Source of the DNA: Gracilinanus agilis
Lineage: Eukaryota
NCBI RefSeq assembly: GCF_016433145.1
Contig: NC_058131.1
Location: 700,224,319 to 700,288,318 of the forward strand
DNA length: 64,000 bases
Direction of reading: 5' to 3'
In this document: positions 1-64,000 of the stretch, piece by piece
How the letters are laid out: each line of letters opens with the position of its first letter
Position numbering within the stretch: the first letter of the stretch is position 1
The notes under the pieces: generated by a model
The model's input: only the letters and a program-made list of their open reading frames with translations
The model's database searches: none
What the model was told of the DNA's origin: nothing
Made by a program: the position numbers and the translations under genes

Positions 1-240
1 ACATGATTCATGTTCTTTCCCTCCCCCCAAACTTCCCACCACCCTCCCCATAGCCAATTCACAATTCCACTGGGTTTTACATGTTACATTGATCAAGACC
101 TAATTCTATATTATTGATAGTTGCACAGAGATGGTCGAGTCTACATCCCAGATCATATCCCCATCAACCCATGTGACCAGGCAGTTGTTTTTCTTCTTTG
201 TTTCTACTCCCACAGTTCTTCCTCTGAATGTGGGTAACTC
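1..240 (-). mobile_element. L1 3' UTR fragment (marsupial L1)
   Basis: Reverse complement of the L1 3' end seen on + at 2990-3190; same motif at 9130-9300, 11400 and 12900. Confidence 0.75.
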
Positions 241-860
241 TTAATGTTTTACATGTATGGTGATCTTTTTTTCATAACAATAATACAGTGTATATATTCC
301 CTAGGTCTAATAAAATAGACTTTGCCAGATGGTTTCCAGAATTCTTGAATTTTGAACTCTCACCTGTTTAAGGGCAAGGGGAGAGGTTTGTAAATTTTGA
401 TCCTTTTCAACAGAACTATATAGCAGTCTTAGATGGTAGCTGGCCCATACCAGGTATTAATTAGACTTTCAGCTTGATAAACCAATGTAAAATTTCTTCT
501 TAGCTTACTTTTCTAAAAGAGGTCAAAATATCTTGCAAAACTAGGGAGATTACATTATTTATATGAATATATCTGATCTTAGAAGTTTGTTTATGTACAA
601 TGAGACATGTATTAATTAAAAATGTATCAGGCAATAAGTCCACTATCTTACAGGCCCTGTTATACACTGGAGAGACAGACTTTTTCTTTGAGGAGCTTAC
701 AAATAGGCCCTAAATACTCTTTTAACTGATTTCCTGTATATTTCAATTAAGCATTTTTACTCCTGATATTCTTGAAACCAGATCACTCTATGAAAGGAAA
801 GCACTATAGTTTGTTTCTCTAAAAGAATTACTAATTGAAAAACTATATTTTCTCTTTTAG

Positions 861-978
861 TAAGAAAATCTTTTCTGAGTTACAACAAAACAATCTGGGG
901 GCCCTTGGAGCTGGTGGAGAAACTGTACCCAGAAGCAGAGGAGATAGCAGCTAGTGTCAGAGATTTGCCTGGACTTAA
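861..978 (+). CDS. RUFY2: RUFY2 internal coding exon (RUN domain; [40 protein letters not shown])
   Basis: ttttag acceptor at 855-860 and AA|gtaagt donor at 979. Translation matches recalled RUFY2; upstream exons lie outside the window. Confidence 0.95.
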
Positions 979-1766
979 GTAAGTCTTTTTTTTTTTTTTT
1001 TTTAAGACTCAAATAAATGGTCCCAAAGAAGACTCCCAAGAAGAAATGTGTGTAGGTAACCTTTGGGAAATACTGTTTTATAATTAGCATCAGAATTTAT
1101 TTGGTGGGTTAGGAAGTACTACCATAGATTACTAGAGCATGAGAAGATTATTCAGAGTTTATGGTTTCTTCTTGAATAAATGTAGTTTTCCCCTTAATAA
1201 ATCTGTGCCCTATTAATGAGTGGTTTCCTTTTTGAGAAAGATGTAAGGATGCATTCTATTTAGCCATAAAATAAAAACTCAAGAGTAATAATAGTTAGGA
1301 GGATTAAATGAGAAGGTATGAGAAAAAAGAGGTAAAGAAGTATGACTAGAAATATGACTATTACAGAATGTAGTGGCCTGGAGTGAATGTAGAATATAGT
1401 GGCTGGTAAAAAGTGTTTGTTGGCTTGTCTTAGATTGAATTAATATTGTATGTTATCAAGGAAGTTGCTAGGTGTAAATCATTAGATTGTATCACAGTGG
1501 CAGGAAAAAAAGGGAAATGGCCTTCAGTAAGTGGTGGTTAATTTAAAAACTTATTTGCAAATATCACAAAAACTATGTTTCATTAGTTTTGCAGTGATTA
1601 TTATAGATGTGATTCTTTAATGGATTAAACAAATAGCTTGAAGCTTAGGTGACTTGGATTCTAATCACAGACAACTTAATGCCCTATAATGATTTAACTT
1701 AGAACATTTTTTTCCCTGAGATTAATCATAACTGGGACTCATCTCCCTTATAAGAAAGATAGATGA

Positions 1767-1892
1767 CACTTCCCAGCTGTGTGATCCCGGGCAAATCACT
1801 TGACCCCATTGCCCACCCTTACCACCACTCTTCCACCTAAGAACCAAATGCACAGAAGATAAGGGTTTAAAAAAAATTTAAAAAAAAAAAAA
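1767..1892 (+). mobile_element. 5'-truncated SINE1_Mdo-like SINE with 15-bp TSD aagaaagatagatga
   Basis: TSD at 1752-1766 and 1893-1907; A-rich tail. Confidence 0.85.
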
Positions 1893-2397
1893 AAGAAAGA
1901 TAGATGAGTCAGAAGATGCTGGATAATGGGAAATGATTGAAAGTCACTTTGTGGATATAAAGTGCTATTTAAGGCTAACTCTCAGGCTCCTCAGAAATGT
2001 GATTGAGTTCCCTTTGGATTATTCTGTCAGATGTGAATCCATCTTATTATGCTTAATATTTTTTAACAGACATCCATTTTCTTTGCTTTTGATAGTATTT
2101 TAGTTCCTTTTGTGGTGTGGAGGAAATAGTAAATACCACCTTATTAGTTCCTTATCAAAATCTTATTTTCTGATCTTTTGTAAATTGAGATTGTCTTAAA
2201 TTGATGTTCCAGGTTACAGTTGGTCATGATATTATTTTGGAAGCTGGTGTAATTTTCTGCAAAGGAGAAGTAGCAGAAAAGGGGACGTTGGAATTGTTGA
2301 AAGAACAAAATAACATTTAATTTCTAAATGCAAATAGATGGGATGAAACATGCTAGTCATCTCCAGAGAGAAAAATGATAGACTCAGAATGCAGGCT

Positions 2398-3199
2398 GAG
2401 CAAAGGAAAGTATAAATGTTGGAGGGGATGTGGCACAATTGGGCCACTAATGCACTGCTAGTGGAGTTGTGAATTGATCCAACCATTCTGGAAAACAATT
2501 TGGAACTATGCCCAAAGGGCGCTAAAAGAATGCATATCTTTTAATCCAGCCATACAACTACTGGATTTGTACCCCAAAGAGATCATAGGGGAAAAAACGT
2601 GTACAAAAATATTCATAGCTGCACTCTATGTGGTGGCAAAAAATTGGAAAATGAGGGGGTGTCCCTCGATTGGGGAATGGCTGAACAAATTGTGGTATCT
2701 GTTGGTGACGGAATACTATTGAGCTCAAAGGAATGATGAACTGGAGGAATCCCAGGTGAACTGGAATGACCTCCAGGGATGGATGCAGAGTGAAAGGAGC
2801 AGAACCAGGAGAACATTTTACACAGAGATGGATACACTGTGGTGCAATCTAATGTAATGGACTTCTCTACTAGCAGCAATGCAATGATCCAGGACAATTC
2901 TGAGGGACTTATGAGAAAGAATGCTATCCACGTCCAGAGGAAGAACTGTGGGAGTAGAAACACAGAAGAAAAACAACTGCTTGATCTCATGGGTCAATGG
3001 GGATATGATTTGGGATGCAGACTCTAAACGATCACCCTAGTGCAGAGATCAATAATACGGAAATAGGTCTGGATCAATGACACATGTAAAACCCAGTGGA
3101 ATTGCACATTGGCTACAGAAGGGGTGTGGGAGGAGGGGAGGGAAAGAACATGAATCATGTAACCATGGAAAAATATTCTAAAATAAATGAAAAAAAAAA
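2398..3199 (+). mobile_element. 5'-truncated L1 (ORF2 C-terminus, 3' UTR, poly-A) with 12-bp TSD agaatgcaggct
   Basis: ORF 2474..2722 (IQPFWKTIWNYAQRALK...GEWLNKLWY) is the L1 ORF2 end; TSD at 2386-2397 and 3200-3211. Confidence 0.9.
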
Positions 3200-3339
3200 A
3201 GAATGCAGGCTTGAGGCAATACAGATAGAGAATGTGAATGTAATGGAGTGAGGAGATTACCTAACTTCTCTGAGCTGGTCTTCTTCCGCCCTCCCTTCCT
3301 CCCTCCTTTCCTCTCTCCATCCTTTCCTCCATCCCTCCC

Positions 3340-4960
3340 ACCCTCCCTTCCTCCTCCCTCCCAACAGTCAAAATATTTCCTCTCTCCCTACATCTCCTCT
3401 CAACACACAAAAACCTGTTATAAACATGTATGGTCAAGCAAAACAAATTCGTGCCTTAGCCATGTCCCTCAAAAAGTACCTCAGTTTGTATTCTGAATCC
3501 ATCACATCTCTGTCTGAAGCGTGTTTCATCAAGAGTTCTCTGGAATTCCTGTTGTTCATATGTTGATCAGACATCCCAAGACTTTCAAAGTTTGTTTTAT
3601 AGTGATGTTGTTGTTATGTAAATTATTCTCTTGATTCTGCTCACTTCATGCTGCTTCAGTTCATATAGGTATTTCCATCCCCTTCATCATTTCTTATAGC
3701 ACAATGATATTCTTTTTTTTTTTTTTTAAACCCTTACCTTCTGTCTTAGAATTAATACTGTGTATTGGTTCCCAGACAGAAGAGTGATCAGGGCTAGGCA
3801 ATGTTAAGTGACTTGCCCAGGGTCACCCAGCTAGGAAGTGTCTGAGGTCAGATTTGAACCCAGGACCTCCCATCTCTGAGCTTGGCTCTCAATCCACTGA
3901 ACCACACAGCTGCCCCCCAGCACAATAGTATTCTATCCCTTCATATACCATAGCTTGTTCAGCTACTCCCCACTTGATGGGCTCCCCATCAGTTTCCAAT
4001 TATTTGTCACCATGAGAAGACCTGCTATCAGTATTTTTGTTCATGGGGTCCTTGTCATCCTCCTCCTCTGACCTCTTTGGGATATCGGCTTAGTAGAGTT
4101 ATTACACATTTTAATAGTCACAAGGATTATACTCAGTTTTGCTTGGTAGATGCTTCTCGGCGGTAAGCCTAGCACCTTTGCCCTCTGAACTATCATATTC
4201 CAGACCCTCCGAATCTTTAATGTAGAAGCTGCTAAACCTTATGTTATCCTGACTGGCTCCATGATATTTGAATTGTTTCTTTTTAGCTGTTTGCAATGAT
4301 GTCTTCTTGACATGGGAGCTCTGGAATTTGACTATAACATTCCTGGAAGTTTTCATTTTAAATTTAGGATCTCTTTCAGGAGGTGATCAGTAAATTCTTT
4401 TCTATTTTACATACTGGTTCTAGAATATCAGGGCAGTTTTCCTTGAAAAGATGATGTCTGGGCTCTTTTTTTGATCATGGTTTTCAGGTAGTCCAATAAT
4501 TCTTAAATTATCACTCCTTGAGGTAGTTAAGTGGCACAGTGGATAGAGAGCCAGGCTTAGAGTCAAATCTGGCCTCAGACACTTCTAAGCTGTGTGACCC
4601 TGGACAAGTCACTTAAACCTGTTTGTCTAGCCCTGCCCTTCTGTCTTAGAGTTGTTACTGGGACAGAAAGTAAGTGTTTGGGTTTTTTTTTAAAATGATC
4701 TCTCCTTGACCTGTTTTCCAGGTCAGTTCTTTTTTTAATGGACATTTCACATTTTCTTCAATTTTTTTATTCTTTCATTTTGTTTATTTCCTGATGTCCT
4801 GTGGAGTCATTAGCTTCTACTTGCCCAATTCTAATTTTTAAGGTTTTTTTTTAGTAAATTTTTGTATATCTTTTTCAATTTGTCCAATTCTGCTTCAAGT
4901 TTCAGGGTTTTTTGTATGGTTGTTTTCAGAGCTAGGTCTGGGAATTTAAGTTTTCCATTC
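3340..4960 (-). mobile_element. Old fragmented L1 (3' UTR and ORF1-like pieces) with nested SINEs at ~3713-3918 (-) and ~4522-4690 (+)
   Basis: ORF 4111..4356 (-) reads like degenerate L1 ORF1 (RNVIVKFQSSHVK); SINE core motifs visible. Confidence 0.6.
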
Positions 4961-4984
4961 TTGAAGGTGGCCTGATCTAGGTAG

Positions 4985-5595
4985 TGTGTAAATAGAATTA
5001 GCCAGATCCCATTAATAGTCAAAAATCTACCCAGGCGTGCTAATGATGTCACTCCCACCTCCCTTAGTGGGGAGGGGAGACGAGTTACCCACACGTGACA
5101 ATAAGTAACAAATCAAGAATAAGGGACGGCCCTTTGGGCAGTCCAAATCAATGTAGAAACTGCCATTTGTCCATTTGAATTAGAGGTGGACCACAGGAAG
5201 TGATGAGAGACACGATCTCTTTAAGTAAGTGAGTGAACTTCCTGTGGGGGCAGTTGCCGTCTGGAACTGGAGGAAGAAGCATCTCCTGAGACCACAGACA
5301 GCTTCCACTCTGTATTGTCACGTGGGTAAGTTAGGCTGGCTTCCTTGGCCTTGCTGGGCCAATTCTAAACTCTGCCTATCTGGCTGTTGGGCCCTGTGGC
5401 TTACAGCTTCATTTGATTAGACTTCTAACCTCCCTTTTCTCTTTATCCCTACTTTACCTACCTGATTGTAAATAAACTCCTCAACCCGATGCTGACTTGG
5501 GTCTGATTTAATTACGGAATCAACCTGAATTGTTGATTCCTGGCGGCCACATATTTTTAATATATAGCTATAATAACTAAATTTTAATTCTTACA
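4985..5595 (+). mobile_element. Solo ERV LTR, 611 bp, TG...CA with 4-bp TSD gtag
   Basis: gtag at 4981-4984 and 5596-5599, AATAAA near 5471, 60-nt core shared with 60889-60948. Confidence 0.8.
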
Positions 5596-6279
5596 GTAGC
5601 GATGTGGCCTGTGCTTTCCTCTGTGGCTGTCACACGCAATGGCTCTGCCTTGGCTCTGCCTTGGCTCTGTGCCCAGAGTTCCTCTTCTCGGTGCTCCTCC
5701 TTGTCCTGGGGCTGCACCTGGGTCCTCCATAGGGGCAGCCCAGCAGAGGCCTACCCCCAGGCCCTGCCAGACATGCATGGCATCTCCTAATTCATCTTCC
5801 ATCCGAAGGCCTGAGAAGGCCGACTGCTCCTCCTGACCTTCTCATTTGGGGGTGGGGGCAGTCCTTTCTCCTCCACCTGGTTGAACATTGTTGGGAGGAT
5901 AATTAGAGAAAGGCTGGGGGTATTCCTGCCTTCACTGGGCAGCTTGGCTGTGCCTCCTGCAAGCCATTTCTTACAGCCCAGTAGATGGACATTTTAGTTA
6001 CGTTATTTGTATAATTCCAAATTTCTTTCCAAAATGGTTGTGCCATCCTCACAGCTCCATTTTGGAAAGAAATCTGGAATTCTACAGATACCAGACACTG
6101 TTACTGAGCTGACACCCAAGGAAGGCATCAATAAGAAAAAAGGCCCAGAGACTCCAAAATGTGGATTGCAATGCTTTTTGTGATACAGGAATGGACTGGA
6201 ACAAGGTAGAGCCAATGTGGCAGTCTAAAGGCACCACCTAGCCATGAGCACTGAATAGTCCTCCAACCATATAGGTTCT

Positions 6280-6480
6280 TTTTAATTCTTTTTTTCCCTT
6301 TCCATCTTAAATCAATTCTGTGTATTGGTTCCAAGGTAGAAGAGCAGTCAGGGCTAGGCAATGGGGGTTAAGTGACTTGTCCAAGATCACACAGATAGGA
6401 AGTATCTGAGGTCAGATTGGAACCCAGGACTTCCTGTCTCTAGGCCTGGCTCTGTATCTCTGAGCCACCTAACTGCCCCC
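6280..6480 (-). mobile_element. SINE1_Mdo/MAR1-like SINE
   Basis: Full core (ccaggac...ctaggcctggctc...ctgccccc) in reverse orientation. Confidence 0.85.
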
Positions 6481-6484
6481 TTTT

Positions 6485-7480
6485 TATGATATTCTTTTAA
6501 GAGGCTCCTCTACACTCATCATTTAGAGGGTCTTTCACTTAAAAGAATATACTCTGTCAGAGGCTTATTCTGTATCTATTGAGATAATCATGTGATTTCA
6601 GATGTTTTGATTTTTAATTTGATTCATTATATTGTTTTCCTAATGTTGAATTATCCTTGAATTCTTGGTATAAATCCTACTTGATCATAGTGAATACTTT
6701 ATTGAATAATTTACTGAATTCTCTTTGATAAGATTTTGTTTAAAATTTTTTAGGCAGTGTGTATTAGGGACATTAGCCTATAGTTTTCAATCCAGGTCTT
6801 ATCTTTCCCTGGTTTAGATATTAGGATTCTTTGTCTCATAAAAAGATGCTAGTTGGGGTGCTTTCTTTCTCATTTTTTGAGAATAATTTGTGTAGTATGC
6901 ATACTAATTGTTCTTTAAAAGTTTGATAGAGGGGGCAGCTGGGTGACTCAGTGGATTGAGAGCCAGGCCTAGAAATGGGAGATCTTGGGTTCAAATGTGA
7001 CCTCAGACACTTCCTAACTGTGTGACCCTGGGCAAGTCACTTAACCCCCATTGCCTAGCCCTTACCACTCTTCTGCTTTGGAATCTATACATTGTATTAA
7101 TTCTAAGATGGAAGGTAAGGGTTTTGATAAAAATGTAAAAAAAAAAGTTTGATAGAACTTTCCTATGAATCCATCTAGGAGTTTTTCCTTTGTAGCTCCT
7201 TTACATTTAGATCTACTTTGCCTTCTAATATTATATTTTTTAATATCTCTGTGTGGTCTTCTGATAGTTTGAGTATTTTTTATTTTTGAAGTTTCCTCTA
7301 TTTCTCTGTGTGTGTGTGTGTTCTTCATTTTGTTAGCCTATAATTGTATATATGTTTTCATTATTCTCTTCATTTTTCTTCTGGCTTTGCTGTGATTTCA
7401 CCTTTGATTTATCAATTAGATTTTTCTGACCCTTTCTTTTTGTCAGAGTAGCTCAGGCTTTATCTTGTAATAGAGAACTG
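6485..7480 (-). mobile_element. Old L1 ORF2 (RT-region) fragment with nested SINE 6931-7143 (+; 14-bp TSD aaaagtttgataga)
   Basis: Minus strand near 6570-6600 encodes HMIISIDTE, matching the L1 RT HMIISIDAEK motif; TSD at 6917-6930 and 7144-7157. Confidence 0.75.
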
Positions 7481-8223
7481 GCTAACATCACCATCTACAG
7501 AGCAGGCATTTATTTTATTAAATCAAATTTATTGAAATGATTTGAATCCAGCATGGTGTATAATAAGCCTCTTTAGATTTTCCATTCAAATATGGTCTGG
7601 ATTTTTCTTAATGCAATTAGATTGGTCTGGAAGCCTCCTCTAGTCAATAATAGTTTCAATTTTAATGAATGAAAAAGCATTCGTTAAATACTATGCATCA
7701 GGCAGCTGGGTGATCAGTGCACATCAATGATGACATTTTTATTGTTCGTTTTTGAGGGTCTCATCTACTGACTGAATTACTCTAATTAGGTAAATTTTCC
7801 TAAGATAAAGTCATAGAATTTAGAGATGGAAGGAACCATAGAAATGAGACTGAGGCCCAGAGAGGAAAAGTGATCTGCCCAGGCCCCAAGGTCCATAACT
7901 AATAAGGCCAAAGAAAATCACGTGCGCTGGCACGGACAGCATTCTTCTCCCCTGGCCAGGCAGAGACGGACTTCTCTAGGGCGAGTCACTTCTTGGAAGC
8001 ACCAGTCCTTCGGTGTCCTGCAGGAATTCCCTTCACAGAGGCAGATAAGTGACTCCTAGGATTTTGAGGGATTTTACTCATTGTAGAAACTGAACCCAAA
8101 CTATAAATGAAATGCCTTTTTGTTTATTTCCCCTTATAATAGTGTCTCTTAACAGATTAGCTCTGTGGTTAAATGCATCTAGGTTACTGGTTGCTTTGTA
8201 ATTTGTTTTCTTTGCTTTTCCAG

Positions 8224-8325
8224 GACACCCCTGGGTCGTGCCAGAGCATGGTTACGATTAGCTCTCATGCAAAAGAAAATGGCTGATTATCTGCGCTGTT
8301 TAATAATTCAAAGGGATCTCCTAAG
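8224..8325 (+). CDS. RUFY2: RUFY2 exon ([34 protein letters not shown])
   Basis: tttccag acceptor, AG|gttagt donor, phase compatible with both neighbours; RUN-domain RAWLR motif. Confidence 0.96.
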
Positions 8326-8897
8326 GTTAGTAGATATTATACTTGGTAATTTAAAAAAGTTAAATCTATTTTCTTGAATCAGTTTTCTGAATATCCATTT
8401 GTATCAGAATGGCCTTTCCTTTCTTAGCAATACCTAGCCAAACAAAAATTCTTTTGTTAGTATTTAAAATTTAAAAAATGTAAAATATAAATGTAAGGTC
8501 AAATCAGAAAGCCTAAAGGAGCATTAGATAAAATTCCATTTATACCATTCCTTTTGAGGAGAGTGCTCCATTGAGAGTCAGGAGAACTAGATTCTGGTTT
8601 TGGTCTTTGGCTGCCTCTGTCATTATGTTACAGAAGGTAACAAAAACAAAACATGTGTTTTTCCTCCCTTTTAATTGGGATAACAGTTTATAAGTAAGTA
8701 TGATTACATAAGGATGTGTAAAACATTTGACCTTATTTGGAAAGGCATTGAGCAAAGTTTTTAATATTCATGCTGTTTTTATACACTGCCTTAATAGTAG
8801 CATTCAATTTCAATTTTTTGCCCTTCCTGTTATTATCTCCTTTATAAGTTTATGACTTGAAAAGTAAATTTTTTTTTTTTTTAGAAAAGTAATTTTT

Positions 8898-10489
8898 TAA
8901 AAAGAATTTAAGGGGGGCAGCTGGGTAGCTCAGTGGATTGAGAGCCAGGCCTAGAGACGGGAGGTCCTGGGTTCAAATGTGATCTCAGACACTTCCCAGC
9001 TGTGTGACTCTGGGCAAGTCACTTAAACCCCAATGCCTAGCCCTGACCACTCTTCTGCCTTAGAGCCAATACACAGTATTGACTCCAAGACTGAAGGTAA
9101 GGGTTTAAAAAAAAAAGGAATTAAATTTCATTCAATTAATTAATTAATTAAGAATGTTTTTCCATGGTTGCATGATTCACGTTCTTTCCCTCCCCTTTTC
9201 CCACCCCACTTCTGTAGCTAATGCGCAATTCCACTGGCTTTTACATGTCATTGATCCAGAACTATTTCCATATTATTGATATTTGCACTGGGGTGATTGT
9301 TTAGAGCAGTGATTCCCAAAGTGAGCGCCACTGCCCCCTGGGGGGTGCTGCAGGGATCCAAGGGAGCGGTGATGGCCACAGATACATTTGGAGGCAGTGA
9401 ATAACTGTAAGGAGGCGGTAATAGTATGTGACACGGGGCGCTAAGTAATATTTTTTTCTGGAAAGGGGTTAGTAGGCCAAAAATGTTTGGGAACCCTTGG
9501 TTTAGAGTCTGCATCCCAAATCCTATCCCCATTGACCCATGAGATCAAGCAGTTGTTTTTCTACTCCCACAGTTCTTTCTCTGGATGTGGATAGTTTTCA
9601 TTCTCACAAGTCCCTCAGAAATGTCCTGGATCCTTGCATTGCTGCTAGTAGAGAAGTCTGTTATGTTCAATTGTACCACAGTGTATCCATCTCTGTGTCC
9701 AATGTTCTCCTGGTTCTGCTCCTTTCACTCTGCATCAATTCCTGGAGGTCGTTCCAGTTCACATGGAATTCCTCCAATTCATTATTCCTTTGAGCACAAT
9801 AGTATTCCATCACCAACAGATACCACAATTTGTTCAGCCATTCCCCAATTGAAGGGCATCCCCTCGTTTTCCAGTTTTTTGCCACCACAAAGAGCACGGC
9901 TATAGATATTTTTGTACAAGTCTATTTATCTGTGATCTCTTTGGGGTATAAAACCCAGCAATGCTATGGCTGAATCAAGGGGCAGGCATTCTTTTATAGC
10001 CCTTTGAGCATGATTCCAAATTGTCATCCAGAATGGTTGGATCAGTTCACAACTCCACCTGCAATGCATTAATGTCCCAATTTTGCCACATCCCCTCCAG
10101 CATTCATTACTTTCCTTTGCTCTCATTTTATCCAATCTGCTAGGTGTGAGGTGGTACCTCAGAGTTGTTTTGATTTGCATTTCTCTAATTATAAGAGATT
10201 TAGAACACTTTTTCATGTGCTTATTGATAGTTTTGATTTCTTTATCTGAAAATTGCCTATTCATGTCCCTTGCCCATTAAAAATATTTTTGTACAAGTCT
10301 TTTTCCTTATTATCTCTTTGGAGTATAAACCCAGCAGTGGTAGGGCTGGATCAAAGGGCAGACAGTCTTTTAAAGGCCTTTGAGCATAGTTCCAAATTGT
10401 TTTCCAGAATGGTTGGATCAATTCAAAACTCCACCAGCAATGCATTAATGTCCCAATTTTGCCATATTCCCTCCAACATTTATTACTTT
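8898..10489 (-). mobile_element. Composite L1 3' insertion containing a SINE (8912-9117, +), a hAT MITE (9307-9499) and a second L1 segment (10278-10489)
   Basis: L1 ORF2 C-terminal ORFs 9667..9897, 9926..10264 and 10257..10445 (-); flanking gaaaagtaatttt at 8884-8896 and 10490-10502. Confidence 0.8.
9307..9499. mobile_element. Non-autonomous hAT/Charlie-type DNA transposon, 193 bp
   Basis: Perfect 8-bp TSD gtttagag (9299-9306, 9500-9507); imperfect TIRs cagtgattcccaaa / tttgggaacccttg. Confidence 0.85.
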
Positions 10490-10647
10490 GAAAAGTAATT
10501 TTAAATTCTCAAAAGTTCCTTATTTTGTCAGAAAGAGCCTGAAGATATTTTTCTGTGATTTGTCTTAATATTATATATGAGTTGGTCAGATTTTAAAATT
10601 CAGTGCTTGAAATGAGTTTGTGATTTTATATTTATTGAATTTGACAG

Positions 10648-10771
10648 TGAATTCTATGAATATCATGCCCTAATGATGGAAGAAGAAGGAGCAGTTATCG
10701 TTGGGCTTCTGGTAGGCCTGAATGTGATCGATGCTAATCTTTGTGTAAAGGGAGAAGATTTGGACTCACAA
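10648..10771 (+). CDS. RUFY2: RUFY2 exon ([41 protein letters not shown])
   Basis: gacag acceptor, CAA|gtaagt donor; end of the RUN domain. Confidence 0.96.
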
Positions 10772-11142
10772 GTAAGTGGGAAATAATATTCAGAGTTAGA
10801 TTAAGAAGGGTCAGACAGAATAAAGCAGGTGATAGTGAAAGTGTTGGAGTTAAGAAGAGCTGGTTCAATCCTGCCTGTCCACTTCAGAGTCCTGATTTTC
10901 TGAGAAAACAAGGATGATAATGTCCACCACATGAGTTTGTAGGGCTTAAATGAGGGTACATATAAACTCATTTGTGAACTTTAAAGCCCTATATAAATGT
11001 CAAGTATTATGTTGCTTGCAATTTTATTAAGCACAAAAATTTACATTGATAAAACTTTTCTGATCATTTTTTAAAAATTGGTTTTGTTTATTATTTTTAA
11101 GATATCTTCCTGTTTAAATAAAAATAATTTTATTTACTACAG

Positions 11143-11204
11143 GTTGGGGTAATTGATTTTTCTATGTATTTAAAGAATGAAGAGGATATTGGAAGTAAAG
11201 AAAG
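11143..11204 (+). CDS. RUFY2: RUFY2 exon ([21 protein letters not shown])
   Basis: tacag acceptor, AG|gtatga donor, 62 bp, in phase. Confidence 0.95.
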
Positions 11205-11370
11205 GTATGATCTTCATAAGTGGTTTCACCTACATTGATTTATTTCATGATAAATCACAAATTTATGTGTAAATCAATATAAATTTTCTATAAATCAGTG
11301 CTAATTCAACCAAATATTTTAATAATGGGGAGTTTAGTGTAATTTTGCAATACAGTTCCTGCCATTTTTC

Positions 11371-11496
11371 TTTTTTTTTTTAATTTTCTTTATTTTTTTT
11401 AGAAAACTTTTTTCCATGGTTACATGATTCATGTTTTTACTCTCTCCCCCCCAACCCCTCCCTCACCCTGTAGCTGACGCACGTTTCCACTGACCG
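11371..11496 (-). mobile_element. Very short L1 3'-end insertion with 10-bp TSD gccatttttc
   Basis: TSD at 11361-11370 and 11497-11506; T-tract plus L1 3' UTR motif. Confidence 0.8.
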
Positions 11497-11854
11497 GCCA
11501 TTTTTCATTTTCGCTTTTTAAAATAAATTTTATGAAGCAAAGTGGGAAGGATTAGTTATAAAAAAGCCCCGCTGTTCATTTCTTCCACCGATCTGTTCAT
11601 ATACCCCAGTGACACGTGTGAGCAAGACTATTCACAGAATTCCTCTGCTTGAACAGTTTCGGTGTGGCAGCACAACACTGCGTACGTAACACTTAACAGC
11701 AGATATTCGAGTGCATTTGCTTACAGATAGACCAGTGACAATGTTGCTTGTTCTACCTGGTGGAGCAAACTAACAAAGATGACTGTCGCCCATTAGCACT
11801 CCGCACAGTGCCTGGCAGGGAGGAGCGCAAATGTTTGGCAGTTGATTGTTAGAG

Positions 11855-12054
11855 CAGTGCTGGGCAAACTTGTTAAAGAGGGGCCAAAGAAAGGAAGTGC
11901 TCCTCTGTCAGTCTGTTTCTAAGGCCACTCTCTCGAAGTTTCCTCGTATTGTATCCTCCTCATTGTATTCCTCAGATTAGGAAGAATGTCACAGGGCAGA
12001 GAGAACATTTCAGGGGGCTGCATCTGGCTGGAGGGCATAGTTTGCCCATCCCTG
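11855..12054. mobile_element. hAT/Charlie-type MITE, 200 bp
   Basis: TIRs cagtgctgggcaaact / agtttgcccatccctg (14/16 match); degenerate TSD tgttagag / gcttagag. Confidence 0.75.
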
Positions 12055-12438
12055 GCTTAGAGGATTCATTAGGGAAGTCATGATTGTGGCAAGAGTTAGG
12101 GACTAAGTGGGACAGCCTCAGGCCTCCACTGGCATCTTCTCAGCACTGGGAGAAAGCAAGAAAGGCAAAGCAAACCCAGATGGGCCTCCTAGAGGCAGGC
12201 GTGGACAAGACCCACACAGGTTTGACAAGCATGGATGGATTATAATCAGCGTCATTCAAGGGAATATCCAAATCAGCACAATTACAGATAACACTTGAGT
12301 TTCTTATATATTTATACATTTTTATATATGCATATATATAATTTCAGTATATATGTATCTTTTTAGCTCATTATCATATTGTTATAAGATTTTTGGTTTT
12401 TCTTATTTGTAGAAAAACAATGCATTCTTATCATAGAA

Positions 12439-12630
12439 TTTTTTTTTTAATCCTTACCTTCCGGCTTGGAGTCATCAATGCTGTGTATTGGCTCCAAGGC
12501 AGAAGAGCGGTAAGGGCTAGGCAATGGGGGTTAAGTGACTTGCCCAGGGACACACAGCTAGAAATTTGAATCCAGACCCTCCCATCTCTGAGTCTGGCTT
12601 TCAATCCACTGAGCCACTCAGGTGCCCCCC
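12439..12630 (-). mobile_element. SINE1_Mdo-like SINE
   Basis: Reverse SINE core, atagaattt flanks. Confidence 0.85.
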
Positions 12631-12736
12631 TTATAGAATTTACCAAAAATATTTTTACAGTCCTTTCTAGATGGTGTAATACATCTTTGTGCACATACTT
12701 CCATAAAAACACTAAGGTAATTACTTCTCTATTTAG

Positions 12737-12802
12737 GAATGTTCAGATTGCTGCCATTTTGGACCAAAAGAATTATGTTGAAGAATTAAATAGACAACTG
12801 AA
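12737..12802 (+). CDS. RUFY2: RUFY2 exon ([22 protein letters not shown])
   Basis: tttag acceptor, AA|gtaagt donor, 66 bp. Confidence 0.95.
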
Positions 12803-12882
12803 GTAAGTGTTTATGAATACCTAGTAAATAGATGTTTAAATATTATTTTAAAGTTCTTTCAGATCAGCTTGACCCTATTTTC

Positions 12883-12993
12883 TTTTTTTTTAATTTAATT
12901 TATTAATTTATAACATTTCTCCATGGTTATAGGATTCATGTTCTATCCCTTCCCTCCTCCCACCCCCTCCCATAGCCCACACACAATTCCACT
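12883..12993 (-). mobile_element. Very short L1 3'-end insertion with 17-bp TSD agcttgaccctattttc
   Basis: TSD at 12866-12882 and 12994-13010. Confidence 0.85.
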
Positions 12994-13483
12994 AGCTTGA
13001 CCCTATTTTCATCTATTCCTTGGTAACTAGAAATCTCACAGGGTTTAAAGTTCAATGAAATTACTGAAGACAATTTTCATTTTCCGCAGAGAATGAAAAA
13101 AGAATACTGGAGAGTTTTATTTTTTTTAAAAGAGCTATATACTTTTCCTTAAATTTTGAGAAAAGCAGAACTTGGGAGTTCACTGATAGGATTTTGGTAA
13201 TTCAAAAAGTCGTTTTTTCTATGCTCTAAACCTCAGAGCTATAGTTCGTGCTTAAGTGAGGGACATGGTCTATGACCTCCGTCCATCTCAGAACCTTTTT
13301 TTGCCCATAGCAAGGATGGGAGCTGCCCTGGAGGGAGACCAGACCTGAGATGCTGAGATTTATATGGTTGACAATAATGTTAAAATTATGACTGACAGGA
13401 GGAGAAGCTGCAACTCTTTCCCCAGATGGAGTTGGAATGAGAATCTATCTGACAAGGTCTTTTTACTTCTTTAATTGTTTTTT

Positions 13484-13679
13484 TTTAAACCCTCACCTTC
13501 CGTCTTGGAGTCAATACCATGTATTGGCTCCAAGGCAGAAGAGTGGTAAGATTAGGCAATGGGGGTCAAGTGACTTGCCCAGGGTCACACAGCTGGGAAG
13601 TGGCTGAGGTCAGATTTGAACCCAGGACCTCCCGTCTCTAGGCCTGACTCTCAATCCACTGAACTACCCAGCTGCCCCT
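13484..13679 (-). mobile_element. Young SINE1_Mdo-like SINE with 14-bp TSD tctttaattgtttt
   Basis: TSD at 13470-13483 and 13680-13693. Confidence 0.88.
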
Positions 13680-15292
13680 TCTTTAATTGTTTTAAGAAAC
13701 AGTTGACAGATATAATAAGATACATTTTTACTATTGACCTTATAAAGATACAGAGTCAAAACTGTTTTCAAATGCATCCTTTATATTTATATACATGTAT
13801 TATTCTGCAAACATTAAGCCACCTGTATTGTGTAAGAATACTGTGCCAGACTTTGGGATAGATATCACATGTAGAGAGGGCAGAATTTGTGGCCTCCTAG
13901 CACTTTTAGTGTAAGAGGGGAATAGTTGTCATCTATAATATTACATGACAAGTACCTTTGAGAAATGTATAACAACATATTGTTCATGTTCAGAAGGAAA
14001 TGGGCATTAATGACTGTCTAGGGAGATCAGGGAACACTTCTTGGAGAAAATAGCATTTGGTATGGACTTTAAAAGATAGATAAGGGTTCAATAAGTAAAA
14101 GAGGGGAAAGAAGGACATGTGAGGGTAAGCAATAATATAAGCAAAGCTAGGGAGGGGGGAGCATATTTGAGGAACAAAGGCGAGGCCACTTTGCCCTAAG
14201 CATAGAAGAATAGAATCCTGCCCTGTTGTTCAGGTCTTTGAATCATGTCAAAGGATGGCTGCAATCCGGATGCCTTTATGAATCCTTTATTTATGAACTG
14301 CTGAAGAGGAATGATGGAATAACCAGAATCTGAAGCTTTTCTTCTTTTAGTCTCAAATTAACATACTCTTCAGCTTGTTTGGTGAGACAGTTGTAAGGTT
14401 GTTAAATATCTGAACCCTTCCTTTGTATGTAACATGTCATTAGAGATCAGTTGGAATCATACCAAAAAGGAGTGAAGCTAAACATTGAACACAGAAGCTA
14501 ATCAATCTCAGACATACGGAAAAGTACCAGTGGGTTATGCTAACATTTTCTAGAGCAGTAATTGGCATCTTGTTTCTACAGACCAGCTGTCCTGATGCTT
14601 AGAGATTTCAGGACTCTTCTCATCCATATTTTCCAACCCCGGGGTCAATTCGGAAGACCTCTTTGGGCGTTATAGAGATATCAAAAACATGTCTGTGATT
14701 TAAGACTAAACCCTTTAAATTTAATTTAAACCCTTTTTAGATTTAGAGTGGAAATATAGATTCTTGCCCAAGAATTTTGACAGTCTGTTACTAATTTTAT
14801 GACTTGTAACCTCTCTGAGACTCCATTTCTTCAGCAGTAAAAAGGAGATCATTGGATTATGGGCTGTCTTAGGTTTCTTCCAACTCTAATTCTTTTGGTT
14901 CAAACATATATACCCAGATATGAACCATATTTCTGTGTTTTAATAGTATTTAATGATATCTAAGTTTACCCTGTTTAGAATTTCCAGAATACAACTTTGT
15001 ACTAATATCAAGTACAGATAATATAACCCAAAGGGGGAGGGAGTTATGAAGCAACAAGAAACTGTAAAAAAAAATTGGAATGCAAAGTATATGAAAGCTT
15101 TGGTTGTAGAGTTATTGCTCTCCTAGTGAAGCAAGAAATGAAATCAGGATCCAAGTAAATAAAATATTTCCCGAACAACAGTCTGGGCTGGGAAGTTGGC
15201 TCATGCCAACCAACATTTGGGTTTGGCATAACATATGGGTTTACCTCTTTGAGTTTGTTGTAATTAAATGATAATTTTTTTTATCATTTCAG

Positions 15293-15362
15293 CAGCACAG
15301 TCAGCAGCCTCCATTCAAGAGTTGATTCATTAGAAAAGTCAAACACTAGACTGATTGAAGAG
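15293..15362 (+). CDS. RUFY2: RUFY2 exon ([23 protein letters not shown])
   Basis: tttcag acceptor, GAG|gtattg donor, 70 bp. Confidence 0.95.
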
Positions 15363-16408
15363 GTATTGATGTCCAGTAATGTTTAACTTTATTTCACAGA
15401 CCTGGTGATCCTTTTCATTATATGCATGAGCTTTGTGTAAGCTCTTACAAAAGCTAAATTGGGTGATATCTGTGATAGAGACAACTGTCATTAAATCCCA
15501 GGGAAAATAGGAACCAGGCTCCTCCTGGTAGGCCTTAGAGATACTTGAGTAATTCCGCTTTTGGAAATGAGTCTCCTAAAGAATACTTTGGGGCATTGAA
15601 AATAAGGCACCAAACCCTTCAACCTTTAACTCATTTATAATTGTAATTAAATGCCACGTCTCCTGTAGCTAGAGGCTTCCTTATAGTCATATTGTTTTAA
15701 TAAATAGATTTGTCCATTTAGTCTAGCCAAAAGACTTTATCCACAAGCATTATTGTACAATTATTTCCCCCTGTTGTTACTAGAATGGCCTCGTGTGGCA
15801 TTTTGTATTAGTGGATATTCCTTGGTCCCTGGGCTAGTTTGAGGCAAAACCAGATTGGAACCCAGGTCTCTCAATTCATTCCCAATTTAGGAAGCTTTAT
15901 CAATAATTTGAAGAAAAGCCTATTAGCCCACAAAATGGTCCTATTCCCACAATGATTGAGTTCATATGAATAGTAAATACAGGAAGAAATATACTGACTG
16001 CCTTAGAACTTATTTTTTATTTTAATTAAAATTTGTTCTGACTTGGAACTCAATGTTTTTAGAGTTGGTCTAGATTTTTTTAGGCCTTATGTTAGAGAGC
16101 TTAAGATAATTTGACTTTGTTTTAAGTGTTTATCCTAATTATACTTTTATGGGTAAATTCCTAAAGTGACATTAGAGAAAAATGGACTATTTAATACATG
16201 TCTTCAATACTTCTGACACTTTTAGGCCTCTTGGGAAATTTCAATTTAAGATTCTTCAAGCAAAATTTTTAGAAATTTAATTACTCAATAAAGAAATGTT
16301 GATTGAAGAGACATTCTCATTTTTTGAGCTCTTATAGTAACATGGAGACATGCCAGGGTGGTAATTCTGTCTGGTCCCAGAGACTTGCCATATAAACTCC
16401 CATAGACT

Positions 16409-16607
16409 GTTTTCTTTTAATACCCCTTCCTTCTGCCTCAGAATCAGTATTGAGTATTGGTTCCCAGGTAGGAGAGAAATAAGGGATAGGCTCTTGGAGT
16501 TAAGTGACTTGCCCCGGTCACACACTAGGAAGTGTCTGAGGCCAGAACCCAGGATCTCCCGTCTCCAGGCCTGAACCTCTCTCCACTGAGGCGCCGAGCT
16601 GCCTGCC
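16409..16607 (-). mobile_element. SINE1_Mdo-like SINE with 10-bp TSD cccatagact
   Basis: TSD at 16399-16408 and 16608-16617. Confidence 0.85.
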
Positions 16608-17179
16608 CCCATAGACTCGTTGCTACTAGAGGGGGCTGCCTTGTATAAATCAAGGAGCCAAGAGTGCCGATTTTTCCTCTTGGCCTCTGGTTCTTCCTTT
16701 GTCCTTAAATTGACGCTGTGAACTTTTGTATTGAGTTTTTGAGTCTCACAATAGATAAAATTGTTTAAAAATGCACCTGCTAAAGGACTGAACATTGGAA
16801 ATGATTTCAGGTCCTGATGGTTATCAAAGTAGTTTTGGTGTAATTACCAGATACTTTGCTACTTATCACCTATTTGAATTGACATTCAATTTCCCAATAT
16901 TCACATAACTGAATGAATATAAGAAGTAAAGACTAACAGTAGAACAAAGTTTAGTATCACCCCTTTAGTTTGTATTTGATTTAAGAGTAGGAGACATTTT
17001 TATTAAGTGGAGGCCGTAGTTCCTTCCTGCCCCTTCTTGCTTTCTTGCTAGGGTATAAGGAAGAGGGAGGGAGGTTACAAGAGCAAGGTACAATTCCACT
17101 GGGTTTGGATTGAGGTGGGGGTGAGGTGAAAATAAAGAACTGGTACAAGGAGGAAGCTGTTGCTTTTGAAGTTTCCAAC

Positions 17180-17650
17180 AGGGATGTTTTGTTGTTCAGT
17201 CATTAAAGTCATGGTCTGACTCTCAGTGACCCCTTTTTGGGGGTTTTCTTGGCAGAGATACTGGAATGGTTTGCCATTTCCTTCAGCTCATTTTACAGTT
17301 AAGGAAACTGAGCCAACCCAAGGGTTAAATGACTTGCTCAAGGTCACACAACTAATGTCTGAAGCTGGATTTGAACTCAGTAAGATGAGTCTTCCCGACT
17401 CCAGGCCTGGCACCCTATCCATTAAGCCATCCCAGCTGCCCCTCTGATGGGGAGGAGAGGCATCCATTGAGCTATAGTATGGAGAAATCCTTGATTTTAA
17501 AGTCAGAGGACCCGGGTTTGAATCTTAGTTTTGTGCTTTGCTGCCTGCATGACTCTGGGAAGTTATTTTACCCCTCTGAGCCTCAATTTCTTCATCTGTA
17601 GAACACTGAGGTGGTTTGACTAGATAAGTTCTGAGGTCCCTGCCAGCACC
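17180..17650. mobile_element. MAR1/MIR-family SINEs (reverse copy ~17180-17445, forward MIR ~17480-17650)
   Basis: CORE-SINE motifs attttacag..aggaaactgag and ctcagtttc...catctgta. Confidence 0.7.
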
Positions 17651-17981
17651 AAGTCTGTGAGCAGTGAACCTTACTACTTATTACTCAGACTACTCTCTGA
17701 ACCTCAACTAGACCAGACAGTCTTTAATGGCTCTTCAAGCCCTAAGTCATCCTTTGATTCTGTGTGTGGAAATAAAAAACTTCTTTGAGGATTTTATTTT
17801 TCCCAATTTATATTTCTGAGCATAACTTGTTGGGAGATGGGGGGAGCTACATGGAGCACATGAATAAATCCTATGTGAGGGAACAAGTTTAAAGAGATTT
17901 TAGTAATGATTTTCAATGAATAATTTTTCACAAAAAAGATGTTAATGTTCTCTCTTCTTGTCCCTTTCTCTTCTTATGTAG

Positions 17982-18083
17982 TTAGCAATAGCAAAGAACA
18001 ATATCATTAAACTCCAAGAAGAGAACCATCAGTTACGAAGTGAAAACAAACTGATCTTAATGAAAACACAACAACATTTAGAG
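17982..18083 (+). CDS. RUFY2: RUFY2 exon ([34 protein letters not shown])
   Basis: Polypyrimidine tract plus tag acceptor, GAG|gtacat donor; coiled-coil sequence. Confidence 0.95.
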
Positions 18084-18139
18084 GTACATGTCAAACAAAC
18101 ACTTTCCTTTTTGAAATTCAGTTCTATTTTCCACTTGGA

Positions 18140-19720
18140 ATTCTCTGCTTCACAAATCCCCCCCCCCCCCCCCAATAAGAAATCAAGAAAAGCAAAGCCT
18201 GATACAAATATCACCTATGCCTACATTGCCCGTGTCTGAGGAGTCAGACCTCAGTCTTTGCTCTGAATCCACCACTTCTTTATCTGGAAGTTTCTCTGTA
18301 GTATATCTCATCATGAGTTCTCTGGAATTGTGGCTTTCCTCATACCGATCAGAGTTCCCAAGTCTCTCAGAGTTGTTTGTCTTTACAGTAATGTTGCTAT
18401 TGTATAAATTATCCTCCTGGCTCTGCTCATTTTGTGCATCAGTTTATACTTTTTTTTTTACAGCACAATAGCATTCTGTCGTATTCATATGCTATAACTT
18501 GTTCAGCTGTTCCCCAATTGATACGTATCCCATCACTTTCCAGTCCTTTGCCACCATGAAAAGAGCTGCTATAAATATTTTTGTTCACGGGGTTTTCATC
18601 CTCTCTCTTTGATCTCCTTGGGGTATAGGCCTAGAGGAGTTATTGCTGCTCAGAGGGTAGGCACATTTTAATAGCTTTGGGGGCATATTTCCAAAATGCT
18701 TTAAAAAATGGCTAGACTTATTCCCAGTACATCAATGTACCAGTTTTTCCACCTCCTCTCCAGCGTTTGTCAGGTTCCTTTTTCGTTAACTTAGCTTAAC
18801 TGATAGGTGTGATAAAGAATCACAGAATTTTCTGTTCATATCTTTTGCCCATTTATCAATTAGCAAATGACTCTTGCTCTTATCAATTTACCTCAGTTCC
18901 CTATCTGGCTTAGAAATAAAACATTTATCAGAGAAACTTACTGCAAAGATTTTCTTCTCAATTTCCTGTTTTTCTCTTCATTTTAGCTCCTTTCGTTTTG
19001 TGTATGCAAAACCTTTTTAATTTTATATCATTAAAATTTCCCACTTTGCCTTCTATGAATCTGTTTCTTGTTCGATCATGCCTGAATCTGATCTGTAATC
19101 TCTTGCATTGCCTTGACTTTGTTTATGATGTCACGTGCCGTGTGTGGCCGGGTCCCTGCCCCGGCGCCACGTGTGGGAGGCCCGGGGATGAGGGGTTGGA
19201 TAGGAGGGCCGTGGTAGCTGTGGAGAGCGAGAGTCAGCCTGCGGTAGAGAGAGTGAGCTAAGAGGGCAGGAGAGATGGAGAAGGCCCAGGCGGAAGAGAG
19301 GGACCAAGAGAAAGACTTTCCGAGAGGCTCAAGCCCTGAGGAAGCGTCACAGCGTGCTGGAGGGGTTCCTGCCCCACAGGGTACTGCTGAGGTGCTTCCC
19401 ACAGGACGATGCCAGGCTGCTATTCCAGACGGGAGCAAGCTGAGAAACATGGATTGGGGATCCGTGCTGGGGGTGCTTCAGTGAGCACTTGGCCCAGAGC
19501 AGCCTTGCGGGAGGGCCAGCGTGGCTGCCCTCCTCTGGGGGCCGCTCACCTTTACGGCTAGCTCACGGACCCACGTGGAGCAGCGCTTAGTCTGAGCCGT
19601 GAGACGCGGGTCTCTGAGGCCGCATGCTGGGTCTTTCCCAGTAGTTTTTGTCAAATAGTCAGTTCTCGGCCACATTGCTGGGATCTTCATGTGTATCCAA
19701 CAGCCGGTGGCTGCGTTCAT
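18140..19720 (-). mobile_element. Old L1 3' fragment, interrupted at ~19140-19500 and GC-shifted at its right end
   Basis: L1 3' UTR and ORF2 antisense motifs (ttgcccattt, atcagagaaacttactgcaaagatttt, tttttgtcaaatagt). Confidence 0.7.
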
Positions 19721-19840
19721 GAGCTTCTGATTGTTCCCGCTGTGGCCTCCTCGCGGGTGGCGGCGGCGTCTCCTCTCAGAGCGCGCCCCTTAGAGGAAGC
19801 GCAGGGCTAGAATCCGACCCTTTGTTTGGCTCTTTCACAG

Positions 19841-19957
19841 GTGACAAAAGTCGATGTGGAAACTGAGCTGCAGACGTACAAACAGTCTCGCCAGGGCCTG
19901 GACGACATGTACAATGAGGCACGCAGACAGCTCCGAGAGGAGTCTCAGCTGCGACAG
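19841..19957 (+). CDS. RUFY2: RUFY2 exon ([39 protein letters not shown])
   Basis: tttcacag acceptor, CAG|gtgagg donor, 117 bp. Confidence 0.95.
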
Positions 19958-20565
19958 GTGAGGCTGCGTCGTCGGGCAGAGAGGCTTCCCGTTACAGGAT
20001 GTTCATCTTCTGGTGTTTTTCCCCTCTCGGAGAGCCCCGCTTTGTAGCAGACAGTCCGCCAGGTTTGGGGCAGACGGTGACTGCATCTGGCACAGCGTGT
20101 CCATGTTCTGCACTGGTAGCCTCTCCCCAAGGCGGGGGATCTGTGAGCCAGGAGTTAAAAAACAATATGCAGAAAGCGCTTTCTAAGGCCGAAGATGTCA
20201 CCATCAGCGTCAGCCTCCATCTTTGTGGGGGAGATTCCCAGATAGAACTTCATTTGTGTTCACCGGAAGTTAGCCTTGTTTGAAAATCCAGTGCTAGAAA
20301 CAGCTCTGTTCCGCTCATGTTTGCCTTTTAAAACACTCAAGTACTTGCGGTGTGCCCTGTGCTAGATGCTAGGAAAGATAAACAATTACATAAGATGAGC
20401 CCTCTGCTCCTCAGTCCCAGCTAGGTGGTGCCGCCATCAGGATGTGAGCACAAAGCAAGGCGGTGGCAGGAGGGCTGGAGGCTGAGGCTGGGGATGGGGC
20501 TTCCCACCCCCTTTACCCATGGCATCTCCGAGCCCCCCTGAGCTCTGCGTGTGCTCACTTTGCAG

Positions 20566-20733
20566 GATGTGGAGAATGAGCTCATGGTGCAAGTGAGCAT
20601 GAAACACGAGATTGAGCTCGCCATGAAGCTGTTGGAAAAAGACATCCATGAGAAGCAGGACACACTGATAGGTCTTCGCCAGCAGCTGGAGGACGTGAAA
20701 GCCATTAACATTGAGATGTACCAGAAGCTGCAG
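20566..20733 (+). CDS. RUFY2: RUFY2 exon ([56 protein letters not shown])
   Basis: ttgcag acceptor, CAG|gtagag donor, 168 bp; overlaps ORF track 20551..20811. Confidence 0.96.
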
Positions 20734-21359
20734 GTAGAGGCCCAGCCCCCACCTCCCCTTGGCTCCTGGGCTCAGAGGCAGGCCCAGAGCCTCCCCCGAG
20801 GAGGAGGCTGAGGGTGCCAGATGCAAGGCTCACCCTTTCAACAGCACCCACTTCAGGGGCCCTTGGGATGGGAGGAGCACATGGAAGAGGAGAGTGAAAG
20901 CGCTTTGTAAGCACTATGAGAATGCGTCCCCATGACTAAGAAGAAAAAAGGGTGATTTTAGGTAGATGATAATGACCAGGGAATCCTTTTTTAAGCATTA
21001 ATGACTTTTCTCTATTTACTCTGCACTAGGGAAGACACAGTGCTTAAAACTAAGACCGACTGTGGGAGCAACATTCAAATATAAACATTAGAATGGCTTC
21101 TTTAGTTCTTGTGATACTACAATCTGCCATCTTTTCTGTTCTGATCAGATCATGGGGCCAGTCACTGTAAAAGCTGCAGAGAATCACCTGATTTGGGTTT
21201 AAATACTTAATACTACTACTTTGTGTTGTAGAGAGTGACCGTACTAAAAATAGGAGTCATTTTACTCTAATAACAAAACAATCTGGTAAAAAACAACCAT
21301 ATTGTATGTTTAGAATTTAGTAATCCTCAAATTAATGCAGCTTTAATGTTCTCAACTAG

Positions 21360-21457
21360 GGTTCTGAAGAGGGAATGAAAGAAAAGAATGAAATAATTGG
21401 TCGACTGGAGGATAAGACCAATAAGATCACTGCTGCCATGAAACAGCTGGAGCAAAG
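21360..21457 (+). CDS. RUFY2: RUFY2 exon ([32 protein letters not shown])
   Basis: ctag acceptor, AG|gtaggg donor, 98 bp ending in phase 2. Confidence 0.95.
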
Positions 21458-22383
21458 GTAGGGCATCCCCAGCACTGGCTTCTTTTTCATCCCTTTCACT
21501 CGTTTTCCCTGACTGCACCCTGCCACCTTGTCACCCAGCTGCCTTTTTAGGAAGGTTTTAGGTCAGTGACCTGTTTGGAAGAGACTGGCAGGATTTTACC
21601 ATTGGGTTTTTTTGTTTGGAAATAATTGCCTCATGAAGAAGAAAACCCAGGGTAAAAGGAGGTCTCTGACTTGCGCCTCTTGCCTGCCATCTCCACTGTC
21701 TCGCAGCATGTGCTTCTCTAGAAACAGGCATTCTGAGTTGGCATTGAAGTTGTGTTTCTTTCTGCTCATTTCCTCATCTAAGAAAGGAGGGCTTTGGACT
21801 GGATGATCTCTTAAGTCTCTTTGAGCTCTTATAGTCACCTTCCCCAGCCATGGCAAAATGCCATCAGTTATTTCTTCCATTTTAAATAATATTAGTCACT
21901 CAGGTGTTAGGGGTTTGATTCTGAAGTATTTGGTCTACCTCTATGCCAAATATCTTACATTCAAGTTTGTAAAACCATTTGGAGCATTTAACTAATGATG
22001 TACAGACTCTTAATAAGAGAAAAAGATGCTTAAAGATGTTCAAATAAAATCCATCTAGGTCAAGAGTAACAAAGGTTTGTTTAGATATTTAATCATTTGT
22101 AGGTGGAAATTTCATTTTTATTGTTGGAAAATGTAATCGACCTCCATTACCCTGTCATATTGGTGTCAACATATGTCTTACCATTGCTTTCTTTGAATCT
22201 ACCGATGAAAAACATAACTATTAAAGCTTTATTGACATGAATATTCTTTTATTGACATCCTCTTTTCTTTCTTCTTTTTTTTTCTTTTCTTTTTTGTTTT
22301 GTTTCTTTTATCCCAATTTTTACATTTTGGACATTTTTATTACTTCTCTCTTGCCTTTTATTTCTGTCCATCCCATCCTGAAG

Positions 22384-22492
22384 TGATAAAGATCTGTTAA
22401 CTCAAACTAGGACTATTGCAATGTCATTTGTCAAGTGTGCCAGCAGTGACACGCAGCCCCAGTACAAACTGGTCAAAGATATATCTTTCTGA
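22384..22492 (+). CDS. RUFY2: Candidate alternative terminal exon of RUFY2 (S-DKDLLTQTRTIAMSFVKCASSDTQPQYKLVKDISF-stop), giving a FYVE-less isoform
   Basis: Long polypyrimidine tract (22240-22380) and gaag acceptor at 22383. In phase with the phase-2 donor at 21457 and open for 36 codons to TGA at 22490-22492. Start resembles the recalled short RUFY3 C-terminus SEKDL. Confidence 0.7.
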
Positions 22493-23963
22493 AGCCACCT
22501 CATGCCTGCTGCATCTAAAAATTCTAAGAGGGTGTTTGCATTTGTACAACTTGTTAAATATAAAAAAAGATGCTATGAGATATTATAAAAGGGTGTTAGG
22601 AAGCCCCGGGACTCTCTTTGCTGTGGTAATACCCTGTCATGAAGTGAGCCAGTGGATTTGAATTCTCTCCCAAACTTCACTGCACCCAGACTAATTCCCA
22701 GGATCGAGCCATTGGAAGTTAGGGTTACCAGACACAATCCCCTTATTTTCTTGCTATTTTTTAATGCAAAATATAAAATTGCTTAAAATCAAATCAACCT
22801 TTGTTTCCACATTGTGCTGACCCAAATTTCCTTTCCTTTGGCACTCTCTTCTTCTTATGGCTCCACCTGATATTTAGATATCAGTTTGACTCCCACACCT
22901 TGGCCATCTTTGTGCTGGAGTATCTTTCATGTTTGCCACTTCTGTTGAGCCTTCTTTAATGATAGTACAACATTAAGGCCTGCTGTGCTGGGCCTGACAG
23001 AAATGCCCTCACACCTTAGAGGAAAGCTATGGAGAGTTTACATGTTACAGAATTTGTATTTTGTTTTGGCCTTCAGATAAATCCATAAATTGGATGGTGG
23101 TTTCCCTTCCTTATTCACCTGGGGATATAGCAACTCCTGCAGAAGTGCCAGGAAAATATGTGTTTCTGTGACTCCAGCGTTGTAATTTTGAAGGAAATGA
23201 ACTAGCTGGAATGTGACTGCTTAGGCATCCATCTCTATTGCGCTTTCCAATTAGAGTCCCATTTTCCAGGAATATTTTGGAGAGCCTTTCTTTTAAAAAT
23301 AAACAATGAACTGTAAAATCACAGTTTTTGAAATCTCTCATAGCAAAAGCTGTGGGGGAGCAGGGCAGAGATAATAAGCACGGATGGCAAAGAGTTGAGT
23401 CCTCAAAGTAGGAAAGCAAAGTCCTAAACATATAAGGAAAGAAAGGTAAACACACAGTATTTTGAGCTGATCATTTTTGATGATTTTGATGGTGGGAGCA
23501 TGTGTGTAGTCTAGGGAGCCAGATTGCCAGCGACCACAGAAATGGTTTACTTTAACCCCCTCCTCCCCCATCCCCATCGCCCCGGGTCATTCAGTCAGGC
23601 CAGGGAAAGGGCCACCGCTGGGGCTCTGTGCTGTGTGGGGTGGGCCCAGCCCTCTGCTCCTGGCCTTAGTGCGCAGCGGCCCCCTCCCCAGCACGGAGCC
23701 CAGCAAAGCTCACGGAGGGGCTCTTCTTGGCGGGTTCTCAAAGGCAGCGGTGCCCATCCTTAGGTTGTAACCTAGATCAAACTCCATGGAAGCGATGAAA
23801 GTTGTACTGCTTTGCATTGTTAATCATAAATGAGAAATAAAGCGAATCTGAAGACCGTGTCCTGGGTGTATTCTACGGCATAATGAAAATCACGGAGGCC
23901 ATCTTTAGGCACTGTGTGGCTCTTTCTCATTTGAGTTTGTAAGTTTCCCCCAGACTTTGTTTT

Positions 23964-24103
23964 NNNNNNNNNNNNNNNNNNNNNNNNNNNNNNNNNNNNN
24001 NNNNNNNNNNNNNNNNNNNNNNNNNNNNNNNNNNNNNNNNNNNNNNNNNNNNNNNNNNNNNNNNNNNNNNNNNNNNNNNNNNNNNNNNNNNNNNNNNNNN
24101 NNN
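23964..24103. other. N gap (140 nt) covering a RUFY2 exon acceptor
   Basis: Run of n. Confidence 0.99.
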
Positions 24104-24192
24104 GCCAAGAATGAGGATGAGAAATTTGAACAAGAATGTCTGAGTCAGTCTGACAGCCTACAGAAACAAATATGCCAAAAGGAGACACAACT
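24104..24192 (+). CDS. RUFY2: RUFY2 exon, visible 3' part ([30 protein letters not shown]); 5' ~31 bp lost in N gap
   Basis: CT|gtgagt donor at 24193; acceptor lies in gap 23964-24103. Confidence 0.9.
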
Positions 24193-25310
24193 GTGAGTCT
24201 GCGCTTCCCTTTTATCCAAAGAAGTATCTGGAGAGAGAGTGGGGTTGGGGGGTGCTTGTGTGGGTGGGTCTCTTATCACGGAGGCTCCTCCACGAGGCTC
24301 GGCCTGATGGCCTCGCTTGATCATGGCAGTCAGGCCCCGGCCGGCATCCCTTATCTCCCGACAGAACAGAACCAGGAAAGGCCCGATTTGTTCTGGTCCT
24401 CCTTTCCCCAGTGCCTAGCACAATACCTAGAACCCGTTTTTGTGGACTGATGGATGTTTGCCAGTATTTTATAAAAATGACCGCGGCTCCTGATGCTGCC
24501 ATTATTTCATCTAGGACAGTCTGTGGGCTGATTGTTCTTGGAGTTGTTTAACTGCATCCCTCCAGAATACAATGTACGTATTCCATCAAGGAGGGACTCG
24601 CACAAGACTAATCAAGACTCGCTAACTAAGACGATTTGGGACCTTTCTTTGTTTCGCGAGTGGCCACAAGGCCAGTAGATTCCTGATGTAGGCAGGCCAG
24701 TTCTTGGAGAGCGGAGTAGGCCTTCCTGGCCCAGAAGGACTCGCCGCAGCTGCTCTGCAATGGCATGACCCTCGTACATCCTGCCTTGGGGCTTAATAAG
24801 GGTCTGATTCTGGGCGAGCAGCTGGGCTGTTTGGCCCTCAGTTTCCTCTTCGGTAAAACGAGAGGGTCGGCCTAGGCCCTTCTGTGGTTCCTTTCGGCTC
24901 TAACGTGGTGATTCTATGAACCAGTTTTCTCCTAATACTTTGTTTCTATAAGACATTTCAATATGAAGAAAAAAACAATGTGTTCTAAGCCAAAAATGAA
25001 AAGATTTCTGGAAGAAATGGCACTGGCCATTTATAAAAGGGCTTTTTCAATCCTTAAAATGCTATGTAAATGCTAGTTAATTGTGAATTTAAAACAATAT
25101 CAGCCACTATAACAGTATAGAAAGCGAAAAAGTGTTTTCTATCTGAAAATGAACTTCTGCCCAGATTTACTTTTTAAGTGTATATCAAATTTAAAACAAT
25201 ATTACCAAATTGCCTCCTTGTCCGGGCCCTTTTCTGACCTTGGTAAATATCTAAATCCGTGTCACTGCCTGTCCTGAACGCTGATGTTCCGTTTCTCTTT
25301 GTGCCTGAAG

Positions 25311-25440
25311 GGCTCAGTTGGAAACAGATTTGAAGATTGAAAAGGAATGGAGGCAGACTTTGCAAGAGGACCTCCAGAAGGAGAACGACGCACTCTCTCA
25401 CCTGAGACATGAGACACAACAAATCATTAGTCTTAAAAAA
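25311..25440 (+). CDS. RUFY2: RUFY2 exon ([43 protein letters not shown])
   Basis: tgaag acceptor, AAA|gtacat donor, 130 bp. Confidence 0.95.
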
Positions 25441-25732
25441 GTACATCGTGGTAAAACATTAAAAGTTTATTTCAGATTTTTAGTGTCTTTTCAAGAAAGA
25501 ATCAGAGATGGTCATTTTCATAGCCAGGCGTGGTAACAAAATGTTTTGGGCATAGGAAGTGTTAACTTGTGTAAATATTTTGCTCAGTTTAATAGAGGTC
25601 TGCCAGTAGGTAGCCTATCTCTGTTATAGAGTAGCAATAAATCTACGGGAAAATCATTTTTTACTTAAACGCTTAGTGTGTTGTTGAGTAATGTATAGAC
25701 AATGCAATATTTTTTTTTCATTGTTTCTGAAG

Positions 25733-25827
25733 GAATTTCTCAGTCTCCAGAATGAAAATCAGCAATTGAAAAGAATATATCAGGACCAGGAACAAGCCCT
25801 TCAAGAACTTGGCAACAAGCTCAGCGA
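25733..25827 (+). CDS. RUFY2: RUFY2 exon ([32 protein letters not shown])
   Basis: ctgaag acceptor, GA|gtaact donor, 95 bp. Confidence 0.95.
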
Positions 25828-27654
25828 GTAACTTTTCTTTTTTATTTTCTGTAAAATGGTTCCCTTTTAAAAGTCTCTACCTGGTCAGAACCAACAAATA
25901 GGTATCTAAACCTTTTAAACAAATTGTAAAACCTGCAAGTGAACCAATGAATGGGGCTTTTAGGAGGAGGAAAGCTGGAAAGCAGGCAGGCCCCGAGCAA
26001 GCTCCACTGGGCTTCTCCCCCGAGCCCAGACGGGGTGTCGGAGCTGGTCTCGGGTCCATATTTTAGACATTTTCTTCTTTGCTTCAGCCAGTCACTAGCA
26101 TGTCCGAAGTGCCTGCTGGGTCCAAAGAAGGCAGCCGGCCAGCAGCCCCAGCTCTGGGAGTCTGGTGGGGAGGCCACGTGGCGGCTCACGGGAAGGGAGT
26201 CGGCACAGGGAGGCAGAGAGGGGGAGGGGACAGCCGGGGAGCGGGAGGCAGTGGGGAGGCCGACGGCTCCGTGCCAGGAACCGTGAGGAGGCGAGTGCGC
26301 GGAGGGCCGGCCCAGCACAAGACGGAGGAAGCCGGGACAGGTAGGAGGAGCTCAGCCATGAAGGCCTTCGAAGGCCGGCAGGAGGTTCCGTTCCATCTGG
26401 CAAGTCCTGGGGAGCCCCTGGGGTCTCTGGCCTGGCCAGAGCGGGGAGGACGGACCGGGAACGCGCCAGGGCGAGGACGGAGCCCAGGAAGGTGGTGCGC
26501 CTGGACGGCCGAGTCGGAGGAGAGTTGGGGGGACGCTCGGAGCCCCTGTCGAAGCTAACATGAGTCCAGATCTCAGGCCGGGCTGTTTAAGAGGCCCAGA
26601 GGTCACGGCTGGACACGGGCATGGGCGGCGGTTTGGCCTCACGAGGCCACTCCCGGCTAGCTAGCGGCTGGGGTCTGGGAGAGGAGCCCAAGCAGGAACG
26701 GTCAGAGGGTGAGGAGGCCATCAGGACAGCTGAGGGGTCAAGAGGGAGGAGGCCTTGGAGTCTGGCGACTCCGACATGGCGGCCGTCTGTGGAGGAAGCC
26801 TTTTGGGCTGAACGGGGAGGCCGGAAGCTGGACTTGGTGTTCGGGAAGCCCTGCAGACAGTCTCCCGAGAAGGGCCGAGCAGCGGGGAAGAATCCAGGGC
26901 ACGGGCTGGGGGCCAGCCGCCTGCCAGGGGCCCGGGTGGGCGTCTCTTCATGTGAAATGGAGAGGAGGAAGCCAGTGTAGAAGGCGTCCGGCTCCCATCT
27001 TCCAGGAGGGTGTGCCGGCTCTGATGGAGAGGCTGGGGAGGCTGGAGGCCAGAGCGGGGCTGGAAAAACCCCTGGCGGGGGCATGAAAAGGCTGTAGGGA
27101 GGGCCCTGTCGGCACCCCGAAGGGGAGGGCAGAGGGTGGTTCAGGGCAGCGCTGGGGGCTGTGAGGCAGAGGACGAGGCCGGGAGGCCTCCAGATTCTGG
27201 CCCAATAGAGGCATTTTGGAGTTCACGACACGTAGGTGGCACGCTGGAGGGTGGTGGCCAGGCCCAGGGTCTGAGCAGGGCTGGGCGGGGGGCCGCCAGG
27301 AGCCTGTTAGAGGGAGTCGAGGGAGGGTCGGCCAGAGCAGGAGCCGGAGAGCCACATCCTGGTCGGGGGTTAGAGGAGAGTCTGTCTGTCTGGCACAGCA
27401 CAGCTTTCCTCCAGTTCTGAGATTCTGTCATTGTGATGACCTGGAAGACGGGAGGAGCCCCGAGACGCGGCACACAGATGCCTGGCTGAGCCCAGCCGCT
27501 CCCGGGAGGCGCCTCGCCTCTGGCTGGTCCCCGGACCTCCCCGGCCTCCTTTTCTTCTAAAATGTGGGATCGGCGTAGAGGCCCAGAGACTTCCTGGGGG
27601 GTCACTGCCAGGAGGTATCTGAAGTCAATTTTGGCTGCTTTCTCTTCTTTTTAG

Positions 27655-27703
27655 ATCGAAACTTAAAATAGAAGATATAAAAGAGGCCAACAAAGCTTTA
27701 CAG
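27655..27703 (+). CDS. RUFY2: RUFY2 exon (SKLKIEDIKEANKALQ)
   Basis: ttttag acceptor, CAG|gttggt donor, 49 bp. Confidence 0.94.
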
Positions 27704-27744
27704 GTTGGTAGACATTTTTTCCCTCCAGATATTGAATATGTATT

Positions 27745-27745
<1 letters not shown>

Positions 27746-27770
<25 letters not shown>
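27746..27770. repeat. (TG)n microsatellite
   Basis: Direct reading. Confidence 0.9.
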
Positions 27771-27775
<5 letters not shown>

Positions 27776-28349
27776 CCCCGTTCTTTGTGCAGGGCGCCCC
27801 GGCAGCCCCGGCCCTCGGGCCCTCAGCGAGTCCCTGCGCCGCCGTCTGCTCGCTCTTGCGTGTGTCCGAGCTCGGTACGGCCCGGCCCGGCCCGCACTAA
27901 CTAGGCCTCACGAGGCCCGCCGACCCCGACGGGGCAGGGCTGGCCTGCGTCCTCCCTTGTCGCGGCGGGCACTTTCCAAACCCCCAACCAGGACGTGCCC
28001 GAGACCGGGAGCAGCGGGCCAGCCCGGAGCCACGGCTTTGCCTTTAACTTGGAGCCCCCGAGCTAGCTTTCGGGCGTCGTGCCCGGCCCTGCCCAAGAGA
28101 GCCTCGTCTGCCTGCCTGCCAGCACGGTCAGGACGGCCTTTTGGAAATGATGATGGGATAAAAAATAGAAGGAATCAGAGAAACCTTTGAAACAAAGCGC
28201 TCTCCTCCTCCCACTGAAGCGAATGCTCAGTATTTGGGGTGAGAAAGGATCGCTTCTTCCCTAAGATGGTGGCGACCCCGAGGATCCCCGCTCAAGGCCA
28301 GCCCAGCCATGGGAGAAAGGGAGCGACCAGGGTAAAGGTTTGGGTTTTG

Positions 28350-28545
28350 GGGGGCAGCTGGGTAGCTCAGTGGAGTGAGTCAGGCCTAGAGATGGGAGGT
28401 TCTAGGTTCAAATCCGGCCTCAGCCACTTCCCAGCTGTGTGACCCTGGGCAAGTCACTTGACCCCCATTGCCCACCCTTTCCACTCTTCCACCTATGAGA
28501 AAATACACAGTATTCATTCTAAGATGGAAGGGAAGGGTTTAAAAT
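28350..28545 (+). mobile_element. SINE1_Mdo-like SINE; a MAR1-type 3' part follows at ~28740-28910
   Basis: gggggcagctgggtagctcagtgg head and gggttt A-rich tail. Confidence 0.85.
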
Positions 28546-29291
28546 AAGTAAATCAATCAAAGTTTGGGTTTTTTAAGAATGATAAAATTTACAGGAAAGC
28601 AGACCTCCTGCGTCCCCTTTGTAGAGTGGCCTTCCCAGAGGCCCATGACCCCTAGTGCAGCCACCTCATCCCGGCTCAGTTCTCTGCATTTGGGGGGGAA
28701 CTTGGAGCAGCCGGGCCTGGAGCCAGAGGGGCTCCCCAGGGCACACGCAGCTTCACACTAGCTGGGCAACTTCCCCGCGTGTCTCCATTTCCTCATCTGT
28801 AAAATGGGTGGGAGAGGGAAATGGCAAACCACTCTGGCATCTTTGCCTAGAAAACCCCAGATGGGGTCATGAAGAGTCAGACATGACTGAACCGCCTGAA
28901 CAGTAACAAAACTCCTGTGGAACATTCAGGGCCTCCCCCTCCCGCCCATTCTGCCCCCTCATGTTGGGCACCATCAGCGCCTGCCCAGCCAGGGTGTGAC
29001 CAGTGTTGGCGACTCAGAGTGGTCGTCTCATCCTCGGACAGTCTGGCTCCTTCCGCAGCCCTCCAGGCCTTTGATTACAGATTTTCCCCTCCAGATCATC
29101 CTTCCCTCAATGGGGCCAGGATCCTGCAGTGACATTTTCTCTCTCCCCACCCCCCACTAAGGGGGTACATGATGCAGCCAGGCCTGGGGGAGGGGAGACA
29201 GCCAGGATGGCGGAGACCCTTCCCCCACCCCCACAGGGCTCCTGAGTGGGCCGCTCAGGACAGTCACCCCCTTCTCTTTTCTCTCCTCTAG

Positions 29292-29369
29292 GGTCAAGTT
29301 TGGTTGAAAGATGAAGAAGCCACCCACTGTAAGTTGTGTGAAAAGGAATTCTCACTTTCTAAGAGAAAG
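29292..29369 (+). CDS. RUFY2: RUFY2 exon, start of FYVE domain ([26 protein letters not shown])
   Basis: ctag acceptor, AAG|gtaagc donor; WxxD FYVE motif. Confidence 0.96.
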
Positions 29370-29465
29370 GTAAGCTGGGAGGGGGAAACCCGATTGTGCT
29401 GGGCAGGAGGCCAGGAGGAAGTCTCGGGGCGGCTCCATAAGCGCCTTCTTCTCTCCTTTAAAAAG

Positions 29466-29609
29466 CACCACTGTCGGAACTGTGGGGAGATCTTCTGTAA
29501 CGCCTGCTCGGACAACGAGCTGCCTTTGCCTTCGTCCCCCAAGCCTGTCCGAGTGTGCGATTCCTGCCACGCTCTGCTGATCCAGAGATGCTCGTCTACC
29601 GTGCCCTGA
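29466..29609 (+). CDS. RUFY2: RUFY2 last coding exon ([47 protein letters not shown]-stop)
   Basis: HHCRxCG and RVC FYVE motifs, TGA at 29607-29609. Visible exons plus the inferred 31 gap bases total 1643 nt, consistent with a ~606-aa protein missing 178 nt of upstream CDS. Confidence 0.96.
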
Positions 29610-32600
29610 GCCACCTGCCAGGCTCCCTGACTTGGGCTGTGAAGCATGTGGAATGTGGCCCCTCCGGGCGCTCTGCACCGTCTGCTGGTACACCATTAAC
29701 GTCAGGCTGCAGGAATGCCGACTCACGTTCACTTTTTATGTCCATCTCTAAGCAAAATACCTTTAGCTACCCCTGCAGAGATGAGATTTCCTGGACTAGG
29801 CACTTTTCTTTAATGTTAGTTAAAATAAGTGAAAATAACTCGACCTAATTGATAATGAATTTAGAGGGTAACAAATTTGATAACCACAAACATGGAGGCC
29901 TTTTAAAGGCCACACAGATGGAATCCCCAAAACAAGATGTTTGCCTTATCTCAGAGCTTTCCAAAATATTGGGCTTGTTCTATTCTGCCTAATTGATAGA
30001 GTTGCTATTTTTCGATGGTGCCTGCAATTCTTTTTAAATGCACTTTATAAGCTTCCTAGTTCTCAGAAAAATACTGTGCATAAGAGAAAACCAATTTTGC
30101 GAGTGTTTCTACTTTACAGACCTTTACCAAGAGCCGGTGTCTATTTTTAATCACAACCCTTACTGGCTGTGAACAATTGAGTTATGGTTAGAATAAAGAG
30201 CATATTAGGGTACTTATCAGTATTTACGGGCCAACATGTTGCTCCTCCAAAACCTATTATGTTTAGAAAATCAAATTTTCTCCTCCTACCTTTTAATAAT
30301 AGCTGCTACTGCCAACAGGAGCTTTTTTGTCCTGGGGGAGTGGGCTGTAAAGAGGATGGGAAGCGTTAGTCTTGGAAGTGAAACATGGCCGGTTTCCTTT
30401 TTACCTCCCACCCTCAGACCTGGGGGCAGTTCCTTCCCCAACCCAAAGTGCCAGGTCAGCAACTTTTTACCTTTGACTTGCCAGTCACCTCTACCTTTTT
30501 ATATGAACATAAGAAAGTTTAAATTTGGAGGCATTATCAAGAGGGAATTTTTAGGGGAAATCTGGATTCTGCCCAGTTTTACCACTGGTGACTGTGAAAC
30601 CCGGATGGTCACTTCTGTATACGCTGAAGATTGCCCAGATTGACACAGAATCAAAACTCATCTAAAGTTCTCCTGAGTGCCGAGTTCTCCCCTGTTGGGT
30701 GTACAGGAGGTTAGTTTATATGAGTATTGAGATAAATCCTAAAAATGTATTAGCAGTATTACATTAAGTACACTTTAGGGATTTTTAATATCAGTGCCAC
30801 TATTGTAATCATTGAGTATGAAGCAAAACTATTATCATGAAGCTTAGGCTTGTACCATTTCAGGTCAAAATACTTTAAATTGGAAACTGAGTATACACTA
30901 CTCCCCTCGGACTTTAAACACACAAGAGAAAACATTCAGGGTAGTATTGTTTGTGATTGCATTTGAGACAAATGAATCAAGGCTTTGTTTTCAGGGTTAG
31001 TTCAACCATCTTTTTCTTATGTGCATAGAATACTACTGCAAAACTTCATTTTGCATTCCAGACTATTAATTTTATGCAGCTAAATTATCGCTTAGATCAC
31101 TGGATAATCCTATAAAAAGTCCTAAAAATGGACTTAAAAATAGAGCTGACCCAGTATTTCAATAAGTTTTGTGGAGCACTTTACATTGGCCAATTGCTGT
31201 TTTACATTTCTGGGAATGCTATTGAGAAATCAATACCATGAACTGGAAGGACCAATTCAATTTGGAAGTCCAGAAGAAAACAAGTTTTCTGCTTTTCTTG
31301 ACTTGAAATGGCACCCGGGGAGCTGCTCAAATACCATGAAAAAAAGTCCCACATCTAGTCCAGTCCCAAAGGGCATTTTTAATGAAGTTATTTGTGCTTT
31401 GAGGAGCTTAGTAACATCTCAAAATACTACTTTCAGGTTTAGGAAGTGAACCTTGGATTTAGTTATGGTTGTCACACACTTCTTGACAAGCTGTAATTTG
31501 CCATACTTTGACAAGTTTTGGGGTACTTTAAAACAAAATTGCTCAAATATTCACCTATTCATGTTTCTGTACCAAGGCTGGCAAATAAGACAGCCAATTC
31601 TTAGCTCTTCATTATTGCATGTGTCATTCCAACCCAGTTATACGTTTGGTTCCATGTATACATTTGTATTATGCTTTAAAATATTCTCCCTTGATGTGAA
31701 ATGAACAAAACATAAGATCATCTATTTTAGTTAAATTTAGTCTTCTCTCAGAAATTAAAATCACTGCTATGGCAAACCAACACTACGAATGTCATGCTGT
31801 CACAAAAACAAGTAATCTTTGAATCTGCATTTGTTCTAACTATATAGCGTTTTTTTATGGTTTTTTTGGGGGGAGTAAATGTAAATAAAGATAATGCAAA
31901 GTTTGCTTTAATGAAATGTCATTGGGTTTTGGGGGAACTTTTAGAACCTTTTATAATCAAAAGTTTTAAGAATTAACAGCATATGGGTAAAGCAGCAGTT
32001 CTGGGGGTTTTGTTCAGGTTTAAAGTCAAGCAGGTTGGGTCTTGGAAAAAAAATCACAATCCTTACTGTGTATAATTGTTGTAAGAGAAATCTCCCTTTT
32101 CCAATCCAAATTGAATTGATTACTGGCTTCTTTATTCTATATATTGTAGAATGCTTAGCTAAATTTTTTTTCACTACACTCTAGTAAAACCCAGGGGTTT
32201 TTTAATCTGTGGTGGTAGAGGGAATATCCATTCTGAATTGTTTCTGTTGACTCAGTTTAGTTTTCAGGAAAGGCATCTTAAATTTTATCTTTTGACTGAA
32301 GACATAAGCTATGGTTATAAGTATAGAAAGCTCTAAGGGGGTTCACCACCCCCTCTCCCCACCTCAGTGGCATTATCTACTTGATAACATACTTGGCATT
32401 GTTTCAAGTTGGTAGAAATTTAAGAAAAAGTTTAATCATTTAAAAATTTAATACATCAATGACTTCCTCTGAATTTTTGAGTAAGGTATGTTCTAAGATG
32501 TAACCCATATTTATATTTCAGTCAGTAAGTGACACAAACATCCTCGTAGAACAGACAGCAACATCGTTATCTCCCACATTGACATTTATTACATAAATAT

Positions 32601-33871
32601 ACATTACTAGCAAAACAGGTGACAAAATTCAGTAATTGAGTTCACAGTTGACAGTACTGGGTAAAATTTGAGAAGTTATCAAATTTCGGGGGAGGGCAGA
32701 ATCCACATCGACTTAAAGGGAATGAAGGTAAAAAGCACTTTTTCCTTACCACACATAGTGTATTCACCAAAGTATTTCTTTACATCTCAGACATGTCAGA
32801 TGCAAAAACAAAACATAAATCAAAACTGTTTTGTTTATATACCATGACATGAATTAACCGTTAACGTTTTGTTCTCTTTTAAGGAATATTTTGCACAGAA
32901 AAATTAACTGTAAGTTCACTTTCAGCAAAGGACAAGAAACCATCAGATTAGTCACACAAGAGAGGGTGACACTCCAGGAAAAATGCCTGTGCAGTGGCAT
33001 TTTGTTATTGTTTCACTTGGGATTTCTACCCCATTGTTTAACACAAAATTCTTAATCTACCATTTTTCTAACTCTTCTAAATTATGTCAGTTATAATTAA
33101 ATGTTAAGTAAATTACACATTAATTATAAGTTCATTTGTCTTATAAGGGACCGGATGTGAAATCTGTACTAAAATCTAAGATTGCATTTCCCCCCCTCAG
33201 GTACCTCTGAAATTGAAGTCATCTCTAACACATTAAAAAAAAAAAAAGTTCAGACACCAGTAATATAACATTAGGGCTATTACAAGATGGCTGTGCTTGA
33301 TTGACAATACTGGAAAAAGAAATCAAGACATTCAGAACTAGTTGTCTTTTTGCTCCCTGATATCACTTCAGACTTCAGTATTTGGAATTTTCTATCTTCA
33401 AATAAACCAAGGGGAAAAGTTTCCAGAAAGTAAACACTATAACTGGTTAGCCTTTATTATTTTTTTAAAATAGTAGTTCATCATTCTTAGACTCAACATT
33501 ATATTTGCAGGGAGCTAAATCAATGTTAAAAAAAAGAGCACATTACAACCACCTTTTTATTAAACCAGTAGTAATAAGACATCAACCAAGTTCTTATGTA
33601 TGCAGTACATCCTTAGGAGTAACTAGTATAAAAAGTATCAACATCAGTGGTTTGAATATAAAAATTTATTTTAAGTCAAAGTATGCAACAAATAAAACCT
33701 ACAGAAACAGATTTTCCCATCACAATCTGTTGCTTACCAAATAATATTTTGAAAACACATTCCTTCAGTCATTATAAAGTTCTTAAAATACAAAAGAAAT
33801 TAAATCTGTAAGAAAGTCTAGTAGACCAGATGCTGCGGTTTGCCAGGATGTGTTGTAGAAGGGTTAACTCT

Positions 33872-33948
33872 TTAGTACATCCCACGCCATCCACCTCCAC
33901 TCATACCTCCTTGCCCATAGTATCCGCCACTGCCTCCACCTCCACGAC
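33872..33948 (-). CDS. HNRNPH3: HNRNPH3 last coding exon (GRGGGGSGGYYGQGGMSGGGWRGMY-stop)
   Basis: ttttaag acceptor, TAA at 33874-33872; Gly-rich C-terminus characteristic of hnRNP H3. Confidence 0.96.
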
Positions 33949-34054
33949 CTTAAAAGAAAAAATTCAGGTGGAAATGTAGAGACATTAGACTATGGAAATT
34001 ATGTAATATGGTTGAAAAACTTTTAATAGGAGGAACAACCAAAGACATACTCAC

Positions 34055-34147
34055 CATAGCCTCCCAAACCATCAGGAGTACCATAGCCTCCACTGTAACT
34101 GCTACCCATTCCCATTCTTCCAACAGAACCATAACCTCCTTGATTAT
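34055..34147 (-). CDS. HNRNPH3: HNRNPH3 exon ([32 protein letters not shown])
   Basis: ttttcag acceptor, G|gtgagt donor, 93 bp. Confidence 0.95.
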
Positions 34148-34227
34148 CTGAAAAAAGAGGATTTAGTAAAGTATTTGAGAGCAAGTTTCTACATTTAAAA
34201 TTCCACTGAATTTAAAACACCACATAC

Positions 34228-34323
34228 CCATTCCATCTCTGCCGTAGCCTCCCATTCCAGAACCTCCCATTCCAGAGCCTCCTCCAGCAGTAGAATTCAG
34301 GAACAGTTCAATATATCTATGTT
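34228..34323 (-). CDS. HNRNPH3: HNRNPH3 exon ([32 protein letters not shown])
   Basis: aaaag acceptor, G|gtatgt donor, 96 bp; qRRM RYIELFL motif. Confidence 0.95.
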
Positions 34324-34898
34324 CTTTTAACAAAAAGCAGGAAGGAAATGTTTTAGATCATTAAAATTTTAACTTGATTAGTTAAAAACAAAACCAAAAA
34401 CAACACTGATCACAAAGCCTTCAGTCACTGATCTCCCTCTAGTGAGCTGCTTGTCCTTAGCCTCTGTGAAGAGAGGGAGTGGCTCACTCTCATCTCAATG
34501 GTCATCCTTTTCAAGCTCTAAAGTTCCATCACCAACTGGCCTATAAGAAACCTAACTCCAAATCAGCTTATTTAAGAGCAGGGTTAACGGAAACTTATTT
34601 TACTCACAGAAGCCATTCCTTGCCCCATCATCACCTGAAAGGCCATAGGCAATTATATGAAGGAGAATAACTAATAGCTGATGGAAAAATGTCTTTGACC
34701 CTGGAGTCCAGACAAATTTTCATATGTAGTGAACCAGAATAAAAAAATCAGAAAAACTTTTGACTGACTTGAAGAGTTATTATGGTGGCTTATATTTGAA
34801 GACTCTGATGAACAAATAAGATCTCTAAGAAGGAAACTCTCTCATCAATAGTACCTTAGTCAAATACTTCAAACTTGTTTCAAATGTCTTTGAACATA

Positions 34899-35047
34899 GG
34901 GGGCAGATAGGTGGCTCAGTGGACTAAGAGCCAGGTCTAGAGATAGTAGGTCCTTCCTAGCTGTGTGACCCTGGACAAGTTACTTAACCCCCCTGCCCAG
35001 CCCTCACCACTATTCTGTCTTAGAACAATATACAGTAGGCAGAAGGG

Positions 35048-35097
<50 letters not shown>
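34899..35097 (+). mobile_element. SINE with internal deletion, 47-nt pure poly-A tail and 13-bp TSD gtctttgaacata (HNRNPH3 intron)
   Basis: TSD at 34886-34898 and 35098-35110; A-run 35050-35096. Confidence 0.85.
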
Positions 35098-35098
<1 letters not shown>

Positions 35099-35560
35099 TC
35101 TTTGAACATAATACCCAAGATGTAATTATCAATAAAATAAAGAACATGAACTAATAAAACTAACATTATAACTGTTCCCAGTAGTATAAGAACATTTATA
35201 AAATGTTATGGAAGTAACTTTGTATTGAGGAAAATAGCAATTCCTAAACCCCAAACTCCAAGATTCCAGAACTCTACATGAGCTAAAGGATGGTTTTTGC
35301 TTCTGTTTTCTTTCACTGAACTTTATAGTCCAAGTTCCACTCAAATGTATATAGTAAAATCCTGCTATTCTGCTGACTGTACTTTCAACCTTTTGCTCCT
35401 TTTCAAAGTTTTAGTGTGCTTCCTGAACCATACTGATAATCACTATTTTAATTCTTTGAAAATGAGCGATTCACGTAAAGAAATGTTACTACATAAATTG
35501 ACTTGGCTGAAAACCTAGCTCACCCCTCCACAGCTTGGAAAGGCCATGACCGACACTTAC

Positions 35561-35696
35561 GCATGTTATTCTTATCTTTGGACATGGCAGCAACAGCGTC
35601 TTCATGCGTCACAAATTCCACATCTGCTTCTCCTGTTGCTCTACCATCTGCTCCAATATCAATATGAACTCGAATTGGGTTTAGGGGTGAGAAAAA
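35561..35696 (-). CDS. HNRNPH3: HNRNPH3 exon ([45 protein letters not shown])
   Basis: ttttag acceptor, C|gtaagt donor, 136 bp; qRRM core. Confidence 0.96.
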
Positions 35697-36383
35697 CTAA
35701 AAGAAAGCCAAATTTAAAAAACAATGAAGTCTTTCTGATAAGCTTAAAAGAAGTATCTGATTTTAGTTCCACCAATAAATTCTAAAACCAGAATCCAAAA
35801 GAAAAAAAAAATCCATACATCTTTCACTAATGCACATGACCAAACTTGGAATTTAACAACATTTTAAATTACCAGCTTTTGAACTTTCCCACTTCCACCA
35901 AGGTGTATTCTCCTTGCCTACTTTCAAGCCTAGGAAGTTTACCTCATCTCCCTTAGTGTTTCACACTTCACTAGTAAAATGAAGATAATCCATTTAACTT
36001 TATGGGATGTGGAAAGAAACTTCTTCTTAAGTGCTATTAGCTATTTCTTCACTGCCATGTAGACGGACTTGCATATACCACAGCCTTCTAGGAAATCTAA
36101 CTTTGAAATAACACACCATTTTCACTTAGATTGTTCCTTCGAGCCCCTAAAAGTTTGTATCCTTTTGTAGCTTCAAATAACATTCTGTTTAGCACTTGGC
36201 ACATGATGAACACTCAAAATTTTGACTAAATGCATTGAGGCGGCAAAGCAAAAATAAAAACTAGACAAAAAACCCTCATTGATATTCCAATTTTAAAGTT
36301 GTACATAAACATTTAGAAAATAACATAAAGAACCTTGTCTTAGAAAACCATATAGCAAGAAAGATTTCCTCACAAATACTCAC

Positions 36384-36499
36384 ATTAGCAATATCATTTT
36401 CAGTTGCCCGAAAAGGCAACCCTCTCATATGAACAAAATGACCACCATGAAAACCTGAACTTGCATCACCAGCACCACCATATCCATGTCCCCCCATGC
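36384..36499 (-). CDS. HNRNPH3: HNRNPH3 exon ([39 protein letters not shown])
   Basis: ctctag acceptor, AAT|gtgagt donor; VHMRGLPF qRRM motif; ORF track 36276..36557. Confidence 0.96.
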
Positions 36500-36890
36500 C
36501 TAGAGAAAGACAAATTTCCAAAGAAATAGCAACAATTAGACAAGTAAAGCAGTCCATTATTTACACATGTACACATATATTTCTTCCTTTATAGAATCTT
36601 CAATTTCCCAACACCAGATTCTAAATCATTTTTGTCAGGGATTGTTCTTGGCAGTCTGGTGAAACCTGTAGACCCCTTCTCAGGTTGTTTTTAAACATAA
36701 AATACAATGGATTATCAATTTAAAAAACAATTTTATAGACTCCAAATGAAGAACCACCATAAATACTTTAACTTTATCCGCCTGAGGACGCATGAATCAC
36801 TCCTTAATAGAATCCATCAATGTTAACTAAATGAATAATGGATAAGACAATTTAAGAATAAAAGGACCGCTTAACATTGACTTTTTTTAC

Positions 36891-36977
36891 CTCGGCCATC
36901 TCTCATTCTGTCATCAAATCCATCATTTCCATAGCCATAATTGTTATAGCCACCATAATCATCAAAACCACCATAAC
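36891..36977 (-). CDS. HNRNPH3: HNRNPH3 exon ([29 protein letters not shown])
   Basis: gtgcag acceptor, G|gtaaaa donor, 87 bp; GYR-rich linker. Confidence 0.95.
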
Positions 36978-37360
36978 CTGCACAATTTAAAGAAATACAA
37001 ATGAATACACTTCCAAGGGATGACAAATTTTACAATATAATTTACAAAAACTTACTTTGTGGTAACTGTCCGAGTAACCTCTTGGTAATTAGAAGTTTGC
37101 AATCCCCACTTAGTGCTCATGAAATAGGGATTTTTCAACACTAGGTGGAAATTCAAATTCTCCAACAGGTTAAATTCAGACATGTATATTAAATTTCATC
37201 CTGGCCCCAAACAGGAGGTGTCAAAATCTGCAAATGTATCTTCATTTTTAGCTGCTTCTTTTTTTTTTTTTTTTTTTTTTTTAAATCATCCTGGTGCCAA
37301 CACTTGTATCATAGCTGGCCATGGGAATCCACCTTTTCATGAATAGGTTTTCAAATCTAG

Positions 37361-37548
37361 NNNNNNNNNNNNNNNNNNNNNNNNNNNNNNNNNNNNNNNN
37401 NNNNNNNNNNNNNNNNNNNNNNNNNNNNNNNNNNNNNNNNNNNNNNNNNNNNNNNNNNNNNNNNNNNNNNNNNNNNNNNNNNNNNNNNNNNNNNNNNNNN
37501 NNNNNNNNNNNNNNNNNNNNNNNNNNNNNNNNNNNNNNNNNNNNNNNN
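37361..37548. other. N gap (188 nt) covering the 3' half of an HNRNPH3 exon
   Basis: Run of n. Confidence 0.99.
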
Positions 37549-37642
37549 ATCATATGGTCCAGGTCGCTGTCCCAGCAATCTTCTTGGTGGGTCATAAAAT
37601 CCTTTGATTTCACTTCTGCTACTTTTGAAGATCTCGATATAC
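37549..37642 (-). CDS. HNRNPH3: HNRNPH3 exon, visible 5' part ([32 protein letters not shown]); remainder in N gap
   Basis: gtgtag acceptor at 37643-37644; runs into gap 37361-37548. Confidence 0.92.
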
Positions 37643-38117
37643 CTACACAAAAAAGATTTTTTAAGGTACAGGTTTCAGCATAAATGCATTTGTAGGTAAG
37701 ATACTGGGCAAAATTCAGTTACAGTTGTTTCTATAACTAGATGCATAACCCAATTTAAAATGCCTAGATATACCACAACTTAAATGTTTTTTTTTTTTAC
37801 CTACAAGCCTCAAAATAATTCTTAAGTGTACAATGTTTACATGAAAAAATTAGTCATTGAAAACAAACCATAAAATGTAAATATTTTAAATTTAAAACTT
37901 TTTGTTTCCTTTAGTACAAATTAGGTATTTTAAAGAAAACTGGGTGATGATATAGTAGTATTATCACAGAACACCCTATGTTTAATGGAAACAATCTGAT
38001 TTTAATTTATCAAACTAATAGCATTAACTCCCCACCCAAATCTGTATTTTCCAAGTTAAACTTAGGATAATTATAAATTCTTTAAACTAACCCAGAAAAT
38101 GTTATTGTCCCCCCCAT

Positions 38118-38409
38118 NNNNNNNNNNNNNNNNNNNNNNNNNNNNNNNNNNNNNNNNNNNNNNNNNNNNNNNNNNNNNNNNNNNNNNNNNNNNNNNNNNN
38201 NNNNNNNNNNNNNNNNNNNNNNNNNNNNNNNNNNNNNNNNNNNNNNNNNNNNNNNNNNNNNNNNNNNNNNNNNNNNNNNNNNNNNNNNNNNNNNNNNNNN
38301 NNNNNNNNNNNNNNNNNNNNNNNNNNNNNNNNNNNNNNNNNNNNNNNNNNNNNNNNNNNNNNNNNNNNNNNNNNNNNNNNNNNNNNNNNNNNNNNNNNNN
38401 NNNNNNNNN
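38118..38409. other. N gap (292 nt), probably hiding an entire HNRNPH3 exon
   Basis: Run of n at the expected position of the missing ~139-bp exon. Confidence 0.95.
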
Positions 38410-38799
38410 GACTAAAGAAAACAAACAAAAAAAAAAACTTAAGTTTCCCCATAACCCAATATTACAAACTGAAGAGTTTTCAAATATTATGGGTTTAATC
38501 ATGGTTTTTTTTTTTCTATCAGTGTGCTTTAAAAAAATTACACACAAGTTAAGCTCACCTATATTACATGAAAAAGCCATGGCTACTAATAAAATTATTT
38601 TATGCTCCACACACTAATTTATGGTTCATTTCAACACACAAAATTACCCTCAACTAAATTACTAGATAATAGGTCTCACAAATCATATATATTCTGTATT
38701 GAAATATTAACTGGAGCATCTTTCATACTTTAACATACAAATTAAAATATTATAGTTTCAAATTAGAATTTTCCCATACAAATGGGTTTTAGTAAATTA

Positions 38800-38934
<135 letters not shown>

Positions 38935-39123
38935 NNNNNNNNNNNNNNNNNNNNNNNNNNNNNNNNNNNNNNNNNNNNNNNNNNNNNNNNNNNNNNNNNN
39001 NNNNNNNNNNNNNNNNNNNNNNNNNNNNNNNNNNNNNNNNNNNNNNNNNNNNNNNNNNNNNNNNNNNNNNNNNNNNNNNNNNNNNNNNNNNNNNNNNNNN
39101 NNNNNNNNNNNNNNNNNNNNNNN
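38935..39123. other. N gap (189 nt) covering the HNRNPH3 start codon
   Basis: Run of n. Confidence 0.99.
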
Positions 39124-40511
39124 TAATCTATAGCAACTACTACTGTCATAATTAGAAGTTCATTACTCTTAACTTATTAGAAGTGACATACCTGTGACTG
39201 GACAATGGAAGATGGGTATTTCATCTCCCTTAATCCATTAATTAATACCATTCCTACTCTCACCAGGAAAAATTCACAAATGGAATGAAAACTTAAAAAT
39301 TCCTTAGTACTGAAATATATCTAAGAATCATAAACACATTTTACTTTCTGACAATTTTTTTGTACATGTAAACTCTAGTTCAGTCTTCCATTATCCATTA
39401 TGACAACCATGGTCTATCTAACAAACCAAATTTTGCTTCTCTCAATTTTTAAAATTTATTCCACAGAATTATTAATTTCTTAGTAAAGAAGTGGGTTAAG
39501 ACAGAAGGAATGATACTTTGAATTTCTTTTCTACTACTTCTATCTATTCCCCCCTTCCTCCAATCTATTACTATATATTACATAGCTGGATACACTCTAT
39601 TAAATAAAACCATTTAAAAAAGACTATTTTATTCACATTGCCCATGCTACCCAAACCTGCAGGTGTAAAAATCACATTTCCAAACAGATAAATGACAAAT
39701 CTTGAGAGTAATAAAAGGCAGTCTACACCATTGATGATCACAAGATGAAATTCAGAAAAAGGTGAAGCAATCCCAAATACCTGAAAACTAAAACTGAAGA
39801 GTTAGTGGAATTGATAAAAATGCATCTGTCTTCCACACTTTCTAGCCCCTTCTAAAAAAATAGGATTTTACACTAGAATGTACAACTTCTGAGGCCTAAC
39901 CAAAAATTTCTGCCTCTCTAGAACTACTGAAAACAATTCGAATATTAACAACAAAATTACGAATGACAATTTTTTAGATGTTGAAAATATGAACATTTCT
40001 TTCTTGAAAAATCTGTATGAAGAGATCAGATACTCTACAAAGAACCCAGTTCAGTAGCTGATGGAGACAGTACATAGTAACCAGACACAAGGCAATCTCC
40101 TTCATTCCCTGCTTTGCTTTTGTCATAGGGTAGACTTGTTCTTACCCTAGCCTTTAACACAGACCCATTGCCTCCCTTACACCCACTTACTTAGCAATTT
40201 CAGACTGTCATGAATTTTCATTTTTCATAAAGTTCTCTATCTACAGAAACTTTACAATACTAATTTATGATCCAACCTCAGAAATCCTATTCACCCAAAC
40301 ATGACAAATTTTCCTATTCACTTGCTGTGTTTAGGAACACATACCATATATCGATAATGCCACAAAGTTTAATAATGACATTATTAAGGACAAAATTAAG
40401 GAACAGAGGACGTCACAGGCATTATTATAAAAGGACTTCTGGACATAGGCCTCATAGTTAGGAAATGAGAAATTTAAAGTTGAAAAGAACCTTACAAATT
40501 ATTGTCTAGCT

Positions 40512-40650
40512 CAGTAGTGTCAAACTCAAATAGAAACAAAATCATATAGACATAATATTTTACTGCATTTTGTTCAGTATTTTCCAATTACATTTTAATC
40601 TGGTTCAGGCTACTCTGGGGTATTGTAGGCCTTACTGTTTGACACCTCTG
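40512..40650. mobile_element. hAT/Charlie-type MITE, 139 bp
   Basis: TIRs cagtagtgtcaaac / gtttgacacctctg; TSD gtctagct / atctagct (7/8), NTCTAGNN-type target. Confidence 0.75.
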
Positions 40651-43099
40651 ATCTAGCTCAATCTCAATTCTGGGAATCAAAATGGCTTGCTGAAGGAAAC
40701 CAAAATAACAATTAGGAAAGGTAGATTTGAACCCAGATCCTTCAAACTCCAAATTTAATGCATGTTCACTGCACAAACATATCCATCAGAAAAAAAGAAA
40801 TTCTCTGCAGCATTTGGAAAAGACTGCTAGAGAATACAGAAATAAAGTTAGTTCCGTCTCTAAAATCCAACTTTTCCTCATTACATATCCCATATGATGG
40901 TTTTAAAAGCTTTTCTTGGAAACTATCTAGAGTAGACCACAAACCAGAACATTACAGAGCCAAGTAACTGATTAAAAATACTTATTTATGAGCCCTCTAG
41001 CATTCTTTTTTGTTTAAATTTTTCTTTAAGCTGGTCTCTGACAAGAAACTAAATAAGTACAAAACTAAAGGGCTGAAGGTGAAAAGTTAAGGCCAAGGAG
41101 GAAAATGTGGCTCTCAAAGAGTTATCTCTGAAGCTAACCTAGATGATTTCATCTTACTCTGTATTACCTTCAATGTGTAGAGATCTAACACGGAAGGGTA
41201 GAGGTATCACTAGCTGGTGTAACAACAGAACTTGAGACTACCCCAAAGAAATGGTAAAGAAGATCAAGTCCCGAAACTTTTCTGGAGATATCAAAGCAAA
41301 GTCAAAAAGATTTCTTAAATCTGTATTAGTTTCCCTTAAGCTACTACCTATGGGGGAAAACAGCTTAATAAAAGCAAAAGAAGCACAAAAAGTTCCAAAA
41401 TCCAAAATTAAAGGAGCAACTGTGCTTGAGCTCTGGTACAGAAAAGACAATCTCAATACCGGACTCCTGTATGTGCAGTTAACTCCTGACTACAGGCAGT
41501 GAGAAAAGAATGCTCCCTTCCTCTTTTTGGGGTTGGGGGAAGAGATGTGAAGATATCCAGAGTACCTGAATACTAAATAAAATACCTACATTAATTTAGC
41601 AGAAATTTTCAACACAAACTAGTTTAAACTATTTTTAAAAATCTCACAATTCTGGAGCTTTCCTTTTGCTTTCAAATTTTAAAATAAAGACCAGTCTTAC
41701 ATCAAGTATGGAACAGAAAACAAACAGACCCAAGTTTGTTTTTTATAAATTATTAGCCTTAGCCTTTATATTTGGTGATAGATTCCTTGGACAGCAAAGA
41801 AATGTTCTGATGACTAGAATTCTAGTTGCAAATTACAATCAGACAGAAATAAAACTGGAAAAGCTAAGCCTGCTACTTTCAACTTCTTCATTCATTAGCA
41901 CACTTCTACTTTATATTAAAAATGTGATATTTTCTATGTAGAATACTTGCGAACATCAACTAACAGAAATTTAAGAAATCAGAAATACCTTAAAAATAAA
42001 CACAGATGCTTTTTTGTTTGGAAGAAATGGTGACATAACTCTACTTTAAAAAAAAGACATTCTATGATTGTCCCAAGCATCCAGGACGTTAAAGAAACCT
42101 GTAATTCAAGGATCAACTCCTATTGGAATTAATTTACTTACAAGCTTGACAACATTATCCACCTAAGGGAGTATAATTAAGTAAAATCCTTCTAAAGCAG
42201 TGCATATAAACACACAACTAGCTGTTAAGTAACTGGATAGTACTGATTGCAGTTTGCAATCTTCTCCACAGATACACCAGTTGTATGCATTTTTATTATT
42301 AAAATAACCAGTCCTAAGCTTTAAAAGCAATGCTGGAATTCATCAAGGAAATTTCCACAACTAATGGAAAGGAACAGCAATTAGATAGATGACCACTGGG
42401 TTGAGATAAAGAGAAGAGATAAGATACTGAGATATACAAATATGGGGATTATTAAATTAAGCCATAATTACCAGGTCAGACACTCAGCCTTTTTTCATTC
42501 TGGGGCATTTTGCTTTTAAAAGCAAAGTTTCTAGTTAAATATTTTTCATTACATTGTTGGCACTTTTAGACACTTTCCATACTGAGAATATATAAGGGTG
42601 CATGCCCTGTAGTTAAAAAATTCTGAAGCATACATTTTCTGGATGGAACCTTTTATTTTCTCAAAAGCCTTTTGTGCTGTTTTTGTAAACTACGCTTTTG
42701 CCCTTTCCCCTCCCTCAATAAAAAAATCAGAAACCTCCTGATTTGTGCGGTACTCCCAAAAGCTTCTTTACTTGGCCAGCTTCTTTCCTGAGCTCAATTA
42801 TCTAATGTGTTGAGGGCCGGGGGGAGGTGGGTGCGCCAGTGACATTCAAACAATCTCTGTTAACTGGGTCCAACGCTTGGAAAGAGATGGGGTGCATAAA
42901 GCCCTCTCAAAACATCTCCCTAGTCGCGCCTCACATAGTTACCGTTACTAGACCTTTCTCTTTACCCAGAAAAGTCCTTTCGGTCCCAGCCCAGCCCTCG
43001 AGAAACTCGACCAAACACTTCAAACATCAATAGTTCGATCCAACCGGTCTTCCCTCGGCGTGTAAGAACAGAACCAGCCGGCTTCCCGCTAGCTGGGGC

Positions 43100-44450
43100 T
43101 TATTCCCCACCTCCCTCTACCCTCCACGAGCACAACTTCCCCCAACAAAGCGGTCCACGAGCAGTCCAGTCCCGGCCCAGCCCGTCCCCGCAGGCCGCCC
43201 CATCGGTTACTTTCCCCAAGGCCCTGGGGGGCGGGACCACAAAGGAGGCCGCCCGCTCCTTTGTCCCCGCCGCGGTGCTCCCGGTCTCCCTCCCTCAGCT
43301 CCCCCGCCTGGCCCGGGATGAGAAGAACCAGGGGGCGGCGCCGGGGCCCGCGCGGACTCCACGTCCCTCCGCTGTCCGGCAGCCCTCAGCCCAGGGAGGA
43401 CCGAGAAGCCGCGGACCCCGAAGCGGTGGAGGCCGGAGGGGCGGGCCGGGCCGGGGCGCGCCAACGCGCTCAAAATGGCGGCGGCGGCAGAGCGCACTCC
43501 AGACACGGGCCCGGCTCCCCGGCCCAGTCGCCCGCCACCTCCAGGCCTAGCTCCCCCACGTCCGTCCGCCCGTCCGTCCTGCTCCTGGCCTGGCCCCCGG
43601 ACGCCCCGTCGTACCTCAGACACCCGGGCTAGCGGGCGGGCGGGCTCCGGCGGCAGGAGGCGCGAGGTCAGGGGCGGCCGCTAGTCTCGCGCTGCGTGCG
43701 CCCTCCACAAACGGTCCCTTCAACCGTCTCCCGGCGGCGGCAGAGGGTAGCTGCGCAGCTGAGCCGGCGGCGGCGGCAGGAAGGCGAGAAGGGGGCTGGG
43801 GAAGCGGTACCAACGAAACCCCCCGGGCGTCGCGCGGATCTCGCGGGAACTCGGGGCACAAGCTCGCGAAGTGAGCTGCGCGGGATAGGGCTGGCCTCCG
43901 TGCGCGTGCGCCGCCGCGCCGCCGTCTGTTGAGTCGCGCTGCGCGGCGCGAGGGGGCGGGGTTTCTGTCACACTCTCTCTCTCTCTGCCCTGGGCGGCCG
44001 CGGTCCTCCAATCTAGGCCGCTTGGGGGCGGGATCATCGCACCTGCATGGCGGGGACCGGAACTGTTGGTTACCTGCGAGGGCTGAGATTCCTTAGCGCT
44101 CTCGGAATTGCATTCCTCTGTCTTACGGAGAGTACTCGGGGGTCTGGAAGAACCGTGCAGCTTCCGAAGGAGGAGGGACGCAGAAGGTGACAGGCTTTGG
44201 CGACTGGCAGATATCAGCGGGCCAGAAGTGGCCACCCGCGTTCTCCGTAGGGGGACAACGAGGCCGTGCCGGGAGCTTCCGTGGGCTGGGAAGCGAGCGT
44301 GGGAGTGCGGGCGGCAGGGACTGTGCCTTTGCGTCCTTCGCAGGCGGCCAATAAATATTTGGTGGAAGAAGTTTGAACGTCCGCCCTTTTTTCTCGCCCT
44401 TTGCTAGCGTGCGGCTCTAGCAGCTTTGTGGAAGTGACTTTTTTTCTTAT
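43100..44450. promoter_or_regulatory. CpG island / promoter of HNRNPH3, with YY1-type motif AAAATGGCGGC (43472-43482) and GC box GGGGCGGGG (43953-43961)
   Basis: Very high GC and CpG density against an AT-rich background; motifs read directly from sequence. Confidence 0.85.
43615..43800 (-). other. HNRNPH3: Probable non-coding exon 1 of HNRNPH3
   Basis: GAG|gtacga donor at 43614-43613 inside the CpG island. Sequence resembles the recalled human 5' UTR (gagacggttg...accgtt). 5' boundary approximate. Confidence 0.55.
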
Positions 44451-45066
44451 TGGAGAAATGGAAGTAATGCCGCTTGCAGAGTCTATTATGTCAGACGCGT
44501 TGACTTCTTGGCACTGTTTCCTGGCCTCGTTTATAACCCGACTGAATGGAAAGGGCTGCATGAAAAGAGTGAGGTACTAAGTAGGGGCCATTATTCACTA
44601 AAAAAGTGAGACCGCCTTTAATCAGTCTTTCCAACACACATACTTGTGGCCTGGCACGTGGCGCTAGTCCAAGATCGAGGATTTCTGTGAGATTATCTGT
44701 CTGGAATTGTTTCCAAAGAGACGGAAGCCCTCCCGAGCCCTCCCGGCTGCTTACCGGATCTTTTCCCCCTTTGTTTCTCCTTCCATCTCTATGGTACCCT
44801 TGTATTAGCAGAAAGACCAGAGGGGGCCCTGTAGGGAATCCTGTTAGAGGCCTGAAGAGAGAGAGAAGGGCGCAGAGATGTACCCACACCACCACCCAGA
44901 GGTGGAAGAAAGAAAGACACGGGGGAGAAAAGTACCTTAGGAGGAAGAAAATGCCAAATATTTGCGTGAAAATTCAGTGTGAGGGTAAAAGGAGAAAAAA
45001 CTGAGTCTATCTATATGATTCTGTGTCCCTCTTCCCCGCATAAAAATTACTTTCAAATAAACTGGA

Positions 45067-45258
45067 AAGGGGGCAGCTGGGTAGCTCACTGGATTGAGAG
45101 TCAGGCCTAGAGACTGGAGGTCCTAGGTTCAAATCCGGCCTCAGACACTTCCTAGCTGTGTGACCCTGGGCAAGTCTCTTGACCCCCATGGCCCACCCAC
45201 CCTTACCACTCTTCCACCTAGGAGCCAATACACAGAAATTAAGGGTTTAAATAAAATA
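45067..45258 (+). mobile_element. Young SINE1_Mdo-like SINE with 12-bp TSD aaataaactgga
   Basis: TSD at 45055-45066 and 45259-45270. Confidence 0.88.
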
Positions 45259-45689
45259 AAATAAACTGGATACATACTGAATCCAATTAAATGAATTGAG
45301 TGCCATCTTCAAAAACTGTAGGTAGGAATGTAATAATCTGTAATTAAAATTTTTTGTTAAATGTGGGGAAGATGTGTTGTTAGTCCAGGGTAGTAATATG
45401 CAAAAAAAAAAAAAAACCCAAAACGAAATAAGGGCATCAATCAAACATTTAAAATCAGAAGGTAGGAAGGAGATAGAAAGCAATACTTGGTTAAATTTTA
45501 CCCACACTTAATCTATATAAAACAAAAATTCACAGGTTCACATACAGCCCTCTTTTTTGTTCTTTCTGTATTTAAAATGGTTAGGTTCAAGATAAAAAAA
45601 AAGAATTTAAATGCTAAAATCCAAAGAGAGTCCTCTATACTTTATGCCTTAATTAAACCTGGGAGTAAGTTTACCTGCCTCTACTTTCT

Positions 45690-48600
45690 TCCCATTCCAA
45701 TCCATCCTCCATTGAGCCACTAAAGTGATTTTCCTAACACTGGCCCAGCAGTATAATTCCTCTAATTCTATAAACTTCCAGAGCTTCCCATTGCCTCCAG
45801 GAAAAAAAATGCAAAATGTGCTTTTTTTTTTTAAATGAAAAAAAGCCTTTCATAGCCACTTTCTTCCTTTCCTGGCTTCTAACACCTTACTCTCCTGCTA
45901 CCCCACTAACCCCTGACTCTTGCTCTTTGGTCCAGTGACCCTGATTTCAGAGCTGTTCCAAAACTAGATATTCAATCTCTTGGCTCTGTTCCCCAAACAC
46001 TGGCTGTTCCCTAGGCCTGGAAGGCCTCCCTCCACTCACATTACTCACCTCTCAGGCTTTTTTATTTCCAACTAAAATCATCTACAGGAAGCTTTCCCCA
46101 ACTCCTCTTAGTTCTAGAGCCTTCCCTTTGTTGATTATTTCCTTCTTATCCTGTATAATTTGCTTTGTATGTTGTTTAACCCATTAGATAGTAAACTCCT
46201 TGAGGACAGGGATTATCTTTTGCCTCTTTTTTTAATGTCCAGCACTTAACACAGTGCCTGACACATAGTATTATATAAATATTAGCTATTATTATCCCAG
46301 ACACTACAGGAAATCACTGAAGATTTTTTATCAGGAGAGTGATTTGGTAGGAGCAGCTAGATTGGTGGGTGGCCACAAAGCCAGGCTTAGAGATGAGAGG
46401 TCCCGAGTTCAAGTGTGTCCTCAGACACTTCCTAGCTGTGTGAATCTGGGCAAGTCCCTTAAATCCCCATTGCCTAATCCTTACTGCTCCTCTGCCTTGG
46501 CACCAATACACAGCATGATTCTAAGTTGGAAAGTAAGGGTAGGAAAAATAAGGTATTCTGCTTAAAGAACCTTTCCCTCTCATTGTTCAAACATTTATAA
46601 AATTGACTATACACAGTACATTATGCTAAGTATGGGGAGAGACCTTAGTACCTACCAGCAAGCCAGCCCTCATCTTGCAAAGACCTTTAGACCTTATTTT
46701 CTAATGTTAAGAGTATTTATCTTATGAGGTTTTCCTTACTGGTCTGATCCTATAATTGAAAAAAACAACACCTCAAACTAACCCAAGTCATTCTGCATTT
46801 TTTTTCTCCTCCAAAGTGCTAGCTCCTTCCTTTAGCATGAACTTCCTCCTCTGCTCACTCTCCTCTTTCTTCCAGACCAACTCAAGCACCACCTCCAAGG
46901 TACAGAAAGGCATTTGAGGTTCCCCCCAAGGCTGGAGCCCTTCCTCCATCCCTCCCTGCCTTGTATTTCACTAGTTTGTACTTATTTGTTCTCTTTTTAT
47001 TCATTTTGTAAATCATTATAGATGTATTTTTTGGAATTTCCCTGGTTAGTATCCCTCAAATAAGAATTGTTCATTCCCTGTATATGTATCCCCAGTGCTT
47101 AGCACAGGGTCTGGATTATAGTAGATACTTAACAAATGCTTGCTGATTGATAAGATCTCTCTGCAGAATCCTATGGCATGTAGTATTATCATCAGTGCAT
47201 TTGATATGGATTTCTACTCCAGTTCACAACTGAGACATTTTATTCAAATCAAAGATGAACATATTTATAAAGAGTATCCCACTGGATGGCATAAATACCA
47301 TTCTGCATCTGTAGTTCTCCACTTTTCTGCCAAGGTGAAGGAAGTATGTTTCATCATGAATCAGCCCTATGGAATTGACTTTGATTATTAGCAAATATTT
47401 GCTATTGAAAGTAGGTTTGATGGGGGAAAGGGTAGGACAAGTTAGGAGCCCACACCACAATGAACAAAGAACGAAAAAATAGCAACTGGAACCTCACAGA
47501 CAAACCTCCTGGCCTTTATCCTCCTCAAATTTGGGGGTGAAAATCTGTACTTAGAATTCCCTTGCTTCAAGGCTTTTCTCTGGTTAACATTAAGGCTTCA
47601 CCTTCAGGGCAGGGGTGAATTTAACTATCTTTTGGACCACAAATGGTAGTGCAATGAAGACTTAAAAAGGAATCTTACTTGGTTTATTATTTATTTATTC
47701 GTAAGGTCATAATTCAACAATTACCAAACAACACTTTTCTCCAATTGTTCAAACCATTAAATTCTAATTCATCTAGTCAGTTAGACTAAAGCCATTCTTG
47801 AATTTTCTGGTCCTGTTTTCTCACCTGCCAAATGAGTTGCATGAGATGACTTCTAAATTCCAACTCTAATGCTATGATCCTTTGAACTTCAGACAGCTGC
47901 TGGTTAGTACCTACTTTTTTCATATCAGTTTCACAATAAAACAAACATCAGCCCACATTTTGAAAAAAAGATGGATAATAGGATCCAGAAGTATAGTTAT
48001 TATATTTTACTATATGTGATGACAAGCTTCAGTAGAAGCTAAGTATTATTACAGAATTAGCTTTGTACCATCAGTTTATGATCAGGATGATTGGTCTTCT
48101 TGTTTCAAGTCTCTCACTATTACAGTTTAGCCATCATTCAGCTGTCAGATTAATCTTCCTGAAGCACAGGTCTGACCCAGCAGCCCTGCACCTCCTCCCC
48201 ACCATTCAAGCTCCCCATTTCTACTAGCATCAAATAGGAAATCATCTGTTTTGGCATTTTCAGAGTGAATGAAATTTCCAACCACGTGATGAGAAAAAAT
48301 TCAAATTTGCAGGGGAGAAACGTTAAAATGAAATTTCAGTGATGTGACCATAACCTCAGCTAAGTATTTAAGAAAGAAGGCTAATAGAAAATGGATTTTT
48401 CCAATCTTATATTAAATGTAATTTGGCAATATCTAGTGCAGAACTAAAATATTAGTTGATTATGAAAGAATAAAAATCATGCTTAATTATAGAATTTACA
48501 ATAAAATGTTACCATGCATTTGAGGGGAAAAGTCCATGGAAATTTCGTGGAGTTAAAATGTCAAAGATGCCTTTCCACATAACATACAATTATAAAGTTG

Positions 48601-50350
48601 CATTTTATAGGAATTTCCTCTCAAGTAAAAAATAGTCTGGGCATTTTTGAAGCATAAATGAGATAATGCATTACCTGATTTTGTTGCACAGGAGACCTTT
48701 TAAAATTATGCTCTCCATTGCTAAATTACATTTGAAATTTCTACAGAAGGATCTTAGAACAGTGATTTCTGGACTTTCCAAACAAGTTTATTAAAATGAT
48801 CAAATGATTTGCAACAGGAAGAAAAGGGTATTTTAAAATATAGTGGATAGAAAATATTAATAAGCAAATTCCACAAAAAGTTCAGATTCATTCTTAAAAT
48901 TAGTTTTTATATTTCTATCATCTTTCCTTGAACATTTTTATATGGACCCCCAAGCATCAATGATCTTCACTCACTATATATGTGAAACCTATGGCATAAG
49001 TGCCAAAGATGGCAAGCAGAGCCCTCTCTATGGGTACCTGTATCCTCCCCCAGTTCTTTACTAGAAAGGCCAAGGGACTTGGCAGAGCTGCTCCCTTCCT
49101 GCTCTCTCCACCATGCCTGATGTTTTTTCACATTTCACAGCCCCCCTGCCCAGCAGCCAATGGGAGCACACAGGGTAAGGTGGGCGACTCACAGGCTGAA
49201 GAGCTGGTGGGGAGCAGAGTGCTGGGCCATCCCCCGCCCCCTCTCTACCTTACTGAAGACATTCTTCACTTCACCCGCCCCTCTGTCCAGCAGCCCAATG
49301 GGAGTGCTTCCTCCATCCCCTGAGTGGGGTAAGGGGGGGCCTGACCCATCACTCAGCCTGGGGGGGATGGGGCCCAGCACTCCATCTCTAACAGGTTTGT
49401 CAGCACTGAACTATAGTATGTACCTCGTCCTCCCTTATGTAACAATGAACAGAAAAATAAATATAAAGCGGTAACAGGAGAAATCTTGTTCCATTACTCT
49501 AATTATTCAGACCTTGGTTATCTTACTCAGACTAGTGCAATAACTTCTTCACTGATCACCCTACCTCAAGCATCTTTCTACTCCAATATTTCATGCTAAA
49601 AAGATATTCCTAAAATATAGGTCTGACCATACCATTCCCCTGCTCAAGTTCTCTGAATGAGGGCAGCTAGATGGCTCAAATGAATAGAGAACCAGGCCTA
49701 GGGATGGGAGGCTACGGGTTCAAATGTGGCCTCAGAAATTTCCTAGCTGTGTGGTCCTGTACAAGTCACTTAACTCCCATTGAGTAGGCCTTACTACTCT
49801 CTCAGCCTCTGAACATCCAATGCATATATTGATTCTAAAATGGAAGGTAAGGATTTTTTTTTTTTTTGATGTTCCCTGGACCGTTCTATGGTTAGCATAA
49901 TACTTAGCATAGTGTGCTTTTAAAAAATGCTTCTTCAAAAATTTATTCTAGGATAACACAAATGCCTGTTTGGCATTTAAAGCCCTTTTTGGCTGGTTCT
50001 AGACTACCTTTCTGGGATTACTGCCTGCTGTTCTTCACACATTCTCTAATCTGGCCTAGTTTACCTGTGTTTCCTCTATACCCCATCTTCTATCTCCATG
50101 CTTTTGCCAAGGCTGTTCCCTAAGAGCTGAGCTTCCTTCAAAGCTAGGCTCAAGGTCTACCTCCTATATGAAACCCATCATAATGCACCCCAATTGCTAG
50201 TGTCTGTACCCCCAGAAATAACTTTGAGCATATTTTGCACTTACTTAGTGTTGCACCTCAATAGACTAAGCTCCCCTGGATTGTTTTTATCTTTGTATCC
50301 CCAGAACTTGGATGGTGCTTGGCATATAGCAGGTACTTAATGCTCCTTCA
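45690..50350. mobile_element. Cluster of old L2/MIR fragments with SINEs at ~46345-46545 and ~49660-49860
   Basis: L2 3'-end motifs (cacagtgcctgacacatag, cttaacaaatgcttgctgattga, gcttggcatatagcaggtacttaa). Boundaries approximate. Confidence 0.55.
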
Positions 50351-51230
50351 ACAAGGACAGGGAATACCATAGCAACAATGTAATTTTAATTTTTATTTGG
50401 GACAAGGATAAACAGTACTTTTAGGGGCAGATATATAGCATGATGGTTAGTGATGGGCTTGAAATCAGGAAGTCTTCTCTTCATGAATCCCAAGTCACTT
50501 AACCCTGTTTGCCTAAAAAAAAAAATAAAATTAAAAAACCCAATTTTTTATTAGATAAAACTAATAAGCAATAATATTTAAGCAGTATAAAAAATTAGCA
50601 ATTTGTTTAATTTGACATAGGCTTGCAACAATAATTAAACAAATAATTAAATTGTTTAGTAAATGATTATTTTTATGTAGGACAAGGATAAACAATAAAG
50701 TAACACAACTTAATCCTAGCCAGGGTTCTTTGTGAATATTGCCTTCTCCCATTCCTTTTGCCCTTGGAGAAGTCTTGAACCCCAATGTGGTTTGAATTCC
50801 TTTCTATCTAGTATGATTTGGTGATTATTGTTCTACAGGTAGAGTAGAGGAATGGAAACTTCAGCAAAGGCAGCTCCTGCACCTTAGCTCAGGCTGGGTC
50901 TGTGGCTGTTAGGCTTTCTCCTTCCCTGGCTCAACCTGACCTAGGATCTAACTGCAGCTTGCCCAACAGCCCCAAACTCTTGCTGCTACTTGTTGTTGGT
51001 CTCCAGTTCACAGAATCCACCACCACTAGCACCCTATTATCAAAGGCACAGCAGTGAGTTGATTAATGCAACCTGGGAGGACCTAAGCATACAGCCAGGA
51101 ATCCTCTTAGCCTCTACTGTGGAATAGAAGCCAATCTGTATCTAGCTTCTGAGCTGGTCAGATCAGGGCCTGGAAGATCAAGCACAATCTAACACTCAGT
51201 CTTAAATGGAGAGAGCTGACACTGGGGCAG

Positions 51231-52640
51231 TCATCTAGTGAACAGCACCACCAGCTCATAGTGCTGGGTATGTGGAAACATGTCTACAGGCACAGCTTGT
51301 CTCAGGACAAAAGGCTCGCCCAGGAGGTCCTTGCCAGGGTCTGGGGGGCAGCACAACTCAAGGAAGTTTCTTTTGGCCTTTCCCTCTGGGTAGCAGGAAA
51401 CAAACAGCAGCGTCCTAATGGCTGTGCAATTTCTAATGGCCCGAACCACCTGACAGTTCAATCCAGTCCGGGATGGATCCACCATAACCACTAGGGACTG
51501 ACCAGCCTCCTGCGACTTTAAAAGCTGGGGCACTACATTCTCCACATGGTCAGCATGGAATTCCCAGTTGGTGATTCCATTGAAAGCTGCAGTCCATTTG
51601 GCATCCTCTACAGCCTGACCCGCTAGCCCGGTGCTTAGGACCTGGGATGTGTGCGGAGCCAGGGAGAGGCTGGTGGCTCCAGTTCCTTGGCTAAGGTCAA
51701 GGAGGAGGGTATTGGGGTCCATCCCGCTTAGTTCTCCCACCACCCGGTAAAGAACCTCCACAGCAGCTGAATTAATTTGGAAAAAGGCTCCTGGTGAGAT
51801 GCGGAATTTAAAGCCTGGCAAGTCTTCAAAAAGGTGAGAGTCCCCTGCGAGGAGCTGGTAGCAAGGCTGCTGCTGGTCGCCTGCCCTTTCTTGGAAGTAG
51901 AGGGAGGCCAATTCACAGACAGCCCCGGGCCCTCGGGTGAAGAATTCCTGGAGTTCCTCCTTCGGCTCACGCAGCTCCTCCGGACTCAGCCCCTGCGGTT
52001 CGAAGGAGACGATGGCCATCGTGTGGCCCCGGCTGGTGCTCCTGACCGTGAGCTCGTGCCAGTGTCCGCTGGCATCCGAGTCCAAGTAGGGGTCGAGAGG
52101 GGTCTGTTCAAGAAAAGCCTGGTAGCAGCGGGCCACGCGTTGATGCGCGTCCGGGATGTGCTTCAAGTGCCCGGGCCCCACGCATACCGGGTGCTGCTCG
52201 CGGCCGGAGCCTAGCACGTAGCCCACTGTCCGGGGCCGGCCGTCAGGGCCCTGTCGGACGGCGAAATTACACTTGTTCCGATAGCCGTGGAGGACGGGAG
52301 ACGGCCGGAAGGGCTGCAGGCGTGAGCAAAGCGCGCCGGCCTCACCATCTGGGCTCCCGAGCAGACGCAAGCGACCCTCGAGCCACTGCAGGAGCCCGCG
52401 CAGCGCGTCCGTCTTCACCCGGAGCTGCTGCTCGTAATCCAGCCGCCACAACGGTGTCACCAGGTCCGCTAGCCGCTCGGGCCATGAGCCGGGCTCCGGA
52501 CTCCACTCTTCTGCCGCCGGTGCCGCCGCAGCCTTTTCCGGGCACGCGGAGCCCAGCCAGGCCCGCGGGGTACCCCAGGGGGGAGGCCCTCTGCGGGACA
52601 GCAGCGCCACTCCGGGAAGGCAGGAGCCGAGGCGCCTCAT
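51231..52640 (-). CDS. TRMT2B: Intronless TRMT2B-like tRNA/rRNA (uracil-5)-methyltransferase homolog, 469 aa, probable retrogene
   Basis: One uninterrupted ORF colinear with recalled TRMT2B (ERLADLVTPLWRL, GYRNK, AFFQIN, FVSC, VDMFPHTQHYELVVLFTR). The ORF-track start at 52802 is TTG; the first ATG (gccggggccATGA) is at 52640. Confidence 0.9.
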   Translation of the reverse strand: MRRLGSCLPGVALLSRRGPPPWGTPRAWLGSACPEKAAAAPAAEEWSPEPGSWPERLADLVTPLWRLDYEQQLRVKTDALRGLLQWLEGRLRLLGSPDGEAGALCSRLQPFRPSPVLHGYRNKCNFAVRQGPDGRPRTVGYVLGSGREQHPVCVGPGHLKHIPDAHQRVARCYQAFLEQTPLDPYLDSDASGHWHELTVRSTSRGHTMAIVSFEPQGLSPEELREPKEELQEFFTRGPGAVCELASLYFQERAGDQQQPCYQLLAGDSHLFEDLPGFKFRISPGAFFQINSAAVEVLYRVVGELSGMDPNTLLLDLSQGTGATSLSLAPHTSQVLSTGLAGQAVEDAKWTAAFNGITNWEFHADHVENVVPQLLKSQEAGQSLVVMVDPSRTGLNCQVVRAIRNCTAIRTLLFVSCYPEGKAKRNFLELCCPPDPGKDLLGEPFVLRQAVPVDMFPHTQHYELVVLFTR

Positions 52641-52649
52641 GGCCCCGGC

Positions 52650-52910
52650 ACAACACGTGGTTAGGAGTGAGAACCCAAGCCCGGGCCGGGAAAAGCCCCG
52701 GGATGACCGGCGCAAAATTGTCTCTTCCTCGCTTCTCCGCCCACAAGTCCCTGCGCTCTTTCCACCAATCAGAACCTCTTTCACACGTTCTATACCAATC
52801 AAAGGTCAGCTCCTGGCAGCAGCGCCCTCTGGGAAATCAAGGTCTTACTCTCCTCCAATCAACGCTAGCCTTTGGACCCTTCCTTTCACGGGAAATGTAG
52901 TCTTCTTCCC
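52650..52910. promoter_or_regulatory. Promoter-like motif cluster upstream of the TRMT2B-like ORF: CACGTG (52654-52659), three CCAATC boxes (52765, 52795, 52855), ACTACAnnTCCC on - strand (52890-52901)
   Basis: Motifs read directly; adjoins a CpG-rich stretch ~52000-52750. Confidence 0.65.
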
Positions 52911-53657
52911 TTCTGGCTACCTTGAGTAGCCACGGCTTCCCCTGTCTCCTTCCCGCTTAGCAAAAAAAGAGAAAGGGCCCAGACCCGAGTAATGGGAAGG
53001 GAAGACTTTTGTTGTCCGTAGAGAGAATTGTCAGGGAAGCCTATCAGAATATTAGTACTGGTTTGTTACTTCGCACCCACAAAGCACAGTCCTTTGCACA
53101 TAGAAGGCACTTAATTAATGTTTCATTCACGCATTCCTTCTTTAAGGCTTGTTCAGGAAATTCTCAGCTTTGGTCTCAGCTAACTGTGCAAAGAGAACCT
53201 CCAGGACCGTGACGTGGCAGGAAAATAAGAATCAAACAAGCAGCGACCTTCAAAACCAAGTCACTAGTCAGGAGAAAGTCCAAGCCCCGCCTCCCCACCC
53301 CGCAGGGGAGCGATGTCCTCCAGAAAACGGCCATAGGGTAAGGCCGCCCATCAACCGCCCCCTCTGACCTCGGAGGTTACACGGTCTTAGCTACCTCATT
53401 AACTCGCTGGTTAACCAGGTAGCTCAAACTTCAGGTGGTCGGTACTTGGAGGAAAACTGTAATGCAATGAAGCAAGACTGCCCGATTTGAAAAGAAAGTC
53501 AGTTTCGAAATTAAAAAGAAAACTTTCCCAGATGGTTAAAGTAAGCGACTATTTATTACCCTTCCATTGATGGGGCAAAGGTCCCTTTGTTGCAATGAGT
53601 GACTCATTAACATTTTGATTATATAACCCAGCGACTTAAAATCGCCTCATTCTGCAG

Positions 53658-53777
53658 TTTGGAGAGATTTTAGGAAACCTTATGCTAAGGAAGATGCAGC
53701 TCCCTGTTTTTGTAGTGGATGCTTTTACAGCGGAGTCATTCCGGGGGAACCCTGCCGCAGTTTGTCTCCTAGAAAAT
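53658..53777 (+). CDS. PBLD: PBLD first coding exon; CDS 53694-53777 (MQLPVFVVDAFTAESFRGNPAAVCLLEN), PhzF-like epimerase family
   Basis: tctgcag acceptor at 53657, ATG at 53694, AAT|gtaagt donor; DAFT and GNPAAV PhzF-family motifs. The next exon was not found before 64000. Confidence 0.88.
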
Positions 53778-53984
53778 GTAAGTTATATTTTAAATATTTT
53801 TATGGAACATTTTTTCCCACCACATCTCTAAAAATATTCCCGCCTGTCTCTTGCCTGTTTTTGTGCTCATGTGCGAATTTTTAGTGTCTGAATGCTGGTT
53901 TTGTTTATAAAAAATGCTCAGAGCTGGGTTAGGTCCAAGGACAATGACAAGAACAAGTGTATGTGAAGGAGAACTATAACTGTG

Positions 53985-54046
53985 CCCATCAGATGGGGAA
54001 TGGCTGAACAAATTGTGACCTCTGAACATAATGGAACATTCCTGCA

Positions 54047-54103
<57 letters not shown>

Positions 54104-54200
54104 AATATGAAGAATTCTGAGAAACTTGGGAAGACTTGTATGAACTGATGTAAAGTGAAAATGAGAAGAAATAGAAAAACAATTGGCGCAATGAAGATGA
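53985..54200 (+). mobile_element. L1 3' fragment containing a (CA)n microsatellite (~54046-54094)
   Basis: gatggggaatggctgaacaaattgtg L1 ORF2-end motif; AC repeat read directly. Confidence 0.75.
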
Positions 54201-55854
54201 AACTATAAAAGGATAACTTTGACAAACCTCAGGGTTCTGAATCAGGACTGTATAACACTAGAACTGTAAGTAACTTCAGAAACCAACCTCCTTATTTTCC
54301 AGATGAAGAAACCCATGCCCAGGGAGATTAAAACACTTGCCCAAAGTCACACAGATAAGAAATGAGAGGTGAAATTTGAATATAGTTTCTTCAACTCCTA
54401 AATCTATGTTTTCTCCCTCCACTGGACCACACAGATTCCTTTCAGAGGTCTAATGATGAAGCCTGCCTCCTGACCGTTAGAGACTGAGAGAACTGGAATG
54501 AACTAGAGAAGTGAATGATGACAATTTTTCAGAAGTGACCTATGTGTTGATTTGCTTTGCTTGACTACCTTGGATAAAGTACTGGGCTTGGAATCAGGAA
54601 GACCTGAGTTCAAATCTAGCCCCAGGCATTTATTTGCTATGTCTCCTGAAGCAAGTTTGTCAAGCCCTAGGGATACAAGTACAAAAACAGATACAATTCC
54701 TACTACTTAGGCAGTTTATATTCCAAGAGGGGTAGGATTGGTGGCCAGAGACGGAATTGATTTGTTCCCGGAATTCCTAGGGTTAGTGAGTGGAGCCACA
54801 AGGAAATTGTTAATGCAACCCCAGGCCCAGGGACCTTTATCCTCTCAAGTAAAGCTTTTGGATACCGAGAGACCAATTGCGCAATGGAATCCTGGATCCT
54901 GTTCTCATCTTAATAGCTCACTTATTATTCAGCCTTGGTGGGGTCATTCTGCTTCATCAAATGTTGGTAACGGTTTTTGTCAAGCTCTAGGGAGTCTGAT
55001 ATCAGATAAAGAAAGCTAGACTAAAGGAGTCAAGAAACCTACATACATATCCCTGTTCTGGCACTAACAGTAAGTTGCTCCACCATTTTGATTCTGAGTT
55101 TCCTCATGTGTTACATAAAGGCGAGGGGTGATAACATGTTAGATTAGATGACCTCTAAAGTCTCTTCCAGATCTCAGATTTTATGATGCTATAAATAACT
55201 AATAATTAGAAGATAGGAAGGTAATAATAGGTTATAGAAAGTAAACTTTCTTTTTAATAAGGAAATTCCCTAGGATGATTGTACAACAGTTAATATTTTA
55301 TATTAACTTTAAGCTTTGCAAAGCATTTACAAATACATTAATCCTCACAATAACCCTAGGAGGTAGGTGCTATTATCTTCATTTTACAGTTGAGGAAAAC
55401 TGAGGCAGACAATGGTTCAGTGACTTGCTCAATGTCATACTTCTAGAAGTGTTTCAGGCCAGATTTTAACTTGGGTTTTCCTGACTCTAGGTCCATCACT
55501 CTAGCCATTACACCACCTAGAAAAGGGCTTTGATACAATAGAGAATATGGTACTTATAATTTCCCAAAGAATTTCTGAACAAATCGGGCTGACTAAAAGT
55601 GGATGGGGGAAAGAAAGGTAGTCATGATTTCCTATTTACTTTATGAGGACATTCAAAAGATGGTGGAAAGGCCAGTTATCAATAACAAAGGGTCAATGAC
55701 TCTGAGTTCAGGTAGAGATAACCCCAGCCTAGATGATCTCTTAAAATCTCCGAAAACCTAAAGATTCTGTGAGTTATGAAATGACAGGATTCCCTCAATT
55801 AGGGTACCTCTCCCATCTTGTTCAAGGGCCTTAATTTAGATTCCCAGCCTCCAC

Positions 55855-56095
55855 ATGGGGCAACTAGATGATACAGTGGATAGAGTACCAGGTGTAGAGT
55901 CAGGAAGACCTGAGTTCAAATCAGACTTCAGACACTTAGTAGTTGTGTGATCCTGGGCAAGTCACTTAACCTTGTTTGCCTTAGTTTTTTCTGTAAAATG
56001 AGCTGAAGAAGGAAGTAGTAAATCACTCCAGTATATATGCCAAGAAAACCCCAAATGGGGTCACAGAGAGTCGGACATGACTGAATAACATCAGA
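55855..56095 (+). mobile_element. MAR1-type CORE-SINE
   Basis: tRNA-like head, core, and aagaaaaccccaaatggggtcac...gtcggacatgactgaa tail. Confidence 0.8.
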
Positions 56096-56329
56096 AATTT
56101 GCACATGGGTCAAATAAGCCTTTGGTCTGGAATATAATCGAACACCTTTGTAGATGGTTTCAAATAAGCTATGGCCACAAGAATTTCCTAATCCTATTCC
56201 TATTCCTGTTATCTCTAGTCCCTATCACCAGACCAAAGGACTTGACTGGTTCAAGTTCATGCTTCTCCTCCCCCGCCCCCCAAATTTTTTTTCAAAAAAG
56301 CTAGCCAAAAAAAAATTTTAAAGTGAAAC

Positions 56330-58872
56330 TTAAGTCATTAACATCCTTAAAAATAATAATAAACTAAATTTCTAACTAACGTTTATTTAATCTTCTTTCC
56401 ACCCCTGCCACTACTGAAAAAGAAAGAAGGAAAAACAAAAACCCTTCTAAGAAATATATAAAACTAAAGAAGACAGTTTTCCACATTGGCCACATCCAAA
56501 AATATAATATCCTATTTTGTATATTAAGTTTATTAACTCTCTGTTGGGAAGTGAGTAGCATTTCTCATGGTTGATACTCTGTAATCAAGGTTGGCCATTG
56601 CATTAATTAGAGATCTTAAGTCTTTCAAAGCGGTTTGCTATATGATGGTGATGGTGTATAAATTGTTCTCCTGGTCCTCTGTTCATACAAGTCTTCCCAG
56701 ATTTCTCTGGGGCTGTCCCTTTTGTGATTTCTTAAGGCACAATTATATTCTGTTACATTCATATACCTTACTGGATGGGCACCCTTTAGTTTTCAGTTCT
56801 TTGCCACTAGGAAAAGAGGGGCTACAAATACTTTTGTATTGATGGGCCCATTTGCCCTTTCTTTGATCTCTTTGCCATACAGGCTTAATAAACTTATACC
56901 AATGGGACACAGTTTAGTAGCTTTTGAGACCCTGTTCCTAGTTGTTTTTCAGAATGGGTGGAGCTATGAGTTGGTTAGCCACATTAACATGCCTGCTTTT
57001 CCACAGCACATCCAACATTTGTCATTTTCCTTTATGAACAGGAAAACTGTAGAAGTGGAACCTTAGAGTTTCTCAAATTTGCATTTCTCTCATTAATAGG
57101 GATTTACATATTTTTCCCCTATGGCTGTTGATAGCTTGGATTTCTTCTCTTGTCAACTGTCTGCTCATACCTTTTGCCCATTTAACAGCTGAAGAGTGGA
57201 ACTTCTTCTTATACTTTTGAAACGGTTCCTTGGGAGAATGTGGTATATTTCAAAGCAGTGTTCCAAAAGGGAAGGGTGTAGAAGCGGCAGTATGAATAAA
57301 AGAAAGTGCCGCCCTCAAGCCAACACCCATCTCCTCATGCCCACCCCTAAAAAGGGTTAAACAGTTGGAGCTGTAGGGAGTTGACCTCTTTCCCTTGGTG
57401 ACCCTTACCCTCTCCAAGAACCTGCATTGTTTGACCCTGGAGTTGAGGTTTCCTCTCTCCCCACCCTCCAGCTACACTCCTACCAACAGAAAGCACTTGA
57501 GGTTGCAAGAGAGACAAGCAGCCTCTTCCAGTAGAAGCCCCATCTCTCTCTCTGGGCCTGTGCATTCCTCTGGATTTAGGAGCATTCCCTAGGTTTAAGG
57601 CCTCTCTACAAGGGGAAGGCACTTACTGGACTCTTACTGGAGTTCACAAAACTCACTCTGCCCATGAAAGGAGAAGCCCAGAGTTACTGTTCATTGCTGT
57701 GGCTCAGTCAGGGCTGCTTTTTGACTCCACGAAGGTCTCCACCACAGCCCCGCCCACTGGTCACCTTGGCACAGTCACCTCCTCTCTGCCTTTGGGACAA
57801 GAAAGCACTAAAGGGGGACGCTGAGTACTCATACCATCAGATTCAGGCTTTGTGAAGGAGTAAAGTTCTCAGATTTTTTTTATGTGCCAGATAGCAAAGA
57901 AATCACCCTATTTGAAATTCAGCCAGTAGAAGAGTGAAAAAGACACAATCCAAGTTGATCTTTTGTTTTGATGCCCCCCTAGGTTTCTTCCTATATCATT
58001 TTCCCTTCTTCCTCGCAGAGAACCATCCTTCATAACAAAGAATATCTTTAAAAAATAAAAAGAGAAAAAATACAACAAAACCAATCCATCCACACCACCT
58101 CCCTCCACAAAAACCCCAACCAACCCCGACATTCTATGCAGTGTGCCACATTTAAGGACCCATTTCTCTATAAAGGATCCAGGGGGAGGGATCTTCTCAT
58201 CTCCCTTTTTCTGGGACCAAACATTCCTTAAAATCCAATTTCACAGTGTTTAGTTTCAATTATTTTGTGGTTATTTCCATTGTTGTTGATGCTGTGTGGA
58301 TATTGTTTACTTGGCTCTGCTGACTTTACTTTTCATCATTTCATCTGAGTCTCTCCATGTCTCTTGGTATTCATTACACTCAGCAGGTCCATTTTTTTTT
58401 TAACTCTTAGAATCAATACTATATATTGGCTCCAAGGCAGAAGAGTGGTAAAGGCTAGGGAATGGGGGTGAAATGACTTGCCCAGGGTCACATAGCTAGG
58501 AAGTGTCTGAGACCGGATTGGAACTCAACCTCTGGTTTCCAGGCCTGGCTCTCAGTCCACTCATTCATCATTTCTTAATGCATAGTAATATTCTTTCACC
58601 TTCATGGACCTTCACGAACCACAAATGTTTAGCCACGCCTCCATCCATAGTTTCTTTCTTTCTTTCTTTTTTTTTTTTTTAAACCCTTACCTTCTATTTT
58701 GGAGTCAATACTGTGTATTGGCTTATAGGTGGAAGAGTGGTAACAGTAGGCAATGGGGGGTCAAGTGACTTGCCCAGGGTCACACAGCTGGGAAGTGTCT
58801 GAGGCCACATTTGAACCCAGGACCTCCTGTCTCTAGGCCTGGCTCTCAATCCACTGAGCTACCCAGCTGCCC
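56330..58872 (-). mobile_element. Old L1 3' fragments with nested reverse SINEs (~58390-58560, ~58660-58872)
   Basis: L1 3' UTR/ORF2 antisense motifs and SINE cores; internal boundaries approximate. Confidence 0.6.
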
Positions 58873-59214
58873 TGAATTTTATTTTTATTTTGTCTAGTTC
58901 TATAAAGTAATCCTTTGGTAGTTGGACTATTCTAGCACAAAATAGGTAGTATTTTTATTTTATATTATCATGGCCCAACTCTGAGTGATTCATCTTTCTT
59001 CTGTTATTTGTTTTCCATGATTTCTGTAGAGAATGAATGACTCAAAAAGCATTTGGTAAGCATTTTTTATGGGCAAAGCATAGTGCTAAGAGCAAGAAAC
59101 GTAAATAGAAAAGTAGAAACAATGGCTACTCTAAAGGAACTCATTTTCTAGTGAAGGAGATAATAGAAAAAGGAGGTTCCCCTGCAAATGACATGGATAC
59201 TTAGGTGATAGCAG

Positions 59215-59945
59215 CAACATATCTTCTTTAATGTTGTGTCACTGAGAAGCCATACTGGTTTCTCATGGCAGACCTTTCACAGTGCCAAGCACTTTGGGAT
59301 GGAGAAAATCCCTTTGTAGGGCTTCCGTAGCTCTGATGGCTGAGCAGATCCAGGCGGCAGCTCCTACACAAGTATTTGCCAGGAAGCATCTCCACAAAGA
59401 GTATTTTTTGGGATGATGGCTGTGAAACTCGATAGTTCGAGGACCATTGCGGTTCCTGGGATTCTTGGGCTCGCCTGCACGTTCACAGCAATTGATTGGG
59501 GGCAGCTGCGAAGCTCAGTGGATGGAGAGTCAGGCCTAGAGATGGGAGGTCCTGGGTTCAAATCCAGCCTCAGACACTTCTCAGCTGTGTGACCCTGGAC
59601 AAGTCACTTGACCCCCATTGCCCACCCTTACCAATCTTCCACCTATGAGACAATACACACTATTGACTCCAAGATGGAAGATGAGGGTTAAAAAAAAATA
59701 GCAATTGATCAGTGGCTGGTGTCAGTGGTGGGGAGGAAGGTGGGTCCCTTCTCCGTGTTCTCAATGATGGCTGCGAGGTCAGGCTGGAAGCGGTTCTGAT
59801 GTTTAGGACGCACAGCGATTGCTTTAGATCCAGAATCTTGAGCTGTCTTGGATTTGGCTTTTTCGTTTGGGTTCTAGTGATAAGTAGGGAAGTAGACCCT
59901 CAGATGTCCTGTTCACGGAGAGTCATTTCTTTTTCCATCCTTTGC
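59215..59945 (-). mobile_element. Degenerate RTE-clade LINE 3' end, split by a SINE (59497-59699, 10-bp TSD agcaattgat)
   Basis: Minus strand reads KPNPRQLKILDLKQSLCVLNI and YLCRSCRLDLLSHQ, resembling the RTE ORF C-terminus; TSD at 59487-59496 and 59700-59709. Confidence 0.55.
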
Positions 59946-60716
59946 TTTTAGGTTTTCTTAGTAAGAACAGAAGCCCTTTTCCGAGCACCCACGCTCCTGC
60001 TCATGTTCTTGGGCCGCCCGAACATGGGCAGAGAACCTTGTCCCTGTTTCTTTTTCTTGATCATTTCTCCATCTGTCCTCTCTTCCACATTTGCTGGGGG
60101 AGAGGCTGTGCCCGAGCGGGACTCCTTTGGGTCTGATCCCCAACTTAAGCCGGAGTCTCCAGCGGAGCAAACCCATCCGTGCCTGTAGGCTCGCCTGCCG
60201 TCTCTGTGCCGAGGATTCCCCAATCTGGAGAGCCGGCCGGCCTCTCCCCCTTGTCTGCCTGCCTCCACCTGCTGCCCCAGAGAGGTACCAGACTGGACCT
60301 GCATTCCCCCGCCTGCTCCTCCCCTCCTGTTTCTGCAGGGGCACCAGCGCTCGGCGCCTCTCTCACCCTTTGCCTCCTCCTGCATCACCATCCCTGGCCA
60401 GGACTCGGGGGAGCCTCTCGCCAGCATCTCTCTTCTCTGCCCTCATCGCCGCCTCCCCTCGGGCCTCAACTCCGGCAGCCGTCTGTCTCCCTACATCTGA
60501 CTGTGTCGAAAGAACTCGCCCTCTTAGCGTGCCATTTCCCTGATCCAGAAGCTTCGCTGGCTCCCTTGTGCCTCTCAGCAAACACCTGCCACTTCTCTAC
60601 AGGCCGTTAAAGCCCTTCACTTAACCTAGTCGTCCCCTCCCTGCTCGGCTCTAGTCAGACCTGTTGTTCCCCCAGGATGCCATTCTGCGCCTCCCATCCC
60701 CGGACCCTCTCCCAGC

Positions 60717-61009
60717 TGTTATAATTATGGGAGGTCTCTTGTATCTATTTGAGGTAGTTGAAATGATGTACAGAGAGGAATAAGATGGCCTTTTAACCCT
60801 CTCACTCTCCGTCTGGCCTCCGCAGGCCTGGACTAGCCTCTCCCTTTCCCTTTATTCCCATACCTTTACCTTCCTAATTGTAAATAAACTGACTTGGGTC
60901 TGATTTAATTACGGAATCAACCTGAATTGTTGATTCCTGGCGGCCACACATTTTAATATATATCTATAAAATACCTAAAATCTCCCTCTTACAACTTCTC
61001 CTTATAACA
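60717..61009 (+). mobile_element. LTR related to 4985-5595
   Basis: Identical 60-nt core at 60889-60948, AATAAA, ends in ttaca (60993) or ttataaca (61009, inverse of tgttataa at 60717); no TSD found. Confidence 0.65.
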
Positions 61010-62204
61010 GTTGCCCAGGCAGGATCCTTCAGGTCAAAAGAGGTTTATCCTTTAGGACCCACCTGGGGTTAATTGATATATCGATTTGGGCTCTTCAGCT
61101 GGGATAACGATGATATTCTGACTGTGTTGTCTTCCTTCCCAAGCAAGCTTTGAAACTGATTTAGGAGGTACTTTAAACTTTATATATTAATGAGAAGGAT
61201 AAGGGTAAAGGACTGAGGTAATGGGAAACCCTATTAAACTTATTACTAATGAAACTCTCAACGTTGGCAAATGAAGAACAATGTTAGCTTCCCTCTGGTT
61301 CAGTCTGGCCAGGGCTAAACCAGAGCAGGTAAACTGCTGGGAAATCTTCAGCTTCTTCTCTAGATCTTAGCCTTAACAGTTGAGTTATGTCCACCCTCTT
61401 CTTCGTCTCCTGCCCACTTCCCGGATCCTTCCCGGGCCCTGGAAAGCCTAGATAACTAGATGATGAAGCTCCTAATATCTAGGGGCAGCAGACACCGAGG
61501 TGGTGGTCAGGTACAGGTTGGAACGGTATCTCCAGTACAGGAAGAGCTTGCAGAGAGATGTTTGCACCTCTCACTCCAAGACCAGGATTCACCGATCTCC
61601 AGCCTCAGCACAAGTCCAAGACCCAGAACTTCTGCTCAGGGTTCTCAACTGCCCCCTCCTGCCTCTCGCATGCCTCCCTGGGAACATTCTATCCAACGGA
61701 CTTATTTGTCAATCAAAGGTGAACTTCAAGCTCCCAGAGATTCAATATAACACAGCTCGCCTCTGATTCTTGGAATCTTCAGCTCCATTCAAAGCTCAAA
61801 TAAAAAAGAATCTCATAAAGAAGCCTTTTGGGATTCTCCCTCCCCATCCAGAAGTGTTTATTGACTTCTCGGGACCCCTCTTTTTTCTGGTTCATTTTAT
61901 TCTTGTATAGGCAATACCAACACTATGCATTTCATAAAAGCATGCTGAGGCCGAAACACTCCCATTAGACTAAACTTCTTGCCAACAGCAAGGTATTTGC
62001 CGCGTTGAGAGCATAGTAGGTGTTTGTTGAATGAATGAATGACCTTTGGAAGAAAAATTGGAGGAAGGTTTTCAGAACGTTAAAAAGAAAACTCTGACTA
62101 AAGCTCTGGCATGAGGCAAACAGCTTAGGGAAGGATGAAGTAGAAATGATCATTTTAGCCATTAAAATTGGGATGAACCCCGTCCTTCAAGACTTGCTTA
62201 ATAA

Positions 62205-62710
62205 GTAATTATTGTGGTGTTGTCCATTCACGACCATATTCTCTGTGGGGTTTTCTCGGCAAGGACGCTGGAGTGCTTTGCATTCTCTTCTCCAGTGAAG
62301 AAGCGAGTGCCTCACTTAAGTCCAGTTCATGACATCATTTTGGTCCTCTTCAAAAATGAACGATGAGCAAGACAAACAGAGGTTAAGTGACTTGCCCAGG
62401 GTCACATGGCCAGTAAATGTCTGAGTTCAAATTTGAACTCAGGTCTTACTAATTCCAGGTCTACCAATCTATCCACTGAGCCATCTAGCAGTTTCATCTC
62501 CCTAGCTGCCCCTAACAAATCTTTTTTCAAAAATAAACCCCTTATCTTAGATGCAATATTGTATATTGGTTCCAAGGCAGAAAAGATAAGGGCTGGGCAG
62601 TGGGGGTTAGGTGACTCAGGGTCACACGGCTAAGAAATGTCTAAGGCCAGATTTGAACCCAGGACCTCCTGTCTCTAAGCTTGGCTCTCCATTTACTGAG
62701 CTACCCCCCA
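62205..62710 (-). mobile_element. Tandem reverse MAR1/SINE1-type SINEs
   Basis: SINE core motifs ggttaagtgacttgcccagggtcac and gatttgaacccaggacctcc. Confidence 0.7.
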
Positions 62711-64000
62711 AAACATATTTACTGAATACCTATTATACACCCCACGTAATGGGACGTACAAAGGCTAAGATATATAAGGAGTTACTGATCCGACTGGGGA
62801 GACTCGATTTAACACAGCAAACAATGAAAATAATGGAGGATCATATAGAATTAAGTGCTGATTAGTGGACACACAATTCTTGAAGGCCAGTGACAGCTAT
62901 TTTCTGACAAGCGTGCCATCTCCAGCAACCACATCATCTCCCTTCAGTAACTGCTACAGGGGCAGGAGGACTCCCTCGTGAGCTGAAGAAGGTTGTTGTA
63001 TTTCCAAACCGCCACCAGATGGGAGCATTTTAAAATTTTCCTCTCTGCGCTTGAGCTGATGCCACTTTAGCCCATGCTCTTAGCCCCTGGTAGGGTGTTG
63101 AATCCAGAGCCATTACTACATGAGAGTCCAGGGGAAGAAATGGCTCCTTACCTTTTCCCCTTGAAATCTGACCCAGCTGCCTGTCATAGAATCTGTCCAT
63201 TGCCAAGCTGTGGGGGCAGATTCCATTAGGAAAAAAAGACCAACCATTTATTGAATGCTGATTCCATCAGAGACGTGGAGGGAGCCTTACAGGCCACTGA
63301 GTCCAAGCCCTGCAGTTTACAGATGAGGTAGACGAGGTACAGAGGGCAAGTCATACAAGGAGTAAGTGCAGAGAGCTGGGATTTGAAGTAGGGTGAAAGT
63401 CATTGAGGATCATTATTGGATCCAGAAAGTGCCATCCAAAAGGGATAAGGACCAAGAGTCTGGCAAACCAGGGTGGGAAGGGGAGGTCCAGGCAGCCACG
63501 GGACCAAAGCTAGGAAGACTAAGAGAGAGAAATCAGGAAATCAGCCTAGGCTACAGGGGCACAAAGGATCAGGGGCTTAAGCCAAAGTTCTGGGCAGCCA
63601 GGGGTCAGGAGTCCAGCCTAGAAGTTCTTGGGTGCTATGAGCCAGGACCTAGGCAACAAGAATGTGCCCTCACGTACCTCCGTACAGTGATTCAACAAGC
63701 AATTATTGAGTGCTAGGCACTAGGGATGCAAGAAGAGAGCTAGAGAGGGAGCAGCTTCACTGGTACTCCATCCTTAAAAGGCCAGATTAGTGGTCTCAGA
63801 GGGTGAGTGGCCTGAACTCTCAGGGAGGAGGAGGGAGGAAGGACTCAGTCGGGAGAGTAGTGAAGGATGAGGATCTGGATCACTTCTGAGGGCTTGTAAG
63901 GACTGGTTGAAATGTTGACACATTTTGGCCCAGGCGTCTTAGAAGGAGATTTTTCTAGGGCTGGGAAGCAGAATGTAAAGGGATTCCTTAGTTAACCTTC

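Follow-up and report, generated by a model that had tools for sequence, protein, structure and literature searches.

TRMT2B is X-linked in eutherians. In vertebrates, its product is the mitochondrial methyltransferase responsible for m5U54 in tRNA and m5U429 in 12S rRNA (PMC7237155). The TRMT2B proteins of Bovinae and rat are predicted to be inactive and are conserved nonetheless, TrmA and Trm2 act as chaperones, and whether selection targets m5U or the protein itself has been left open in the TRMT2B literature (PMC7237155). Retrogenes that use the bidirectional CpG promoter of a neighbour have been described in 11 human and 12 mouse cases, arranged head-to-head within 2 kb (Carelli et al. 2016, PMC4772013), and among opossum retrogenes X-derived parents occur in excess (PMC2276528).

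Here we analysed a window of 64,000 nucleotides from Gracilinanus agilis (contig NC_058131.1), in which an earlier note had singled out an intact TRMT2B copy and read it as a marsupial-specific retrogene kept by selection, either as a testis backup of an X-linked parent or as a full replacement of it. Our results uphold the marsupial-specific, selected retrogene and depart from that reading on the X-linked parent and on full replacement. We consider it likely that the locus is a functional retrogene, copied from TRMT2B mRNA in the marsupial stem, inserted between PBLD and HNRNPH3 and retained as an additional paralogue. The gene model is not new, being present in NCBI and UniProt, and the exact protein is already deposited in NCBI and UniRef. 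A literature search on TRMT2B in marsupials or TRMT2B retrocopies found nothing relevant.

The single-exon gene, its transcript and its neighbours

The 469 codons without stops or frameshifts that had first drawn attention were recovered as a minus-strand frame at exactly the same coordinates (Table 1), and no N-run of the assembly touches them. The start codon, an ATG at 52640, lies in the context gccATGa, with a purine at -3 that we grade as adequate where the note had called it good. By its sequence, the product is assigned to the TRMT2B-type m5U RNA methyltransferase family: PF05958 (tRNA_U5-meth_tr) matches residues 277-467 with 38.3 bits (cut-off 23), phmmer retrieves RlmCD (5e-22), RumA (1e-11) and TrmA (4e-4), and identity reaches 93% with a Monodelphis 'TRMT2B-like' protein and 51% with human TRMT2B isoform 3, in agreement with the heavy divergence already remarked on. 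An AlphaFold (AF2) model of the protein (pLDDT 70.9, pTM 0.70) has the predicted two-domain fold, with a central and a class I methyltransferase domain, and Foldseek aligns it with RlmCD at TM 0.65-0.69 and with TrmA and RumA at TM 0.57-0.71. Residues 1-34 contain five Arg and neither Asp nor Glu, the first acidic residue being E35, which agrees with the Arg-rich start free of acidic residues described earlier, and the protein is probably mitochondrial by virtue of a retained basic N-terminal presequence like that of the parent. Mechanically, the reading frame continues 5' to a TTG at 52802 with zero in-frame ATG upstream. This 523-residue form was ruled out as the true protein, given that the RNA 5' ends lie 3' of the TTG and that orthologues begin at the ATG, the extended Dromiciops annotation excepted.

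Table 1. Coordinates of the features in the window, with strand and supporting details.
Feature	Position	Strand	Details
TRMT2B retrogene CDS	51231..52640	-	single exon, 469 codons + TGA; ORF/translation, PF05958, Monodelphis match
Retrogene 5' UTR	52641..52721	-	about 70-80 nt; estimated from the relative's RNA contig ends (52707, 52721)
Retrogene 3' UTR	50650..51230	-	at least about 550-580 nt; RNA contigs reach 50681 (X11) and 50650 (X18)
Retrogene core promoter (putative)	52738..52860	-	three inverted CCAAT boxes (GATTGG at 52765-52770, 52795-52800, 52855-52860) and a GGGCGG box (52738-52743)
CpG island	52000..52750	.	over 5' third of CDS and 5' UTR; GC 0.68-0.70, CpG observed/expected 0.76-1.03
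PBLD non-coding exon 1	52737..53540	+	divergent from retrogene; GTAAGC donor from 53541
PBLD exon 2, start codon	53657..53777	+	ATG at 53682 or 53694; PF02567 positions 1-21, E = 6e-5; acceptor cag| at 53656, donor |gtaagt at 53778
Second CpG island (probable HNRNPH3 promoter)	43000..44500	-	GC 0.58-0.75, CpG observed/expected 0.84-1.0; retrogene located between it and PBLD
Later SINE-like insertion	50382..50697 (SINE 50418-50661)	.	at 3' UTR end; repeat family D2, T-run and SINE-like core

Evidence for transcription comes from the orthologue in a related opossum, whose RNA shows the retrogene as an unspliced mRNA of ~2 kb between silent flanks. The relative's RNA contigs, of 2046 nt (50681-52707, run X11) and 1744 nt (50995-52721, X18), run collinear across the window without any splice joint in the retrogene, and the X18 depth is zero upstream of 52721. 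Along with the 1410-bp called gene range of the Monodelphis orthologue and the 18-21 kb span of the multi-exon marsupial paralogue, these contigs support the absence of introns. The two genes occupy records of different size, at 760.8 (retrogene) versus 538.3 Mb (parent) in Monodelphis, 267.6 versus 568.7 Mb in Trichosurus and 725 versus 801 Mb in the mouse opossum. The retrogene is thus an intronless copy of an intron-bearing gene, located at another locus on a different chromosome-sized record.

The retrogene sits between HNRNPH3 and PBLD, head-to-head with the latter. The presence of PBLD, HNRNPH3-like and RUFY2-like genes in the window, together with the placement of the protein on a 725-Mb chromosome record, agrees with the autosomal block proposed earlier. 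The minus-strand exons at 34.0-36.6 kb, of the hnRNP-H-type Gly/Tyr-rich and RRM-like kinds, are those that we take to be HNRNPH3. An Rfam scan of the window returned zero hits. For PBLD, RNA contigs X11 (52737-53540) and X9 (52965-53540) join position 53540 to exon 2, a joint that the DNA run lacks; since the PBLD contigs are spliced, the libraries are truly RNA. The main PBLD start is probably near 52965, the 5' ends of the two transcripts lie roughly 15-260 bp apart, and in Monodelphis PBLD is likewise head-to-head, 1,038 bp from the retrogene ATG.

Three of the 24 GATTGG matches of the window fall within the 96 nt just upstream of the transcript 5' end, and the promoter boxes would be candidate binding sites for NF-Y and Sp1. 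Over the 3' half of the CDS the CpG observed/expected ratio is down to 0.23-0.45, and past the CDS it drops to 0. At least 23 RNA runs from nine studies of the related opossum hold the maximal word share for the retrogene, which, combined with a CpG-island/CCAAT promoter, suggests broad expression. Among three runs compared, one held PBLD without the retrogene and one the retrogene without PBLD, and with the genes uncoupled in this way the 'shared' promoter may be two adjacent promoters.

At the 3' side, the hexamers CATAAA (about 50683) and AATAAA (about 50395) lie on either side of a SINE, inside which the relative's reads are marked as repeat (50511-50543). The RNA contig end at 50650 may come from this repeat and not from a poly(A) site, the DNA contig breaking there too. 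A 36-nt direct repeat, 83% identical, brackets the SINE (50382-50417 and 50662-50697); this is the sole clear direct duplication near the retrogene, and it belongs to the later insertion. A search around the gene for a poly(A) remnant or target-site duplication left by the original insertion found neither, as would be expected of an event more than about 80 million years old.

Orthologues, age and constraint

Intact orthologues are found in five further marsupials, namely Monodelphis, Vombatus, Trichosurus, Dromiciops and Sarcophilus (469-473 residues, one annotated at 544), so that the copy is not a young pseudogene; with Gracilinanus included, the frame is open in six species from four marsupial orders. 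No database entry for an orthologue was seen for koala, tammar, sugar glider, dunnart, bilby or antechinus, making losses in single lineages possible. One Sarcophilus model is labelled 'LOW QUALITY', and the NCBI annotation of Vombatus is without the retrogene protein.

In the tree, the retrogene clade and the canonical marsupial TRMT2B clade each have support of 100/100, as does the node that joins them. Since the retrogene clade is the 100/100 sister of multi-exon marsupial TRMT2B, the copying event is placed in the marsupial stem, and marsupials have retained the gene for roughly 80 million years. The shared marsupial stem measures 0.24 and the separate stems 0.39 and 0.33, making the marsupial stem about seven times the eutherian one (0.57-0.63 versus 0.08). 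Crown paths are 0.19 for the parent and 0.29-0.32 for the retrocopy, and Gracilinanus and Monodelphis differ at 27 of 484 residues in the parent and 35 of 469 in the retrocopy.

Judged from these sequences, the retrogene CDS is under purifying selection, as an intact frame is not credible under neutrality: a neutral model in which all amino acid changes are free predicts about 15 stop codons in the crown clade, with a probability of about 3e-7 for none, and the same lenient model predicts 9-29 frameshifts besides. A rough dN/dS of 0.10-0.17, for which the relative was taken as Monodelphis domestica and CDS differences were estimated from contig totals, is not near 1; taking the divergence of the 3' UTR (about 8%) as neutral instead gives a less marked ratio of about 0.42. 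The differences from Monodelphis cluster in residues 1-49 (10/49 versus 25/420, P = 0.0015). Orthologues in four orders, an intact frame, a dN/dS well below 1 and transcription in a relative all speak for the marsupial-specific retrogene under selection that had been proposed.

The cofactor pocket and possible roles of the two paralogues

Motif states were compared in about 120 TRMT2B proteins, of which about 105 are non-marsupial. The nucleophilic Cys416 and the general-base Glu462, which aligns with RlmCD E443, show no variation in an alignment of 17 sequences or among the full set of 21 marsupial sequences from both paralogues. In these 21 sequences F286 and Y298 are also invariant and D388 is present (RlmCD F281, Y293 and D381, respectively). 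The retrogene protein preserves the motif I G-x-G (G319-T-G321). At the positions by which canonical SAM binding is judged, the retrogene has SQ for the CC before G-x-G, and G338 in place of the motif II acid. RlmCD E333, which hydrogen-bonds the SAH ribose (PMC5614603), aligns gap-free to G338, a position occupied by E in all non-marsupials, by G in 8/8 retrogene sequences and by G, A or S in canonical marsupial sequences. Motif I reads CC outside marsupials and SQ or SH within them. As the pocket changes are common to both marsupial paralogues, they are older than the copying event; gene conversion was ruled out as the source of the shared states, the paralogues being only about 55% identical and on different chromosomes.

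From these features, we propose that the mRNA of multi-exon TRMT2B would have been reverse-transcribed after the placental split and before the divergence of American and Australian marsupials, and inserted head-to-head with PBLD. Its transcription would proceed from a CCAAT/GC-box CpG-island promoter shared with, or abutting, that of PBLD (promoter piggy-backing, with use of the PBLD promoter presumed) and yield an unspliced mRNA of about 2 kb. Its protein retains the basic presequence, the m5U-methyltransferase fold and the Cys416-Glu462 pair, together with a SAM pocket remodelled before copying (motif II Glu to Gly338, motif I CC to SQ). We infer that methyltransferase activity persists despite the altered cofactor pocket, while the missing SAM-ribose Glu argues against normal catalysis in the predicted retrogene protein.

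This last point opens the way to a different account, possible though not one we favour, in which SAM binding was lost before the duplication and both paralogues were kept as methylation-dead binders or chaperones of mitochondrial tRNA and 12S rRNA. It would explain why the SAH-ribose Glu, present in the approximately 105 non-marsupial proteins, is replaced in marsupials, why generic SAM-methyltransferase Pfam families match the eutherian protein and neither marsupial paralogue at threshold, and why the marsupial stem is so long, and it has precedents in the inactive yet conserved TRMT2B of Bovinae and rat and in the chaperone roles of TrmA and Trm2 (PMC7237155). Against it, the catalytic pair and the pocket residues F286, Y298 and D388 have persisted in 21 marsupial sequences over about 80 million years, in contrast to the TRMT2Bs known to be dead, from which the Cys is missing; motif I G-x-G is also kept, and a change of Cys to Gln or His adjacent to the glycine loop combined with Glu to Gly could be compensated remodelling.

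That the retrocopy has become the working mitochondrial m5U methyltransferase, with the multi-exon parent drifting to another role, appears doubtful. By Pfam score the retrocopy does look more enzyme-like than the parent, with 38 bits for PF05958 (35.6 for eutherian TRMT2B) versus 16.4 for canonical Monodelphis TRMT2B, which is below the cut-off of 23, and no Pfam match at all for canonical Vombatus TRMT2B. In addition, it keeps the Arg of motif IV DPSR and the C-terminal FPHT.H.E, where the parent has DPSQ, FPHS.Q.E and a variable G, A or S at position 338. However, an intact parent was found in every marsupial examined, at least eight in number (Antechinus being represented by a 100-residue partial); it still has its catalytic Cys and Glu, and its rate of evolution is slightly below that of the copy by both crown path and residue differences, which runs counter to the full replacement suggested earlier. 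The parent also appears to be expressed, because contig pieces cross-matching 51277-51368 in 3/3 RNA runs are probably its mRNA. A broader conjecture, which we rate as improbable, is that the marsupial ancestor rebuilt or lost its SAM pocket and kept two paralogues for about 80 million years or more, either with substrates split between mt-tRNA U54 and 12S rRNA U429 or with both acting as methylation-independent RNA chaperones, the retrocopy being the more enzyme-like in either case.

Parental linkage and comparison with known systems

Multi-exon TRMT2B lies on records of 478-801 Mb in nine species: Monodelphis, Gracilinanus, Trichosurus, Notamacropus, Phascolarctos, Sminthopsis, Sarcophilus, Antechinus and Macrotis. 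To our knowledge, these sizes are far above that of any marsupial X, and the X-linked parent assumed by the earlier note is not what the records indicate. Among the neighbours listed for the parent, Pfam records are absent apart from an odd RPL36-type model. With the parent kept on such very large autosome-sized records, the retrogene represents an additional long-lived paralogue and neither an X backup nor a replacement.

An out-of-X origin, in which an X-linked parent was shut down during male meiosis and its autosomal copy was retained to stand in for it in the testis, is accordingly unlikely. Its appeal comes from the X-linkage of eutherian TRMT2B and from the many birds that carry the gene on records of about 20-25 Mb, which we equate with the chromosome 4A block, the counterpart of the conserved X region; in that case, TRMT2B was probably on the proto-X of the therian ancestor. 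The excess of X-derived parents among opossum retrogenes points the same way, retroposition may have come before or after the parent's move to an autosome within the stem, and the parent may have been X-linked at the time of copying. Yet a parent already autosomal before marsupials radiated, as the nine species indicate, has no present need of meiotic backup, and the copy is conserved even so; the promoter type and breadth of RNA runs suggest broad rather than testis-specific expression. A processed pseudogene open by chance, or an annotation or assembly artefact, is extremely improbable and already contradicted by the data: the missing insertion marks and the annotation flaws in Vombatus and Sarcophilus are set against a frame open in six species of four orders, a probability of at most about 3e-7 even with the most permissive neutral model, assembly of the region in contigs of both DNA and RNA from a separate species, and constraint that is uneven along the protein.

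As a functional retrogene, the locus would add one more well-dated, order-spanning entry to marsupial retrogenes, and a clean example of a copy set directly against a neighbour's CpG promoter. It also calls for caution in 'out-of-X' counts, since X-linkage in placentals cannot be assumed for marsupials, where the intron-bearing gene and the retrocopy are both on autosome-sized records. The main lead is biochemical: both marsupial paralogues are without the otherwise invariant SAM-ribose Glu and have kept the catalytic dyad, making marsupials a natural experiment on whether selection keeps mitochondrial m5U or only the TRMT2B protein.

Compared with eutherian and other vertebrate TRMT2B, the retrogene protein aligns end-to-end at 51-57% identity, belongs to the same family and fold, has a homologous basic presequence, and shares with them the catalytic Cys and Glu, the F/Y pair of the cofactor pocket and FPHT.H.E. 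It differs in being intronless, marsupial-only and located at the PBLD/HNRNPH3 locus, in having a shorter linker after the presequence, and in its motifs II (Gly for Glu), I (SQ for CC) and IV (DPSR for NP[AS]R). With multi-exon marsupial TRMT2B (Monodelphis XP_007488881, Gracilinanus XP_044525358), it forms sister clades that share pocket changes and a similar crown rate; identity is only 53-58%, and the parent has introns over 18-21 kb on another giant chromosome, DPSQ and FPHS.Q.E motifs and a sub-threshold PF05958 match. The marsupial proteins resemble TRMT2B of Bovinae and rat (PMC7237155) in being conserved despite a damaged active or cofactor site, but in Bovinae the nucleophilic Cys is reported to be lost, whereas marsupials keep Cys and Glu and lack the SAM-ribose Glu, in both paralogues together. 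Like the retrogenes of Carelli et al. 2016 (PMC4772013), the copy is head-to-head with its neighbour and has a CpG island with CCAAT and GC boxes. Unlike them, it shows no visible expression coupling to PBLD in three runs, and its CpG island lies mostly over its own 5' CDS, so that the island may have been carried in, or may have evolved, with the copy.

An intronless TRMT2B gene shared among marsupials

The intronless TRMT2B copy on the minus strand of the window comprises 469 sense codons and a TGA stop without interruption, and its first 34 residues carry five arginines and no acidic residue; in both respects the earlier note's description was accurate. Upstream of the ATG at 52640, the frame stays open as far as a TTG at 52802, with no in-frame ATG in between, and the 5' ends of RNA from a related opossum lie downstream of this TTG. 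The encoded protein matches the Pfam tRNA uracil-5 methyltransferase family (PF05958) with 38.3 bits (cut-off 23), as well as the solved m5U methyltransferases RlmCD (5e-22), RumA (1e-11) and TrmA (4e-4). Its AlphaFold model (pLDDT 70.9, pTM 0.70, residues 1-62 disordered) superposes on these three structures with TM values of 0.57-0.71.

The orthologue survey recovered 'TRMT2B-like' proteins with open frames in five other marsupials, which are the closest relatives of the copy: Monodelphis domestica (469 aa, 93% identity), Vombatus (82%), Dromiciops (80%), Sarcophilus (80%) and Trichosurus. The window's own copy protein has entries in both NCBI and UniRef and is placed on a chromosome record of 725 Mb; the gene model is already listed by NCBI and UniProt as 'TRMT2B-like'. 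A second set of marsupial proteins of ~490 aa, the ordinary TRMT2B, is just 53-58% identical to the copy, no nearer to it than placental, bird or turtle TRMT2B, and occurs in Monodelphis, Gracilinanus, Vombatus, Phascolarctos, Trichosurus, Notamacropus, Petaurus, Sminthopsis, Sarcophilus and Macrotis. The Monodelphis orthologue of the copy is a single-exon gene of 1410 bp; the ordinary gene, hereafter the parent, spans 21.4 kb in Monodelphis, 18.1 kb in Vombatus, 18.0 kb in Trichosurus and 19.1 kb in Notamacropus.

A maximum likelihood tree was built from 26 TRMT2B proteins, with a caecilian as the root. It groups six intronless copies in one clade (100/100) and seven intron-bearing marsupial genes in another (100/100); the two are sisters (100/100) within the therians, next to the placental clade. 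Hence the copy was derived, after the split from placentals, from the gene carried by the marsupial lineage itself; together with the difference in gene structure, this bears out the proposal that it is a retrogene. Since the copy is found in Didelphimorphia, Microbiotheria, Dasyuromorphia and Diprotodontia, it is older than the crown marsupial divergence, which dates to ~80 My. Searches of the database turned up no retro orthologue from koala, tammar, sugar glider, dunnart, bilby or antechinus, which could reflect losses or annotation gaps. Small in-frame indels separate the two Sarcophilus retrogene models, P0004 and P0124, whose C-termini differ as well; one of the two is labelled LOW QUALITY. 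Among the papers searched, none dealt with TRMT2B and retrocopies or, meaningfully, with TRMT2B and marsupials.

Promoter, neighbourhood and transcription

The 5' end of the copy abuts the start region of PBLD, and the Monodelphis PBLD also lies head-to-head with the copy, 1,038 bp from its ATG. Three of the 24 GATTGG matches in the whole 64 kb are the copy's CCAAT boxes. The hnRNP-H-type gene on the other side is presumably HNRNPH3, which we take to be a divergent neighbour of PBLD in human; the copy is therefore located between PBLD and HNRNPH3. Between the two RUFY2-like exons, the GC-rich block contains a (CA)n run near 27.7 kb, and both of its strands carry long open frames; it is either an unannotated promoter or a CpG island within an intron.

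Features of the window around the TRMT2B copy
Feature	Position	Strand	Remarks
RUFY2-like exon	25309-25533		
GC-rich block, 2.5 kb	26000-28500		GC 0.58-0.68, CpG observed/expected 0.44-0.79
RUFY2-type FYVE exon	29292-29606	plus	PF01363, 1e-18
hnRNP-H-type exons	34.0-36.6 kb	minus	downstream of copy
CpG island of hnRNP-H-type gene	43.0-44.5 kb		
Direct repeat with SINE (whole block)	50382-50697		repeat of 36 nt, 83% identical
SINE-like insertion	50418-50661		T-run and typical marsupial SINE core
TRMT2B copy, open reading frame	51231-52640	minus	ATG at 52640
CpG island	52000-52750		GC 0.68-0.70, observed/expected 0.76-1.03
Three inverted CCAAT boxes	52765, 52795, 52855		GATTGG; immediately 5' of copy transcript start
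GGGCGG box			directly 5' of copy transcript start
PBLD exon 1, non-coding	to 53540	opposite to copy	
PBLD exon 2	53657-53777		contains ATG; PF02567 match
(CA/TG)n microsatellite	53967-54107		directly past PBLD exon 2; repeat-flagged reads 54040-54104

Contigs from three RNA runs (X9, X11 and X18) and one DNA run of the related opossum, presumably Monodelphis, were mapped to 49200-55100. A single 2046-nt contig covers 50681-52707 in X11, and contigs cover 50650-50991 and 50995-52721 in X18; as they have no internal joints, the copy mRNA is unspliced, and its start lies ~70-80 nt 5' of the ATG. PBLD contigs from RNA jump 53541-53656, a joint that is not in the DNA run, which identifies true RNA libraries with silent flanks. 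Despite the common start region, the two genes are uncoupled: X18 contains the copy only, with zero depth across 52746-53927, X11 contains both, and X9 contains PBLD only (27.7x on that side), the copy being silent save for a short stretch of cross-matching sequence in bin 51170-51366. Among the matches listed, at least 23 RNA runs from 9 studies had the maximal share of conserved words.

Extra contig pieces in all three RNA runs cross-match 51277-51368 alone, which codes for the most conserved C-terminal motif (a 621-nt contig of depth 21.8 in X18; depth 12.6 in X9). These pieces are probably parent TRMT2B mRNA, in which case all three runs show expression of the parent. At the 3' end, all contigs of the related opossum, the DNA contig included, break at 50650-50681, at the SINE edge. 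An AATAAA-like hexamer lies inside the duplicated target of the SINE, which may have interrupted the original poly(A) site when it inserted. Head-to-head piggy-backing of retrocopies on a bidirectional promoter, and their broad expression from CpG-island promoters, have been documented (PMC4772013), and a conserved retrogene using its neighbour's CpG promoter is a well-known kind of thing.

Constraint on the copy and chromosomal location of the parent

Three indirect arguments agree and point to purifying selection, in line with the earlier note's view that the copy is kept by selection. First, under a lenient null in which all amino-acid changes in the crown retro clade are taken as neutral, ~15 stop codons and 9-29 frameshifts are expected; none occurs across six species (P ~3e-7 from stops alone). 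Second, the 35 of 469 residues that differ between the window and Monodelphis are ~4x denser in the first 49 residues (10/49) than in the folded part (25/420; Fisher P = 0.0015). Third, RNA and DNA contigs of the related opossum differ from the window at ~8% of positions, corresponding to ~113 CDS differences, and non-synonymous changes are needed for just 36; the resulting dN/dS of ~0.10-0.17 is a rough figure from contig differences that presumes Monodelphis, and with 3' UTR divergence (~7.8%) as the neutral yardstick the ratio becomes ~0.42 instead, also roughly. Stem branch lengths are 0.24 for the shared marsupial branch, 0.39 for the copy, 0.33 for the parent and 0.08 for placentals. Within crown marsupials, the opossum-to-Australian path is ~0.29-0.32 for the copy and ~0.19 for the parent (27 of 484 aligned residues differ between Gracilinanus and Monodelphis), and both evolve at ordinary rates. 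The copy is thus a genuine, old, selectively maintained TRMT2B retrogene, with transcription seen in the related opossum.

The earlier note further proposed that the copy had escaped from the X, as a testis backup or full replacement of an X-linked parent. The parent, however, is intact, which contradicts replacement, and in nine living marsupials it lies on records of 478-801 Mb: Monodelphis 538, Gracilinanus 801, Trichosurus 569, Notamacropus 478, Phascolarctos 730, Sminthopsis 757, Sarcophilus 716 or 746, Antechinus 727 (partial) and Macrotis 705 Mb. Records of this length match the largest autosomes and exceed a marsupial X by about an order of magnitude. X linkage of the parent is therefore ruled out for American and Australian marsupials alike, which leaves X escape unsupported and gives no basis for the copy now standing in for a silenced X gene. 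TRMT2B is X-linked in placentals, and bird TRMT2B lies on records of ~20-25 Mb, presumably the block of chromosome 4A that is homologous to the conserved region of the X. In that case TRMT2B was probably on the therian proto-X and moved in the marsupial stem, either before or after the retroposition; the copy may have been X-derived at birth.

Targeting and cofactor pocket of the marsupial paralogues

The N-terminus of the copy aligns with parent and placental TRMT2B in a common pattern, ...AL.S[RK]..P.PW......LG[ST]AC. Human TRMT2B is mitochondrial by experiment (PMC7237155), and by this homology mitochondrial import of the copy is likely. Functionally important residues of RlmCD are F281, Y293, E333 (SAH ribose), D381 and E443 (general base) (PMC5614603). 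Placed through the gap-free portion of the alignment, F281, Y293, D381 and E443 are kept in the copy as F286, Y298, D388 and E462, and the nucleophile is C416; the sole exception is the SAH-ribose binder E333, which corresponds to G338. Among ~120 TRMT2B sequences, position 338 is Glu in all non-marsupials, Gly in 8 of 8 retro sequences, and Gly, Ala or Ser in intron-bearing marsupial genes. Motif I has likewise changed: 'CC-G-T-G' has given way to 'SQ-G-T-G' (copy) and 'SH-G-T-G' (parent). As these pocket changes are common to both paralogues, they arose on the shared marsupial stem, before the copy, and they are the part of this analysis that deserves a bench test.

The parent has changed further, with Arg to Gln in motif IV and FPHT.H.E to FPHS.Q.E. 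Its PF05958 score is below threshold (16.4 bits or no match), against 38 for the copy and 35.6 for the placental protein, the only one of the three to match generic SAM-methyltransferase families. Canonical marsupial TRMT2B proteins (P0029, P0005 and others) look more degenerate than the retrocopy.

For marsupial TRMT2B, sequence conservation slightly favours a remodelled pocket that still works over a dead enzyme, because the Cys, the Glu, D388, F286 and Y298 have stayed fixed in two paralogues for ~80 My. TRMT2B of Bovinae and rat looks catalytically dead yet is conserved, and a chaperone role has been proposed for it (Powell and Minczuk, PMC7237155). In contrast to those proteins, the marsupial ones strictly retain the catalytic dyad and have lost the cofactor contact.

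Follow-up and report, generated by a model that had tools for sequence, protein, structure and literature searches.

The locus described here raises the question whether a protein of the TrmA/RumA/Trm2 family still transfers methyl groups when its SAM-binding motifs are altered and its catalytic cysteine and glutamate are kept. The protein is encoded on the minus strand of a 64,000-nucleotide stretch of the Gracilinanus agilis genome (hereafter the window; Table 1). An earlier note on this DNA had taken the altered motifs for a trait of this one copy, which would make it a chaperone, competitor or covalent trap of RNA rather than a plain backup.

Table 1. Coordinates in the window of the TRMT2B-like retrocopy, its motifs and its flanks.
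Feature	Positions	Strand	Remarks
Intronless TRMT2B-like CDS	51231..52640	-	469 aa + stop; RNA (uracil-C5) methyltransferase fold; ORF and translation
Motif X, FFQIN	51771..51785	-	Phe286, Phe287, Gln288 (uracil and cofactor contacts); invariant in 121/121
Motif I, LDLSQGTG (aa 314-321)	51678..51701	-	Asp315, Gly319, Gly321 kept; Ser317-Gln318 replace Cys-Cys
Motif II, LSTGLAGQ (aa 335-342)	51615..51638	-	Ser336 replaces Gly; Gly338 (GGG, 51629-51627) replaces ribose-binding Glu
Motif III position, Asp364	51549..51551	-	Retrocopy clade only; aligns to RlmCD Asp359
Motif IV, VDPSRTG	51462..51482	-	Asp388 where 108/109 canonical vertebrate proteins have Asn; Arg391 kept
Motif VI, FVSC, nucleophile Cys416	51393..51395	-	RlmCD alignment; invariant in 121/121
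Motif VIII, HYE (HTQHYE), general base Glu462	51255..51257	-	RlmCD alignment; invariant in 121/121
Probable 5' UTR	52641..52721	-	Related-species contigs end at 52701-52721 and cannot fix the start exactly
Probable 3' UTR	50650..51230, possibly to ~50374	-	Contig cover of runs X1, X12, X17
Intergenic/promoter region shared with divergent PBLD	52722..53540	.	Contig cover, neighbour comparison, GC

The product belongs to the TrmA/RumA/Trm2 family both by sequence, with a match to Pfam PF05958 (E 1.1e-9; 38.3 bits against a cut-off of 23), and by fold; RlmCD was found as a PDB match (E 5e-22, HMMER). It is 93% identical to a 'TRMT2B-like' sequence of Monodelphis, and the phylogeny places it inside the vertebrate/mammalian TRMT2B orthologous group. 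Multi-exon TRMT2B is spread over 12 coding exons in 18-21 kb (loci L001, L005 and L006), whereas the ORF in the window is single and runs unbroken through all 11 intron positions of this paralog. Every intron of the multi-exon parent is absent, and signs of selection and transcription are present. The ORF is thus an old, transcribed, marsupial processed retrogene of TRMT2B. A divergent PBLD gene (PhzF-domain) also lies beside the retrocopy in Monodelphis, Dromiciops and Sarcophilus (L002, L003 and L004), and the window is colinear with Monodelphis over 8.3 kb at 86.7% identity. The retrocopy was inserted beside the PBLD promoter before the split of American and Australasian marsupials, and has since been transcribed and maintained by purifying selection. 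No significant 3' UTR match was found between the retrocopy and the flanks of the parent, as expected because dS is above 1.7. The sole possible poly(A)-like trace is an AT-rich tract near 50520-50700.

An assembly error at the motif codons was considered and, as far as the listed differences show, rejected. A contig of the DNA run X24, from the same or a near-identical animal, covers 51228-52662 with 4 differences from the window, and those listed inside the span (52147, 52467, 52581 and 52622) all lie outside the motif codons. With no listed difference in these codons, the odd residues are improbable as errors of the assembly. The window, Monodelphis, Dromiciops and the wombat protein record all have an intact ORF. 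Two frame breaks occur in the assembly of Sarcophilus; because these sit in G runs and the frame is restored after 148 well-conserved codons, they are probably homopolymer errors of the assembly, and pseudogenisation in this species was rejected.

Transcription of the retrocopy was observed in a related species, on the evidence of RNA-like runs. In three small runs, each from a different study, contigs at about 92% identity cover its ortholog in the shape of a transcript; the RNA nature of these runs is inferred from this cover and from a spliced PBLD contig that all three contain. mRNAs of both marsupial paralogs, the retrocopy and the multi-exon gene, are present in the same runs. No RNA run of Gracilinanus agilis itself that covers the stretch was found in our search. 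The first exon of PBLD lies at about 53138-53540 on the plus strand and is spliced onward; the spliced contig ends at 53540, and the PBLD coding ORF begins at 53682. No RNA-like contig cover was seen over 52808-53035, and GC is 63-72% across 52250-52850. An AATAAA with an AT-rich tract is located near 50520-50560, 3' of the retrocopy CDS.

The motifs were compared in an alignment of 121 sequences, consisting of 109 non-marsupial vertebrate TRMT2B proteins and 12 marsupial ones. The motifs that hold the target uridine are in place: the Phe-x-Gln of motif X is found as FFQ (286-288) and the Asp/Asn-Pro-x-Arg of motif IV as DPSR (388-391), for which roles have been given in RumA (F263 and Q265; D363 and R366; PMC2528175). 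In the cofactor site, the family motif I is Asp-x-x-(Cys/Ser)-Gly-x-Gly; the retrocopy has Gln318 before Gly-x-Gly and Ser317 for Cys. The ribose-binding acid of motif II, found in the TrmA/RumA/Trm2 family, is absent, and Gly338 aligns to Glu333 of RlmCD (HMMER). All 109 non-marsupial proteins have Cys317, Cys318 and Glu338. The earlier note had given the positions of the Gly338 codon, Cys416 and Glu462 exactly and had read motif II and the intact FFQIN correctly; its sequence for motif I was also correct, and its span (51698-51678, which encodes DLSQGTG) began 3 nucleotides late, the true one being 51701-51678. In the RlmCD-SAH crystal structure, E333 is hydrogen-bonded to a ribose hydroxyl of SAH (PMC5614603). 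In PabTrmU54 the equivalent residue is Asp299, which binds the two ribose oxygens, and RumA is reported to share the AdoMet-binding residues of PabTrmU54 (PMC2528175).

Acids are gained at motifs IV and III. Asp388 corresponds to RlmCD D381 and RumA D363, and Asp364 to RlmCD D359 (alignment and literature); in our alignment, Gly occupies position 364 in canonical TRMT2B and in the multi-exon copy of marsupials. The D381A variant of RlmCD retains about 10% of the activity (PMC5614603). The motif III acid of PabTrmU54, D326, to which RlmCD D359 is probably equivalent, contacts N6 and N1 of adenine (PMC2528175). RlmCD, RumA and PabTrmU54, solved bacterial and archaeal m5U methyltransferases that are the best sequence and fold matches, resemble the retrocopy in having Asp at motifs IV and III, and differ from it in having the motif II acid; the retrocopy protein lacks RumA's iron-sulfur cluster.

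Human and mouse TRMT2B, the mitochondrial methyltransferase for m5U54 of tRNA and m5U429 of 12S rRNA (PMC7237155), are of the same orthologous group by phylogeny. They share with the retrocopy the domain layout, the fold, Phe-Phe-Gln, GxG, the Pro-x-Arg of motif IV, the nucleophile Cys and the base Glu. The likeness extends to the N-terminus, where the first 34 residues of the retrocopy contain 5 Arg and no Asp or Glu; pLDDT is low over residues 1-62, and a mitochondrial location of the retrocopy protein seems plausible. However, identity is about 54-57%, the retrocopy is intronless, 19 near-invariant sites are replaced, and the motifs differ by Cys-Cys to Ser-Gln (I), Glu to Gly (II), Gly to Asp (III) and Asn to Asp (IV). 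The predicted fold is intact, with Foldseek TM scores of 0.57-0.72 to RlmCD, RumA, TrmA and PabTrmU54. An AlphaFold model had been proposed in the earlier note as a check, and the AF2 model shows the strands where they are expected: motif I lies in the loop after strand beta1 (residues 311-316), and Gly338 directly follows strand beta2 (residues 333-337).

Are the altered motifs private to the retrocopy? The intron-containing TRMT2B of seven marsupial species carries the same Ser317, Gln/His318, Ser336 and Gly338, with position 338 being Gly, Ala or Ser among these proteins. A private change of the retrocopy was rejected on this ground, since 7/7 multi-exon proteins have the same motif changes. 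Being common to the 12-exon marsupial TRMT2B, the changes arose on the marsupial stem, before the retroduplication. As judged from the sequences, the changes in motifs I and II are marsupial-wide and are not a private inactivation of the retrocopy. The contrast with a plain backup drawn in the earlier note is consequently not supported. The note had also allowed that sharing of these residues by active marsupial TRMT2B would tell against it, and the sequence half of this is what alignment with the intron-containing parent revealed.

Both marsupial clades have Gly284, Ala293, Ser317, Thr323, Ser336, Gly338, Val366, Asp388 and Lys421, at nine sites that are 97-100% conserved across the 109 other vertebrates. 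Altogether, 19 replacements were found in marsupial TRMT2B at otherwise near-invariant sites, and conserved sites near the pocket changed more often (9/25) than those elsewhere (10/162; p = 1.3e-4). The new residue is identical in 12/12 marsupial sequences at 7 of the 19 sites, which indicates renewed constraint. Phe286, Phe287, Gln288, Tyr298, Asp315, Gly319, Gly321, Cys416 and Glu462 do not vary among the 12 marsupial sequences. Marsupial TRMT2B forms one clade in the tree (100/100), within which the retro sequences and the multi-exon sequences each make up a clade of their own (100/100 for both); eutherians are its sister group and platypus branches outside (support 99-100), and FastTree on the 121 sequences agrees. 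On the marsupial stem, the rate of change exceeds that of the marsupial crown, and that of the eutherian stem, several-fold (0.23 + 0.38 versus 0.089). Among the best 120 hits there was no third, canonical marsupial TRMT2B, and the one unplaced, unnamed sequence (P0024) is a eutherian on a long branch, with 79% identity to pig. Gene conversion between the paralogs is not favoured: the shared sites span residues 195-438, the separate stems are long, and dS is at least 0.9. Even if real, it would not change the marsupial-wide conclusion.

Both paralogs are under purifying selection. Pairwise Nei-Gojobori estimates of dN/dS are 0.14-0.22 within the retro clade at dS 0.25-0.76, with 0.07-0.14 in the methyltransferase domain, and 0.21-0.29 for the multi-exon copy, whose methyltransferase domain gives higher values than that of the retrocopy. 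Since the duplication, losses at 11 conserved sites have become fixed in each clade, different ones in the two; in the retrocopy they lie mostly in the central RNA-binding domain and in the multi-exon copy mostly in the methyltransferase domain. The multi-exon proteins (P0029, P0005, P0006 and others; 55-58% identity to the retrocopy) share the stem replacements, including Ser317, Ser336, Gly338 and Asp388. Unlike the retrocopy, they have R391Q, at a contact to the target-uridine ribose, and H460Q, have lost Arg424 and Cys431, and carry His318 and Gly364 instead of Gln318 and Asp364. The retrocopy, which keeps Arg391 and His460, is the more conservative paralog at the catalytic centre, and in catalysis it is probably the more competent one.

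Our preferred reading, held tentatively, is that the retrocopy encodes a still functioning enzyme whose SAM pocket has been remodelled. In marsupial-stem TRMT2B, near-invariant sites were replaced in a burst that had its centre at the cofactor pocket, and the retrocopy inherited its unusual motif I and II residues from there instead of acquiring them. With the full uridine-attacking set (Phe286, Gln288, Asp388-Pro-x-Arg391, Cys416 and Glu462) and several cofactor contacts (Tyr298, Asp315, Gly319 and Gly321) kept, the protein would most likely still flip out and attack a uridine of mitochondrial tRNA or 12S rRNA, and may still use SAM through the remodelled, probably weaker, pocket. The Asp gains at motif IV and, in the retrocopy lineage only, at motif III would bring the site toward the bacterial cofactor-binding consensus and may compensate. 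As a candidate pseudo-methyltransferase, the protein has lost one cofactor anchor (Glu338), while the catalytic Cys, the Glu and the other cofactor contacts are kept. Since the ribose-anchoring acid is lost, motif I is deviant and the uridine-attacking residues are kept, the weakened SAM binding proposed in the earlier note is a fair expectation, but one that would apply to marsupial TRMT2B in general and not to the retrocopy specifically.

Several observations count against a working enzyme. In solved homologs, the motif II acid serves to anchor the ribose; it is present in 109/109 other vertebrates, and its loss usually costs much SAM affinity. The fast marsupial stem points to a shift in function. 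Cultured human cells can do without TRMT2B catalysis, which is predicted to be lost in Bovinae and rat (PMC7237155), so that activity-lowering changes could have been fixed by drift. SAM-independent covalent binding of RNA can also explain the retention of Cys and Glu; since the Cys of TrmA gives about 50-fold tighter tRNA binding without SAM (PMC7641329), the kept Cys is no proof of methyl transfer.

It is possible, although we incline against it, that the marsupial ancestor lost useful SAM binding and that both paralogs were retained for a role apart from methylation, for example in the folding of tRNA or the assembly of mitoribosomes, which extends the idea of the earlier note to all marsupial TRMT2B. 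Cys416 and Glu462 would then be retained because a reversible Cys-C6 adduct tightens RNA binding. Such an adduct reverts when the methyl group is not transferred, and on this background chemistry the stable covalent trap suggested earlier is unlikely. The loss of the ribose-binding Glu together with eight other replacements around the pocket, and the burst of change followed by stasis, agree with SAM-independent binding. For RNA folding that needs no methyl transfer, and for tight binding that depends on the Cys, there is a precedent in E. coli TrmA, an m5U54 methyltransferase and tRNA chaperone that belongs to the same family and shares its mechanism of catalysis: the wild type binds tRNA at 20 nM without SAM, C324A binds 50-fold more weakly, and the chaperone activity is independent of catalysis (PMC7641329). 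The SAM site of TrmA is, however, canonical, and its SAM-blind state is an engineered one (G220D). One tRNA-Ser mutant is rescued by catalytically inactive yeast Trm2. Human TRMT2B knockout causes no translation defect (PMC7237155). The TRMT2B of Bovinae and rat is predicted to be inactive yet conserved, and a chaperone-only role has been proposed for it (Powell and Minczuk 2020, PMC7237155). As in marsupials, an otherwise conserved protein there departs at a catalytic-centre position in one lineage. In Bovinae, however, Tyr stands in place of the nucleophile Cys, and the SAM site is described as strongly conserved among the species aligned there (PMC7237155), which is the reverse of the marsupial case; the marsupial change is also far older and is carried by two paralogs. 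The proposed non-catalytic role hence needs no Cys in Bovinae, which argues against the SAM-blind reading. So do the invariance over the whole marsupial tree of the mainly cofactor-contacting Tyr298, Asp315, Gly319 and Gly321, the recreation of bacterial-type cofactor-binding acids at Asp388 and Asp364, and a dN/dS in the methyltransferase domain that is very low for a domain without its chemistry. In a bolder form, which we consider unlikely, no marsupial would have a canonical SAM-binding TRMT2B, and both copies would be SAM-independent RNA folding or assembly factors that bind their RNA by a reversible Cys-uridine adduct; one copy might serve mt-tRNAs and the other 12S rRNA. If this were true, marsupial mitochondrial RNA would contain no m5U.

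Changed specificity seems improbable to us. The pocket would bind a different ligand or hold SAM differently, and the paralogs would divide mt-tRNA U54 and 12S rRNA U429 between them or have new RNA targets. The different conserved-site losses of the two clades, in different domains, and the presence of both mRNAs in the same runs would fit such a division, as would the two substrate classes of human TRMT2B (PMC7237155). The Arg gains in the 5' half of the retrocopy, however, coincide with a GC3 of 0.80-0.93 and so perhaps reflect composition, not function. That the retrocopy is a neutral relic, a retropseudogene open by chance whose motif changes are decay, is very improbable. The two breaks in Sarcophilus would speak for it, but they look like assembly errors, and the intact ORFs in the other species, the low dN/dS and the transcription in a related species contradict it, as does the finding that the motif changes are older than the copy.

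A conserved, predicted-inactive TRMT2B has already been described from Bovinae and rat (PMC7237155). Cultured cells that lose TRMT2B show no clear phenotype, and its chemistry is predicted to be missing in cattle and rat, which raises the question why the protein is conserved. Marsupials provide a complementary natural experiment, which dates back at least to the divergence of American from Australasian marsupials and in which the cofactor site was rebuilt, the uridine-attacking residues were kept, and the gene was duplicated with both copies under selection. What is at stake is whether TRMT2B is conserved for methylation or for the handling of RNA, and, as a second question, whether a class I methyltransferase that lacks the ribose anchor of motif II can still function.

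The window protein is a member of the TRMT2B ortholog group and of the m5U methyltransferase fold family, with one defining cofactor feature missing. Pfam PF05958 (tRNA uracil-5 methyltransferase) matched it with 38.3 bits (cut-off 23), and it matched the solved m5U methyltransferases RlmCD, RlmC-like, RumA, PabTrmU54 and TrmA. The AlphaFold2 model of the protein (mean pLDDT of 72.5, about 80-90 over the methyltransferase domain) gave TM values of 0.57-0.72 against these structures. A DNA run from the same or a near-identical animal supported the assembly over the coding sequence, and the motif codons were free of differences among those listed for this run. Translation reproduced the motif coordinates of the earlier note, except that its motif I starts 3 nt late.

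Positions of the window ORF and its motifs
Feature	Position	Strand	Basis
Uninterrupted ORF, 469 codons, first ATG onward	51231-52640	minus	translation
FFQIN	51785-51771	minus	translation
Motif I, LDLSQGTG	51701-51678	minus	translation
Motif II, LSTGLAGQ	51638-51615	minus	translation
Gly338 (GGG) in motif II	51629-51627	minus	translation
Cys416	51395-51393	minus	translation
Glu462	51257-51255	minus	translation

The proposed departure of motifs I and II from the family was confirmed. An alignment of the window protein with the best 120 database relatives showed Cys317, Cys318 and Glu338 in every non-marsupial vertebrate TRMT2B protein (109/109). The motifs read D-(I/V)-C-C-G-T-G and G-(I/V)-E-(L/V/I)-x-E-(Q/K) in platypus, eutherians, birds, turtles, lizards and a caecilian. 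The motifs are D-L-S-Q-G-T-G-A-T and S-T-G-L-(A/V)-G-Q in the retro clade (the window ORF and its marsupial orthologs), and D-F-S-H-G-T-G-A-T and S-M-G-L-V-G-Q in the multi-exon clade (the intron-containing marsupial TRMT2B proteins). Gly338 directly follows strand beta2 (333-337) in the AlphaFold2 model, the canonical location of motif II, and RlmCD Glu333 is its aligned counterpart (HMMER). In the RlmCD-SAH structure, the carboxylate of Glu333 hydrogen-bonds the SAH ribose hydroxyl (PMC5614603), and PabTrmU54 Asp299, the equivalent of Gly338, binds both ribose oxygens (PMC2528175).

The replacements extend beyond these motifs. Of the positions with at least 97% conservation across the 109 non-marsupial vertebrates, 187 in total, 19 were replaced in 12/12 marsupial sequences; the methyltransferase domain holds 15 of these (one-sided p = 0.007). 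Nine of the 19 lie within two residues of RlmCD cofactor-contact positions, so that 9/25 conserved sites near cofactor contacts were replaced as against 10/162 elsewhere (p = 1.3e-4). At seven of the 19, the new residue is identical in all 12 sequences (His195, Gly284, Ala293, Ser317, Thr323, Asp388 and Lys421). Since both marsupial clades share the altered motifs and the replaced sites, the motif changes are, on the alignment, older than the duplication and fixed ever since. The altered residues are thus not absent from the marsupial parent, and the multi-exon TRMT2B shares them; this is, at the level of sequence, an observation that the earlier note had named as counting against its methylation-dead RNA binder.

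The protein search found close orthologs of the window ORF in Monodelphis (93%), wombat (82%), Dromiciops (80%) and Tasmanian devil (80%), and a second marsupial group of about 490 aa in seven species, 55-58% identical to the window protein. The former are single-exon and stand head-to-head with the PhzF-domain gene PBLD in every fetched locus, and 8.3 kb of the window run colinear with the Monodelphis locus (86.7% identity); the latter have 12 coding exons over 18-21 kb. Judged from this gene structure, the window ORF is a processed retrogene, inserted before the American/Australasian marsupial split. In the ML tree the marsupial sequences grouped together (100/100) as the sister of eutherians, platypus falling outside, and within the marsupial group the retro and multi-exon clades received 100/100 each. 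The marsupial stems were long: stem lengths were 0.23 for marsupials, then 0.38 and 0.32, and 0.089 for eutherians, with crown branches of 0.02-0.14. No canonical third marsupial TRMT2B was found among the best 120 database matches.

Several features of the related loci were also recorded. In Monodelphis, the multi-exon gene lies on CM051225.1 (538 Mb) and the retrocopy on CM051223.1 (761 Mb). If the opossum X chromosome is far smaller than this, the multi-exon parent is not X-linked in Monodelphis. The Sarcophilus ortholog (L004) has an extra G at L004:6130 and two at L004:6575-6576, both in G runs; the frame is broken and then restored 148 codons apart, and the conserved protein is still encoded between them in the shifted frame. 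These breaks are probably assembly errors and the source of the 'LOW QUALITY PROTEIN' label. The annotated 544-aa product of the Dromiciops ortholog (L003:6001-6137) has a 5' extension joined across a 104-nt gap, which looks like an annotation artefact because the product aligns with other orthologs only from the shared Met onward. In Trichosurus, a 105-aa Ribosomal_L36e gene model on the opposite strand spans the whole 22-kb multi-exon locus (L006).

No RNA run of Gracilinanus agilis containing the stretch was found. Three small runs of a related species, from three studies, gave retrocopy-locus contigs at about 92% identity; their RNA nature was inferred from contig shape. The contigs span about 50650-52721 and end there, 52808-53035 is without cover, and the contig that restores cover reaches 53540 and then runs on into unlike sequence, which we read as a splice. 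This pattern argues for RNA as the source and for transcription of the retrocopy ortholog. Longer contigs in these runs match conserved patches only and fit mRNA of the multi-exon paralog. The RNA-like contigs of the retrogene end at about 52721 and those of PBLD begin at about 53138-53229, placing the starts about 420-510 bp apart. The retrogene-PBLD interval (52722-53700) contains two inverted CCAAT boxes (52795-52800 and 52764-52769). The retrocopy has probably co-opted a bidirectional promoter. On the gene flanks, 50414-50527 and 53036-53149 are dispersed repeats, with a summed DNA-run contig depth of about 600 versus about 20 elsewhere and many loose ends. A (CA)n/(TG)n microsatellite with Cys-Val and His-Thr repeat ORFs occupies 53980-54100, in the first PBLD intron region.

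Phe286, Phe287, Gln288, Tyr298, Asp315, Gly319, Gly321, Cys416 and Glu462 are invariant in 12/12 marsupial sequences. Of these, according to work on RlmCD, RumA and PabTrmU54, the Gln recognises uracil, a Phe sits at the homocysteine pocket and the Tyr contacts the homocysteine carboxylate; the nucleophile and the general base also belong to the set (PMC5614603, PMC2528175). Marsupials have Asp388 where canonical vertebrate TRMT2B has Asn, matching RlmCD D381 and RumA D363; RlmCD D381A retains about 10% activity (PMC5614603), and RumA D363 takes part in cofactor binding, besides orienting the Gln and stabilising the enolate (PMC2528175). Asp364, found in the retro clade only, aligns to RlmCD D359 at the motif III position, which we infer to be equivalent to PabTrmU54 D326, a residue that binds adenine N6 and N1 (PMC2528175). 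The multi-exon clade has lost Arg391, whose RumA counterpart R366 contacts the target-uridine ribose (PMC2528175), and His460, which adjoins the base Glu, both to Gln. With these losses, the catalytic centre is, by its residues, more canonical in the retrocopy than in the multi-exon copy.

Pairwise Nei-Gojobori dN/dS was 0.14-0.22 overall and 0.07-0.14 in the methyltransferase domain for the retrocopy clade (dS 0.25-0.76), and 0.21-0.29 and 0.19-0.21 for the multi-exon clade (dS 0.19-0.36). Neutral decay is a highly improbable account of the retrocopy. In the retrocopy, GC3 falls from 0.80 in the 5' half (51935-52640) to 0.63 in the 3' half; its orthologs have 0.80-0.93 and 0.63-0.77, respectively, and the multi-exon paralog 0.49-0.60. 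Of the conserved sites lost by the retro clade within the 5' half, five became Arg. This pattern suggests that composition drove change near the CpG-rich promoter.

The retrocopy may well encode a working methyltransferase whose SAM pocket has been remodelled and is probably weaker. For this reading speak the invariance of the residues that mainly contact the cofactor, the two changes toward bacterial-type cofactor-binding acids and the very low catalytic-domain dN/dS. A permanent covalent trap is unlikely, because the Cys-C6 adduct reverts when no methyl transfer occurs. It is possible, if somewhat less likely than a working enzyme, that the protein is instead a SAM-blind RNA binder or chaperone. 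The ribose anchor is gone, and the tree has a burst of change and then stasis. Human knockout cells can do without m5U, and in Bovinae and rat a conserved TRMT2B is predicted to be dead (PMC7237155). Folding of tRNA by TrmA is independent of catalysis, and without SAM the TrmA Cys tightens tRNA binding about 50-fold (PMC7641329), so that the kept Cys is no proof of methyl transfer. A changed specificity, or a partition of substrates between the paralogs, seems unlikely.

Our literature search on TRMT2B and marsupials found nothing beyond one unrelated review. A conserved yet predicted-inactive TRMT2B has already been described for Bovinae and rat; that protein lacks the Cys, and its SAM site is described as conserved (PMC7237155), whereas in marsupial TRMT2B the SAM site is altered and the Cys kept.
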